From Massalongia carnosa (taxonomy: Eukaryota), in the NCBI GenBank assembly GCA_965645245.1, contig OZ287083.1:310001-374000 (forward strand): a DNA stretch of 64,000 nucleotides, given 5' to 3'. The translations under genes and the position numbers were made by a program. Shown here in pieces: positions 1-64,000 of the stretch. Below the pieces are notes generated by a model. The model was given only the letters and a program-made list of their open reading frames with translations, did no database searches and was not told where the DNA came from. Each line of letters opens with the position of its first letter. Position 1 is the first letter of the stretch.

Positions 1-2
1 CA

Positions 3-3000
3 CCTATTAGGCGACCAGGAACTGAATGGCTTTTGGCTGTTGAAGTGGAGAAGATTCCCCGTTTGAGAACACCCCCCCCTCCAAAGCTTACTAGGCTACT
101 AGAATCTATTGCCTCATCACCGCTAACGGAACTTTCTTCACTTACACCTACTGCACCGTCTTTAGCCGTCATAAGAGATGCGCAGCTCAGCCAGGGGGAA
201 AACCTAGCTGGTCCAGGCTCTATACCATCGTTTAACCTGTTCAGCTCCATGGACGCAGATCCTGCACGCAAAAATACTCGCAATCTACGCCACCGAAATC
301 CGATCCAGCTACACCCATATGTTATTGAGAGCGAAAAATATCGTCAGATCCTAAAGGCAAGGGGGATAAAACCGCTACGCATCGCTCAAATGCAAGAAAG
401 CTTGGAAAGCCAAATGAAAGAGGGCTCTCAATTAGTCGAATCTGACGTGGATGAGGATAGCCAATTTCAGAGCAACGATATGGACTCGGAGTCTCCAATA
501 AACTTATCGCCTCTTTGTTTCCATGAGCCACAAAACCCATCTCCGCCGTCTCAAAGCGAATCTGCTAACATAGAGGAGGATTTCCCTGATGTCCGTGAAC
601 TTCTCCAGCACGGTCCTTCACACGTTGCAGTAGGAGGCACCAAACGAAGAAAAGTTGCACATACATTCTCTAAGAAGGAGTTAAGGCCTTCGGAGAAGAG
701 ACAAAGGCCCTTAGCGCTAGAAACTCCACCTTTGAGCGCCACTGGCATAGTTGACGTTTTCACTTCACCTCTCCTGCCGGGAACGCTGACCCCGCGAGAG
801 CAAAGTCCTCGTGCCGATCGAGGCTTTCGTGTCCCGTTTGGAGCATCAACAGCAGCTTTACCCACACCAGTGACCTCCTCGGAGCCTAGAGTTCGATCCT
901 CTGTTAGGCCACACCAGAATGCGATTATGGTTGAGTCTAGCGCTGAATCAGCTGGTGAAAACGAGGATCCGATAGTATCAGCTGATGACTCTTCCGAGAA
1001 TGAGACAGGCCATCAATTAGAGCGTGTTCAACGTAAAATGCGAGGTGTACTTCCCGCTTCTTGGCTGAAACTCGATCTGAAAACTCAGAAAAAGAAGCCT
1101 GGCCGTGGTATAAGTACTCTGCAGAGCCTTTCTCCAGGGAAGCATATTGCGCAGCGAGGAGTCGCTAGACATGTTGTCATGCCGCAGGACAGGATTAGGA
1201 AAACTAATATCAGGAGAGAGGCCCCAATCATTGTATCTGACGACGAAGATTCGGATTCCAGCCACAACACCTTTACTAGAACTGCTTTTCTAGACGAATA
1301 TTTGCCTAAGGCCCACGAGTACAACAATAACTGTAATAACGACCACCAGATATTTGAAGATAATAGGGGAGAGGTGTTGGAGGATAACCGAGTTGATGAG
1401 ATGTTGCCCTCCACAAGACGCCAGAATCGTCAACCTAAAAAACGAAGGAAACAGCAGCTTCAATTACCACCAGGGGAACGAATCAAACCACGCTCTACCG
1501 CACCTGGTCATTTTTCACCCTCTCGAGTGAAGTTTCCCTACCAACCAAGGATTACAGATCATCTCAGAATGGGACAGACAGCAAAACCTAAATTTCGTCC
1601 ACCCAAGCTCAGTATCCTAGACGCTCCTACACAAACTAACACTACATACAAACCTCGGTTTCTGAAGATTGCTTCAAGAACAACACGCTCTAGGCTTGAC
1701 AAGGGCAGGCATAGTCCAACCCATAAGTACATCCGCTTGCCAACAAGGGAAGATACATATGACGCACGTGAAACTCTGCAAAATTGGCGTGAAGGAATTA
1801 TATTGCCAGCGAAAACGCCTTCTAATGGTTTTGCTACTATCAAAAACTCTAACCGGCAGCCATTGCATCCTCGATCTGGAAATGGCGACCCCCGCTCAAG
1901 TACTAGGGCTGGGCTGGGGTTTCGCGAAGGAGATTCATTGGGGGTCAAATCATTAAAGCGAAATACCCCTTCTACTAAAAACTTGAAAAGCCAGAGCCTT
2001 TTGGATGATATCTTGCCTCGCCTGTCTACGAAATCGCAGCAAACTGAACTCATCACTACCCACGTAGGCCGTGTTAAGCAACGCCATCTTGCTAAACTCA
2101 AGGGTCATATTGTCACGTCGCTAAGAAACAGTAATGACTCGAGACCTGCAAATTTAGAGTCTTTACAGGAAGATGACGATCGATCGCGCCCTCGAGTTGC
2201 TTTTCAGAAACATGTTTTGAAAGCTGATCGAGCCATTAATACACCTGGTAATTCTACTGTCCTTCTAGAGAGATTTCTGAATGAAGATCCGCAGCCCCTG
2301 TTAGGAGCCAGCTCTACAGATTCGGAGCTTAGACAATCAAATGAAAAGCATTCTAACCGCAATCCTTATGAACGGATTGCGGTCCCCTTTCGAAGCAGGA
2401 AGCACCCACCGCGACGCTTACATATGGTCAATTTTGGTTTCCGGCAAAGTAGTCCTTCGATCGACAGGAACTCTCCTACAGATCTCCACTTTTCCCATGA
2501 ACAAAATACAGACGGGATACTTCATGGCTTGGGCTCTTTTGGAACACGCTATACCCACACCTTTGATATCAACCCACTGCCGGCAGGAACATATCTCCAC
2601 TCTTGTACTTTCGTGGGTGGTGGTGGACTTCAAAAAAGCCTTCACCTGGACAAACATGACAAGATGGACATACCAAGAGGCTTTGCCTTTGTACATATCC
2701 ACCAAGAGGTTTTCAAATGGGGTCCATGGAACGACATGGTAGCTACCCAGCTCGGAACGGTGTTCGATGTAATCTCAGAGCAACCCCGGCTGTTGCTGCA
2801 AGGAACGGCTACAGTGGATTTTCAGCAAATCTCAACGTTGATAAAGGATGTGGTCAATTATTTCTCCAATCACCTTAGTTTTCTAGATCCTATCGATAGG
2901 GTTTTCTTCCTGACGAGATGTAGAGTATTACTAACAGCTTTTCTGAGCGAGACCGATGCTCATCCAACACCAGCAAACGAAAAACACCAAGATTTTTACC

Positions 3001-6000
3001 TGCATATACTGACTCTGCTCTTGGTCATGGCAGGCCAATTGCGCCAAATATCCTTACATGAACTTGCGCTGCAGATCCCAACAGCGGAAATCGGCTCTGT
3101 ATTGCTGGGAATCGCGCAACGAACTCTTCGTCTTGCGCTCGTTGAGCGATTCAAAAGTCTTCCCGGGTGTATTGAAAACATTAAACATCTCGAGGCTTGC
3201 GAATACGGTATCCGAGAGGATTGTTCCTCTATAGAGGCTCTTGTGACTGCTCATTATGTCCTCAGAGAAAGTAGCGACTCATTGGCCGTATTCTGGGAGA
3301 TTGTTCAAAACACAATCATTTCTGGAACTCCCAAAAATGCTCTCCAAGTTCATACTCTTGAACTGAGTTGGCAGAAAATATTCACGGTCTTGCCATTTCT
3401 TGGATTCGATGCCCAAGGGCTTCTAGAATCAGGCCAACGCTTTAAAGTGTCGAACGACGGATGGTCCTCTGTGAAGCTTCTTACAAGTCGTGTTCTAGAG
3501 TTACAAACAGCGGACCCTGGCCATCATGGTGCTACTTTCAATGCATATTGCCGTACACTATTCGGTCGATGCCTTCATTTGGTGAATGTATGGGGTTGGT
3601 ACAGGTGCGAGGCAATCATTGGGATTATGTTCGATTTCTTTGCTCGAAACGATCTGTGTCATCTCACCAATGAAGAAAGCCATGGTTCTCCGCGTTTCTT
3701 AGACCATCTCGATGAAACACCAGATTTGAAAGCGGCCTCTGAGGATCGATGCTTCCATATCTTCCTTAAAATAATTGGCAGCGGCCTCATTCATCTAAGT
3801 AAGCGAATTTCTGAGAAAAAGATACGCGATATCGTGTGGCGTCTTATGCCCAATCACGGTCGCCTTCATCCAAAAGAGGAAACTCTTCGTCAGAGAGATC
3901 TAGACGCCTTGCGAAATCATCATGATTTGTTATGTACGCTGTACTGGGCATCACCTCCAGCCGTTCGGCCTCGACTAGGTGCTATTCGCAACCTTGTACA
4001 TTTAGAGTCGTCCCATCGAGAAGCATGCCATATCAACATTCGAGCTTGGGCTAACCTGGTTCGTTTTCAGCTGTCCACTGATGAAGCTGCGGTTGTTTTG
4101 AAGCCATTTGCAGACTGGCATAATGATTTGTTGGTACAAATCATTCGGCAACATGGCTTTGCACGAACTGAGGCAGAGGAGCACGTCAAGTCATCAGAGA
4201 TCTACGGTACTATTATATCCAAAGAAACCCTTGAAACAACAATTGCTAGGAACCAGCGACAAGTTGTAGCGGTCCTTGGCGATGCTCTGATATCACTCAA
4301 GATTGCCATAGATCTAGCGAAAGATCTAGCGCATGCGACTGTACTAATCACGCCTGCGTTGATTCCAGTATTCGACATGTTCAACGCAAAAGACTTTCAT
4401 GCGAACAAATCTGTAGTTCTGGCATTGGATGTTGTCCAAGCATACGCGAATAAGGCTATGGATGAAGAAAACTTGTCCAATTGTCGAAACATCAATGACG
4501 ACAGTCAAGACTACGGCGATTGGTCTGCATTCGATGAAGACCTAGAGCGTAAGGATGAAGAACTCGCATCAGTACCTCAGGATTTAGGTGCTACACACCT
4601 ATACAGCTTATTTCTTGAACCTCTTAAGCAGCTCCTTTCAAACTCTTTTGGTGCAGACATAAGTCCCGAAGATAGCCTTTTGGTAAAAATAGTTCAGGTT
4701 TGGGTTGCTCTTGCGCACCTTCTGGTTCGGAATGGTACCAGATCTTGGAGTGATTATATCTCTCATTTTGGAGTTGATACTTGGGGATCGCTAAGACGAA
4801 CCGAGCAAACCCAAAAGTTTACCAACTACTTCCTGTCTGTTCTGATCGAATCCTGTGAGGATATTTATCAGGAGCACAAGGAGTTTTTCCTTGCCTCTTG
4901 GGTCGACTCTTTGGTCGAGCGTGAATCGATGATCAAATTTCAACACCGGTTGACGACAGCCATATTGAACGTTAGTTCTGGGGACCCATTGCTTAAGAAC
5001 TTGCCGTTTTGGACGAATTCAGAAACCGGCAAGTTTGAGATTACCGCGTCTGACTTTCTGGGTAGGCGATTATCTTTGATCTCTAGTCTGCTGTCAAACA
5101 TGCGAGAATCTCTAGAGGATTTTCATCAGGATATGTCAAGCAGCTTGTTAGATTTAAGGCAAGATTATGTCGCTTTGGTGAAACATCTCATGAACGCGAT
5201 GAAGAGAAATTATCAAGAACTCGGGCACGGTTCAAATGTAAGGGGCACTTATGTGGAATTCGTTCAGCGTGTGGTAGAGTTTCTTCAGCAAAACACCACG
5301 GATATATGTCCTGTCGATCGCTTCTTCACAGACTCGACCGCGTTTCCCCTGCCAGCTACAGATCCCACTTATGTGGTAGGACGACTTAAGAACTACGGTC
5401 TTCGACTGCATGACTCGCGGACGCCAAAGCAACTCGCGGTGTTTCTCCAGTCGGTTTCTGAGCGTGCGGCAGTCGATGGGCAACAGGTGTACCTTGTCGA
5501 TCAGCTTCATGCGGCAATGTCGGACGTGCCTAAATGTGGAGATGCTGGAAAGCCAACTCTACAGTCCTTTCTCATCCACGCAATCGTCCCCGCCTACATC
5601 GAAGTAGCGTTCAGCACCTCCAGCGGCTGGCTTCTCGCTTCCCCAATGCTGCAGGCTATACGTAATGTATTTCGAAACCTGCTCGCTAGCCTCGATGGCG
5701 CAAGCGCGGATAGCATCGCTAGAGTACTCTCCATCATGACTGCTTTCTTGGACGCTGCGCGGAAATCCATCCACTTGCTGATCGATCACTCAGGCCTCTT
5801 AGAACAGCCATACATCTTATACTTGCTCGGGCTGTTATATTCCGACATCACCGCTCTCCTGCCCACTCTTGACTATATAGTTCGCCTGACCGAGACCGAA
5901 TCGCAAGCGGTGCACCACATCGGTTTTTTTACCTCCTTCGCTGTCTTCGCTACCGAGCTACTACTCCACCGCGGAGACGTGCATTCCCCGGACATTGGCA

Positions 6001-6335
6001 GCATCGACGACCTTTACGAGGAACAGATCCCAACCGAGATTCTCCCTTACGCCGACGCGCGCGACTTCGCGTTACGAGAGCTCCGCGACTCACTCGGCAA
6101 GCACTGGATCCGTCGCGACGAACGATATTACGTGGTGAGAGGGAATTCTCGTCGGGAAGTCCTCGCCGCCGGGGGGTTCTCCTCCCTCCAGGAGGAAACG
6201 GATCGGGCGTTAGGCGACTTTGGGGCTTTTCATGCCTGTGTGAGAGATATGCCTACGTTTTGCAAGGAGGTGGGGGTGGGAATGAGACCTTTGCGGCGAC
6301 ATGAACAGTTTGTGTCGGAAGAGTTGATTTTTTAA
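3..6335 (+). CDS. MMS22: Mus7/MMS22-family DNA repair protein (5'-truncated by window edge)
   Basis: Frame is open from position 3 with no stop before the TTG at 33, and is intronless for >2100 codons. Motifs typical of fungal Mus7/Mms22: RNLRHRNPIQLHPY, RGVLPASWLKLD, DRCFHIFLK, WRLMPNHGR, LRNHHDLLCTLYWASPP, VERESMIKFQH. Confidence 0.85.
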   Translation, partial: PIRRPGTEWLLAVEVEKIPRLRTPPPPKLTRLLESIASSPLTELSSLTPTAPSLAVIRDAQLSQGENLAGPGSIPSFNLFSSMDADPARKNTRNLRHRNPIQLHPYVIESEKYRQILKARGIKPLRIAQMQESLESQMKEGSQLVESDVDEDSQFQSNDMDSESPINLSPLCFHEPQNPSPPSQSESANIEEDFPDVRELLQHGPSHVAVGGTKRRKVAHTFSKKELRPSEKRQRPLALETPPLSATGIVDVFTSPLLPGTLTPREQSPRADRGFRVPFGASTAALPTPVTSSEPRVRSSVRPHQNAIMVESSAESAGENEDPIVSADDSSENETGHQLERVQRKMRGVLPASWLKLDLKTQKKKPGRGISTLQSLSPGKHIAQRGVARHVVMPQDRIRKTNIRREAPIIVSDDEDSDSSHNTFTRTAFLDEYLPKAHEYNNNCNNDHQIFEDNRGEVLEDNRVDEMLPSTRRQNRQPKKRRKQQLQLPPGERIKPRSTAPGHFSPSRVKFPYQPRITDHLRMGQTAKPKFRPPKLSILDAPTQTNTTYKPRFLKIASRTTRSRLDKGRHSPTHKYIRLPTREDTYDARETLQNWREGIILPAKTPSNGFATIKNSNRQPLHPRSGNGDPRSSTRAGLGFREGDSLGVKSLKRNTPSTKNLKSQSLLDDILPRLSTKSQQTELITTHVGRVKQRHLAKLKGHIVTSLRNSNDSRPANLESLQEDDDRSRPRVAFQKHVLKADRAINTPGNSTVLLERFLNEDPQPLLGASSTDSELRQSNEKHSNRNPYERIAVPFRSRKHPPRRLHMVNFGFRQSSPSIDRNSPTDLHFSHEQNTDGILHGLGSFGTRYTHTFDINPLPAGTYLHSCTFVGGGGLQKSLHLDKHDKMDIPRGFAFVHIHQEVFKWGPWNDMVATQLGTVFDVISEQPRLLLQGTATVDFQQISTLIKDVVNYFSNHLSFLDPIDRVFFLTRCRVLLTAFLSETDAHPTPANEKHQDFYLHILTLLLVMAGQLRQISLHELALQIPTAEIGSVLLGIAQRTLRLALVERFKSLPGCIENIKHLEACEYGIREDCSSIEALVTAHYVLRESSDSLAVFWEIVQNTIISGTPKNALQVHTLELSWQKIFTVLPFLGFDAQGLLESGQRFKVSNDGWSSVKLLTSRVLELQTADPGHHGATFNAYCRTLFGRCLHLVNVWGWYRCEAIIGIMFDFFARNDLCHLTNEESHGSPRFLDHLDETPDLKAASEDRCFHIFLKIIGSGLIHLSKRISEKKIRDIVWRLMPNHGRLHPKEETLRQRDLDALRNHHDLLCTLYWASPPAVRPRLGAIRNLVHLESSHREACHINIRAWANLVRFQLSTDEAAVVLKPFADWHNDLLVQIIRQHGFARTEAEEHVKSSEIYGTIISKETLETTIARNQRQVVAVLGDALISLKIAIDLAKDLAHATVLITPALIPVFDMFNAKDFHANKSVVLALDVVQAYANKAMDEENLSNCRNINDDSQDYGDWSAFDEDLERKDEELASVPQDLGATHLYSLFLEPLKQLLSNSFGADISPEDSLLVKIVQVWVALAHLLVRNGTRSWSDYISHFGVDTWGSLRRTEQTQKFTNYFLSVLIESCEDIYQEHKEFFLASWVDSLVERESMIKFQHRLTTAILNVSSGDPLLKNLPFWTNSETGKFEITASDFLGRRLSLISSLLSNMRESLEDFHQDMSSSLLDLRQDYVALVKHLMNAMKRNYQELGHGSNVRGTYVEFVQRVVEFLQQNTTDICPVDRFFTDSTAFPLPATDPTYVVGRLKNYGLRLHDSRTPKQLAVFLQSVSERAAVDGQQVYLVDQLHAAMSDVPKCGDAGKPTLQSFLIHAIVPAYIEVAFSTSSGWLLASPMLQAIRNVFRNLLASLDGASADSIARVLSIMTAFLDAARKSIHLLIDHSGLLEQPYILYLLGLLYSDITALLPTLDYIVRLTETESQAVHHIGFFTSFAVFATELLLHRGDVHSPDIGSIDDLYEEQIPTEILPYADARDFALRELRDSLGKHWIRRDERYYVVRGNSRREVLAAGGFSSLQEETDRALGDFGAFHACVRDMPTFCKEVGVGMRPLRRHEQFVSEELIF

Positions 6336-6473
6336 ATGTAACTTGGGAGGGAATTTGTGAAATTGTTGCATTGCCCCCCCTGAAGGGGAAGATACTGTTT
6401 AGTGGCATGCATTGACATGGAGTTTGGTTTTGTTTTCGTTTATTTTCCTCCCAATTCGCTTGAGCTTAGGAGT

Positions 6474-6493
6474 GACGGACGGACGGACGGACG
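6474..6493. repeat. (GACG)5 microsatellite
   Basis: gacggacggacggacggacg in the region between two convergent genes. Confidence 0.9.
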
Positions 6494-6550
6494 AACATTC
6501 AGCGAGCGGTGGAGAAGGTAGAATGCAGGTTTCCACGAAAGGGACTGCCC

Positions 6551-6572
6551 AGCTAGCTAGCTAGCTAGCTAG
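6551..6572. repeat. (AGCT)5.5 self-complementary microsatellite
   Basis: agctagctagctagctagctag. Confidence 0.9.
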
Positions 6573-7105
6573 TAAGTAACTAGAACTGGATATGGGGAGG
6601 GGGGAAACATACACAATATTGCAAACAGTCTAGTCCTGGACAGCGGGGCAGGGGTGGAGCGGAGCCGGGGCTGTATATGAATTTTTTTCTTTTTGCCAGG
6701 AAGCGGAAAAAATGGGGGGAGGTGGTATATGTAGGTATGTAAGAATCAAACGCCCCCCGCCGGGGAATCATCCTTTCCGTTTTCCTTGTTTTTATGCCCT
6801 ATCTTATGCCTAGGTATCTTATCCTATTTCTCGTGACTCCAATTTCCCCCTTCCCCCTCCCCCAGTCCCTGATTTTTGATCATTATCTTGAGAATTTCCA
6901 AATGCTCGGTTTTGCTACTTTACCCTACCCTACCCTTCCTCCTCCTTGGACCTGGGTTGTCGTTGCAGAGGCTTAAGAACCCCATGATCCATAATGCGTC
7001 ATTTAAATCTCCTCGCTAATAAGCCCCTTGGCATAAAAACGGATCCGGATCGGTATTTAGTTTTCCTCCCAAGAATGAAAATCTCGCATATCCTCCCCCA
7101 TTCCC

Positions 7106-8200
7106 TCACCTCCCTCCCCCTCCACCGGCATCCTCATTCCCCAAGCCTAGGCCTAGCCCAAATGCCTTTCGCACCCTGCCCACACCGCGGCGGAGTCCGA
7201 TACCGGGTCCGGGCGCTTTGGGAGATAAGGGGGTTGAGAGACTTGCGTCCGAGGTTCGAGTTCTGAGGCTGTTAGACTGGTTCCTGGTGAGTGTGTTTCT
7301 GGCCCCGTTGCTCGCCTCAGCGGTCGCATCACCGCCGCCACCCTTATTGCCAGTTGTGTTGTCCACCTCCCCTGCCCCTCGAGGCGGCCACTCCCCCTTC
7401 TCCTTCCAGCCTTGCACTAGCGCGCACACCATGTCGGAAAGGTTGATCGGTACGTTAGGGGAGAGGCCCTGAACAACGACCTTGCTGTAGATGACCGGGT
7501 AGGTGGACGGGGTGATGGAGGCGCGGATGGGGTGCGTGGGGGCGAGAAGGGGCGGGGGGAGGGGGAGGAGCGGCGAATGGGAGGAAGGAGAGGACGAACG
7601 CAAGGGAGTGGCGGGCGGGGGGGGGCATGCAGGGCCGGTGGTTATGTTTGAGAGGTCGCCATCAGAAAAGGAGTCCGGGGGGAAGACACGGGCGCCCGTC
7701 CAGCTGTCCCGGCGCTGGGTGTAGGTTGCTAAGCCCTCGTTCCACTCCATTTCCTGTCGGTGGCGACGGTGGCGCGCTTGTCGCCGCACCTGAATCGATT
7801 GCCCGAGCGAATCAGGGTTGTCGTATTTGTAGGGATTTAGGATTGTAGAACCGCTCGACGGGTTCGAGGCGTGCGGCGAGGGAGGTGGGGTGTCGGAGTC
7901 GGAGTCGGAGTCCCGGGGACGCCATTGAGTGGTTGTGGTTGTGGTTGTGGTTGTGAGACGCTGTGATGTTTGTGAGTCCGAGTTGGTGGGGGGAGATGGC
8001 CAGGTCCAGTCTGAGCGGGTTTTGGAGAGGATTTCGCGTTTGACGGATTGGGTAGGGGGGTGGAGCGGAGGGAGGGGATCTTCGGGTGAATTTTTGCGGG
8101 GGTGTATAGGGAGGGCGAAAGGGGAGGATCGGGCCGAAGATGGTTCTGGAAGCTTGGTGGAGGCGAGAGTTGATAGATTGGAGGGTGGGGAGTGCAGCAT
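7106..8200 (-). CDS. Gag1-like clamp (DUF4050) domain protein
   Basis: 364-aa ORF with EMEWNEGLATYTQRRDSWTGA and YPVIYSKVVVQGLSPNVPINLSDMVCALVQGWKEKGEWPP, characteristic of fungal DUF4050. The poly-Thr tract is encoded by a hexamer repeat (GTGGTT on +, ~7929-7954). Confidence 0.75.
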   Translation of the reverse strand: MLHSPPSNLSTLASTKLPEPSSARSSPFALPIHPRKNSPEDPLPPLHPPTQSVKREILSKTRSDWTWPSPPTNSDSQTSQRLTTTTTTTTTQWRPRDSDSDSDTPPPSPHASNPSSGSTILNPYKYDNPDSLGQSIQVRRQARHRRHRQEMEWNEGLATYTQRRDSWTGARVFPPDSFSDGDLSNITTGPACPPPPATPLRSSSPSSHSPLLPLPPPLLAPTHPIRASITPSTYPVIYSKVVVQGLSPNVPINLSDMVCALVQGWKEKGEWPPRGAGEVDNTTGNKGGGGDATAEASNGARNTLTRNQSNSLRTRTSDASLSTPLSPKAPGPGIGLRRGVGRVRKAFGLGLGLGNEDAGGGGGR

Positions 8201-8526
8201 GGCGGACGGATGAAAGCGCTTTGCTTTTTGCCGAGGAATGGTTTAGAGCTAATCGATTTGAACGAGCATGTTTGGCTGTTGATGTTAGTTATAACGCATA
8301 TAAGACTGATAGTTCTGTAACTAATGCTTGCATGGAGTGTTTGAATGATGGCAAGAGATGCGTAATGAACCGTCTCTCCCGGGAATCTGACCTGGTGATA
8401 ATGATCTCATCCCAAAGGGGAATCCCTACCGCCGATCTCCCGGAATCCGGGGAAACACCAAGCTAACTCAACTAAGGCTCGCGTGGTAATCAATCAATTA
8501 ATTTAGCCAATGCAAAGAGGCCAGCG

Positions 8527-8576
8527 GTGGCCAATTGTGGCCAACTGTGGCCAACTGTGGCTAACTGTGGCTAGCT
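8527..8576. repeat. 10-bp tandem repeat x5 (GTGGCYAAYT-like)
   Basis: gtggccaatt gtggccaact gtggccaact gtggctaact gtggctagct, upstream of the DUF4050 gene. Confidence 0.9.
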
Positions 8577-11113
8577 ACAGAGTACTCCGTAAGATCGACT
8601 AGTGAGTCCTGTGGCTGACGGTACGGCGTGGTCTTAACTGGGCAAATGCGAAGGTGGAGTGTTCAATCCTTACATACATTGATATCATTGCATCCATAGC
8701 ACCTTACGGAAGGTGATATCTTGTCAAATGCGTCTTCATCATAAAGGATTGCAAAAGGAGGATAGAGTTAGCGAAGTAAACGAGCTGGGCAAGAACGTAT
8801 CCTCCAGCCCGATGACTGCGATAAAATCAGCAAGCTGACGACAATCTTTGAAGAATCCAGAAGAGCAGTTCAAGGGTTATACAGAAAACAGGGGATTCAG
8901 GTTGTTCGTTGAATTTTTTGCTCCGCTCCGGTACGGGGAGATCACCATGGCTCCTATCCTCCGAATACTACGAGGGTTAAGCTTGGGACATAGAAGGCAT
9001 TATTCGGAAATTTCAGCTTCAATGGGTTGGGTGGATTTAGTTGCCCAGCTACAACTTAATTCCTTCTCCTTACAACGATCAGGTGCTAAATGGGTTTTTA
9101 TAGTGACATCGCCTCAACGGAATTTGCGTCGCAGAATGTGAATCGACGATCTGAGGAGTCACCAGAGCTAGAAAAGGACTTCGGATGTAAATTGTCACTT
9201 AAGGATTATGCCACTACGTGTCCCGTCAAGAACGAAGATCAAAATTTCTCATTTCTTCTTCCGCGCCAAACCCCAGTCCCATTTCTTCTCTATTTGATTG
9301 AGCACATGGCTAACCAAAACGACCATGGTTGGCCTGCGCATTGGCTAATCAATGTACTCCGTATTCTTTACGACTTGGCAGTCTAGAGATTTAAAGAATA
9401 GTCGGAATTTTAGAATAAGTGGTGCGCGGGAAGCTGCATGAGGACCCTGACTGGCCAATATATCGAGCCGTGTTTATCTTGATCACCTCTGCTACACCAC
9501 ATGAACAGTGTTACATCGCCACATTTTTCAGCCAACGGCTTCTCCAACCCCTCGAGGAAGGTGATTGTTCCTCTGAAGGACATAGTCTTACGAGTGATCC
9601 TGGATTGGTGCGCTGTAGCGTTCTTTTCCAACTTTCCTATAACAACCAGAAGGTGCAATCAGAGCAAAAGTAAAAGCCCTGCAGCTCATGGTCTTTCACT
9701 CAACCAAAGAAGCGGAAGAGCGCTGATCTGATTCGGTATGAGAAGATGTTAGTCCCGTCATCTTTCGCAGTGATGGACATTGAAATGCACTTTCTCTATG
9801 ACTAGTGCACAAAGCCCGGATACGGACTAAACTGAAGGGCTTCTCGTTGAAACTTCACTTCTCACTATGTCAATCAATCGCTGGCTATATGAATTGGGAG
9901 GTTTTTTTGCGATGCTTGGATCAGCCCTCTGCTACAGGCTATGAGACATTGTTTGACAAACAACTCGACTTTGCACCTAATTTGGCGGAAGATGCGCTCC
10001 CACCCTGTTCAAACAATGCCAAGCCGAATATTTCCCGAGGAAGTAAAAAGTTGGCCTTAAAACTCGGTTTAGCACACTAAATACTTATTGAAAATTCTGC
10101 AACCGCGTCTCATTCATCTGGCCTTAGGCTTCACCCATTGTCGACTGATGAGCATAGGGTGTTGAATCTGCAGAACAAGGAGCCGCATATTACCCGAGTG
10201 CCGCTCTCATACTATTGAAGCCAGGACCCGATGGTACGCATAGAAGAAATCCGACGGCTTTTCCTCTTGATCCATCTGTCATACCGGCTGAAATGATGAG
10301 GCTTCCACTTTCTTACTAGGTAGCACCTTACGCAACAACGTCCACAATGGGGTCTTTCAAGCGCGTTACTTGATGCGTGCTATGATTACACCTCCTGACA
10401 TAGGGTTTCCTTAACTGACAATTCATCACCTTAGTTTTAGCATTATCATCGCCTCCGTTAATCGATGGGGCTCTGTTGCGTTTGATACGGTAGACCCCAG
10501 TCTCTACCGAGGAAAGAGTGCTACAATGCGGACGTTGGGCTAGGTGGTGTCCATAATTGATCCGAAACTTAGATTGCAGTTGAGTACGTCATACGGACTT
10601 ATGTCTTATTCTTTTGTCGTTGGTCTTCCGCGTTCAAGAGAGTGAGGTTCTCAACATTTCCTACTTATGGGGTTATTCCTATGTAACGTTGTATTGACTT
10701 ACACCCCGGACCCTTAACCCTCCCGTACCGGACCCAAGGATATTCAAAGCGGGATACTCACTTGGCTTCCCACCAGAGGCCGTATGTACTACGGCTTCCT
10801 GAACCTGCACGGCTTGTTGGAGAAGTATGAAGAGAATGAGTTCTTAGTGTTGATTGATCAGAAACAGTTAGTGGAGAAAATGACGTTGAGGTGGTCCACC
10901 CTGATGCTGTTTACGTTATTTGCTTGGTGCTAGGAACTCGCTCTACTCTACAAGGCTTCTTCCGGTCATGGTCACGACGTGGCAAGCAAAATCCTCGTCG
11001 GATCCTTGGATAAACGATAGCCTGCCAGAGAGTTCCGAGATTGAATCGATGATCAAGGGAGATAATCCGGAGTTAGGAGAACATTTCGTCGTCGATAAGT
11101 AAACCGCAGCATC

Positions 11114-11119
11114 TATAAA
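11114..11119 (+). promoter_or_regulatory. TATA box of small secreted protein gene 1
   Basis: TATAAA followed by a CT-rich tract, ~140 bp upstream of ATG 11257. Confidence 0.55.
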
Positions 11120-11256
11120 TCACTCTTGAATTCCTTTGTTTCTTTTCTTCATCTTCACCATCAACCTTCAAGTCCTCCCATAATTCACAATCGCTCTCCA
11201 TCTTCCAAGCAGCCGACGCCTGACTCTCCGCGTCTGAACACCGTTCATCCTTTACA

Positions 11257-11890
11257 ATGCACCCTTCCATTGCGTTCTTCTTGGGAGCTTTGTCCGCTAC
11301 AGCCTGGGCAGCTCCTGCCACCTCTCCCAACCCCTCAGGAGTGCTCACCGCTCGCGGGCTGGACTCCACGATCGCGTCCATCCCGCCTGGTACGAGTCCG
11401 GGCTGTTCCGCTAGCAGCGCACCTCCGACCGCCCCGGCCAAATTGCGTGTTCGGCAATCCGAAGATTCCTGCCCGGCCCCAAAGGATACAACAACATGCG
11501 CCCCTGGGTTTTCGCTGCTGTGCTGCTCAGACGAGCCATTGCAAGGCGGATTGATTGTTTCTGGATGTGTCTTCAGTATGTTCCTTTTACGGCGTCGTAC
11601 ATCTTGCAACGATAACAAACACCGAGAGAGGAACTAACAAGAATGCGCGAACAGTGCTGATCAGCTCTACCTGTCCGCCGAAACAGACCCAGTGCTGCTA
11701 CGTTTGGATTAAGAACATACTGTCTGGCGGTGACCCCGACGCAAATGTGAGTTCCTGTCTCTTTTACCTTATGCGGAGCGTCTCCTTTGCCGCGATGTTT
11801 TCCGGAACGAGCAAACGCTAAACTCATGAATCAAACCCTTAGCCTGGATGGGGACAATACTGCTACAACCCATACGAGATCTCCGGGTAA
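11257..11890 (+). CDS. Small secreted cysteine-rich, hydrophobin-like protein 1 (152 aa, 3 exons)
   Basis: Exons 11257-11575, 11655-11746, 11843-11890. Introns GTATGT..CTAAC..CAG and GTGAGT..TAG. Signal peptide MHPSIAFFLGALSATAWA. Spliced core CAPGFSLLCCSDEPLQGGLIVSGCVFMLISSTCPPKQTQCCYVWIKNILSGGDPDANPGWGQYC = C-X7-CC-X13-C-X8-C-X6-CC-X22-C. Gene structure is corroborated by the paralog at 13578. Confidence 0.85.
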
Positions 11891-13577
11891 AACCCTTCGC
11901 GGCTTTACCGCTGGCATGGGGGCTCGATTTGCTGTCGATTGCCCTTTCACCCGTGGCTCCCGGAAGGCCCGATGCCCCGGGTTTCAGGGCTAGGATGAAG
12001 GATCTTGGCTTTCAAAACTTGCAGTCGGAGGCTTGAGGGTGGAAAGTTCGTTGGAACTGGAAGAGCGTGTATGATAGCTGAGAATCATAGTCCTTTAACC
12101 GTATCGTATCCAGAACTCCACGCGATACCCTGTCGCCTCTAAAATCTGCTTGCGCCCCTTTCCCTCTTACCCCTGAATCAGATCCCCCCATTTCGAGTGC
12201 ATCTTTCGGAATTATGATCCACTTCGATCCCATGTCTATGTTGATGACCGGTCAGTATTTCATATATTTAGCCCTCGAAGCATCTGTGGAAGCCTGGTCT
12301 GTATCACGTGCACATACTGGAACTCGTTAGTCCAATACGGCATTTGCCGGTAGTTATAGGTTTCCGTTTTGTTTACTCTGTACGACAAGGTTATGCCACC
12401 CTCTTGGTCTTCACCCACCTGGGCTTCACCACGATGACATGTGCTTCAATGTTGTCACTGTGGTTTAAGCCGTTCACATCGACTTCCATCACGGTTCTGT
12501 TCTCATACCCTTTGTTCCACCTGTTAAGAAGACGGATAACCGTCCGATCTCGCGTCTCCGCGGTTGCTACAGAGAACCACTTTATCCGATCACTCAATAT
12601 CTCATCCTGCTAAGGCCCTTTGACAGGCCGCCATCTATGCACTCTTGGATCAAGTTACCAGAAACTTTGATAACCTCGAACCGTGTCGGGTTGTTGCACT
12701 CGCTTTGGCTTGGTTGACTGCCGTTATCCGACTAGCTACTGCATGCTTAGCTTGCCATCCCTCATGTCCATTTTCCTTACGTACATACGGTTGACAGGCG
12801 GCTCTGTGCCGACCCATTCTGAGCTAAATTCTATGGAACGGTAAGTCGGCTTACAGAAGACTGCTTGCAAAAACCGTGTTATCGAACGCTCGAGGTTTTT
12901 CATGTGAACTCCGATTTGTTCATTCATCTATAGTTACTCTTTCCACAGCAGCAAGCTTTCTATCTAGTCTGGAGCCTGTCTTTTACTGTTGCCGTCACTG
13001 TTTCCAGGCCTTTTACAGATCAAATAATATTAGAGAGAAGAAATCAGATATTTGCATATTTTGATGCGAACCTGGGAGTAACGCTAAAGAAATTATGTGG
13101 CTTTGCTGAACCGAAATGCGAGACGAATGTAAGGCATGGCCCACTCCTGGAGCAGAGCCATATCAAATAGTCCACATGCAAAAACAAGCACCATCTGCAG
13201 AATCCGCAAAGGCGTACTAGGATAGACTGCTCTCCCGCCTGGCATGATTATCTGGATCTGAAAAGACAGGTGGATCAAGATTTCTTAACTGGACTGAAAA
13301 TAACGTTGGGGAGCCGAAAAACGCCATGGTTGTTTACTTAATCACCACAATAGGAAACAACACCTCAAAGGCCCATCGAAACGATTGGGCAATGCAACTT
13401 TTGCTATTTACATCCGGCAAAGGTTAATGAGCACCAAATATTCAGGGATCTTATGTAAAGCCACGTAAAATCCGATTCTCTCTTCTACTCCTTGTCGATC
13501 GTCGTATCGTTTATCGCTATTCCATGTTTTCGTAATCTGTCATTCCATTTGAGCTTCTTCGACGTTTTCCTTCAGTC

Positions 13578-14579
13578 ATGAGATTCTTTCTCAGCTTGGT
13601 TATCGCAGCTCCCTTCACTGTAGTGATTGTGAGTGCCCTTCCATCTGGGTTTGGCTTTCCTCAGCAGGAGGGTGATAGCGCTATTCTATTCAACGATGCC
13701 AGTTCGGAGAACCTAGCCAGCTTGCCGGTAGAATACTCGTCGGGATTTTCTCCACCCATCAACCCAGACAGTTCGGTCGCTCTCCCAATATATTACTCGA
13801 CTGATTTTGCAGCAGCGTTTAACCATGATGACCAAAACGAGCACTCAATGGAATCTCCTAGCGGACTTTCGACATCCGATCCGGAAAAATCAATGTTCTC
13901 CCTTGTAGGCTCCCAGTCCGAATTCCCACTGCCTTCCTTGGACAGTAAGTCAGCAGGCTCTCCGGTTAACTCTTGGCCTGGATTCGCACTGGCTCTCGAC
14001 CCAGGGGCCACTGCTGTTGGCGGCAATCTCGCACCTTCTGTCGCCAAAAAGGCTGCAGGCGCTACCGCGGGATGTTTCCACAGCAGTGTTCCACCCCACG
14101 CTTTGCGAGCGCGGGAGGAAGATGATGATACCGTCCAGCCAAACACTTGCCCGGTCCCTCAGGAGAGGAAAATCCGGTGCCCTAGCCCTTTTCGCCTTCT
14201 CTGTTGTGCGGACGAGCCGCTAGATGACGGTGTAATAATAAGCGGATGCATTTTCGGTATGTCTTTTCTTCTAGGGAGACCCGTAAATTAAAGACTGCAC
14301 GTGCGCTGATATTTTATAACCCTAGTGTTAACGCGTCTATTACCGTGTATACCAGAGCAACAGCAATGCTGTTACCAGTACGTCAAAAATCGTCACTACC
14401 CGGTCTTGGAGTCAAATGTATGTCACCCTTTCCCCGACAACTTTTCGTTGTGATGGAGCATGACGAAAAAGTTGTTTCTTGGTCGTTAAAATCCTGATAT
14501 ACTAAAATGAGAAACACAGCCCGGCTGGGGTATGTATTGCTACAGCCCATGGGGGCTTGCATGGAAAGCCAGCCCTTGA
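13578..14579 (+). CDS. Secreted cysteine-rich, hydrophobin-like protein 2 with long Ser/Pro/acidic pro-region (276 aa, 3 exons)
   Basis: Exons 13578-14256, 14326-14417, 14520-14579. Introns GTATGT..CTGAT..TAG and GTATGT..CAG lie at the same positions and phases as in paralog 1; the middle exon is 92 nt in both. Signal peptide MRFFLSLVIAAPFTVVIVSA. Core CPSPFRLLCCADEPLDDGVIISGCIFVLTRLLPCIPEQQQCCYQYVKNRHYPVLESNPGWGMYC = C-X7-CC-X13-C-X9-C-X6-CC-X21-C. Confidence 0.85.
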
Positions 14580-14949
14580 TGGGTCGAGCCCTGGAAACGG
14601 CCAACGTTGGATCGGTACACGGCCACTCCACAACTTCCCACCAAACCCGCCACCGGAAAAGCCACGCTCTCGGGGGCTTCGAAGTCGCACGAATTTTCAG
14701 ATAGCGTGGCTTGAGTTGGCTGGATGAACGAAAAGGTGCAAAACCGAAGCCTGCCGGGGGAACGGCTGTGTAGATACATTGGCGTGGCACGAGGCGCCAA
14801 AGCCTGGAACAGTTGTACCTACATATTTAAATGGGATCAGGTTATTCCCATCTCTCTGATCCCCATCGGCCTTCTTCTTTAACCCAACCCAATCCCACCA
14901 GTCCAGTCTTCCCCCCTTCAATAACGAAATTCGCGCGAAAAGTTGCTAG

Positions 14950-14994
14950 ATATGTATATATGTATACGCGCGCGCGCACACACATATACACGCA
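14950..14994. repeat. 45-bp perfect alternating purine/pyrimidine tract (TA/TG/CG/CA)
   Basis: atatgtatatatgtatacgcgcgcgcgcacacacatatacacgca. Confidence 0.85.
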
Positions 14995-15731
14995 ACTACA
15001 AATCATGCCATGCTATGATATACTACACGCGCCCACATTAAATCCATAACCTATCTGAAATATCTAGCTAGTTAAGCCAAAGCTGAAAGATTCAAGCTCA
15101 ACGGTTGATATGAAATATGAAATACTATGAAACAACTTTCTTTTCTTTTCCTTTCCATTCAGTCCGCGGTCTCAGTCCTAGGCCTAGTCCTAGTCCCCAG
15201 TCCCGAAGGAGTAAGTAGCAAGGAACAAGGGTTAAGAAGGACAAACGGGGGGGGGTGGGGGGTTGGTATGAAAGTATGAAAGTATGAAGTAGGTATGGGA
15301 AGAGAGAAGTCCGAGGAGTCCGAGGATAAGGGGTAAGGTTTAGGTGTAAGTAAGTATAGGTACGGGATATGAATAACTGGGAATATAACATATCCCCAAA
15401 ACCTCCCTAGACAAACAAAATATCCCATTCTCCAACCCCCCCCCAAAAGAAATAAAGAAACAAGGGATTTTCCCCAGGATTTCCACGGTTTCGTTACTTG
15501 CTTATGGCAAGGTAGGTAAGTAGGTGTCTGAAGAAGAAGGTGAAGGAGAAAAAGAAGAAAAAGGGGAACAACCGAAAATTTCCCCGGGACCCTACTAGAG
15601 GCGTGGGGTTAAACCTATCGGCCGGTTAAGCCGGAATAGCTAGATGTAGCTTTCACCGACTAAAGCTCTCAAGCCTTAGAGCAAAAGAAGAAGGGAGATA
15701 AAACCGAGTAACCCCCTTCGCGCCTCGGCCA

Positions 15732-18700
15732 TCAAACCCGATTCCTATGCCGTACCCTTGCGTTATCCGACCGATCCGCCTCCCCCTCGCTGGCGGTGCC
15801 AAACCCATACCCGCCGCCACCCAGCCTCTTCCTCCTACCCCTACGATCCCCGAACTTCTCGTCGAATTTGCGGATGGCGCTCAGGGAGCCCATGTCTTCG
15901 CTGATGCTAGCGCTAATCTCCTCCATCGCGCGCACGAAGTGCCGGGGCGAGAGCGTACGTCTGGGGGGGTATTTGAAGTTATTCAGACTCGGGATGGTGG
16001 TGGGGGGGGGGGATTCTTCAGAGGAGCTGGTGGTGGAGCTGGAGCTGGAGCTGGGGCTTGGGACTGGTAGGTGAGATGATGGGGGCAGCGGTGATGATTC
16101 GGTGATGGAAGAAGCGGCGGCCGAATTGGCTTGTTCGAGTTCTTCGCGAACGCAAGCAAGAGCGGCAGCGACAGCAAGGTTTTTCAGGTCGGAGCCGGAG
16201 TAGAAAGGGGTTTGGGAGGCAAGGGTAGAAAGGGAGACGGCAGGGTCGAGACGTTCATCTTTAAGGTGGATGCGAAGGATGGCTTCACGGTCGGTTTCGG
16301 TAGGCAGGTCGACGAGTAGGCGGCGGGGAAGACGGCGTAGACAGGCTTCGTCTAGGTCAAATGGTCGATTGGTGGCGACCATGATGAAGGCAGAGAGCTC
16401 GTTCATGCCGTCCCATTCGCGGAGGAACTGGTTGATGAGTTCACGGTGGGTGGACCGGTGGGAAGAGCCGCCGCGGGAGCCTAGGATGGCGTCGGCTTCG
16501 TCAATGAAGACGACGCAGGGAGTGAGTTTCTTCGCCAACGAAAAGATTGCCTTGACGTTCTTCTCGCCTTCACCAACGTACATGTCGTATACATCTACAG
16601 AGAGTTAATATATGATGTTCAGCCTCAAATAGATGGGCAAAGGTCACATACCGGAACCGCTGACTTCGAGGACTGTAGCACCGCTTTCCTTTGCCACGGC
16701 TTTGGCGAGAAGGGTTTTCCCCGTACCCGGAGGTCCGTATAGTAACAACCCAGGGATCTTATCGGTAGCCAGAACTCCATAGGTGAAAGCATCTGGCCGT
16801 GCTAGCGATAGGGACGTGAGGGTCTTCAAGGCTTCTATGGTCTCTGGTGGAGCTCGGACATCAGCAAAAGTGGTGCGAATGCTGTCGGCATCTATCACTC
16901 CGTTTAGTAGTTTCTTCTCATGAGTGTTGCAAATCTTTCGTAATTTTTTCATGCGTTCCTCGCTCGCTTCGCTTGACAGGGGTGTACATGGTGGTTTCGT
17001 GAAAGGTGTGGCGATGTCCTTCTCTTGTTGCTTTTCATGATCCATCCATTCGATTTTGGCATTGTCACTGAGAGACACCATGTGCAGAGCACGGACCACA
17101 TGTTCAGGCCCAAGCGTTTCTTGGCCATCATGCAGGCCTAGCGTAACTGTCGCAACGTGATGTATAAAATCTAGTGACCATATGTATTGTGGGAGCGCCG
17201 CTACAAACTCCATGGTTTGTGGGCTCGACATTTGATCCAACGGCCCCAACAATTGCGACTCCAACGCATTGATTGACATAAGATCGATCTTGATATGAGC
17301 TGGAGCAATACGATGAAGCATATTTTGAAGATTTCGCAGATTTATCATTGCCGTCCTAAGCCGATGGTCCCTCAACAAAGCATCACGGGAACGAGGGCGG
17401 CAGGGTGTTATTAGAGTTCTTGTCGGCCCATTGTCCGGTTCCGACTGTATTCGATGAAAAGACGATTTGGATAACGTGGGTAAGAGACCCTTTGAAGCTG
17501 AGGTTCCAACAACGAGAACCCTCTGGCCTTCCTTGCGTCTTCTTTTAACAATCTCATGCAACCTGTCCAATACCTTCGCCCCGTTGTAGGTTGTGTTTAT
17601 CTCCGGATAGTCTCTGATTAAGATTATTAGGCTCTTCGTATATGGTCCGCCCTCGTGCAAGGATCCATGGACAACTGTGTTCTCCGTTATTGTTGCATTG
17701 ACCTTGTCAGCGACTTCGGCTGTTGATTCGGCCGCTAGCCCAGTAATGTCCGTACCGACTTTATGGTCTTTTTCAAGCCGTTTCAATTCACTCGCGCCCA
17801 GTATTGTCTCGATAAATTGTGACATCATGAGATCGTTTGTTATATCCACAGTTTGCACAAACGCTTTCCCATTTGTATTTGTGGTTGGGTTTGACGATGG
17901 GGCTGCGCCTGTGATGGCTGACTTAAGCAATTCCCCGATATTGCCGCTGAACTGAGCAATAGGAATAACACCAATCCGAGGCGAGCCGAATATGCTAGAT
18001 TTTGGCCGATTTCTTCTAAAATCTTCCTCAAATTCTTCGTACTCCTCCTCTTCAGCAGGATCTTCCGTTCCCTGAGAGTCTCGAAGCGAAGCTTGCTCTG
18101 AAGACGCTCGATAAGCGTCATACCCCAGCGAACTTAGCGATCGTGTATGAGTATCCCTGCGTTCTTCAAGATAACTGCCTCCAATTTCTGCGATATCTTG
18201 TGGATCGAGCCTAATCAGATCTGCACCGTTCACGGAGGCGAGACACTTCACGAGTCCATCAAGGAAGAATGTTCCTCCATCAATGGGGCAATATAAGACC
18301 AGATGAGGTTTCGAAGACGTCCACTCATCAGCGTATTGTGCAGGAGGGACATTGAGACCTGCAGCTACCATGGAAGATATTTCATCCATAATGTTCGCAT
18401 CAACTTCGTACTTTCCGAAATCGCCTTGTATTTCGTAGAATTCCTCGCCTTTTGGAGGATCCGAGGTATCTATTTGTACCTTTGTAATGGATTCCTCCAC
18501 TCCCTCACCTGGCTGCGAATCTGGCGATAATGATAACGGCCTTTCTTCGGTAGGAATTAGTACTGTTCCCCTCGATCGAACACCAATATTAGGATCTTCT
18601 GCTTCTCCATTTTTCTCCCCAGAAGGGGTAACCATGGGTGACTCCTGCTCAGTTGGCGATGTTCCCAGTCTCTTATGGCGAACATGACGCACTTTGATTT

Positions 18701-19115
18701 GGTCAGGGATGAGTTCTCGAAGGGACACATTGTCATCGAGGAACCATTTCGGAACTTGCAGTTGAGGTACTTCCTTGACTTTCTTTATATTTCTCCCAGC
18801 TCTTCGCGCCGCCGATCCATAGTTACTCTTATCTATTGGCTTCGACGGTATGTAAGGTCCACCGTCGGCGTGATCCATAACCTCTTCCACCTCTTTAGAC
18901 TCCATTTCGGATCTATATGGCCCTGGTGGCTCTTCCACAGGGTGGTTCCATGTCCCTTCGGACCCTTTCGTAGGATCATCTTGATTTGCGTGTCGGGGTG
19001 TGGTAAGGAACGAGCGATAGGAGAGAGCGAAACGTCGGCCGGAAACAAAACGGCAAGCTTGAGGATACGAGTGGTGATACAATGCCCTTAGAGCTGGCGA
19101 GGCCGAGGGACGCAT
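15732..19115 (-). CDS. Mitochondrial AAA ATPase (Msp1/ATAD1/spastin-like AAA domain with long N-terminal region), 1108 aa
   Basis: Exons 19115-16652 and 16594-15732; intron GTATGT..TAG 16651-16595 gives SGSDVYDMYVGEGEKN. Walker A GPPGTGKT, Walker B VFIDEAD, SRH ATNRPFDLDEACLRRL. Arg/Ser-rich presequence-like N-terminus. Exact start uncertain. Confidence 0.85.
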
Positions 19116-19269
19116 CAAGCTTGACTGTGGTGATGAGCTAGCGAACGATTATATATTTGCTGCCTTTTAGGTATGGATGTGTTTTCGTCTTCAAACTGCC
19201 GGGATGGATAAACCTTCCCCCGCTAGTGAATGGCCCGTGCCCTGTGGGCTGTGGACGTTCTAAGGAAGT

Positions 19270-19277
19270 TGACGTCA
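19270..19277. promoter_or_regulatory. CRE/ATF palindrome TGACGTCA in the ~300-bp divergent promoter
   Basis: Perfect TGACGTCA midway between the AAA ATPase (19115, -) and DUF726 (19416, +) start codons. Confidence 0.4.
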
Positions 19278-19415
19278 TTACGAAATACCAAAAGCCTCAT
19301 CAATTTTACCGTTTCTGAATAGTTACGACACTCTGTCCCGGGGTGCTTCTACCGTTTGCGCAATATAATCACCATAAATTCACATGAGCACAAAGCCTAG
19401 TGCTGAATATACAAA

Positions 19416-21870
19416 ATGCTTAAGAATGTGCCATGGGCTTCGCACGAGGGAGAGAAGATCCCCGAAGGAAAACACGCCGGCGAAGGGGAAGAATCTCTAA
19501 CCTCAACCCTAGATGCACACCAGTGTAGTGAGCTTACGCTTCTCATTGCCAGCGCGACGGCCTCTATGCGCAAAACCCTTGAATCGAACTTCGATGCTGC
19601 TGTGAGACGTCGGATAGGAAAGCACCAGTTGAAATTGGTGCTAACGCATGCAGGCAACACTCTCCTCCACTCTCATCGGCGACCTCACCTCGGAAGATGA
19701 GAAGATTATGAACCCTGCCATCGATCCAGGTACCGTAGACGTCGACCAGTATGATCGCGAACGGAAGCTCAAGGATGAGCGCGAGAAGGAGCTCAGTGCG
19801 CCAAGAATGCAAGAACTCAAAGCTGCCGCCCTGGATTTTCACGACCGGTGGCGTATTAGTGTCATAGAACGGGTGGGAAAAATCGTCAACTTGAAAGAGA
19901 CTGCCGTCTCACAAGTTAAGTCGTCTTCCGCCTATGATGGGACTACACATGCTCCTTTAGATAAAAAAATCAACCCGGAGGCTTCCGAGCGGGATCAATC
20001 GTCCGACGACCTTGTTGCGACTACGTTAGAGAATCTCTACCCTCCAATTCCAAATTCGCTCTCTTCTCTTGATGAACCTACAAGAATCCTAATCCTTCAT
20101 TCTACCTTGCTGTTGTTACTCTCCCTCGAGCACTATATTGCCCAGTCCCGCGTCCTTTTACTATACCTTACCTCGTCACTCAACCTCCCTCTGAAAGTTC
20201 TCACCTCGGACGAAGAAAAGGTTGCGGTTGGTCTACTTGAAGCGGCAAAGCGCATGTCGGGCGAGTCCGAGACACAGAAGAAAGCAGAGGAGAACCAGCA
20301 ATCCCGCAAATGGAAGGTGGGCTTAGCATCTGTGGCCGGGGCAGCAATTATCGGGGTAACAGGCGGATTAGCGGCACCATTGGTGGCTGCAGGCGTTGGA
20401 AGCGTGATGGGAGGCCTTGGACTTGGTGCGACTGCTGCTGCAGGGTATCTAGGCAGCGTAGCCGGGAGCACTTTGCTGGTGGGTGGCTTGTTTGGAGCAT
20501 ATGGTGGACGAATGACAGGTCAAATGATGGACAACTATGCCCGGGAAGTCGAAGACTTTGCATTTTTACCGGTGCGGGAGAGTCTAGCAAACATAGATAA
20601 AAAAACACAGCAGGTGAAGGAGGACGGGAGGCTGGATACCTCCACCGAAAAAAAGGAAAGGTATACTGAGGATGAAGGAGACCAGAAATCCCCATCTGCC
20701 ACAGAGAAGACATTGACGAGTAAAAGCGGTGTTCAACAAACGCAGGGCGGAAAACAGTCCATCGCCCCCGAAGAGAGAGAAGAAGAAGCAGTTTCCGATC
20801 CCGGTGTCCGCCGGCTACGCGTTACCGTTGGTATATCCGGCTGGCTGACCTCCAAAGAAGAAGTTCTAACCCCTTGGCGCGTGCTAGGAGGCAATTCCGA
20901 AGTTTTTGCGCTCCGCTGGGAACTTGAGGCGTTGCTGAACCTCGGCAACAGCATCACGGCGATGGTGAGCAGCACAGCATGGGGTTATGCCAAGTCGGAG
21001 ATGATCAAGCGGACCATTTTTGCCGAACTCATGTCCGCCATGTGGCCGATAGGGCTGCTGAAAATCTCGCGCGTGGTCGACAACCCGTTCAGCATTGCAC
21101 GCAATCGGGCGGAGAAGGCAGGCGAAGTCCTCGCGGATGCTCTAATCAACAAAGCTCAAGGTGAGCGCCCGGTTACGCTGATAGGGTACTCCCTTGGTGC
21201 CAGGGTGATTTACACATGCTTGATGAGCTTGGCCAAACGTCGCGCGTTTGGGCTAGTGGAGAGTGTGGTGCTGATTGGGGCACCAACGCCAAGCGCGACA
21301 GCCGATTGGCGCGTGATGCGGAGCGTGGTAGCTAGCAGGCTCGTCAACGTGTACAGCGCGAACGACTACGTACTGGGGTTCCTGTATCGCACGTCGAGCA
21401 TCCAGTACGGGGTGGCGGGGTTGCAGAAAATCGAAGGATTGCCTTCGGTTGAGAACGTGGATGTTAGCGAGACGGTCAGCGGGCATCTGCGGTACCGATA
21501 CCTCGTTGGGAGCATCTTAAAGAAAATCGGGTTCGAAGACCTGCAGTTGGCCAAAGTGCGTCTGGAAGAGAAGGCGTTGCGGAAGATGGACGAGGAGGAG
21601 GAGCGGAAAACGCTGTTGGAGCAGGGCCGGGGGGTGGGCGAGAAGGTGCTGGAGGATGGGAAGGTGTGGAGGGACGGGAAGATCTGGAAGGATGGCAAGA
21701 TTTGGAAAGACGGCAAGATCTGGGGGGGCGGGGAGGAAAAGGAGGGGAAGGGGAAGGAGACCACCGAAGGAGTGGAGCAGGAGGCTGAGAGGATGGAAGA
21801 AGAAGTCAAAGCCAAGACGGAGAAGAGTCTCGTGCAGCGCGCACGGGAGCAGCTGTACATCGGCAAGTGA
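19416..21870 (+). CDS. DUF726 / TMCO4 / Mil1-like alpha/beta-hydrolase-fold protein, 800 aa
   Basis: Exons 19416-19601 and 19654-21870 (intron GTGAGA..CTAAC..CAG). Motifs KWKVGLASVAGAAIIGVTGGLAAPLV, RPVTLIGYSLGARVI (GxSxG), NVYSANDYVL, VSGHLRY. Confidence 0.88.
21655..21723 (+). repeat. Coding 18-bp repeat x4 encoding DGK[VI]W[RK]
   Basis: GAT GGG AAG GTG TGG AGG / GAC GGG AAG ATC TGG AAG / GAT GGC AAG ATT TGG AAA / GAC GGC AAG ATC TGG. Confidence 0.9.
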
Positions 21871-24225
21871 CAGACACAATGACGGTTCGGGGATTCTTTC
21901 ATATTCGTCTAGGAGAACACATACTCGGATGACGGACTTCTAGGAGTGGGGTTTCTTGCATATATAGGTATGCCTTTTTGCGGGATACCGCTCGATGGAT
22001 GGATAGATGCATGTATGCATTCGTTTCCTGTGTACCTAACGTCGACGACGATATTGTCAGATGAGTTGTTCATAATGTCCTGATATACACCGAGTGTATG
22101 TATCGTACCTGTATATATAGGTATTCACGGGATAGATTAAAATACTTAGTACGGATACTCATAGTAATCATCCACCATCCTCTCTTTTTTTAAATATATC
22201 TATTATTTACCTATCATCCCATTCCCTTTTCTTCTCCCCTTTCGCCCCAAATACCTAGGCATGTATGCATGTATGCATACCAATTCTTCCCCCTCTTCCC
22301 ATTTCTTCCACTATTTTTTCCTCGACAAAAGACGAAAGAAGAAGAAGAAGAAATCTTTCCTACGTAGGTAGGTATTCCCGCCCTCCTTCCTATCCCTTCT
22401 TCCCTAAAACAATCACGCATGGGGATTCCCCCGAATTCTCGACATAGATACAGATTTCAAAGCGGCGCCCCTCTGACGAATCTTCGGCTAGGTATCTATG
22501 TACCTAGTATTCTGTACCTACTCTATATATACGGAGTATGTATCTGTGTCTGTGTAGTTACTGTACCCTCTCTATGCTTCGCTTACTAGTTCTGTAGCAA
22601 GATCGTCTCTTGCCCTCCCCCGCCCTCGCTCGCTCACTCATACTCACTGACTCACTGGGAAAAAGTGCGGTCCCCGGATCCAGGTTGAACTGAATTTTAA
22701 TTTCTCTCCCATGGCTTTGGATGAACGGCAGCCTTTAAAAGAGCCTTTGGAAAGGGAAGGAAAAGACTGAAGGTGACGTGTACCGATGATTTTGGCAAAG
22801 CGGTGGAGAAACGTATAAGTCTGGACAGATTTGATCGGATAATGTAGTGGATCAAGATCAGGCTCAGTTTCCAATGTCGTTAATTTTGTGATTTCTTGTT
22901 TTTGATTAGGTTGGAATGGATGGATTAGATTGAAACGGGGTAGGATAGCGAGGTGCCGCTTGACCAGAATTCGCGTGTAACAGCCAGATCTCAGCGCCTG
23001 AGGATAGTTGAGGTGGAGCAGGTGAATATTGGATAGACATTATCAAAGATATGCTCTAGCTTAGAAATGCTTTCGTTCTATTTTCAAGAACATCGACCAC
23101 AAAATCCGGGTTAAAGAGATTTTTTATCCGTAGAGTAATCCAACTCTCAGAGCACGGTAAATAGACGTTCTTTTTCTTCTCACCTGATCCTTCACAAAGC
23201 CTGGCTACTGCTAAGACTCAACGGTCTCAGAGTCGATCCACATTGGTCGTAGCTAGTGAGAACAGATTCCACTTGTCTCCTTTACGCCTCTTTCAAATGT
23301 GTCCATCCTTCCGCCAAACCCAGCTTCCAGGTCCTTCACATACCTTCCATCCCTTCTTCAACTATTCTACGTCTCCAAGAGGTCCGTAGAATACAGGCCT
23401 AATCCCTAGGCAGGTAATTCCAAATTTGGCCAGCTCTAAAGCTCATCCGAGTGGGGTGATATTATATTGCGTTCCTAGAGTACCATATTGTACGATACTG
23501 GAAGACCCAACCTCAGTCTTGTTTTTAGACTCTTTTCGCCTGAATGCTGCTTTGATAACGCAATGAAAATCCTCAAGGAACGATTCTACGGGACTCGATA
23601 ACACGTAATTGACGACTTGATTGGAAATTGCTAGAAAGCGAACTCGTTTAAGATAGCTAAGTCTTCTGCTCGCCACGCTGCGAACAGCTAGTTACAGCGT
23701 CTTCCTAATAATAAATAAACCAGCGGAATCACCTTCGCGCGATATGGAGTTTTTTGTCGTCCGAGTACTAAGATGAGCACTCCTTAAGCGTAGTCAAGGC
23801 TCAGTAGAGTAAAATGGAAGATTTGGCTTGCACGGTCACTCCAAGTCCAAGAATAAGAAAGTACCAACCACAGAAAAGCGAACATATGACCGTCGTGCTG
23901 AAAACCTTGAGGTTAAAACAAATCAGAATGAACTATATCTTTACAATGGGTTTTTCGGCCATGGCCCTAGCAGCATATCAAGAGAATTATTCTTTTCATG
24001 TTCCAGCAAAAGCCTCAGCTGTCAAGAATCACCTTGCTTACCTCGTAAGCTTTAGGTTGTGAGATTGTATGTGATTTGAATTGGGTAGAATTTAACCATT
24101 TAGGGAAATTTTGACAGTAGATTCAGGCATGCCGGACTTGTAGAGGGCAAGTACATACCACTATCCGCCGGCTGCCACTTGCGTGACTGGGGCCGCAGAA
24201 ATCAGTTCTTCAGCCATTAAACCAA

Positions 24226-25495
24226 TCATGCCGATGAGTTGAGCTGCAACTCCTTTTCAAGGTCGGCCCACCTACCGCTTCGTATTACGTCCACTTTTTG
24301 CAATTCGACGATCCAATTCCTAATTTGATCTTCTTGAGCAGGCCAGCGATGACTCAATTTCTTATATAACTTTGAGAGTTGGAGTAGAGACTGATATATC
24401 CATTTGCAGTCTTCAGCACCGTCTTGCATTTCCAATATTTTTTCAATCTCGCTCCCAAGATAAGCTAATATCTCTTCAGATGTGAGATCGGAAATTATAG
24501 ATATAATAGGCGCTCTGGGTTCTAAGTTATCCATTAAGCACTGGTGATAGAACCAAAGAGATTGGTCATATGGATCAGTATACAAGGCTCGCTGAATGAG
24601 GTTAAGCTCTGCAAAGACATCAACATTACTTATGACCTTCCGAGCTACGTTTCTAGTACACACCTTTCTCAAAGAATGCTCTTCGTTCCCCGGAGTCTGC
24701 CTTCCGCTCATTCAAGATCTCTGGGATAAGCTTGCTTCGACTGTGCCAGGCTGAGAAGTTGGACAGGTTTGATTCAATCATCCGAGTTGTATAATGGAGT
24801 TCCTGTTCAGCCACAACTTTGGGCGAATCGCCCACTTCTAGGGGATGATCTTTCAGCGCCACTATGATCATTCTCCGATAACCCCAGCCATGAAAATTTC
24901 GGCTGTCCAAGCTCAGCATCTTACCTACCAGGCCCAGTTCCTCTTGCCAAAACTTGTAAGAGTCGATAGCCGGGAGCTGTCGAGATGTCTCTTCGAGAAG
25001 CCATCTACGGTATTCCCATATCCAGTAGCATTTCGGATACTGGCGGAGGAGAGGAATGAGGAAATTGAGATCGTTGGCAACAAGTTGTACAAGTGCTCGA
25101 GCCGGCTGAGATTCCCCTGCCTTAACTTGTTGGGAGGGGTGATCTACAGAATCCTCAGATAGCTGATATTTCATAACCAAGCGGCGATGATTCCATATTG
25201 TGTAATATTCAGGATTCTCGGTCAATAGTCTAGAAGTCAAGTTCAATACCTCGAGAGTGAAGTGCTGTTCTCGAATCTAGATAATGATGAGAAGCAGCTC
25301 AAGGAATAGACTGAACACAGTTCACCTCAGCATTTATAGTTTCGACTATTGTCTTATATCTGCGAATTTTCCGTAGCTCTCTACTACGAGCTTGTTCTGA
25401 AAGGGGCTTAACACCGCTACCTCTGGGGATACCATGCTGAAACTCTCATCAACAAATATTACCCAAGGAAGATGTCGACACCTTACGCTAGCCAT
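24226..25495 (-). CDS. BET4: Rab geranylgeranyltransferase (type II) alpha subunit, 371 aa
   Basis: Exons 25495-25487, 25436-25326, 25276-24664, 24608-24226. N-terminus MASHGIPR. PPTA repeats NPEYYTIWNHRR, PKCYWIWEYRRW, DSRNFHGWGYRR, NLSNFSAWHSR, DPYDQSLWFYHQ. Confidence 0.92.
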
Positions 25496-25853
25496 TGTAA
25501 GAAGTACCGCAAGTGAGGCACCTTTATGAGTGAAAATTATTTGGTAATAACATAAAAGGCTTTTAGCCAACTTGATGAAATACCACGGTCGGACATAAAC
25601 ATCGGAGTTATCGGCAAAAAGGCGCTCGATTATTCATCGTCTATCACCTAGTTAAGTTAGTTTATGCACGCTTATTCCTGACCTCTCTTTCTCTTTTTAA
25701 TAGCTTCAATCTTAGCAACATGCGTCATCACGCCACACGTTTCTATCCTTAACGTGTATTATAGATACCAATATCATCAGTTTTTTGCCGCAGCTGGTCT
25801 TCTGTCACTCGCTAGCATCAGTTACTTGTCTTTCACTCTCTTTTCTCTCAGTA

Positions 25854-28704
25854 ATGGCAGAATTGGTGTCTGTCCCACAAAAAGAAACGCTCAACTCTCC
25901 AGTTTTATCCTACTCAATACGTTCTCGTGTACTTTCTAGTTCTTCCTTTTGGCCGACTAATCAGCCACGCGATCTTCGTTCTCCAGGCTATCGGAAGGAT
26001 TCAGCTCGCACTGAACCCTTCCCTATAGCGCTTCCATCTCCTCCTCTTTCTGAAAGTGAGAAATCCAGTTCGCCTAAGTTTAGTTTCCGTTATATCAACC
26101 GGGCTCAAGCTTCGCGATCGTTGTCTGATACCTCGCCCGTAAATTTCTATTCGGCAGTTTCCTGTGTCCAAAACAGCAGCGAAGCAGATGGCATTTCCTT
26201 CCCATCTTCTCCTTATGTTGATGAATGCAACGAGCTTATATCACAAGCTGAACTCATTCAAAAAATAGACTCGTTTCCTTTTCCTGTTCAGCCTACAACT
26301 TACCAAGAGTGTAGCATAAGTAGTATAGCGAAGGATCAAAAGAGCAAAAAACAGACAAAAAGATATTTCAATACTGTAACAACCCCCTTCACTCCGCCGT
26401 CCACTCCAGATCGCTACATTTCGAGTCGAGATGCATCCCAGTCACCACTCAAAAAATTTCGTTTGAGTAAATCTCCGGACAAATTGTCGGTAACGGAGAG
26501 GCTTCTACGCCAACATTCGACCATGCTAGACCCCTTCAGCTCAGCGTTTTCAACACAAGTTAGAGGGGATAGACCAAATTTACTCTTTGATGTAAGAAGC
26601 CCAAATCTGGTTCGAACTGGGGCAATAAGTGGTGCAAGTGTACTCGGTGTTTCACGGGACCATCCTTCAATCCAAAGTAGAGGTGCCAGCATAGGCGCAG
26701 TGTGGAACGTGGGTGGCAGCTCGGCGACCACCTCTTCGGGTCCCATCCAAGGAATAACTGATGGTAGAGGAGGGATGATCGGAAGTGGTACGAATGCGCC
26801 AATGTATACATCAAATTTTTTGCACGGACGTTCGTTTGCACAGGATCACGACCGTCTCGAAGGTCGAATTGCTATCGCTCTTGATATTAACCAGACAAGC
26901 AGGATCTTAAATACATCTCAACCGGCAGAACGTGGAAGGAGGGTGAACGTAGATCATGTTGGAACTAAACGGAAGCCACTCTCCTTAGAGCCTCGGACCC
27001 AATGGATTGACGGGGAATGGGTCCGAGAAGATACACCATCACGTATGTACCCAAAGTTCCAAAGGTTTTGATTAAAAAAGGAGGAGGAGTGACCTGCATC
27101 AATAAAGGAGATGGGCTCTATTTGGCTTAAGTTGCGAATAATATTGTGATCAAAAGTTGCTAACATTCTATCGCCAGCTACAAGAAAGACTCGAAAAGCA
27201 GAAGTGAGATCCGTTCCTACCACCCCCTTTAGATAGGTGTTCATGCTTTCTTTGAAAATAGCCCTATCTAATGTAAAGTACAGTGTTGGACGCACCTCAG
27301 CTTCGAGATGATTTCTATTGTTCTGTTCTTGCTTATTGCCATACTGCTCGTACTCTTGCTGTTGGTCTCAGAAATAACGTATATCTATGGTCTGAATCCT
27401 TTGGGGTGCAAGTTCCTCAGATGGAAGAAGCGAGTGGTCAGGAGACATATGTCAGTTCATTGTCCTTTTCATCTGTCGAAGCCGGCCACAGCATTCTAGC
27501 TATTGGTCGGAACAATGGTCGGGTTAATCTCTGGAGCTTGTACGACGAACATGGGACAAGATTCCATGCCAAGCAGCCTAGCGCCATTTCTTGTGTTGCT
27601 TTCAAGCCAGTTGCCACTCGAAGACCGTCAGAGCGGTTTGGATCGCCCGTTTTTATGGAAGATCTTCTTGTTGGAGACGAATCTGGAATGGTCAACTACT
27701 ACTCAGTTGAATGGATGAGTAATCAACAAGTTGATATTCATGGCTGGCAGGGCGCCATGAACCTCATCGCAAAGATCAATGTGCATCATCAACAGATCTG
27801 TGGACTTGCATGGTCACATGATGGGGAGTATTTCGCCACTGGAGCGAACGACAATCTGTGCTGTCTTTTTGAAGTCAAGGATATCTTGACTCCACCCAAT
27901 CAACACTTTGGTCAAGCGGAGCCTCCAAGAGAACCTCATTTGACGGCTCGCTTTGAATTTCAAAACTCACTGCCTAGTTCCGCGATGGCATCGAAACCAA
28001 TGAGCTTTAGGAGACTCAATCCTCAAGCCCTTGAATATGTACAGACTTTGTCAGGTTACACCGGCTCAAGCGATCTACCAATCATCCGTAGAAAGAGCAT
28101 TCTTGGCCACCATGGAATTCTAGAAATCTCAGAAGGCCGACAAAAACACAAGTGGATTCATAGTGCAGCTATCAAAGCAATTGCGTTTTGTCCTTGGCAA
28201 CGTGGCCTTTTGGCCACTGGAGGCGGTACTAATGATCGCGCCATTCACTTCTATCATACTTTCTCTGGAGCATGCCTTGCCACCATTGACGTGCAAGCAC
28301 AGGTGACATCCTTAATCTGGTCCACAAGCCGTCGAGAAATTGCCGCAACGTTTGGGTACGCGCAACCAGACCACCCCTATCGCATTGCGGTTTTTTCCTG
28401 GCCGGACTGTAAACAAGTTGTAGCCATCCCCTGGGGGACCGACATGCGCGCCCTCCTCGCCATCCCTTACCCTGGCGGGCCTAACGAAGTAAGCCGGCAG
28501 GTAGGCGAAGGGGGAACTTGGTGGAGCCGGACCTCGGAGGAAGGGTGCATTGTTGTAGCATGTTCGGATGAATCGGTAAAGTTCCACGAGGTTTGGAGCG
28601 GGGCGGGGAAGGCTACAGGGGGGCACATTGGGTTGCTCGGTGGCAGCGATATCCTCGAGGGACTTGAAGGGATCGACAAGGAGGGAACGGATGTCATTCG
28701 CTGA
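25854..28704 (+). CDS. AMA1: Cdc20/Fizzy-family APC/C activator, AMA1-like (meiosis/sporulation type), 888 aa
   Basis: Exons 25854-27042, 27178-27232, 27282-28704 (intron 1 GT-AG; intron 2 AT-AC, see findings). C-box DRYIS, PFRVLDAPQLRDDFY, WD40 motifs QQICGLAWS, HSAAIKAIAFCPW, LATGGGTNDRAIHF, C-terminal IR tail (DVIR). The long insertions are typical of the Ama1 clade rather than Cdc20/Cdh1. Confidence 0.85.
27233..27281 (+). other. Non-canonical AT-AC intron (49 nt, U2-type signals)
   Basis: TTT AG|ATAGGT...CTAAT gtaaagTAC|A GTG TTG GAC restores F-R-V-L-D. No GT-AG or GC-AG pair gives this frame without the in-frame TAG at 27234. Confidence 0.75.
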
Positions 28705-30600
28705 AGCTATTTGTTTTCCCTTCTTTACTTATTTACTAGTTTTTCGTGACTTTGGTCAGTTGAGGAGTTGATCGTTAGACGTTTGGTCCAAGCGAATCGT
28801 CTCCTTAATATCGGGGAGCGGAAGGGAGTTGGGGCACTTTTATCATTATCCTATCCTTTACAGGAAGCGTTGCATCGATTTACAGAAATTTTCGTGATTA
28901 GAACTCCCTATTGCTTTCATGAATTTTTACGTACTGAAACTCATCCCCACTTCTAATACCTAACATTAACGATCTTGATCAGCCACACCAACAGAAAACA
29001 TAATTGGCATATCCATAAGCAAAGTATTCCTAATTTCTACGTTCACTCTCTCTTCTCTTCATACTTTCTCGCTTGCCGTAGTCCTACCATATCGAATTAG
29101 ACCTTGAAGGAATGTGCTTTTTTCTTTCATCCCCAGATAATCAGATCTTTTTCACAGAACAACAAGCGCGGCTATCTGTGGAGACCTAGGGAACAATAGA
29201 TTACTGAAGATTTTTGTTCACGAAGATGGCATCGGGAACTGAAAAAGGGAAATGGCACACGGTAGAACCCCGAGATTGGGAAAAGAATTCGACGTGATGT
29301 ACCAGTCAATCTTTCCAAAATTCACGTGCTTCCTCAACCCTTCAGTCCTTCCACCTCGTGTCCAATGCTTTCCGACGTTTAACTTCAATGCGTTTTGGCC
29401 GTGATCCTTAGCACTCCTGGAGAAAGAATCAAGGATCTGAGGAGAAGAAAGTTGAACGATTACCTTCTAGGGCTCCTAGACACTCATATAGACATATCCT
29501 ACCACTATCATGGGGCTGATGGCAGTAGAAGCTGTTGGATTATTTTGTGCCACTATTCAGGGGCCTCGGAGATATGGAGAGAGTTGCGATGCTGGTAGCC
29601 TATACTTAGGCTGCGTACATTTAACTTTTCTATGCTAGAAAATACCCGGCGTCTGAGTAGAGGAGATGAGTTTATATCAAACTGCTTAGGATATTCTCTG
29701 AACTAATACCAATCATGATGAACAAACTTTTGAACATCGTGGACTTGGTTAAGAAAAATGCTGCAGGAAATTAGGCTTAAGATTGTAAGATCTTGAAAGA
29801 TAATGAGAAAATATGAGAATGACAGGGAAGACGATGATAGTTGGCTTTTTCTATTATCATTGTTACAGACAAGTGAGACTTCTTTTCAAGAGAACCAGTA
29901 ATCTTGAAACTGAACAGGGCACACCGGTTCACGCAGATCGCCTGCCAGGAGTGATGGCGGTCAGTTCTCATACCTGTATTCTCATTCATGAACATTTCAG
30001 CACAAGCTTAGATTAGTTTGAGCTTTCTCGAGGCTTCTGTCGGATTGAAAGATAATAGCACCCACATGTGCAATCTTTACCCAAGTCAGGTTCCTGAAGA
30101 ATCCCTCGAATGAAATTCGCCTTCTGATTGTCATGACTTAAGCATCTTGATAGAGCATCTACCTAATAACAAAACTTCTTGAAGTATTCGTCAAAGAAAT
30201 TCGTTTTTTGAGTAAATCGTAACATCAAATCCTTAGATGTATAATTGTAAGTCAGAGTTGCCTTCAAGAAACGCGCTGCACTTAGAATCAATTTCTCGAT
30301 TGTTGAAAGGAGACTGAAGATAACTGAAACACAGCCTCTTTTTGAGATGGAAAGCTATATGTTGAGGGTCTCACAGAATAATCCTTGGATGTAAGTCCGC
30401 TGTACAGAGTAGAGTACATACTATGTACACACCTGCGCCGAGGCCTTTCGAATGTAGCTAGCTCCAGTATTAGCACGCACACATTAAACTGCTAACCGAA
30501 AATCATCAAGCCAAAAGACATCAAGAGCTAACACAACCGTCGACTTCCTCCCTCGACCCATTATCGACTCCTCCATCTCGACAACCCTCCACCCGTTAAG

Positions 30601-31685
30601 ATGAAGCTCAACATTTCCTACCCAGCCAATGGTACGCAAAAATTGATAGAGATCGAAGATGAGCGTAAGCTTCGCGTCTTCATGGACCGCCGTATGGGCG
30701 CCGAAGTTCCCGCCGACAGCGTCGGCCCTGAGTTCGCTGGCTACGTCTTCAAAATTACCGGTGGCAACGATAAGCAAGGCTTCCCCATGAAGCAAGGTAT
30801 CATGCATCCAACGCGTGTCCGCCTGCTACTTAGTGACGGCCACTCTTGCTATCGGCCCCGTCGCTCGGGTGAGCGCAAGCGTAAGAGCGTGAGGGGCTGC
30901 ATCGTGGCGATGGATTTGAGCGTGCTGGCACTCAGCGTGGTCAAGCAGGGCGAGGGTGAGCTGCCGGGGTTGACGGATACGGTGCATCCTAAGCGGTTGG
31001 GACCGAAGCGTGCGACACGGATTCGGAGATTTTTCAAGCTGAGCAAGGACGACGATGTAGGTTTCATCTCTCATGCAAACAACGTTTACAATAACCATTT
31101 CGGCTGAGGAGTCGGATATGAAACATTGGCTCCCCAAGTCCTGTCACGCTTCCATATTCTCCAAATACCCTTAACTAATCCTATATACTCGCCCTAGGTC
31201 CGCAAATTTGTCATCCGCCGCGAAGTCCAGCCCAAAACCGAAGGCAAAAAACCCTATACCAAAGCTCCCAAAATCCAACGCCTCGTGACCCCTCAACGCC
31301 TGCAACATAAGCGTCATCGCATTGCGCTCAAGCGCCGCCAATCCGAAGCGGTTAAGGACGCCGCAGTACGTTCTGTCCCTTTACCATATGCATTTGCATC
31401 CTTTATGTGTTACGAAAGAAATAGAGAGACAGATATGTAAGGGTTCGGGCAAGCTGATAATTGGCGTTTTAGAATGAATACGCCGCCATCCTTGCCAAAC
31501 GCGTGAACGAGGAAAAGAACAAGAAGACTGAGCTGCGCAGTACGTTCCCTTTCATATCCCCGTTCTATTTTCTTCCCACAATCCCACCCAAAGTAACCAA
31601 AACCACAACCATCGGCATTGGCTAAACTCAGCCGCTAACCCAAACCGGAAAAACAGAGCGACGAGCATCATCGATGCGGAAGTAG
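30601..31685 (+). CDS. RPS6: 40S ribosomal protein S6 (eS6), 239 aa
   Basis: Exons 30601-31056, 31198-31365, 31473-31539, 31657-31685. [36 protein letters not shown]-terminal KRRASSMRK phospho-tail. Confidence 0.97.
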
Positions 31686-32095
31686 GGCAAGGCCGAGAGC
31701 GGAGGAATGTGCGGAAGGAGGGGAGTTAAGGGTTGAGAGGAAATGTCTGTAGCTTGCGAGGGATGGGATAGGGTTGTTGTGGAATGGAATGAAAGGGAGC
31801 TAGACTTTAAAAGTAAGATTGACCTACCGGAAAGTTTATGCAGGAGAAGCGAACTGGCGTTATTCCCCTCCCTCCTCCATGTTCGTAGGAAGCTTCCATT
31901 AAAATCCCGCCGCCCTCTTCTGTTACCCTAACGCATATATTTTTCTAACCGATAGAACATTGAAAATATTAGCCGCGGCGTGGAAAGCTATATAGGAACG
32001 CGTATTTCTATATGGCATGTCTAAGAACTCCTGCAAAATCTATAATGTCTATCATTCCATGCATTCACCCCACGCGATACCCATCAGATCGACCC

Positions 32096-33984
32096 TCAAT
32101 CCATCCACCTCCTCAGGCCCTTCAGCCTCTCCTTCGCCGCCTCCAGCACGTCGTCGTCCTTGCAAACCGCGAAACGGAGATAATCCTGCGCCAGGTGGGC
32201 GTTGGCGCGGGTGTAAAACTCCGAGGGCGGGATGGCGGCCACGCCGAGCTCCATGATAAGAAACCAGCTGAGTTGGAAGTCGCGCGGCCGGGAGGCGACG
32301 TGGGGGGGGAAAGTGTAGGTGGCGGGGAGGGTGATGCGGGAGAGGTTGACGAGGACGAAGTAGCCGCCTTGGGGGGTGGAGTACTGTTGTTTTTGTTCTG
32401 TAAACGAAGGTTTTTTTTTCGGGGAGGGAGGTAGGGGTTGGAAGGAAGGGGGGTTTCTTTTTTAGTAAGGGCTGAGAGGGGGGGGACTAGTACAGGCAGA
32501 CCCAATTCGTCAAAAACTTCGCAAAAGCGTTTCATCTTCCCCTGCATCTCGCGCTTGCTGTCTTCCCAAAAGCCAAGCTCATCCGCGCGCTCGAAGCCCA
32601 CGGCTGCGGCCTCCTGCAGCGGGCTGACGGTGCTGTAGCAGATGCGCGTGTGCGCCGCCGAGACGTATTTGATCAGGTGCTCAGGCCCGATCAGCCATCC
32701 GACGCGCCAGCCGGTGGCGTAGAAGCTTTTGCCCGCGGAGCCGACAGTCAGGGTGAGGTTAGCGATTTCCGAGGTTAGGGCGCCGATACGGGTGAACGGG
32801 ACGTAGTGCAGGCGGTCGTAGACCTATTTGGGGGGGGGGGGGGGGGTTAGCACAGGCTAAGGGCGACGATGGGCTGGGGTTTTGGTACTTCGTCGGAGAG
32901 GATGATGATGTTATGTTTTACGCAAATATTTCCGATTGTTAGTAGCTCCTCTTTTGAGAATACTTTGCCTATGGGATTGTGGCTGCTACGTATTAGCTGC
33001 CAGAAGGCTTTTCAGAAAGGTTAATCATACGGAGTATTGAGGACCTAAATAGATCAAATCAGTAAAATGACTTCCAAGCAAATCGGCCAGAGCTCACAAT
33101 CATTCGAGTTTTCGGGCTGATTGCTTTCTCAAACAATTCCATATCCAGCGTCCAAGCAGCCGCGGAAGAGGTTCTTACGGCGCCGTGTTCTGGAGGCCGC
33201 AGTGGAACATATTTGACCGTCCCACCGGCCATTTCAATGTTGGGAAGATATCTGTTTGAAAGCATGAGTGAAGCAATCTGGAAGGCTCCTTTAGATACAC
33301 CTTACTGGTCGAAGAATGGCTCAAATACAATAACCTCGTCGCCTGGTTCCACGAAACCCATGAACGCGCTGAAGGTGCCCTCGTTCGCTCCTGTCGTAAT
33401 GACAACCTCGGTATCGGGGTTTATCGTCTTGTCGAAGAAAGGAGAGTAGGCATCTGCAATTGCCTTCTTCAGTCTCGGTCGTCCCTGAATGGCTATGAGC
33501 TCAATGGCCCCTTTGGCTCATTGCAGAAACGCGCCTTTGTCGGAGCGTACTGGTTACAATCGATCCTATCCAGCGCCTCCTTCGCAGCATCAAGCACATA
33601 TTTTGGAGGGTTATAGCCACTACGTCATGTGAGTATGGTCATTATATAGTGGAAGAGCGTAGCATACTCACAAAAAGCCCTGGCCCATGTTTATAAGAGG
33701 ATGTATCGGCGACGCCGCTGCTGCTTCGTTGACAATGGTCCTAGAGGTATTGGTATTAGCATTAGCAACTGCATTTTCCATGGCTTCTATATTTCGGTGG
33801 ATTGTGTAAGGTTCTAGGTAACTCACCAGACATCTTGCCTTTGACTCACAACTCGTTGTGCTGGCCGAAACGGATCCATTCTGGCAGATGTAGACGACAT
33901 GGTCCGAAAAGGTAGTTTTTGAAGTGCTTTGTGGCCCGGCACGCTGGAGAAGGCGCATATGTTTCGTTTTAGAACCGCCAACAT
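32096..33984 (-). CDS. BNA3: Kynurenine aminotransferase (class I/II PLP-dependent aminotransferase), 456 aa
   Basis: Exons 33984-33827, 33740-33672, 33619-33535, 33484-33306, 33251-33098, 33044-33031, 32982-32889, 32823-32494, 32383-32096. Motifs QDVW, NMGQGFFGYNPP, NQYAPTKGRPRL, VITTGANEG, VLNTPHNPIGKVF, ILSDEVY, SAGKSFYATGWRVG, LRFAVCK. Confidence 0.9.
32830..32846. repeat. G17 homopolymer (C17 between branch point and acceptor of a BNA3 intron)
   Basis: 17 consecutive G on the + strand. Confidence 0.9.
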
Positions 33985-34219
33985 GTCTGAATGATCACTC
34001 GTCTTCCGAAAACATCCATCGGTTAGCACTTGATGAACGGAAGACTAATCGCATCCCGCTGCGGATGCGGTCGACTCATATCTTTGTAATTGCATAAGCG
34101 TGCAGTCAAATAGAAGTTTGTGTTGACAGGGGGAAGGATGCTTGGTGCGCTATGAAGTTGGGAAAGGCCGTCATTTGTTCACTGGGTGGTCATGGCATCA
34201 AATCCAAGGGAGACTCATC

Positions 34220-35995
34220 ATGGTTGACTGCCCCATCTGCGGTAAACCTGTCAACGAAGCCAAGATCAACCTGCATATTGACTCCGGTTGCGATGATTTC
34301 GTCGAGACCTCAACGCCTCCAGTCCAGAGCAATGAAAAACTTCCACAAGTCGCTAGCTTTTTCCGGACGCCCTTGAGCAAAAAACCAACCAATCCCGCCA
34401 CGTCCAAGTCAGCGAAGCAAGATTCCGACGTGAAACACACCATTTCTAGCAGCGGCTCTGACCCTACCTTTACAACTCCACTGAGCATCAAACGTACGGC
34501 GCCTGAGCAACTCGTTCGCGATGATGTACCACCATCTCCAATTGATTTGCCTTCTCGCCATGAGGGAGAGCCGGCTACGAAACGCCTCAAGCCATCCACA
34601 GCTCTGCAGCGAGCTGCCCCCCTAGCAGAACGAATGCGCCCGCGAACCCTCGACGGTGTCTATGGACAAGAACTCGTGGGGCCCGATGGAGTGCTCCGCG
34701 GGCTCATCGAGGCCGACCGCGTCCCATCCATGATCCTTTGGGGAGGACCTGGCACAGGGAAAACAACTATCGCAAGGGTAATCGCCCACATGGCTGGCAG
34801 CCGCTTTGTGGAAATCAACAGCACCAGCTCCGGCGTGGCAGACTGTAAAAAGATTTTCGCCGAGGCGCGCGGGGAACTGGGGCTCACGGGACGGAAAACC
34901 ATCATCTTCTGCGATGAGATCCATCGATTCTCCAAGAGCCAGCAGGATGTCTTCCTGGGTCCCGTGGAGAGCGGCCAGATCACCCTGATCGGCGCAACGA
35001 CGGAAAACCCTTCGTTCAAGGTGCAAAACGCGCTGTTATCCCGCTGTCGGACATTCACCTTGAAACCCCTCACTAATGAAGATATTATTATCATCCTTCA
35101 GCGCGCCTTGGAAACCGAAGGTCGCAATTATTCCTCAACGTCCCTTGTAAATGACGACCTCCTTAAATATCTCGCAGCGTTCTCGGAAGGCGACGCCCGC
35201 ACCGCGCTCAATCTCCTCGAACTGGCTATGAATCTCTCCACCCGCGCCTCCGCCACCCAAGCATCGATCAAATCCGCCCTTACCAAAACTCTAGTCTACG
35301 ACCGTGCCGGTGATCAACACTGTAAACCTCCCATCCCTCCCCCACTCCACCTCCGCCCCTTCCCCAAACCCTCCCGAACCTAACGCTCACCCACACCCAC
35401 AGACGACACGATTTCCGCCCTCCACAAATCAATTCGCGGCTCCCACCCCTCCGCCTCCCTCTACTACCTCGCCCGCATGCTCGCCTCGGGCGAATCCCCT
35501 CTCTACATCGCGCGCCGGCTCATCGTCATCGCCTCCGAAGACGTCGGCCTGGCCGACAACACCCTGCTCCCGCTCTGCACCGCCACCTACAGCGCGTGCG
35601 AAACGATTGGCATGCCCGAAGCGCGCATCAACCTCGCGCACGCCGTCGTCGCGCTGACGCTCGCCCCCAAGAGCACGCGCGTCTACCGCGCCCTCAGCCG
35701 TGTGGACGCCACTCTCCGCGAGCCCGGCATGGCCGGCCTGCCCGTGCCGATGCATTTGCGGAACGCCCCCACGAGGCTCTTGCGCGAGATAGGCGCAGGG
35801 AGGGAGTACAAGTATCCGCCCCGGTACCGCGAGGGGAGGTGCGCGCAGGAGTATTTGCCCGAGGAGCTGCGCGGGCTGGAGTTCTTGGAAGAGGAGGATT
35901 TGGGGGTGGAGGTCGATCCGGACTTGGAGGACCATGGGGGGTTGGTGGAGGGGCAAGAGGCGTGGAGGGGTTTGGAGGGTCTGGAGGAAGGGTGA
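34220..35995 (+). CDS. MGS1: Mgs1/WRNIP1 AAA+ ATPase with N-terminal UBZ4 zinc finger, 564 aa
   Basis: Exons 34220-35321 and 35403-35995. CPICGKPV...INLHIDSGC (UBZ), [71 protein letters not shown]. Confidence 0.93.
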
Positions 35996-36390
35996 ATGGC
36001 TGGGTTGAATACCCAACGCTTCCCCCCTGAGCATGGAGCCCCTCTCATCAATCTGGGCTACCAAACTGAATATAGTTTCAGCGCCACTCCTAAGTAAAAA
36101 CCCTTGCCTATTATAAATTGAATGCGTTCTTGGCTCCCTTAGAGAGGGTGTTCTCTTAGGAACCGATGGGTAGGTAGGCGCCTTCGCTTGTTGCAAGGTG
36201 TGCTTTGAATAAAGGATGAATTATTGCGGGGAATATCTGCTACCTCCGTCGGGATGTCCAAGAAGGTCATCTGCGAGAAAGTCGGAAACTCCCTTGGCTA
36301 GAATACATCCTTCGCTCGTCCAATATGCCTTTTACCTCTCCCAATTCCTTCCCTTTCCCCTCGCTCCAGCGTACCTGTCCCTATTTCCTC

Positions 36391-37927
36391 CTAAACCCCT
36401 ACCACGCCCCCAAACACTCCCCCAACCTTCTTCCCCAGCCACTCCCCCGGTACACCCACGCGACACCCCCCCCGATCGCTCACCCAGCGCACAAACACCG
36501 GATTTGCGGGCGTGTCGTTCTCCGGTGCTGCGTCATCGCCGGTGCCGGTGCCAATACCGGTGGCAGCAGCGGAGAGCTCGGCTGCGGAGATTTTGCCACG
36601 GCGTTTTGGGGCTTGTTTTTTGAGAAGGCGATTGATCGTGTCCATCTGTCATTTGGGAGGATGGGAAATGTTGGTTAGTTTTTTTGGTGGTAGTAGGAGG
36701 TGGAGGAGGGAGGGGTAGGGATTATTAGGATAGAAAGAGGCGAGGGGGAAAGAAGAGACGAGGGTAGTAGAAAAGCAGCAGCAAGGCAAGGGGGTATACA
36801 AATGGGAAGAAAGACGAAAGCGCGAGAAGGGCCCGATACGGATTTGAATATTGTACGAAATGTAGAGGGCATTCGTACCTTTTCTTCCTCGTTGCGCTTT
36901 TCGCTTAGGTTCTTCCGCCGCCGCGCCATTTCCGCTCGACGCATAGCATGTTCTTCCGCGGTAAGGTGTTTCTTGATCTGTGGTTCTGTAGACCAAGATT
37001 AATTGACCTATCCAGAAGACTAGAGTGCGACTGCTGCTATCATGAATAAGGGATGCAGGACAGCTCACCCATGGGCAGCTGCAGAAAACCTTCACCCATT
37101 ACCTGGTCCAGCCTACTCCGCTGCCTTTTTGTCATCTTGCTTACATCCGGAGTGCTGGCCCGGCTCCCAGTCCCCAAGCTCCGATTCTCGTCATCTTGCT
37201 CCATCTCGTCCAGTTCTGCATCTACAGCTTCTTCGCCTTCCGCGTCTTCCACTTCCTCTTCCTCCCCATCCGAATCCAATTCCGAGAGCTCCTCGTCGTC
37301 ATCGTCCGGCAGCTCCATTTCCTTTGCTTCCACACTTTTCACCTTGCCTTCTTGGGCTGGAGTGATGGTAAGGCTTGGTTTCGCAGCGGGCCCTGTCATT
37401 TTTACTACTGGCGGTGGTGGTAGCGGCGCTTCATCATCCATTACTATATCACCGTCGGCATCTGCTTCGGCGTCGGCACTATCACCTTCGCTATCTTCAT
37501 CCTCATCGTCGCCCTCCTCTTCTTGTTCCTCATCGTCTTCCTCTTGTGGCTCGTCCTCGCTCGGCGGCCCATCTTCCTCGTCGTCTTCCTCACTTTCGCT
37601 TTCAACCACAATCGCTCGTTTGGCTCTGCTCCCTCTAGGCCCACTCGGAATTTCTACGCCCTCGAAGGTATCTCGGGAGTTTACTGCCACGTTCTTACGC
37701 GAGCCCGAGGTGGCTTCGCGCAGCTTACTCGAGGGCATCTTTACCGTAAGTCGAATGGATTTTTTGGAATCGTCGGGAGATCGAGATGTGGCACATGCAA
37801 CTGTAATAGACTGATTTGCAGAACCGGATGCACCTCGACGGGGACGTGACATGAATGCTACAGGTTTTGCCGTTTTCATCTGGGAAGTCAGAGATGCACG
37901 TGAGCGAAGGGTTCGCCGTTCTGGCAT
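36391..37927 (-). CDS. IES2: INO80 complex subunit Ies2 / INO80B (PAPA-1 domain), 406 aa
   Basis: Exons 37927-37069, 36985-36879, 36645-36391. Acidic tracts, then TPDVSKMTKRQR, KKHLTAEEHAMRRAEMARRRKNLSEKRNEEEKMDTINRLLKKQ, FVRWVS...VGVPGEW. Start could alternatively be at 37852. Confidence 0.88.
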
Positions 37928-39043
37928 GATGAATGGGTCAGGCAAATGGTGCACTGGTGAAAGGAATAAATGATGGACGTTTGGACGTGCTGGGGAATTG
38001 AGATCCCGTGTTACATCACACCACTTGCGGTGATTCGCAAATGCCAGAACGATCTTGCGTACAGAGTAGAGGCTGAGAAGAAAAAAAAGGCGAACGTGCG
38101 GGCTGCCGAAGGGAGCTGACAGATTCGACACATGAATAGATAAACGAGATCGCACCTAGGCGCGTGAAACGCATGTAGGCTGAGGGAACGTTGGGAGATG
38201 GAAGGAGTGATGCATTAGCCATGGGGGGCATTGCGGTGAAGTGCATGATTTGAATTACATTGGGGAACGGGGGATGTGGGAATAGAGATTTTGAAGGTGG
38301 TGAATGCTAGGATGAGTGTGATGGTAACGTACATCTTGTGCTGCTGATCCGCGCCTTCAATCGGGAACCGATGGAGTACTCTGTCGAGAGGAGTGGCTCA
38401 TCTGGAATCTAATCTATCCAATGGGCGAGGTCGATGAGGCCAGTCGGTGGCTTCTGCTCGCTTACTCCACGCCCTCTTCACTTGCGGTTATCCCTACCAG
38501 GCGTTTCTTGCTTCATCAGACTTTGAGGTTGACTCATCTCATATCTCATATGGTTGAATTCGAATCAACCAGCTCGTTTAATGGGGAAATGGATCAAGCA
38601 TGAAGTCCTGATGAGTGAGGATAACAACGAGAAAGTACTAAATTAAGAAGCGAAGACGTTTCCGGAAACATCCAATCAAGCCTTCTGCGATTCAGACACT
38701 TCCGACACTCTCAAATATGAAGCTCACGTTCTATTCCATACACGTTGATTTGACGTTGTGGATTCTTATTTATGTCGTTATGTCACGTGCAAAGATTCAC
38801 CTACTTGGGTAATCTAATCTTATCTCGCATTCCTCTACCGCTGACTAACCAGCAGCCAGTTAATCTAGGCACTAGTATGAGTACTTGTCTCATCTTGCCA
38901 GCCGGTGAACCACTATGCAATCCCCCACCCGTTGCGTCTACCCCTAAAGTAAACCACTTAGTGCGCTATACAGACTACAAAACACCAAGACACATGAGCT
39001 CTTGTAATCTTTAGCTCGCCCTCTTCAGCTCCTGCGAGCAGAG

Positions 39044-40231
39044 ATGAGCGGCCCTCGAGATTCTAAGGGAAGCTCGATACCCTCATGGCAACGAGAGAAG
39101 GTTTCCCCAAATGGTCTCACAGAAGATGGTTCAGACACCATCAATCCGCTCCAAAAAGAAAGCCCTGCATCATGTCGTACCTCGTTAATGGAGCATGCCT
39201 CGAAATTCTTGCAGGACGATGACGTAAAGGACGCCCCAACTGAACGCAAGAGAGCATTCCTAGCGTCCAAAGGGTTGACTAGCCAAGAGATTGACCGCCT
39301 ACTAGGAGTCTCTCAAAACAAAGATGAATCCAGCGATGTTAGAGCGGAGCCCCAAAGCAAAGATCCACAGGTTAGCAAGAAGATATGTGTGAGAAAATAG
39401 TGTAGCGTTGCTGATATGGGTCCGTAGCCCACCGCCGGGAAACCACCGATAATGAAGGATATGAAGAAACCTAAGGATCAGGCTTCAGAACTACCATCAT
39501 TAGATTCGCATGAAATGCCTCCAATAATCACATATCCTGAATTTCTGCTTCATACCCGGAGACCACCGCCGCTTATCACAATCAATGGACTCCTCACAAG
39601 CCTTTACGCTGTGACTGGAGCAGCCGCAACGGTGTATGGGACAAATAAATACATCGTCGATCCGATGGTCAATTCTCTAACCTCAGCACGTCATTCATTT
39701 TTTGAAACTGCCCAGTCTAATCTTGCAATGCTAAGTGAGAAGTTGGAGAGAGCCGTGTCAATCATTCCGAGTATAACAGACTCCGCCCTACAACAAAAGG
39801 ATGAACTGTCCACCACTTCCGATGCGGCCGACTTGTTCCTGATGAGTGCTGCGACCCAAACAACACCTGGGCTCTCTCGCTCAGCATCCTCTGTCTCATT
39901 TGAAGCTTCTGGTCCTTCGTCTACTCTAGCGGACCAACATCTACGATTACAGACGCTTCATTCTCATCTTATAGAGTTCGTTAACTCCAGCAAGTCACAG
40001 ATGGATTCTGTGCAACAAGTCAACAGTCATGTGAAAGACCTTCAAAACTATCTTGATAGCCTGGCGTATGGCAATATCATAATACCTACCGGTGTACACG
40101 GAGAAGTATCAAAAGATGAGATCTCGAAGGTGAAGGCTGAGATACGGAGTGTCAAAGGGGCGCTTTTAAGTGCTAAGAACTTCCCTAGTGGCGTTGGCCC
40201 AGAGGCAAGGGCTAAAGGGCTTATTCGGTAG
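39044..40231 (+). CDS. PEX33: Pex14/17 (Pex33) filamentous-fungal peroxin with Pex14 N-terminal domain, 376 aa
   Basis: Exons 39044-39370 and 39428-40231. Pex14_N-like ASKFLQDDDVKDAPTERKRAFLASKGLTSQEI, then PPIITYPEFL, a hydrophobic segment, and C-terminal KAEIRSVKGALLSAKNFP. Confidence 0.8.
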
Positions 40232-42643
40232 CGTCCTCAAGTTTGAGCACCTAGACAACGGTCATCCCCCAAAATAAAGAGAAATAATCCGGATGGAATA
40301 AAGAGACAACACTTGCATTATGTACCGCAAATGCCTTTATGTTATTATTCATATAACACTCACCAATTCGACGGCTATTTCAGACTTCAACATCAATCTG
40401 TTATTTATACTAATATAGTAACCATAGATCTATTTACCTACGAGAACGATTAACGCTAGGTTACAGCAATGTGCGTCTGGGTCTTGCATGTTTATGCCTG
40501 CCGCAAGCATTACGCCAGCGAATCGTCGTTCGAACCTTGTCCGTTTTATTTCTTACGAAATCGCTCATGGTGCGACCATAAAGATTGTCCTGAATTTGAA
40601 ACCACGACTCAGATGCACTATTCTTCATGCGCAAGCTGTAGGCAAGCTGAGGGACAGGCGGACCAGAAATTATCCTCGGCTGATGAAAATACGCCGTCCC
40701 GGGCTCAAGGGATGGGAGGGGTACAGGAAACGAAGAGACGCAGGGGCTAGCGGAGGTAGGTAGATGTTTTCCCTTTACGTTGTTTATAGTATATCATTCC
40801 AAACTATACTCTATGAACATGTTATTCAAGTCGCTCATACCGCTGCTCATTCTTCACTTGCTAGTTTGAAACAGCAGTCAACACAGAATCTACCTTAGAC
40901 AGCAAGATCTGGAGTGGTTTCCGTTTTGACAAGATGATGAGTCAACTAGACGACGAAATGAGGAAATGAACCGGATCTACCTATCTAACCGAAAAGACGA
41001 TCCGAACTCTTTTGGAGAATAGCAATTCCTATCGTATCTAGACCGTCCCAGGTCTATCAACTTGATCATTCAGCCGACCTCACAGTAGAATGCGGCACGA
41101 AGCTTGGAGCTAGTTTAACGTTGGAGACGAAGCGGCATTTCGCTTCATTAATGAGAATCGAAGCAATCGAGAAAGAATAAACAACATCTTTCCCTGTGGG
41201 CAGAGAATAAGATTACTAGCTAACACAGAAAAAAGAGAGGTACTTGCTTTTTGGTCTTTACCGCTGGAGTACACAGCGTTTCTTTCTACGACGATCGACC
41301 ATTATATAAATCCCAACCATGTCTCCTTCTTGTTCTACGTCCATATTTCCGTATTTTCATAAGCGGTCATTCCCTCGGTCAGTGCAACAGCCTCAACTTC
41401 CTCCATCCCATCAGCCTGCAGCAATCAAGCACAGCAGTCGATTACCGCCATGTGTATTCAAACCATTGGAATCTGCGAGCTTTCCCACACCGAGCACCTT
41501 GGCTTTCACTTCTGCTCCCTCCTCATCTCTCGTGGACTGTGGAATCCTTTCAAGTGCTCCGCGTTCGAAGCCTTTGAGATTGAAAGCTTTCGCTGGACCT
41601 GTCAAAGTTGCCTCGAACAATCCGTAGGCTGGAAAATCTACCCCGAGCGATTCGTCCTTATCAAACTTTGGCGGGCCGTCTCCCGTGGAACGCATCGGCA
41701 TCGGAAGTGTCGGTCAAAGAGGCGCGCTGATGTGGAAATGCAGAATATCTGTGCCGTTGATACGCCAAGTGGCTTACCCAGCATCCGTAGGCATGAAGAT
41801 ATAGAAACTGGACGATAAAGGAAAGAAGGACGGCAAGCGGGCAAGCCACAGCGTACCGGAATCTTTGCAAGACACTTGAAAATGGGCTTAGCACGCGCTT
41901 GGACGCCGTTTGGGGCAACTCGATAGGACCACTCAATGGTCGACACACACGAGCCGTTTCCTCTTCCATTCTGTCTTTGATGAACCGGTTTTTGCAACGA
42001 ATCTTCAGCGGAACAACTATTATGACAAAGACATGCGCCCTTTTCCGATGGGTGCCGGACAGTGGGTGCTTACAATGGGAGCCTTAAAGGAATTTGAAAC
42101 GATAAGGGGTTCTGGCAGGTTGCTTCTGTCGGGAATCAGGCCTATGAATCGGTCCAACACCATGCAAGGCAGACGGCCTGAGGTCTAGTTTTCCGGCTGG
42201 CAAGACTGGGACGATCGATCGTATTTAATTATCATGACGGCCGGAGAAACAAAATAAATTTTTTTGGGGGAAATAGTTATAACTGTAGGTAGATAACTGA
42301 AGGACGAGGTAGATTGTACAAACTCAAATTTAGTCTTCATCGCACCAAAAGAACCGCAAAGAAGAAATAAAACTCTGAAGCATCGAGATCTAGGGCGGAC
42401 GCGTCCAAGGGCCATAGAACGAGAGGTTCGACACGCGCACGTGCTGGCAGCTCAATTAGGGAAAACGCAGCGGGATGCGGACAAACCAATATCCGGAAAG
42501 CCATGAGACACGCTAGTATTCATTGGGATTTTCTCATCCTGCAACCACCAGCGAACCAACTTGGTTTTCTTTTCTCCCATCAGCAGAAAATTCTCCGAAG
42601 ACCCTGCAATGAGTCTTCGACCTTGAACACCCCCACGCCAGTC

Positions 42644-43919
42644 ATGGCGACCAATTCAATTAAGTTGCTCACGGGCAACAGCCACCCTGAACTGGCAAAA
42701 CTGGTTGCTGATCGGTCCGTAACTTTCAAGTCTCCCAATAATCCCTCAAGTATATTCCAATGCTCATCGACTTCCACGGGACATAGACTCGGTATCGAGT
42801 TGACGAAGATCATGGTCCTGCAATACTCCAATCAAGAGACCTCCGTCACCATCGGTGAATCTGTCCGAGACGAAGATGGTACATTTGCCCCTCCCGATTC
42901 ACCCCCCTTCCCCTCCACACCTTCAAATCCTACTTCCCTTTCCCCGCAAACTGACGCCACCCCGTTTCTTCTAGTCTTTGTTCTCCAATCCACAGCTCCT
43001 GGCGACATCAACGATGGCCTCATGGAACTCCTTATCATCATCAACGCATGCAAAACTGCCTCGGCGCGGCGCATCACGGCCGTCATACCCAACTTCCCCT
43101 ACGCCCGCCAGGACAAAAAGGACAAGTCACGGGCCCCCATCACGGCGAAATTGATGGCCAACATGCTGCAGACTGCGGGGTGTAATCATGTCATCACGAT
43201 GGATTTACACGCGAGTCAGATCCAGGGTTTCTTTAACGTTCCCGTGGACAATTTGTACGCCGAGCCGAGTACGTTAAGGTGGATGCGGGAGAACTTGGAT
43301 GTGAGCCAAGCGGTGATAGTTAGTCCGGATGCCGGGGGCGCAAAGAGGTATGAGACGAGAGCTCCGGTATATATCTTTCTATCAGAAATCACCAAAGGCT
43401 ACCACCATCCCTTTAACCTCCACTCTCCACCCCCTTCCCTGTCCCTAAAAACTCGTCTAATCTCCATACCCTCTCAACAAAAAAAACAGAGCAACCTCAA
43501 TCGCCGACCGCCTCGACCTCGGCTTCGCCCTAATACACAAAGAGCGCCCACGACCTAACGAGGTCGCGCGTATGGTCCTGGTCGGCGATGTGCAAGACCG
43601 CATCGCCATCTTGGTCGACGACATGGCTGACACGTGCGGCACGCTGGTCAAAGCCGCCGACACGGTGATGGCGCACGGGGCGCGCGAGGTCGTCGCCATC
43701 GTCACGCACGGAATCCTCAGCGGCAACGCCATCGAGACCCTGAACGGCAGCCGGCTGAGTCGGGTCGTCGTGACAAATACAGTCCCGTTGGGGGAGAAGC
43801 GCGGGCGCTGCGAGAAGTTGGAGACGATTGATATTAGTCCTACGCTTGCGGAGGCGTGTCGGCGGACGCATAACGGGGAGAGCGTATCGTTTTTATTTAG
43901 TCATGCACCTGTGGTCTGA
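42644..43919 (+). CDS. PRS3: Ribose-phosphate pyrophosphokinase (PRPP synthetase, Prs3-like), 321 aa
   Basis: Exons 42644-42714, 42787-42878, 42975-43347, 43490-43919. [73 protein letters not shown]. Assignment to the Prs3 paralog is tentative. Confidence 0.93.
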
Positions 43920-44304
43920 ATATTTGTAGAGTATTGGGCGCCCAAGGGGAAAAAGGGGGTAGGGGGTGGACACATTGGATTTTTAGGAATGGGACGGCGT
44001 TTATGGAGATGTGGAGGGGGCATTCGCAGCGGATGTACTATAGACAAGCTTATTGGATGCTTCCCACATACCCAGGATTGGGAGAAAGAGAAGGGAGATG
44101 GATGGTTTGGAAAGGGTTTTGTACGTGGGATTTTGCAGACGAAGGGAAGGGTTTTCTTTCGTACGCTGGAGGCTCCAAGAGATACCTAGAACTAGCCGCT
44201 CGTCATTGAAGAATGTGTTCCTCATGCTCCTCCTCGTTTTCGAGAACTCCGGTCATCGCTGCATTAACATCCACAGCCAGCAACGCCACAATTCCAAGGG
44301 AAAA

Positions 44305-47300
44305 TTACCGCCGTCTCCGCTTGCCCCCACCCCCATCCTCGTCATCCCTTACAACGGTCACCCCCCCCGCACCCCCCTCTTCCACCGCCAACTCGTCCTC
44401 GCCATCCTCGTCTTTATCCCCGCCTCTAAGCCTCGCGACCGAACCCTTCTGAAACCCGCCTGTCCCACCACCACTAACACCACCGACCGGGCCCCCAATC
44501 ACCATGGCGAAATCTTCTACTGCGCGCTCCGCCGCGCGCCAGTGAGACACGCTACGCTCCACCGCCTCGTACATCTCGCGCGTATCCTTTACCACACCGC
44601 CTTCCTCCTCCTCATCCTCCTCTTCCTCCATCTCGGCCTCCTCTTTGTCACCAGCTCCATCGCCATCATGTTCTCCGTCTCCACCACTTGCGATGCCTCC
44701 GCAACGACCACTGCGATCGCGAAATGAAGGCCCAACACCGCGGTTTGGATCGGGGTTGAACATGACCGCGTTAGCGAACATGCGCATGAGCTCCTTCTCC
44801 AACTGCGCCGAATTAACAATACCCTTGGGTGGCACCACGTCCGCCGAGGCGGGGATCCACACGCTGGCGCTTTTTGCGGTCGGCGTCCCACTCCCGGCTG
44901 GACTACCTGCATCCCCAAAAGACGATGGAGCATGGTTGTCCGCGGCAGAGACGAGGGCTTTGCTACCGGCGAGGATAGCAGATCTGATGGATTTAAGGTC
45001 TTGGGGCCGGTAGATGAGGTCCTTGTAGCCGGGCGCTTCGCGGTCGGTAAGGGGCTTGGCAAACATGGAGGCGAGCTTGTGGGCGCTGATATCGTTCATA
45101 ATCGTTGCGCTAGTGCGTGGAAAATTGCGACTCCCAAGGACATGATTTGGGCGGGGGTTGGGAAGAGCAAACGAAGTAGGAGAAGCCGAGCGAATTGGGG
45201 TCTCCAGGAGGGTATGTTTGCGCTTCATGCCCGTCCGGCTGACCTCGGTCAGTTCAAGGCCCCGAAGAGTTCCTCGACGGCGGCGGGTTGATTTACGGGA
45301 TCCTTCATCAGCTGTAGTTTCTGTGATTGAAGTGTCTTCATCACCAGCGGGAGTCGCAGACGGTTCCGGTTTGATAGCATGGGTTTGGGAGACGTTTTTA
45401 TCCATTGACAGCTCGTCGGCGTGAGAGATGAGGGACTGGCTTCTCGTGCGGGCTTGTGCGGAGCCCGCTGCGGTGGAGGACGCCGCGCTGGCTGCTCGGG
45501 CGCCACGGCCTCTAAGGTTTCCCCCACGTGCTGAACCACCCCTCTTTCTTCTACCTCTGTGGTTATTTAGCTCTTTGCTCCGGTCCTGCAGGCTTTCTGG
45601 AAATGGAGATAGCGCCTTATCACTGAGAGGGCTGATCTCTTCGGGGCGTGGCCGAATCGGCGACCTAGGTGATCTTACTGAGCCAGGAGCATCAACATTC
45701 TTCCATTTCGTTGAGGAGACAGTCGTGTTGATTGGGGATGGCCGTGGTGGTCGATTTCTATCTGAAATCCCGGACACCGGGGTACGCTGCTCCGAAAATC
45801 GAGGTGCTTGAGTCCGGCTATGCTGGGTTTGGACAGGTGTCTGGTAATAGGAAGGGCCCTGCGAATATCCTGGATACTGAGAATATGAAGGGGAAGGGGA
45901 TTGATAGAGCGGGACGTTGCCGTATATTGGTACCCGGCCAGGGCTAGTCGCCGGTCCCGGGTAAATTGGCATAGTTGCTTGATTGCTGTGATGATATTGA
46001 GTCACGTGGCCTTGAGGATAGGGATAAGGAACGCCATATGGTTGCTGGCTGTCGTAATATGGGTAGACTGGCAAGGGATAATTCCGTGGCTGGGGAAGCT
46101 GAATAGGATGAGTCTGGGCTCCAGGAAGTTGAACAGGCCGAGGAGACGGTAGCGCAGAGTTTGATCTAAATTGTTGTTGGCCGGCCATGTCGGCAAGAGT
46201 ATCTAGCGATCCCAATGAAGAACCAGAGGAGCGAATCATACCAGCTGGAGGTGGCAAAATAATTGGCGGTTGTGAAGACCTCTCCTGAGTCGCTAGAGGT
46301 GTGTGTTGGAGACGCGGGCTTTGGGAGTGTGCACCGCTAGTTTGCGGCTGGGTTGGAGGATATGGTGGTATTCGCCGAGCAATATCCGGTGACGCCAAAG
46401 GATGCCCAGAGTTTGGTGCATGGGGAGGTGGTAAGAATGGTTTACTCTTGTCGGACAGAAGGGGCTGGGGGCGTGCTTTGGAGTCTTGCACACCAGGCAG
46501 CTGCTGAGACTCTATGGGTGGTGATATCCGCGGATGTGTCAAGAGCTCTGCAGTCCAGTGGTCTCCTGGCGGAGAATGTGCTTGTATTTGCTGAGAAATC
46601 GGCTCCGAAGCTGCAGGCTTGGCTTCTTCCAGAGCACCATTTTTGCTTTCCGCCAAAACTCCAGATGACCCTAGCGAAGGGTTTGCAAATATTCCAACTG
46701 GTTGACTCGATTGAAGAGCAATGGAATTATGCTGCCGCTGTGGGCTTTTGGGCTGAACGTCCTCTATACTTGACCTCTCAGTCGGAGGACCAGGAGATAG
46801 GGTTATTGTGTTATCTTGTTTTTGCGGGCTCTTTGCAGGATGCTGGGAATCCTTCGTACGTGGCTTCGTCACATCTAATTCATGGTGGAGAAGTGTCTGT
46901 ATTGATGTAACTCCCCCCTTCGTGTCTCTCTTAGATGCTATCTCTTGATGCTGCTGTAGCCGTGCGTCCCATTCCCCTCGATTTATCTCTTGTATATCCT
47001 TTTGTAACAGTCTATATTTGTGCTCGTCGGCTTCGATGGCCTTAATAGCATGATTTCGATACCGAAAATATAGCCGGTTCAAAAGGGAAGGGAGCAAATG
47101 AATTCGTCGAGAAGCTTCATTCACAGTATCCAACAAAGGGCTAGATGGGCTCTTTTGAGGTTGATTGGATTGTGCATTTTCTCCCTCCTTGAAGTTTCCG
47201 CTCTCGAGTACTTCGGCTTTAGCTTCATCCTTCATTAGCTTTAGATATAACTGTGTAAGGGAATTCGGATCAAGACGGGCTGGGTCGTAGGATTCGCTCT

Positions 47301-47454
47301 CACGGATAAGAATGTTATTCTTGAGAGAGTCGGATATCTTAATGAACGACGGCGGATTCTCATCTAAAGGATCTAATGACTGAAAAAGTACTAGCATTTC
47401 GAGGGGCGTATGAGGCTGTGGTGCTGCCATGATCTTTAACACGCCAGCTCGCAT
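44305..47454 (-). CDS. Bromodomain-containing protein (BRD8/Bdc1-like chromatin factor), 1049 aa
   Basis: Intronless. N-terminal HTPLEMLVLFQSL and coiled coil IQEINRGEWD; split C-terminal bromodomain ISAHKLASMFAKPL...APGYKDLIYRPQDLKSI...LEKELMRMFANAVMFN. Start may be at 47430. Confidence 0.8.
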   Translation of the reverse strand: MRAGVLKIMAAPQPHTPLEMLVLFQSLDPLDENPPSFIKISDSLKNNILIRESESYDPARLDPNSLTQLYLKLMKDEAKAEVLESGNFKEGENAQSNQPQKSPSSPLLDTVNEASRRIHLLPSLLNRLYFRYRNHAIKAIEADEHKYRLLQKDIQEINRGEWDARLQQHQEIASKRDTKGGVTSIQTLLHHELDVTKPRTKDSQHPAKSPQKQDNTITLSPGPPTERSSIEDVQPKSPQRQHNSIALQSSQPVGIFANPSLGSSGVLAESKNGALEEAKPAASEPISQQIQAHSPPGDHWTAELLTHPRISPPIESQQLPGVQDSKARPQPLLSDKSKPFLPPPHAPNSGHPLASPDIARRIPPYPPTQPQTSGAHSQSPRLQHTPLATQERSSQPPIILPPPAGMIRSSGSSLGSLDTLADMAGQQQFRSNSALPSPRPVQLPGAQTHPIQLPQPRNYPLPVYPYYDSQQPYGVPYPYPQGHVTQYHHSNQATMPIYPGPATSPGRVPIYGNVPLYQSPSPSYSQYPGYSQGPSYYQTPVQTQHSRTQAPRFSEQRTPVSGISDRNRPPRPSPINTTVSSTKWKNVDAPGSVRSPRSPIRPRPEEISPLSDKALSPFPESLQDRSKELNNHRGRRKRGGSARGGNLRGRGARAASAASSTAAGSAQARTRSQSLISHADELSMDKNVSQTHAIKPEPSATPAGDEDTSITETTADEGSRKSTRRRRGTLRGLELTEVSRTGMKRKHTLLETPIRSASPTSFALPNPRPNHVLGSRNFPRTSATIMNDISAHKLASMFAKPLTDREAPGYKDLIYRPQDLKSIRSAILAGSKALVSAADNHAPSSFGDAGSPAGSGTPTAKSASVWIPASADVVPPKGIVNSAQLEKELMRMFANAVMFNPDPNRGVGPSFRDRSGRCGGIASGGDGEHDGDGAGDKEEAEMEEEEDEEEEGGVVKDTREMYEAVERSVSHWRAAERAVEDFAMVIGGPVGGVSGGGTGGFQKGSVARLRGGDKDEDGEDELAVEEGGAGGVTVVRDDEDGGGGKRRRR

Positions 47455-48598
47455 AGGTCTGTCGCATGAAATGATAGTCAGCTCTTAAGAGTTTGGTAGA
47501 AGCCACATGTCAACCTCTCCACATGTCTACAAGCTGTATTGGTTTATTGCAACGAGCCTGGTGAGAGAGGCGCTCCGACCCGAAAGATAGCGTGTGTTGT
47601 GTAGATGTTTGTAGGTCCAAGTCATGATTAGTTAAAAGGTATTACTCTACATAGTATATATACTTCATTCTATTTTAGCTTAGAGTGATCAAAGCTAATG
47701 TTATCAAATCTTATCAGATCTTAGATTAGAGCCGCATCACGAGAGAGTCAAGTGATCTTTAAAAGTATTTGTCGATCACTACTAATGTTGCTAGTATACC
47801 GAATGTCGTTCTCTTTGACTTGGACAGTGTGCGATCACGCGTCATATCATTTTATACTTGTACCGTGTTCTTGTGCTTTTATGCTTAATGAGTTAAATAA
47901 GTTTCCTTGTGTCTTTGCCATACTCAAAACACGGGGCTTATAGAGATATCACTTTGGATTGAACTTCAAATACCTAGGAACTGGCAACCTCAGGAGTTGA
48001 ACAAAAGACATTCAGCCTCTTCGCGGTCAAAGTTTCATTCTTTCACTTTGCGAGAGAATATTTAGGTGCCCAAAGCTGAAAAACATCACCTGACCAAAAT
48101 AGCTTAGCAAAGTCAAAAGACGGACTCACTACTTGCGAAGAAGCCCTCAGGAACTAATCTGCACATATACAGCTCTTGAATGACTGAATGATGAATCATG
48201 ATCAAGCGCTATGAAGCAAATATCAAGACTAATATTGTGTTCTTACTTATTGAAAGAGACACAAGCCTCAAAGAATATCACGAGATATTATCTCCCTGTC
48301 TTTACTTATCCAGGATTCATCCCACCGATAAATTGCCTATACAGACTTTGTTGTCATCTTTTGTTTTGTATAGGCCGTTGTCAATTAGTGTCCTATACCG
48401 ACACACCCATACTATGCCTTATATTCCATGCTCCTCTCTATCTCCTTCGCTATTCTATCCCTCCTTCTACTAATTTCCTCATACTATCTTTCTCTCCTAC
48501 ACCAGTCGTGTCTCGGGATTACTAGAGGAATATCGGAGTTTCCGGCTTCGTCGGTCCGAATATGGTTTCCAGAACGTGACCCGACCCCCTCCTAATCC

Positions 48599-48605
48599 TA
48601 TATAA
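48599..48605 (+). promoter_or_regulatory. TATA box upstream of the CaaX orphan gene
   Basis: TATATAA followed by a CT-rich tract, ~380 bp upstream of ATG 48982. Confidence 0.45.
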
Positions 48606-48981
48606 CCCCCCTTCACCTCACCTTTCCTCACTCTCACTTCCTTCCCTTAACCACATCCGTATTTGCATTTAATTTACATGGTTTTTGCCGTCTTTCATTT
48701 GTTGCATCCATCCTTCTACTAGCTATTCTATCCTATCTTCGGCCGGTTCGAAGTTGCTTTTACATTGAGCATTTCATTTTTCCAACTTCGTATTCGTTGG
48801 GCGATTTTTACTGAGCTTGGATTCTTGAAGTGATCCAGTATCACTGTCGATCCGATCGGTATGGCTGCCCCACACTTGAGATCCAGGATGAAACCCCATT
48901 CTGCTATCGCTGTTTATCATGGCAAGCCTAATGCTATACCTTTACAACATAGTACTCAAGCCCCCCATAATAACATCAAAC

Positions 48982-49404
48982 ATGTCTACGCATACAAAAT
49001 CGTCTCGGCCGGCATCGAGCTCCAATTCTTCATTTCTAGCCAAACCCGTTCGTTGTCTATTCATGGAACCCGATCCTTGCAACGTCAGTTCTCAGCATAG
49101 AATCACCACAGTTGCGACCGAAGCCTCCACGAACCAGTACGACGCCAAGGAATCCGACGTATCTACCAGTACAGCTTCTACTGGCTCTTTCTCCAGCACC
49201 CTCCAGCTCGAAAAGGCACCTGCCAGCAACTCCGTAGAGCCTCCTACAAAGAGCAAAGTCGAGAAGAAGCCCTCGAAGCTCCGCATCGAGATCCCGAAGC
49301 TGGATCTAAGCTGCCGCAATGTCTACAGCACAACCGCTCGCAATGGCGGCAAAGCCGCCGTGGGAACTCCGATCGGGGCCCCAAATGGGTGCTCGCTGAT
49401 GTGA
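48982..49404 (+). CDS. Small Ser/Thr-rich protein ending in a CaaX prenylation motif (CSLM); candidate lipopeptide pheromone precursor
   Basis: caaacATG start context and C/G-ending codon bias in this frame. Possible in-frame 48-nt intron 49048-49095 (GTTCGT..CAG). C-terminus RNGGKAAVGTPIGAPNGCSLM-stop. Confidence 0.6.
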   Translation: MSTHTKSSRPASSSNSSFLAKPVRCLFMEPDPCNVSSQHRITTVATEASTNQYDAKESDVSTSTASTGSFSSTLQLEKAPASNSVEPPTKSKVEKKPSKLRIEIPKLDLSCRNVYSTTARNGGKAAVGTPIGAPNGCSLM

Positions 49405-50431
49405 TTTGGTGAATAGTTTTAGTGTGGTTCAGATTGAAGAGCTCGAATGGCGCTGGTCGTTATTGCGAATTCCTTTGGTCTACCCGTGTGTCAAATGGAG
49501 GGAGGTGCAGATTTGTGGTTTTTCAGGAGGCAGTTTTGCGAAACCAGACGCTACGTGAATTGACTTATTCACATTCACATTCATTTTTTCTTTTTTTTGA
49601 TTTTGGCGAATGGCGGATCAATAGCATACGCTCCTTACGGCTCTAACCCATTTCTACAACGAATTTCTCCCCCTCATCTGCCATAACTATAGTTCTGGAT
49701 TTTGCTCGCCCTTACAATCCTTCGAAATTATTTCATTCGTTGCTAGTTTCCAATGGTCGGTACCCGTTATCCAAGCTATGAAGGGTAACCTATCGATCAT
49801 CAAGTCCGCAGTCCCCAGAGCAAGCATCCCTAGCTACACTAGACAACTTTCCCCTATATAGACTTTTGGGCTTTTGTTCGCACAGTCATCTAATCTAGGT
49901 CTCATATTGCTACGATATCTGGCTGGTGAACTACCGTATTTTGTGAATTCTCAGGCATGCATGCTAGGCTACAAGTATTGCTACCTAGGAAGGCGATATT
50001 TTATACCTAGCTACAGGCCTTAAACACTGGGTTTAGGCGCTGTGGCTTTAGTTGGTTAGCTAGTACTTTAAGTTCCTTTCGTGCGTGAATTCAGACCTTT
50101 GCAAAATCATGATATTGGAGTCTTGGCTTACATGTAGTTCTGATTATTTGAAGATCCAAGCCAGTGCAGAAAGAATTCTTGCGATCAAACCACACTTTCC
50201 TTCTTTTCTAGTTTTTGTTTCTGGTTCATCCGTTCAACGCTTCCTTTCCTATCCCTCATAGCCAAACTCTCAGACCTGATGGACAGTTGAGTCCTCCATT
50301 TATGAAATCTTTGTCAAAGCAACGATTCGGATGCTAACATGCTTGTGCCCAAACGATGCAGTTCAATAAAGCTTCAAGCACATTAGCGTCAACCAAGGGA
50401 CTTCGGAGTTCGTTTAGCGTCCACGCAAGTC

Positions 50432-51833
50432 TTAGCCCTTGGATTCCATCAGAGCCGGAATAGAGCCCTCCTTAGTCCTACCAAGTCCATCTTTCGCGTA
50501 AAAGTCCATCGGATAAATGCCGCCATTCGCGGAATCCCATCCTTCTCGAACGTTCAATGCCACTAGCGCTTCATAAGGGGTTAAGAGAGGCTTTGGAAAT
50601 GCATAACCCCAATCAATGCTTAACCTGGGGCAAGCTATTTGCACCCAGCAATCGATATCACTCATCAGAGCCAGTTTCCCGGGAAAGATCTCACTTAAGA
50701 GTAGGTTGATAAAAGGTGTTCCTTGCTGATTGAGTATTTTCTCAATCATGGTCATGGTATGAGGGTTCCCTTGCCGACCCAACGAGCCAAGTATTAGGCC
50801 CCATTTTTTGGCTTTACGTGCAGAATTTATCGCCTTTCGACGCAGGTCATGCATTTCCTCATGTTCATATTTCTCCCGGGTAAGTTTTCGGGAATATGGA
50901 TCATAGCGATAAGCTGGCAGCGTTGGGTTATGTATCATTGCTGACTCGAGATGAAAGCGTCCATCACCGAGATATAGAAGTAGGTCTATCGATTCAGATG
51001 AAACCTTCGGCGATGTGCAGCCCAATATCTCCCCTTTGCTTAGGGGTGTAATTTGAGGTATGAGAACTTTGAATCCGGAGCGCTCAAGTATAGGCTTCAC
51101 GTGATGAATTGTTGAATTGAATTGGATAGTTCCAACCATGGCAATAGTCTTACCGGCAGGGAAGTTTCGCTCAAGCGTAGCAAGAAGATGGCTTGTATCA
51201 ATGCTAATGTCGACGAAGACATAAAGGGTCTTGATCTTCGTTACATCTACTGGTATTAGGCAACTATGTGCATAATGTACAAGTAGATCACAACCGAGAG
51301 CGCGGGCTGTATAGTCATCGATGCAGCATGCTCCGTAAGTCACATCGCCCATTATCAAAGTCTCGGTCCCTGGACAGAATCGAGTAAGAATATCAGAGAT
51401 GGTGGTGGCGAAGAGTAGTAGACCCTCCGGAAATTGGAGTGCTATCTTCTTAGATCGCGAACTCCGTACCCGGTGAACAGTTTTATGTATTTCGAATGAG
51501 TAGTTTGAGGGAAGTAGCGCGATGGCTTCGTTAATTTCGGTATCATTGAGGATTTCGGGGGGAACTTGATTCATCGCCCGTGCTGATTTTCTAGGCTGAG
51601 CAACTGACGAAGAATTAGCAAATGCTCCATAGGGATGAGAATTCTCTAACAAAACCTTGAACTGATCCATCTTCAATCGCGCCACTTGATTCGCCCTGCT
51701 TGCCATCTCTTTGTGCAGCCGCTTTACGCCCAACAAACCTCTTACGTGGTTGTCGTGGTTTCTGTTCTTGCTCGGCCTCAAGCCCAGCATCCACTGCAGC
51801 GCCAATGTCGACCTCAGCTTTGTTAGCCTCCAT
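50432..51833 (-). CDS. DPH1: Diphthamide biosynthesis protein 1, 449 aa
   Basis: Exons 51833-51656 and 51603-50432. [77 protein letters not shown]. Confidence 0.95.
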
Positions 51834-51994
51834 CTTAAAGGTTTTGAGCGCGTTGTACACTAGTGGACTTTTCTAACCTGAGTGCCGGGTAGCGAAAGTG
51901 GGATTTTGCCTTCCCCGCAGCACCGAACTTCGCCGCCACCTTTAAGTGAACCATTCACATAGTACACCTTGCACATAAGGAATGCTGGTACAGT

Positions 51995-53260
51995 ATGGCT
52001 CTTTTCAAGCCATACTGTAGAACCCTGAGGAGTCTCAAACCTCAAACGCTATGGAGAGGTTTCTCCTGTTCTACAACTCGTCTGGCAGAGGAGGTGCGAA
52101 TCGTGGAAGTAGGACCAAGGGATGGTTTACAAAATGAGAAGAACTCGATTTCTCTTAGCACGAAGCTCGAGCTCATTCGGCGATTAGCAAGGACAGGTGT
52201 CCATAACATGGAGGCTGGTTCATTCGTCGCGCCTAAATGGGTGCCCCAGGTATAAATGATACACTGCAGAACCATTCATTTATTGATCTCACTTGGCTAA
52301 AGATTCCTACATACATAGATGGCAAATTCAGCCGACGTCTTAAATCACATTCTTGAGCAACCTCCTCCAGCGCCGTCACAAGTCGCATACAATTTTCTAG
52401 TTCCCAACCTCAAAGGACTAGAGAACTTTCTAAAAGCTAGGAACGAATCGTTGCCGTCAAGAGCCGGTACAGGTTCTAATGCTTATCCTAAACATACTCC
52501 ATTGCCGCACTTTCACGCCGCAGAAGATCCTAGTCCGAGTTCCACCCATGGCTGGCACCAAATATCTTTGCAGTCATCAGACGTAAATGAAGAACGAAGT
52601 CCCGTAGCATCCTCTCTACCTACCAATTCAACGGAGATTTCTGTCTTCACAGCTGCTACAGAAGCATTTTCGAAGGCAAACACAAACTGCTCCATTTCGC
52701 AGTCTCTAGAGCGCTGTAAGCCTATTATATCTCTAGCTAAATCCCAAAATATACGCGTGCGAGGATACGTGTCAGTTGCTCTTGGCTGTCCTTATGAGGG
52801 CCATAACGTGTCTCCTTCCAAAGTCGCGGAGATAACGGCTACCCTACTTGAGGCGGGCGTTGACGAGGTATCTCTGGCTGATACTACTGGTATGGGGACA
52901 GCAAGTCGAACCCACGAACTTCTGAAGGAGTTGGCCTCATGGGGTATCGCCTTTAAAGATCTTGCTTTACACTTTCACGATACCTATGGACAGGCTCTTG
53001 TAAATGCGACTGTAGGTTTAGAGCGTGGGATTAGGACATTTGACAGTAGCGTTGGCGGCCTTGGTGGATGTCCTTACTCTAAAGGAGCAACAGGAAATCT
53101 GGCCACGGAAGACCTCGTGTACTGGCTACACAGTCTTGGGGCAAGCACTAGCATTGACCTTGAGGAAACGGCAAAAATCGGTGCATGGATCTCTGCTGAA
53201 TTAGGTAGGACGTACGATAGCCGAGCAGGGAAAGCGATAGTAGCAAGACTCTCGTCATAG
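51995..53260 (+). CDS. HMGCL: Hydroxymethylglutaryl-CoA lyase, mitochondrial, 398 aa
   Basis: Exons 51995-52249 and 52319-53260. Presequence-like N-terminus; VRIVEVGPRDGLQNE, GSFVAPKWVPQMA, LADTTGMGT, HFHDTYGQA, GLGGCPYSKGATGNLATEDL. Confidence 0.93.
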
Positions 53261-53725
53261 TTCCCAACCATAGCTTTCTATTAAGGAGCGACTACCAGCT
53301 TCGAAGGACATACCCAGTTATTTGAGACGATTGTGGCTTAATGATGCGCAGGCAGTGGGCTCGTGGCCTTTTGACAGCTCAAGAAAGCTTCAACGCAGCC
53401 TTCTAGGTCGGACTCGGTCATTACCAGCGAAAGGTGAGAGCCTCGCTAGATATAGGGTTCTCAACATGTTAAAGTGGTAGTGGGGATGCCAAGCTAAACG
53501 AGAAGCAGCCGAAACGCAAAGTGGGTGTCGCCACAGATCTAGCTGAAGGAATAATAGGGGCGCATGCAGCGTCTTCGTGGCGGTATGCTTATTGGGACGG
53601 TACCTTCATCGCGTGGCCGAAATAGAATGGTGGTTAGATCTAGGGTAACTGAACAAGTCGAAGAATGGTGCAATAGTATAACAAGAAGGTTCTCCATCTT
53701 CGACCCAGATCAACCTGAATGTTCC

Positions 53726-54343
53726 TCAGTCCTTGTTAGTCTCCACCACAAAGAACCTGCCGAGTTTCTTGGGCGCTTGAGCAAGCGGGTCCCAACCCTC
53801 GATGTGATCCTCATCCACGTCCGGCAGATTCTTCTTTTTCACAATCCGTCCTCTTTTCCCCACTACCTCCTCCTTCTCAAACTCTTCCCGAAGGGACTCT
53901 ATTGTAAATATGCCCTCCCTCTCAGCCTGCTTTGTCTCATCTCGTATACTCTGCAGGGGCTCCACACCCTCCGTATCAATGTTTTGCACAGCTTGCACAA
54001 ACCGTAATTGCGACTCCAATCCTTGAGTCATTTTTAATTCCTTAGCTACAGAGTCTGGAACCGGAAGGGCCGAGAGGCGGAGCAGGTGGTGCAGTGTTTC
54101 CTTGGTTACAAGGGGTTCTTGCAGCGAGTCTTTGGGAGGTGTTAAAAGTGCCTTGACAGACCACGAGGGCTCAGCAAACATTTCTTGGACATCATCCTGG
54201 ATTTTGCCTTGGTTGGAGTATGGTCGGGCAGAAGTTGAGACTATGTGAATCGCCGTGGATTTTACTCTATATCTTTGTGGCAAACACAAAGCAAGTTCTC
54301 TACCACAACACCAAGCTGTTCTCACGTAGCGCTGAGAGGCCAT
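53726..54343 (-). CDS. Mitochondrial glutamyl-tRNA amidotransferase subunit F (GatF/Gta3), 205 aa
   Basis: PSWSVKALL, LHHLLRLSALP, LESQLRFVQAVQNIDTEGVEPLQSIRDET, WDPLAQAPKKLGRFFVV; presequence-like N-terminus. Confidence 0.78.
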   Translation of the reverse strand: MASQRYVRTAWCCGRELALCLPQRYRVKSTAIHIVSTSARPYSNQGKIQDDVQEMFAEPSWSVKALLTPPKDSLQEPLVTKETLHHLLRLSALPVPDSVAKELKMTQGLESQLRFVQAVQNIDTEGVEPLQSIRDETKQAEREGIFTIESLREEFEKEEVVGKRGRIVKKKNLPDVDEDHIEGWDPLAQAPKKLGRFFVVETNKD

Positions 54344-54543
54344 TTGATGTCTGTTGTACTGCTCCGTTTGAAAAGACGAAAGTTCTTGAGCGGCGCCTAA
54401 TATTCAAATGGCGCTACCATTGGACTTAACAATACGCAGTGCGCTTAAGCGCCGGTGACGTTCGTGAGACGTCATCCCACCTGCTGGAATCTACAAGGCA
54501 ACTGTCTTTTCATTCCAAAGGACTTCACAAGGAACCTTTCAGA

Positions 54544-55797
54544 ATGGCTCAAGATCCGCGAGCTCTGTTGCAAAAGGTACCCTATTCTCTTTCCCAATCT
54601 GCTCCTCATAAATCGCCTAATTCCTTTTGCAGGCAGACAAAGCAGCGCAAAGCGCTGGCGGAGGCTTCAGTTTATTCGGCGGTAAAACGGAAAAATATGA
54701 AAACGCAGCAGACTTATACACTCAAGCTGCGAATGCTTTTCGAGTACAGAAGCAAGGTGCACTTTCCCTCTAATCTTAAAGGCTTACTGCCTGCTCTATC
54801 GCATTTCATCCCGCACCAACCACGGTCAAACCACCGCTGCCGGCTGCTAAACCTTGGTATTAGGCAAAGAAGCTGGCTTAGCCTTTGAGCGCGCCGCCAC
54901 CATTCAAACTAAGAATCTCAACGAGCCTGACGACGCCGCAAACACCCTCACCGAAGCCTACAAATCCTACCGCAAAACCGACCCCGAGGACGCCGCGCGT
55001 GTGCTACAGCAGGCTATAAATCACTACACAAGCAAAGGCAACTTCCGACGGGCCGCGACGCAGCAGCAAAACTTGGCGGAAATCTACGAAATCGAGATCG
55101 GAGACGAGAAGAGGGCGGTTGAAGCTTATGAGACGGCCGCGGGCTGGTTTGAGAGCGATCATGCCGAAGCGTATGTTTTGAATTCTCGACTGCTGCAAGA
55201 AAATGGGCTGTTGCAGGGCGCTATCAGGATGGCTAATGCAGAATGCAATGCGGTAGACTTGCGAATAAACTATTCCTCAAGGTCGCTGATCTAGCGGCTA
55301 TCAGTGGCGACTACTACAAGTCGATCGAGCATTACGAGAAAGTCGCAAAGTCGTCCGTTAGCAACAACTTGATGAAATGGTCGGTCAAGGATTATTTCCT
55401 AAAAGCGGGAATTTGCCATCTAGCCGCCAATGTACGTTGCTCCATATCTTCCAATCTGCTCTTGTAAAGCTTCCATATTCTCCTTCCGTCTCCTTTTCTT
55501 TCTCTCGCCTAGTAGTCCCACCTCTCAAAAAACCCCCCCATCTCATAAACCACGCAGGATACCGTCGCTACCGCCCGCGCCCTGGAATCCTACCGCGACC
55601 TCGACCCTACCTTTGCCTCCACGCGCGAGCATCAGCTCCTCGTTGACCTAGCCGAGGCCGTGGAGCAGGGGGATCAGGAAGTTTTCGCCGACAAGCTGTT
55701 TCAGTACGATTCGCTGAGCAAACTAGACAAGTGGAAGACGACGCTATTGCTACGGGTCAAGAACTCGATCGAGGAGAAGGGCGAGGATTTTTCGTAA
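54544..55797 (+). CDS. SEC17: Alpha-SNAP vesicle fusion protein, 292 aa
   Basis: Exons 54544-54576, 54633-54756, 54864-55170, 55257-55431, 55558-55797. MAQDPRALLQKADKAAQSAGGGFSLFGG, GNFRRAA, NNLMKWSVKDYFLKAGICHL, KLDKWKTTLLLRVK...EDFS. Confidence 0.95.
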
Positions 55798-58700
55798 ATA
55801 ATATTAAGGGAAAGGGGGAAAGTGGAGTCGTTGATGGAGATTAGGGTGTCTAGGGGTGAGAGCACAAGCTTTCGGATATCATGTGTGGGCAATTGGGATC
55901 GGGGTGCAAAGCGCTGGAGTTTCTGGCATTTTTGAATTGCCCGGGGGGGGGTTCAGGAAGGAAGGACAAATAAACAAATAGCAAATTACAGTCACATTTC
56001 ACACCGTCTCCCTCACTCAAAACCCCCCCAACCGAAAACCAGGAGAGAAAGGGAGACTAAACTCATCTGCATCACTGCATCGATGAGAATGTGCATGGGG
56101 GAGAGATCTATAATAAGACGGAACCATACACAAGACTCGCAGGTGCACTCAACAATAGAAGAATACGGCAAAGCGCAGGCACGTCTCTCTTTCCTTTTTC
56201 CCACTGGTCTATCATCATTGCCCACTATTCTTTCCCTCTGAATGCTACTCAGCATAATTTTCTCAAGACAAAGCCCAACCGACTCCTGTCATCATCCCCA
56301 TAAATGGGCATGGTTTCAAGTATGGCTTCTTCCGGCAACGCTCATATCCCACTGGGCATCGGTCTGCAGCTTCCTAATCAATCGGAGTTTCTGCTCTTCT
56401 GGAGAATGCCCTAGATTTTAAAGAGTCTGCTGTGTATGATACTAGAGGGTAGCAGCTTCTTCAGAAGCAAGCGCCCAAGTCATGCTATCATCACGGGCCC
56501 TTCATCAGAGGGTTTTCAGGCTGATATTTTCATTGCTTCCCTCTTTATCTGCTGTTGACTTATCAGTTTCATCTATATTGCACTTACTGAGAAGTCTTTG
56601 CAGACCTGTTCGGATTCCATAAAGTCGAGCTAACTATACCTAACTTACGACTGCTGGCATCGTTGACTGCTGTTGGATCTGCTTGCTTGTTGAACACTTG
56701 GTGCCTGGTCGTGAGCAACGACACGAGCGAGCTCGGTCTCCAAAGCTGTTCAAAGATCCTATAAATATCTGTACCTACCCCCATAAGCGCCAGCACAGAT
56801 ATCTCACTAAGCAGCCGGCCGCAGTGCTAAGATCGATACCGCTTCCACAAGAATTAGTCCGTGTATTATGAGAAGTAAACGGTTACTTACTAGCAAGCTC
56901 CATCCTCAATATTAGAAGCCGCGGTCTTGGCCGCATTTTACCAAAGTAGGAACACTGGTACTTGCTTCTCAGTAAGGAAATTCTCCTCGCTCATACCCAT
57001 GAGTCCCCGGAACCCGAGAGTCTTGGAGCTATCGTCTTTTCCAAGATGAACGTCTAATCTCTACAAGCGCCGTACGTCATCAAAGCAAGGATCGCAGTTC
57101 CTTGGAGCTAAGGTCGGTCATTTTGATACACTCGAGGTGCCTATCACCATTATTTCAGCAGCTCAGAAGACTTTTGTGGAGGAATAAAAGATTGAAGGAA
57201 GTGATGGACATAGGAATTCTTATGGCTGCAGGATGATGCAAACGAGGATGCAGCGCGGATTGAACAAAAGACTCTGCGCGCGTCCAGCCTATGTGGACGA
57301 TTCTTAACGGCCCTGGATTACAAATGCAAAACCATGTCCGTGCCGTCCAAAGAGAAGTCAGCGGTGATTCCTTATAGACGGGTTATTGTATTCTTCATCT
57401 CCTCGTCAACAGACTCCATGAATACATTAATCATGGCCTCCATGTTATGCTTTCAAATCAGTATTGTTTCTACAACAAGTTCTGAGGCCGGTGGCACGTT
57501 CCCTGTTTTAATTTAATCAAGTCGTAAAGCCATCTTCTGTGCAGACTGATTGATCTCCAGATCTACGGCGGTGCATGACAGATCGTCATAGCTGTTCGCT
57601 AGATGCAGTACGCCTTCAAGCTCAAATTTGTAGTTATTGTCAATCTAAAATGTTGATATTTTTGAAAACCGATGCAACTCAGGAAGCATTGGAGGGCGGC
57701 TATGTTGGCGATGGTGAATTCTATAATTCAGAACGATTCGAGAGAGAGAGAAGGAAAGAGACATGCAAAGAGGCGGGTGGTGACAAGTAGTCGAGAAACA
57801 TGATGTTCAAGAGGCTGACTATTTTGAGAGAGGTCATGTTAGTGAAAAAAGCCGAGGACCAGAGAGAATTCCAAGTTAGTTATTGAAATTAGTACGTGTT
57901 GAGAAGGATTAATGGGTAATGGGATGTTTGACCAGCCTGGTAGATGGGCTACTGATTTGTGCGCAAATAAGAGACCTGCTATTGAAAAGGTAACTAGAAG
58001 CTGCAATGTAGAGATTAGCAATAAAACACCGACAAAAATCGCTTTTATCCAGCTCGCTTAATCAGTCAGCTAATCCAAGAAGCAGTCACACACACTCCAC
58101 CACAGCCGCGCAATAGGTAGTATTTCCACTTGTTAGTGGTCTACATTTGGCATTTCTTGATGAGTATCGACTGTTAGCTGCCCGTAGTACCTAAATATGC
58201 GGAGAGTAGCGCTTGAAATAGCTGCAAGCTAATGTAAGAGTGATAGTTGTGGGAAGATAGATAGAGAACGCCTCATGCATGGCATAGTTGGTTCTCGCAG
58301 TTATCATCAGGCAATTCGTCATTTACAACGCAGAGAAGCTGATGCTGTTATCAGCCTCCCTCCAGTGCCTTCCTCAACATTCGTCCATACCCCTTGACCC
58401 GTGCATATATACCTTTTTCTGTCTGGCCTTCATAGATTCCGCCGAAAAATACTCTCAATACCAGTTTCGGCGCCCCACCTACGGGGTGTCACGTACACAA
58501 CTAACTACCTATCTATTTGCCCGACCTCCACAAGCGACTTCATGTTGGCCTTTCATACACCCGTTTTCGTGATGGTGATAAACCATTGGTTCGAACAAGG
58601 CCCTGGCTATCAATACCTAGACTCCTTCTTGGCCGCAAACTTTCAAATTGCGAAGGAACTTGAAAGCTAATAGCGCGATTTAGACAAAATGGAAACTGGC

Positions 58701-59724
58701 TGTTCAAAAGACATGAGCAAGTAAGAAGAACCATGCTCAATGGGTTGTAGGGACCATTTCGGAGGTCTCAAGCCGCCAGCGACGCTTGGGCTTGCAAGAA
58801 TGATTTTCCCTCCCGTTTCGTTCTTCCATCGCCCTCAACCCTTGTTTCTCCTGACCTCCAATCCTTTCTATTCTCATGCTGTCCCACTCCCACACTTTCC
58901 TGACCTGCAAGTCTTCCGTTCTTCCAATCTTCCGATCTCGAATTCCAGCAAAGAATATTTCTTTCCATATAAAAGTATCTGGAGAAGTAATCTCGAAGCC
59001 AATGGGCGTTCATTGCTCTTGGGACAAGATTTTGGGCTTGCAGGGAATGGTTTTCTTAAAGAGAGACAATGTCCTTCAGATCAAACAGATCTCTCCCACG
59101 TAAGTCCTGGATATTTCTAGAAACGTCGATAACATAGCACGATTACATGGACCGTTTCTCCTACTCCTTATTGTAGATCGTGATATAACTAAGGAAGCGG
59201 CGGGACGCATTCCAGCGCGAGCGTCAGGGACAGTCGACGCGATCCGGTGGTTCAATATCTCGTTTGGAAAACTTCTAACCAGGGAGTCTCGGCATGAAAG
59301 TGTTACATCTACACATTTATGTGAGCGCGCGTATGCCGCATTGATATATCAGGATTTGTAGGCCGACTTACCGCCAAGTTCTATTCAGCGGTTCGGGTTT
59401 TGAAGGAAGATACGCCGGAGTTATGAAGAACGAGGCAATCTCGTCCATTAGGGCTCAAGGTATTGCCAAATGTACCTGAATGTTTTTCCATCAACTTACT
59501 GGTCTAGCTCGAAAATCTTGTGGACGCCGTGCGGAATGATAGCCACAAGCTCTCCACGGCCCTGAAATCTTAATATAAGGATTATGGATACATTATGCAC
59601 TACGTATACATATTGGCCAAACAGATATCATCATGAAGATTTGCCAAGTTATCATTCGAGAAGCAATAGAGAATTCCATGGATTATCTCAACGTTATCGC
59701 TTTCATCAAAGTCTTAGCTACAGC

Positions 59725-62145
59725 TCATTGATCTTCTAGCTTGCTACTATAATAGTTCCATGGCTTAGCGGTCCTAGGAAAGACTCTCTTGTAAAGACTT
59801 ACACCCACAGCATCCTGTGGATTGATCTTGCCATCAAATGTAGCTTTGAAATACCCGTGAGTACCTAAGCTCTCCTTAATGAAGCCACTCCTACCTCGTT
59901 TGGTCCATAGCTGAAGGGCTTTGAACCAGTCTACGTCCTCTTTGTTGAAGAACATATAGCGGACTGTGACAATCTTCTTATGGATCTTGTAAGGATGACC
60001 TGTAAGGATGATTCTTTTGGCAATAACCCGAGCGCGGTCTGGCGCTTGCGAAGTGCCAGTAGCAATAAGCTCCAGCCGTTGACCGCCTTGTATATCATCC
60101 ATTTGCTTGAAATATAATACGGGTACGGCGCCCCAAGTAAGAGGAGCGATGAACGTAGCCATCGCAGTTTGACCAGGATGAAGATATCGTTGAGATTTGT
60201 GAACATTGTTGGACGTGTTGCCAGTGTGGGAAAATAGAGGATTTATGACGAGCCGACGAGATCCACACTGTACAATCAGCTCTTCCTTAGATCGAATAGA
60301 GGCTGGATAATCCGATCGCAGAGTTATAGTAAAGTTAATAATCGTCCTCTTTTGCTCGTGACGAAGCAGAGAGAACATAGCCAAAGGGGTTTTAGAGTTA
60401 TAAATTTCCTGCCAGGAGAGGGGAACGCCACGGAGATGCACATCTACTCTTTTGCCTAGCTGGACACCTCCTACCAGAGCCTCCCGGGTAGCTTGCTTTT
60501 TTGCCTTCTTATAGTCTGGTATTTGCAGCAACCGATTCCAATCTTCTGGTTCATAGGCTCTGTCCTCTTCAGTTTCCCACCGACTGGTCTTGAGGCTTTT
60601 GAGTCCTCGATATCTGGCAAGACGTTCCCTGGCTAGTACATTAGGAAGAAGCTCAATCTCGTCTGGAAATTCCAGATCATCTTCTGCCTCGTTCCTCCTT
60701 TGTGACCTATAAGCTGCCAGCTGAGCGGCTTCATCATCAGGTGAGGGATCTAAAAACATCTCAGATTGTGGATATTCCGAGGGTGTGGCTTCCGTTGGAT
60801 CACGTTGGGTGGCATGGTCAAGACCCTCGAGTCCGTCTTGCGGAAGAGCTGGTGCATCCATGGTTATGTCCCCTTCCTCGTCTAATGCATCCTCTACATC
60901 CGATCCAGAGTCTGAGATATCACCTAGAAACCAAGCAGCTTGATAAGATGAAGTGCCTCTAGGCAGTCGCCTTGGGGCTTCTGGAAGGTGGGAATTGTCG
61001 TCGGAAAAGTAATGATGATCATCAAGGAGAACCCCGCGCCTCTCGGTCGGCGCTTCAGAAATTGGCATATCGCTAACGTGTTCCATAGTAGCCTCATAGG
61101 GTGCTATATCGGCAAGATCATCTTGTTCTCCGTCTGGTAGTTCTAGAACTTGGGCTTCTTGTATCTCTGCATCAATTGCCATCTCATCGGACTTCCTCTT
61201 TTTATAAATCACCTGCGAAGCGTCGACAATTTTGTCAATTTGGAAATGACCCCAATCTCCAAGCTGTACGAGTCTATTTGCGTTTAAACCTCGACCACGT
61301 ACCACTCCTGAGATGACTACTTCTCTATGAGACGAGCCCCCTTCCTGCGGCCATGCAACGTTCTCGACAAACATCCAACTTCGATCTTCTCTCCATTTTA
61401 CGCCTTTTGGGGTGGTTGTACACAAGGTACGGATGACGTTGGTACACTCACGATCTAAGTCCAGGGAGTGAATCTTTTCTTGAGTTGGAAAGAAATGAGC
61501 AATGTATGATTTCAAAGAAGAAACTACCTGCGACCTTCGTTTGGGGGGTTCAACTTTGTCAAGGTTCTGCACCATAGTTAGGACATTTGATATACCTTGG
61601 CCTTCAATTGCTCGAAGAATGATCTCCCCTTCCTCACCAACTTCTTGTGTAGGTGATAACAATAGTATGACAAAATCAGCAACACGGCATGCATCAAGAG
61701 CAGTCAATAAGTTTCTCTCAATTGGCACATAAAGTAAAGTCTGCTTGAACCTATCAACCTTAACCTTTGAAGGTCCTATGGAAGAAAGTTCAACGCCATG
61801 TTCCAATCCTTGGTTTAGTTTCTGTATTGCAAGCTCCGGGTCGTTCTCCTCGCATAGCGGCACAACAGCTACAACGCGAGGGGCTCCGTTTTGCCCAGAG
61901 AAAACATTGGATGCCTTGAAATTTTCCTGATGTTTGAGTTGTTTGAGCTGACGAGCTTGATGACGCCGGTCAATTTTGGACATGACTTGTTGGTGGAGTG
62001 TTTTGTGACTCCTTTTGGTCACCCCTTCAACTTTGCCCTTAGACAGATCTTTGATGAAGCCTTTGGTTGAGTGCCGCGACTTGAATGCTTTATGAGATAC
62101 CTTGGTTGTGTTTCTATGGTGATGGCTCTCCATCGACGGAGCCAT
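59725..62145 (-). CDS. TSR1: Pre-40S ribosome biogenesis factor Tsr1 (Bms1/Tsr1 family), 806 aa
   Basis: Intronless from MAPSMESHHHR. HKAFKSRH, FPDEIEL...ARERLARYRGLKS, IAKRIILTGHPYKIHK, VRYMFFNKEDVDWFK, GFIKESLGTHGYFKATFD. Confidence 0.95.
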   Translation of the reverse strand: MAPSMESHHHRNTTKVSHKAFKSRHSTKGFIKDLSKGKVEGVTKRSHKTLHQQVMSKIDRRHQARQLKQLKHQENFKASNVFSGQNGAPRVVAVVPLCEENDPELAIQKLNQGLEHGVELSSIGPSKVKVDRFKQTLLYVPIERNLLTALDACRVADFVILLLSPTQEVGEEGEIILRAIEGQGISNVLTMVQNLDKVEPPKRRSQVVSSLKSYIAHFFPTQEKIHSLDLDRECTNVIRTLCTTTPKGVKWREDRSWMFVENVAWPQEGGSSHREVVISGVVRGRGLNANRLVQLGDWGHFQIDKIVDASQVIYKKRKSDEMAIDAEIQEAQVLELPDGEQDDLADIAPYEATMEHVSDMPISEAPTERRGVLLDDHHYFSDDNSHLPEAPRRLPRGTSSYQAAWFLGDISDSGSDVEDALDEEGDITMDAPALPQDGLEGLDHATQRDPTEATPSEYPQSEMFLDPSPDDEAAQLAAYRSQRRNEAEDDLEFPDEIELLPNVLARERLARYRGLKSLKTSRWETEEDRAYEPEDWNRLLQIPDYKKAKKQATREALVGGVQLGKRVDVHLRGVPLSWQEIYNSKTPLAMFSLLRHEQKRTIINFTITLRSDYPASIRSKEELIVQCGSRRLVINPLFSHTGNTSNNVHKSQRYLHPGQTAMATFIAPLTWGAVPVLYFKQMDDIQGGQRLELIATGTSQAPDRARVIAKRIILTGHPYKIHKKIVTVRYMFFNKEDVDWFKALQLWTKRGRSGFIKESLGTHGYFKATFDGKINPQDAVGVSLYKRVFPRTAKPWNYYSSKLEDQ

Positions 62146-62404
62146 GCTGCTACTAGCTTTGAATCTAAATGGTATGGAAGCCACCTTGTTGTCTTTTTCT
62201 CGCGTTTTGACTAAACAATAGGCAAATTGTACAAAGATATTGCGAGATGAGACGAGAAAGCTACTAAAAGAGGAAAATAGAGAGATGAGAAAGATTTTAA
62301 GTGTAAAAGTGCGATACAAATTCGCGAAGCGAGGAAACTCTTGGCACGCTAGAGGCACACATGTCGCGCTAAGTAATATGTCAATTCCGTCCACACATTG
62401 TGGG

Positions 62405-62450
62405 AATATATTTTTATCAACAAAAGAAATATATTTTTATCAACAAAAGA
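62405..62450. repeat. Perfect 23-bp tandem duplication in the TSR1/UTP7 divergent promoter
   Basis: aatatatttttatcaacaaaaga at 62405-62427 and 62428-62450. Confidence 0.95.
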
Positions 62451-62470
62451 TACGGTACTGAATTTAGAAA

Positions 62471-64000
62471 ATGGAAGAAGTGGTTGAGATAGAAACTGAA
62501 GTGGGTCAATTAATTGTTCGATCTAGGAATATTTTGGAGAATTCTGGAGCTATAGAGGACAAACGTCGAGCCGCAGAAGCTCATAGTGTATATGGACGAG
62601 GGCGCAAGGTCTCCGTACGTGGAGTGAAAGACAAGAAGCTTCGAAGCAATCTCAAAAGCTTAGAGAACAAATACAAAGATGCCACGCTCAAGGCAAAAGA
62701 TGCGGAAATCCTTCTTGAAAACGATCATGGGTACTTAGAAGCAGAGGGGCCGCTAGAAAAAACCTACAAGGTCCGTCAAGACGAGCTGAAAAGCGAGCTT
62801 GATATCGAGACGTCAAGAAAGGGCTTTGAGCTCAAACTTGAGGCTTTTGGTCCCTATGTCGCAGATTATACCCGAAATGGTCGTGGATTGCTGCTTGCTG
62901 GGCGAAAAGGGCATGTATCAACAATGGATTGGAGGGGGGGTGTGCTTGGGTGTGAGCTCCATCTGCGAGAAACCATTCGAGATGCAAAATGGCTACATAA
63001 CGATCAATATTTTGCTGTTGCTCAGAAGAAGTACGTTTACATTTATGACAGTGCAGGCGTTGAACTGCATTGTCTTCAAAAACATATCGAAGTCACAAAT
63101 ATGGAATTTTTGCCGTATCATTTTTTACTCGCGACGATTGTGGGTTTTTGATCGATAACGTTAATGCAAAGGTATTAATGATTGTAGGGTAATGCGGGAT
63201 ATCTGAAATATACTGATACATCTACTGGCCAAATGGTTATCGAAATGCCTACGAAGCAAGGAACTCCTACGTCCTTCGCTCAAAACCCGTACAACGCAAT
63301 AATCCATGCAGGTCACCAAAATGGAACAGTGACCCTATGGTCGCCAAACTCGACGACACCACATGTTAAACTGCTTGCACACCGAGGGCCGGTACGCTCG
63401 ATTGCAATTGATCGGGAAGGGAGGTATATGATTTCAACCGGTCAAGACCTCAAAATGGGAGTTTGGGATGTGCGAATGTTCCGTGAAGTCAACAATTATT
63501 TCCTACGTCAGCCGGGTTCCTCTGTTGCGGTTAGCGATCGTGGATTAGTTTCTGTCGGATGGGGCACCCAGACCTCCATCTGGAAGGGCCTCTTCGATAA
63601 AGCGAAAGAAGACCAACAAAAGGTGCAGGCTCCTTATATGGGATGGGGCGCGGAGGCTAAGCGAGTTGAACGTGTACGATGGTGCCCTTTTGAGGATATA
63701 TTGGGTATTTCCCACGACAAGGGCTTCTCGAGCATGATTGTTCCTGGTGCCGGCGAACCTAATTTCGATGCTCTTGAGCTCAATCCTTATGAAAACACGA
63801 AGCAGCGTCAAGAAGGCGAGGTTCGAGCTTTGTTGAACAAGCTCCAACCCGAGATGATATCTTTGAACCCTGATTATATTGGCAACCTTGATTTGGCATC
63901 GGCGGAAACCCGGAAGAAGGAAGCGGACTTGGACAGGAAGCCCGAGGATCCGCTGCTGACACTGAAAAATAGAGGAAGAGGCAAGAATAGTACCTTACGG
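62471..64000 (+). CDS. UTP7: U3 snoRNP/SSU processome WD40 protein Utp7 (WDR46/BING4), 3'-truncated
   Basis: Exons 62471-63139 and 63188->64000 (intron GTGGGT..TAG). LEKTYKVRQ, YTRNGRGLLLAGRKGH, FAVAQKKYVYIYD, FLPYHFLL, QNPYNAIIHAGH, VPGAGEPNFDALELNPYENTKQRQE (BING4CT). Confidence 0.93.

Follow-up and report, generated by a model that had tools for sequence, protein, structure and literature searches.

A probable, apparently old U2-type AT-AC intron in an AMA1-like APC/C activator gene of the lichen-forming fungus Massalongia carnosa

U2-type introns with AT-AC ends are among the rarest intron classes. PMC1557818 counts 24 of them in five model genomes (0.003% overall), with human SCN4A and SCN5A as examples, and establishes that such introns exist and can be conserved. 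In the SCN4A and SCN5A introns, the ends are AT-AC and the 5′ site is in other respects U2-type, which has been modelled as a change of G1 to A; conservation of the borders reaches over long distances, from human to pufferfish (PMC1557818). The same text hypothesises AT-AC II introns in xylanase genes of filamentous fungi. In Saccharomyces cerevisiae, an AT-AC intron without minor-intron features lies inside the annotated RPL30 intron, and its terminal A and C replace the usual G-G (PMC11585973). The A1–C(-1) pair goes back to Parker and Siliciano (1993), cited here through that review, according to which an A-C terminal pair is able to substitute for G-G.

Two fungal AMA1 genes depend on a step after transcription, as a sequence-only reading of the present locus had stated and as the literature confirms. 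In S. cerevisiae, the sexual-cycle gene SPO70/AMA1 contains a GU-AG intron with a weak or non-consensus 5′ site, whose meiotic splicing depends on Mer1 and its enhancer (AYACCCUY). In Fusarium graminearum, FgAMA1 (PSC33, FGRRES_10728) carries a premature stop codon, and the full-length reading is restored by A-to-I editing during the sexual stage. Because AMA1 is gated after transcription in both yeast and Fusarium, it is a sensible place to ask about a developmental gate formed by a non-canonical intron. We found no description of an AT-AC intron in AMA1 in open-access papers and preprints, and AMA1 introns are not mentioned in PMC10512333.

The locus described here belongs to Massalongia carnosa (GCA_965645245.1, contig OZ287083.1, positions 310,001–374,000 of the forward strand); this whole stretch of 64,000 nt is referred to as the window. 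After removal of two introns, the gene is predicted to encode a Cdc20/Fizzy-family protein of 888 aa (Table 1), from a spliced coding sequence of 2667 nt with one stop only, at its end. BLASTP aligned the spliced model with orthologues from Teloschistaceae in one continuous alignment spanning both junctions. A single HSP linked model residues 123–888 to residues 75–786 of a Seirophora protein (P0018; 55.5%), and for proteins of Gyalolechia and Variospora, too, one HSP covered the two junctions. Excision of intron 1 is required, as the alignment to the Teloschistaceae proteins would otherwise not be continuous. Exon 1 encodes the disordered N-terminal part of the model, including a C-box-like DRYIS at residue 186, and ends in phase 1; the C-terminus carries an IR tail (..DVIR). 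We take DR[FY]I to define the C-box and a C-terminal IR to define the IR tail. The CDC20/Fizzy WD40 propeller was recognised by Pfam PF24807, scoring 212.6 bits (cut-off 200). Close relatives carry the JGI/NCBI name 'meiosis-specific APC/C activator protein AMA1', and the class of FgAMA1 was placed within the same gene tree, which was built without CDC20/CDH1 outgroups. Judged by its sequence, this lichen-forming Lecanoromycete gene encodes an AMA1-like co-activator of the APC/C within the Cdc20/Fizzy family.

Table 1. Features of the AMA1-like gene, with positions counted from the first base of the window.
Feature	Position	Strand	Description
Exon 1	25854..27042	+	Open reading frame and spliced model; putative ATG at 25854
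Intron 1	27043..27177	+	135 nt, canonical GT-AG: GTATGT...CTAAC (27160-27164)...CAG
Exon 2	27178..27232	+	55-nt micro-exon: (P)TRKTRKAEVRSVPTTPF and first two bases of R codon
Intron 2 (predicted)	27233..27281	+	49 nt, AT-AC, phase 2
In-frame TAG	27234..27236	+	Stop at residue 416 upon retention of intron 2
Exon 3	27282..28704	+	Third base of R codon, VLDAP..., WD40 propeller, IR tail, TGA; PF24807 and open reading frame
Inverted repeat, 5′ arm	27229..27237	+	TTAGATAGG; perfect 9 bp with 27263-27271 (CCTATCTAA)

The 3′ end of exon 2 reads ...CCC TTT AG and is followed by A27233, the in-frame TAG and a GT at 27237, while exon 3 opens with A, then GTG TTG GAC. Joining 27232 to 27282 yields PFRVLDAP, with a predicted spliced junction of CCCTTTAG/AGTGTTGGAC. 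An in-frame fusion of exon 2 to the WD40 exon was obtained only by excising intron 2. This bears out the sequence-only reading, which had held that PFRVLDAP is restored only by removal of these 49 nt (here giving the 888-aa model with a single terminal stop), that the GT at 27237 lies downstream of the in-frame TAG, and that a phase-2 donor joined to the CAG at 27283 shifts the frame. No GT or GC donor with a nearby AG acceptor preserves the frame. The GT-27237 donor, upstream GT or GC donors joined to CAG-27283 or AAG-27278, and read-through of the TAG were all rejected for reasons of frame and motif. Retention of intron 2 would truncate the protein before the WD40 domain, as had also been claimed, leaving a 415-aa product with the C-box and without the WD40 domain and IR tail.

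The borders of intron 2 are ambiguous by 1 nt, as excision of 27234–27282 (TA...CA) yields an identical mRNA; the AT-AC register was chosen because the 5′ splice-site consensus fits only that register. In this register, the 5′ site is ATAGGT (27233–27238), the 3′ end is TAC (27281), and a branch-like CTAAT lies at 27268–27272, where the presumed branch A precedes the 3′ end by 10 nt. A loose scan for AT[AG]NGT...YTRAY...YAC matched 15 stretches on both strands of the window, so the pattern by itself is not significant. The weight of the intron call comes from the restored frame and from the orthologues.

These positions could also be read in terms of RNA editing. Conversion of A27233 to inosine would create a GU donor, which might be joined to AAG-27278 (F-S-T-V-L-D), or the TAG itself might be edited. 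Sexual-stage A-to-I editing with a preference for UAG is reported from filamentous ascomycetes, and an edit of A1 would turn the two AT-AG orthologues described below into GU-AG introns. We nevertheless regard editing as very improbable here. A G precedes A27233, whereas fungal editing strongly favours U at -1 (PMC11156358), and work on the editing of FgAMA1 places the origin of the editing system in the Sordariomycetes. An A1 edit in the AT-AC intron would pair GU with AC as mismatched ends, use of AAG-27278 would cost the conserved R/K, and read-through of the TAG leaves a frameshift of 49 nt.

Non-canonical ends next to an in-frame stop might instead reflect an assembly or base-call error, or an unspliced pseudogene. 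We compared the locus with further contigs. Those from two samples of one organism (X1 and X3) showed 0 differences from the stretch, and a contig over 27220–27370 (X5) likewise showed none. A lichen metagenome contig (X4) differed at 10 of 3101 bases, none of them 27233 or 27281; exon 2 contains one of the ten, a synonymous T>G at 27218. The four matching contigs are unspliced and without joints, and A27233 and C27281 are retained in contigs of three studies. Both bases are genuine, as the sequence-only reading had maintained against a base-call error. Error or decay is further opposed by three exons that are all open and conserved, by the synonymous nature of the exon 2 polymorphism and by 22 further distinct orthologous AT-AC introns among the best 80 of 133 loci, and we consider it exceedingly improbable.

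Orthologous loci were drawn from metagenomes; the best 80 of 133 confirmed stretches were used, 76 of which reach the junction. Within this set, AT-AC ends occur in 39 loci, at the same phase-2 position as in the window, and GT-AG ends in 19; AT-AG and AT-AA are found in two each, 13 loci are intron-less, and one cut-short locus ends in AC. The end of exon 2 is kept in the orthologues as [VLI]P..PF[RK]. Its P codon occurs with all four third bases and its F codon with both, and exon 2 therefore appears to be under coding selection.

The 39 AT-AC loci comprise 23 distinct AT-AC introns, that of the window included, and the following counts refer to these introns from the best 80 of 133 loci. 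Their 5′ sites are ATATGT (9), ATAAGT (5), ATACGT (3), ATGAGT (3) and ATAGGT (3), and all 23 fit AT[AG]NGT. The +5G and +6T are present in 23/23, whereas 12 of the 16 distinct GT-AG introns have them. Twenty-two of the AT-AC introns finish in YAC, and 21 have a YTRAY branch whose A lies 10–11 nt from the 3′ end. Lengths range from 46 to 53 nt, and the last two bases of the upstream exon are AG or AA, with CG once.

AT-AC ends and a short branch-to-3′-end distance, fixed at 10–11 nt, would also suit a U12-dependent intron, or a relic spliced by cryptic minor machinery. U12-type introns show terminal flexibility, which the AT-AA and AT-AG variants resemble. We find removal by such machinery hard to credit; the position itself may have a U12-type ancestry. 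ATATCC-like 5′ sites, the U12 5′ site [AG]TATCCTT and the branch box CCTTRA occur in none of the 23 distinct AT-AC introns (best 80 of 133 loci), and the GT-AG orthologous introns share the 10-nt branch spacing. Surveys of Ascomycota/Dikarya report that minor introns and snRNAs were not found. No Rfam family, those of snRNAs included, had a match in the window, which at only 64 kb is of little weight. Both the earlier description of U2-type signals (ATAGGT, CTAAT) without U12 hallmarks and its background statement on the minor spliceosome agree with these results.

We conclude that 27233–27281 is very probably a spliceosomal U2-type AT-AC ('AT-AC type II') intron of old standing in the AMA1-like gene. 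A full-length protein with the PF[RK]VLDAP junction requires splicing at the AT-AC ends, which argues for a genuine intron. Its removal would most likely be carried out by the major spliceosome via the known A1–C(-1) pairing. The /AUAGGU site would be an ordinary fungal GURNGU site in which G1 is replaced by A; positions +2 to +6 would still be recognised by U1 and then by U6, and U2 would find its branch site in CUAAU, at a distance of 10 nt from the 3′ end. Ligation of the exons would succeed with A(+1) and C(-1) standing in for the usual non-Watson-Crick pair of G(+1) and G(-1). The AT-AC ends most likely persist because a change at either end alone would disrupt this pairing. A strict A1–C(-1) requirement conflicts with the AT-AG (L027, L029) and AT-AA (L028/L030) loci, whose coding exons are intact. 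In tblastn with a Clarireedia protein, exons 1 and 3 of these loci showed identity similar to that of GT-AG relatives; the HSPs cross introns, which makes this a crude pseudogene check.

Compared with the introns of SCN4A and SCN5A, the AMA1 intron resides in a fungal lineage without the minor spliceosome, is 46–53 nt long with a CTRAY branch, and its splicing is predicted. Its position is kept across fungal classes and also occurs in GT-AG, AT-AG and AT-AA forms, or is lost. The RPL30 AT-AC intron is nested in a larger intron, in a gene for a ribosomal protein, whereas that of AMA1 interrupts the coding sequence and must be removed for a full-length product. The xylanase proposal concerns filamentous-fungal U2-type AT-AC introns like that of AMA1, in another gene family. 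The Mer1-dependent intron of yeast AMA1, in the same gene family, probably has a different place in the gene.

The distribution of intron forms was followed on a midpoint-rooted gene tree from a quick search with 36 named references, with ancestral states assigned by parsimony. Loci were given class labels according to the named database proteins that theirs resemble, and the AT-AC clade L041/L045 is without a label. Clades with the 36 references match Lecanoromycetes, Dothideomycetes, Leotiomycetes and Sordariomycetes. The alignment of orthologues that the sequence-only reading had proposed upholds its claim of an AT-AC intron in an AMA1-like APC/C activator: the form, present in 39 of the 76 loci (best 80 of 133), is kept in Lecanoromycetes and Dothideomycetes and occurs also in part of the Leotiomycetes, which makes at least three classes, and it is present on either side of the midpoint root. 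One Dothideomycete AT-AC locus (L049) is 99.6% identical to an Alternaria conjuncta protein. The tree contains 13 distinct Sordariomycete-like proteins, every one with a GT-AG intron; some Leotiomycetes have GT-AG as well. The AT-AG and AT-AA forms are confined to one Leotiomycete subclade and are apparent intermediates. Occurrence of AT-AC at the same phase-2 position in several classes points to an AT-AC intron that arose before Lecanoromycetes, Dothideomycetes and Leotiomycetes diverged. On this tree, the position of intron 2 is one of repeated loss, the intron-less state (13 loci, 8 distinct proteins; best 80 of 133 loci) taking at least five changes.

Public gene models appear to reflect the unusual ends. 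PF[RK] is absent before VLDAP in 25 of 62 named gene models, Alternaria conjuncta included; the near-identical locus to the latter has AT-AC ends, so the 55-nt exon 2 was apparently skipped or read through. Among database proteins that reach 3 or more residues beyond the V on its N-terminal side, 67/176 have T (ACN) directly before VLDAP, as expected if ...AC and a following N are read through; AG-ended introns would give R. The Botrytis database model, with ...FST before VLDAP, is one whose gene appears to carry the intron. Many public annotations thus appear to skip or read through exon 2. A PF[RK]VLDAP-type junction is present in 71 database proteins, of which the closest to an AT-AC locus (P0246) is 90.6% to L033. 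It was rejected as evidence of a spliced transcript, since at 90.6% it is too distant to separate a cDNA from an intron-less relative.

A regulatory role for intron 2 is possible. Tentatively, the AT-AC intron could be poorly spliced unless the tissue is sexual or an ascus, where removal would become efficient; in that case, vegetative cells would contain only the 415-aa truncated product or decay-prone RNA, a consequence we think rather unlikely. Such a lock, suggested by the sequence-only reading and itself doubtful, would be a third gate on AMA1 beside Mer1 in yeast and A-to-I editing in Fusarium, and would supplement the structural reading given above. Post-transcriptional gating of AMA1 in those two lineages favours it, as do the premature stops of Sordariomycete orthologues, for which six separate origins are reported. 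The FgAMA1 case concerns the same orthologue and likewise a step needed for full-length protein; there, an exonic UAG is edited stage-specifically in Sordariomycetes, whereas non-canonical splicing is predicted here, in other classes. The two distributions are complementary, with GT-AG in Sordariomycetes and AT-AC dominant in classes for which the cited editing study reports none, and the absence of AT-AC from Sordariomycetes, with their editing-gated AMA1, is a hint in the same direction. In a Xylariales-like locus (L055), the intron is GT-AG and an in-frame TAG stands at the site of a conserved W. If intron 2 of the window were retained, translation would stop at once; among the 23 distinct AT-AC introns (best 80 of 133 loci), 13 would on retention read R or K followed directly by a stop.

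Several observations weigh against such a lock. In phylogenetic terms, the complementary distribution counts as a single event. Thirteen loci lack the intron altogether, yet each keeps an open WD40 exon, with no stop seen to take the place of the lost one; this repeated loss without a substitute lock argues against a splicing switch. No conserved intronic element besides the splice signals was found among the orthologues, and on reading the orthologous introns no conserved element like AYACCCUY was seen. The 9-bp inverted repeat, peculiar to this species, would let the branch region base-pair with the 5′ splice site. Its stem length was reached in 0/200 shuffles, and the overall z-score for the fold of this region was -0.12. 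The stem was not found conserved in orthologues (mean longest stem 4.30 vs 3.99 in controls), and a conserved hairpin as a general mechanism was dropped after the 9-bp stem was found in the window only. A regulatory role is not needed to explain conservation, because A1 and C(-1) constrain each other and single changes are expected to be harmful.

A single intron position that occurs in AT-AC, GT-AG, AT-AG, AT-AA and intron-less forms constitutes a natural series, which bears on the constraint acting on the first and last intron base and on intron subtype switching. With some boldness, and at low probability, one may picture an AT-AC gate in most classes of Pezizomycotina that was replaced in Sordariomycetes by an edited UAG, with Mer1 serving in yeast. 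The AT-AC ends would on this view persist for making AMA1 splicing conditional, exon ligation by the major spliceosome being efficient in sexual tissue only. If true, three solutions to one trade-off between survival and reproduction would have formed around AMA1, and the AT-AG and AT-AA introns of Leotiomycetes would be living intermediates of subtype switching without a minor spliceosome.

Direct reading of the window together with its open reading frames defined a three-exon gene at 25854–28704 on the forward strand, encoding an AMA1-like APC/C activator of the Cdc20/Fizzy family. Exon 3 by itself scored 212.6 bits against the CDC20/Fizzy WD40 domain (Pfam PF24807; cut-off 200). Exon 2 ends in ...CCC TTT AG and is followed by A TAG GTG, so that an unspliced reading terminates immediately; exon 3 starts with A GTG TTG GAC. 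Excision of exactly 27233–27281 yields a 2667-nt frame with a single terminal stop (888 aa). The product includes ...VPTTPFRVLDAPQLRDDFY..., has DRYIS at residue 186 as a C-box-like motif and ends in ..VIR. The spliced model aligned with a Seirophora gene model in a single BLASTP segment spanning both junctions (residues 123–888 against 75–786, 55.5%), and the Gyalolechia and Variospora gene models also gave an unbroken segment over both. The sequence-only reading had claimed that removal of these bases restores both the frame and the family motif PFRVLDAP, and the 888-aa frame with its one-piece alignment to Teloschistaceae models bears this out. Its further claims, that no alternative GT donor restores the frame and that retention truncates the protein before the WD40 domain, also held: no combination of a GT or GC donor with a nearby AG preserved frame and motif, and translation of the retained form ends at residue 416. 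A one-base shift of the intron 2 boundary (TA...CA) leaves the mRNA unchanged, but the ends are splice-site-like in the AT...AC register alone.

Features of the AMA1-like gene in the window
Feature	Position	Strand	Evidence
Exon 1	25854-27042	+	ORF
Intron 1, canonical	27043-27177	+	GTATGT at 27043, CTAAC 27160-27164, CAG ending 27177
Exon 2, 55 nt	27178-27232	+	sequence reading
Intron 2, AT-AC stretch, 49 nt	27233-27281	+	sequence reading
Exon 3 (WD40 exon)	27282-28704	+	ORF

The region 25700–28800 was compared with contigs from four sequencing runs of three studies. Runs X1 and X3 (one organism label, two samples) showed no difference from the window, of which X1 may be the source. Run X4, a lichen metagenome, differed at 10 of 3101 bases, none of them 27233 or 27281; only one, the synonymous 27218 T>G, falls in exon 2. 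A contig of X5, under a second organism label, showed zero differences over 27220–27370. A base-call error had already been disfavoured, and the recurrence of the same bases across three studies confirms that A27233 and C27281 are no assembly error. The contigs of all four runs run unspliced and the runs are not recorded as RNA; the comparison thus speaks to DNA, not RNA. A loose AT...AC pattern (AT[AG]NGT, 40–80 nt, YTRAY 5–12 nt before YAC) occurs 15 times on the two strands of the window, once within exon 1. The pattern alone is therefore worthless, and the case stands on frame, motif and comparison. The stretch within exon 1 (25917–25968, forward strand), which has U2-like signals and open flanks, is almost certainly due to chance; a second extra stretch of this kind lies at 52237–52292 on the same strand.

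In protein searches, the WD40 exon matched Lecanoromycete sequences at 60–74% identity, and ORF-called relatives extending upstream nearly always read ...T-VLDAP. Read-through of an intron ending in AC produces a threonine codon (ACN) before the valine, while an AG-ended intron produces arginine. Gene models of Letrouitia, Psora, three Xylographa and Lambiella pass from exon 1 directly to [LIVF]LDAP without PFR, and PFRVLDAP is present in Teloschistaceae models. JGI metagenome contigs were scanned with an 18-sequence alignment, which confirmed 133 stretches, and the best 80 were taken; four of these (L042, L059, L066, L078) start past the junction and were left out. The scored position, phase 2 in the R/K codon of PF[RK]VLDAP, was identical in all 76 remaining loci. 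Among these 76 (from the best 80 of 133), the intron is AT-AC in 39, GT-AG in 19, AT-AG in two, AT-AA in two and missing in 13, and one locus with short upstream sequence (L035) shows an AC end. Including the window, the distinct intron sequences number 23 AT-AC, 16 GT-AG, two AT-AG and one AT-AA. The intron-less loci (L013, L015–L017, L034, L036, L046, L058, L060, L061, L063–L065) fall at five or more points of the tree. Locus L061, on a 4.6-kb contig, lacks both introns around exon 2 and may represent either a gene without introns or a contig derived from a transcript. The AT-AC-bearing locus L043 (158–1485) has an extra interruption roughly 31 codons after the start of the WD40 exon, probably an additional intron missing from other loci.

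The 23 distinct AT-AC introns are 46–53 nt long. Their 5′ hexamers (ATATGT 9, ATAAGT 5, ATACGT 3, ATGAGT 3, ATAGGT 3) equal the customary fungal GTRNGT set with G1 changed to A, and their 3′ ends are CAC (14), TAC (8) and AAC (1). Both +5G and +6T are present in 23/23 of them versus 12/16 distinct GT-AG introns, sequences that are not independent; this excess fits a compensation for the +1 mismatch. A YTRAY branch A lies 10–11 nt before the 3′ end in 21 of the 23, and the GT-AG versions are spaced alike. Neither an ATATCC-type 5′ site nor a CCTTRA branch box was found in any of the 23. The U2-type signals and missing U12 hallmarks noted for the window's intron thus extend to 22 further distinct introns, and the relevant passages of two surveys agree with the assumption that the host lineage lacks the minor spliceosome, reporting Ascomycota/Dikarya without minor introns or snRNAs (PMC2846911, PMC10639083). 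We therefore assign these introns to the U2-type AT-AC class. Sections of one study list 24 such cases across five genomes, with those of SCN4A/SCN5A shown experimentally and those of fungal xylanase genes hypothesised (PMC1557818). Part of a yeast review describes an AT-AC intron in RPL30 and an A-C interaction that can replace, at exon ligation, the G-G pair of first and last intron bases (PMC11585973). A search of open-access papers and preprints found no description of the present intron. From frame, motif and comparison, we regard 27233–27281 as a real, new and deeply conserved example of a known, very rare class.

The distribution of intron states was placed on a tree of 56 distinct proteins encoded by exon 3, each 400 aa or longer (identical rows merged; L043 and L055 excluded for interrupted ORFs). 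One half holds 31 rows, 25 AT-AC and 6 intron-less. The other comprises a mixed clade of 12 (three AT-AC, the cut L035, two AT-AG, one AT-AA, three GT-AG, two without intron) and its sister of 13 rows, GT-AG throughout. Clades were labelled by BLASTP to named references, from two further protein searches, and by a 92-row tree with 25 rows in Lecanoromycetes (the window among them), 21 in Dothideomycetes, whose sister group of 5 rows carries no label, 20 in Leotiomycetes and 21 in Sordariomycetes. Proteins of Alternaria conjuncta, Stipitochalara longipes and Cadophora gregata are 99.6%, 97% and 97% identical to L049 (AT-AC, 47 nt), L027 (AT-AG) and L034/L046 (no intron), respectively. With the position aligned across classes, AT-AC ends occur in Lecanoromycetes, Dothideomycetes and Leotiomycetes; the sequence-only reading had suggested looking for such conservation. 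Since they also lie to either side of the midpoint root, parsimony on this quick gene tree suggests that the common ancestor of the three classes carried AT-AC, which would place the origins of GT-AG on the Sordariomycete stem and inside Leotiomycetes.

One Leotiomycete subclade, 92–97% identical to the S. longipes protein, contains GT-AG (L024/L025), AT-AG (L027, L029) and AT-AA (L028/L030) loci; the AT-AC loci L026, L032 and L033 branch outside it. The donors of L024/L025, nearest relatives of the AT-AG and AT-AA loci, are weak (GTAAAA/GTAAAC), and the coding exons of the latter appear intact. The subclade looks like a stepwise switch from AT-AC to GT-AG, in which the 3′ base would change first and AT-AG and AT-AA would be intermediates.

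Public gene models lack PF[RK] before VLDAP in 25 of 62 named cases (Lecanoromycetes 6/17, Dothideomycetes 14/18, Leotiomycetes 3/13, Sordariomycetes 2/14; examples are P0126, P0159, P0065, P0090, P0244 and P0299), and three more are N-terminally truncated. A near-identical locus with a non-canonical intron is available for two of the 25 (Alternaria conjuncta, AT-AC; Stipitochalara, AT-AG); in the remaining models the absent exon 2 is only a proxy for such an intron. A Botrytis model reads ...FST-VLDAP, the intron apparently being read through, and other models appear to skip exon 2. Among 360 collected proteins, 176 reach at least three residues upstream of the valine, with 67 ending in ..T, 68 in PF[RK] and 41 otherwise (many in ..R). 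The named models without PF[RK] suggest that the non-canonical intron causes systematic mis-annotation of exon 2.

The intron might also act as a regulatory splicing switch of AMA1. The background invoked for this idea was confirmed in the relevant parts of the literature: the Fusarium graminearum orthologue FgAMA1 (FGRRES_10728, PSC33) has a premature stop repaired by sexual-stage A-to-I editing, stops of this type have six independent origins at the equivalent site in Sordariomycetes, and the authors themselves compare FgAMA1 with the meiosis-specific yeast AMA1 intron (PMC10776026, PMC4817773), for which the role of Mer1 is documented (PMC11585973). A switch would suit the complementary pattern of GT-AG in Sordariomycete-like loci versus AT-AC elsewhere, but this is one phylogenetic contrast. 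It would also suit the Xylariales-like locus L055 (1651–3066), which combines a GT-AG intron with an in-frame TAG in the WD40 exon (codon 149), the rest of the 1416-nt frame being open. L055 is 89% identical to a Rosellinia protein over 147 aa, and the W replaced by its TAG (EWPE[RA]W EV) is kept in 24 other aligned Sordariomycete/Leotiomycete sequences, two outgroup rows excepted. In arrangement, its stop resembles the premature stop with A-to-I editing reported for FgAMA1.

Against a switch, 13 loci, with 8 distinct proteins and five or more changes on the tree, have lost the intron while their frames are open and no replacement was seen, no conserved intron content was seen beyond the splice signals, and the mutual dependence of the first and last intron bases suffices to freeze the ends. 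A perfect 9-bp inverted repeat, TTAGATAGG / CCTATCTAA (27229–27237 with 27263–27271), joins the 5′ splice site to the branch region by pairing; 0/200 shuffles reach 9 bp, the complete fold is unremarkable (z = −0.12), and the stem is absent from the orthologues. Given the single contrast, the losses, the lack of a conserved element and the constraint on the terminal bases, we consider a regulatory role unlikely. The gene that carries the AT-AC intron is already known for post-transcriptional gating, and the regulatory meaning of the intron is testable.
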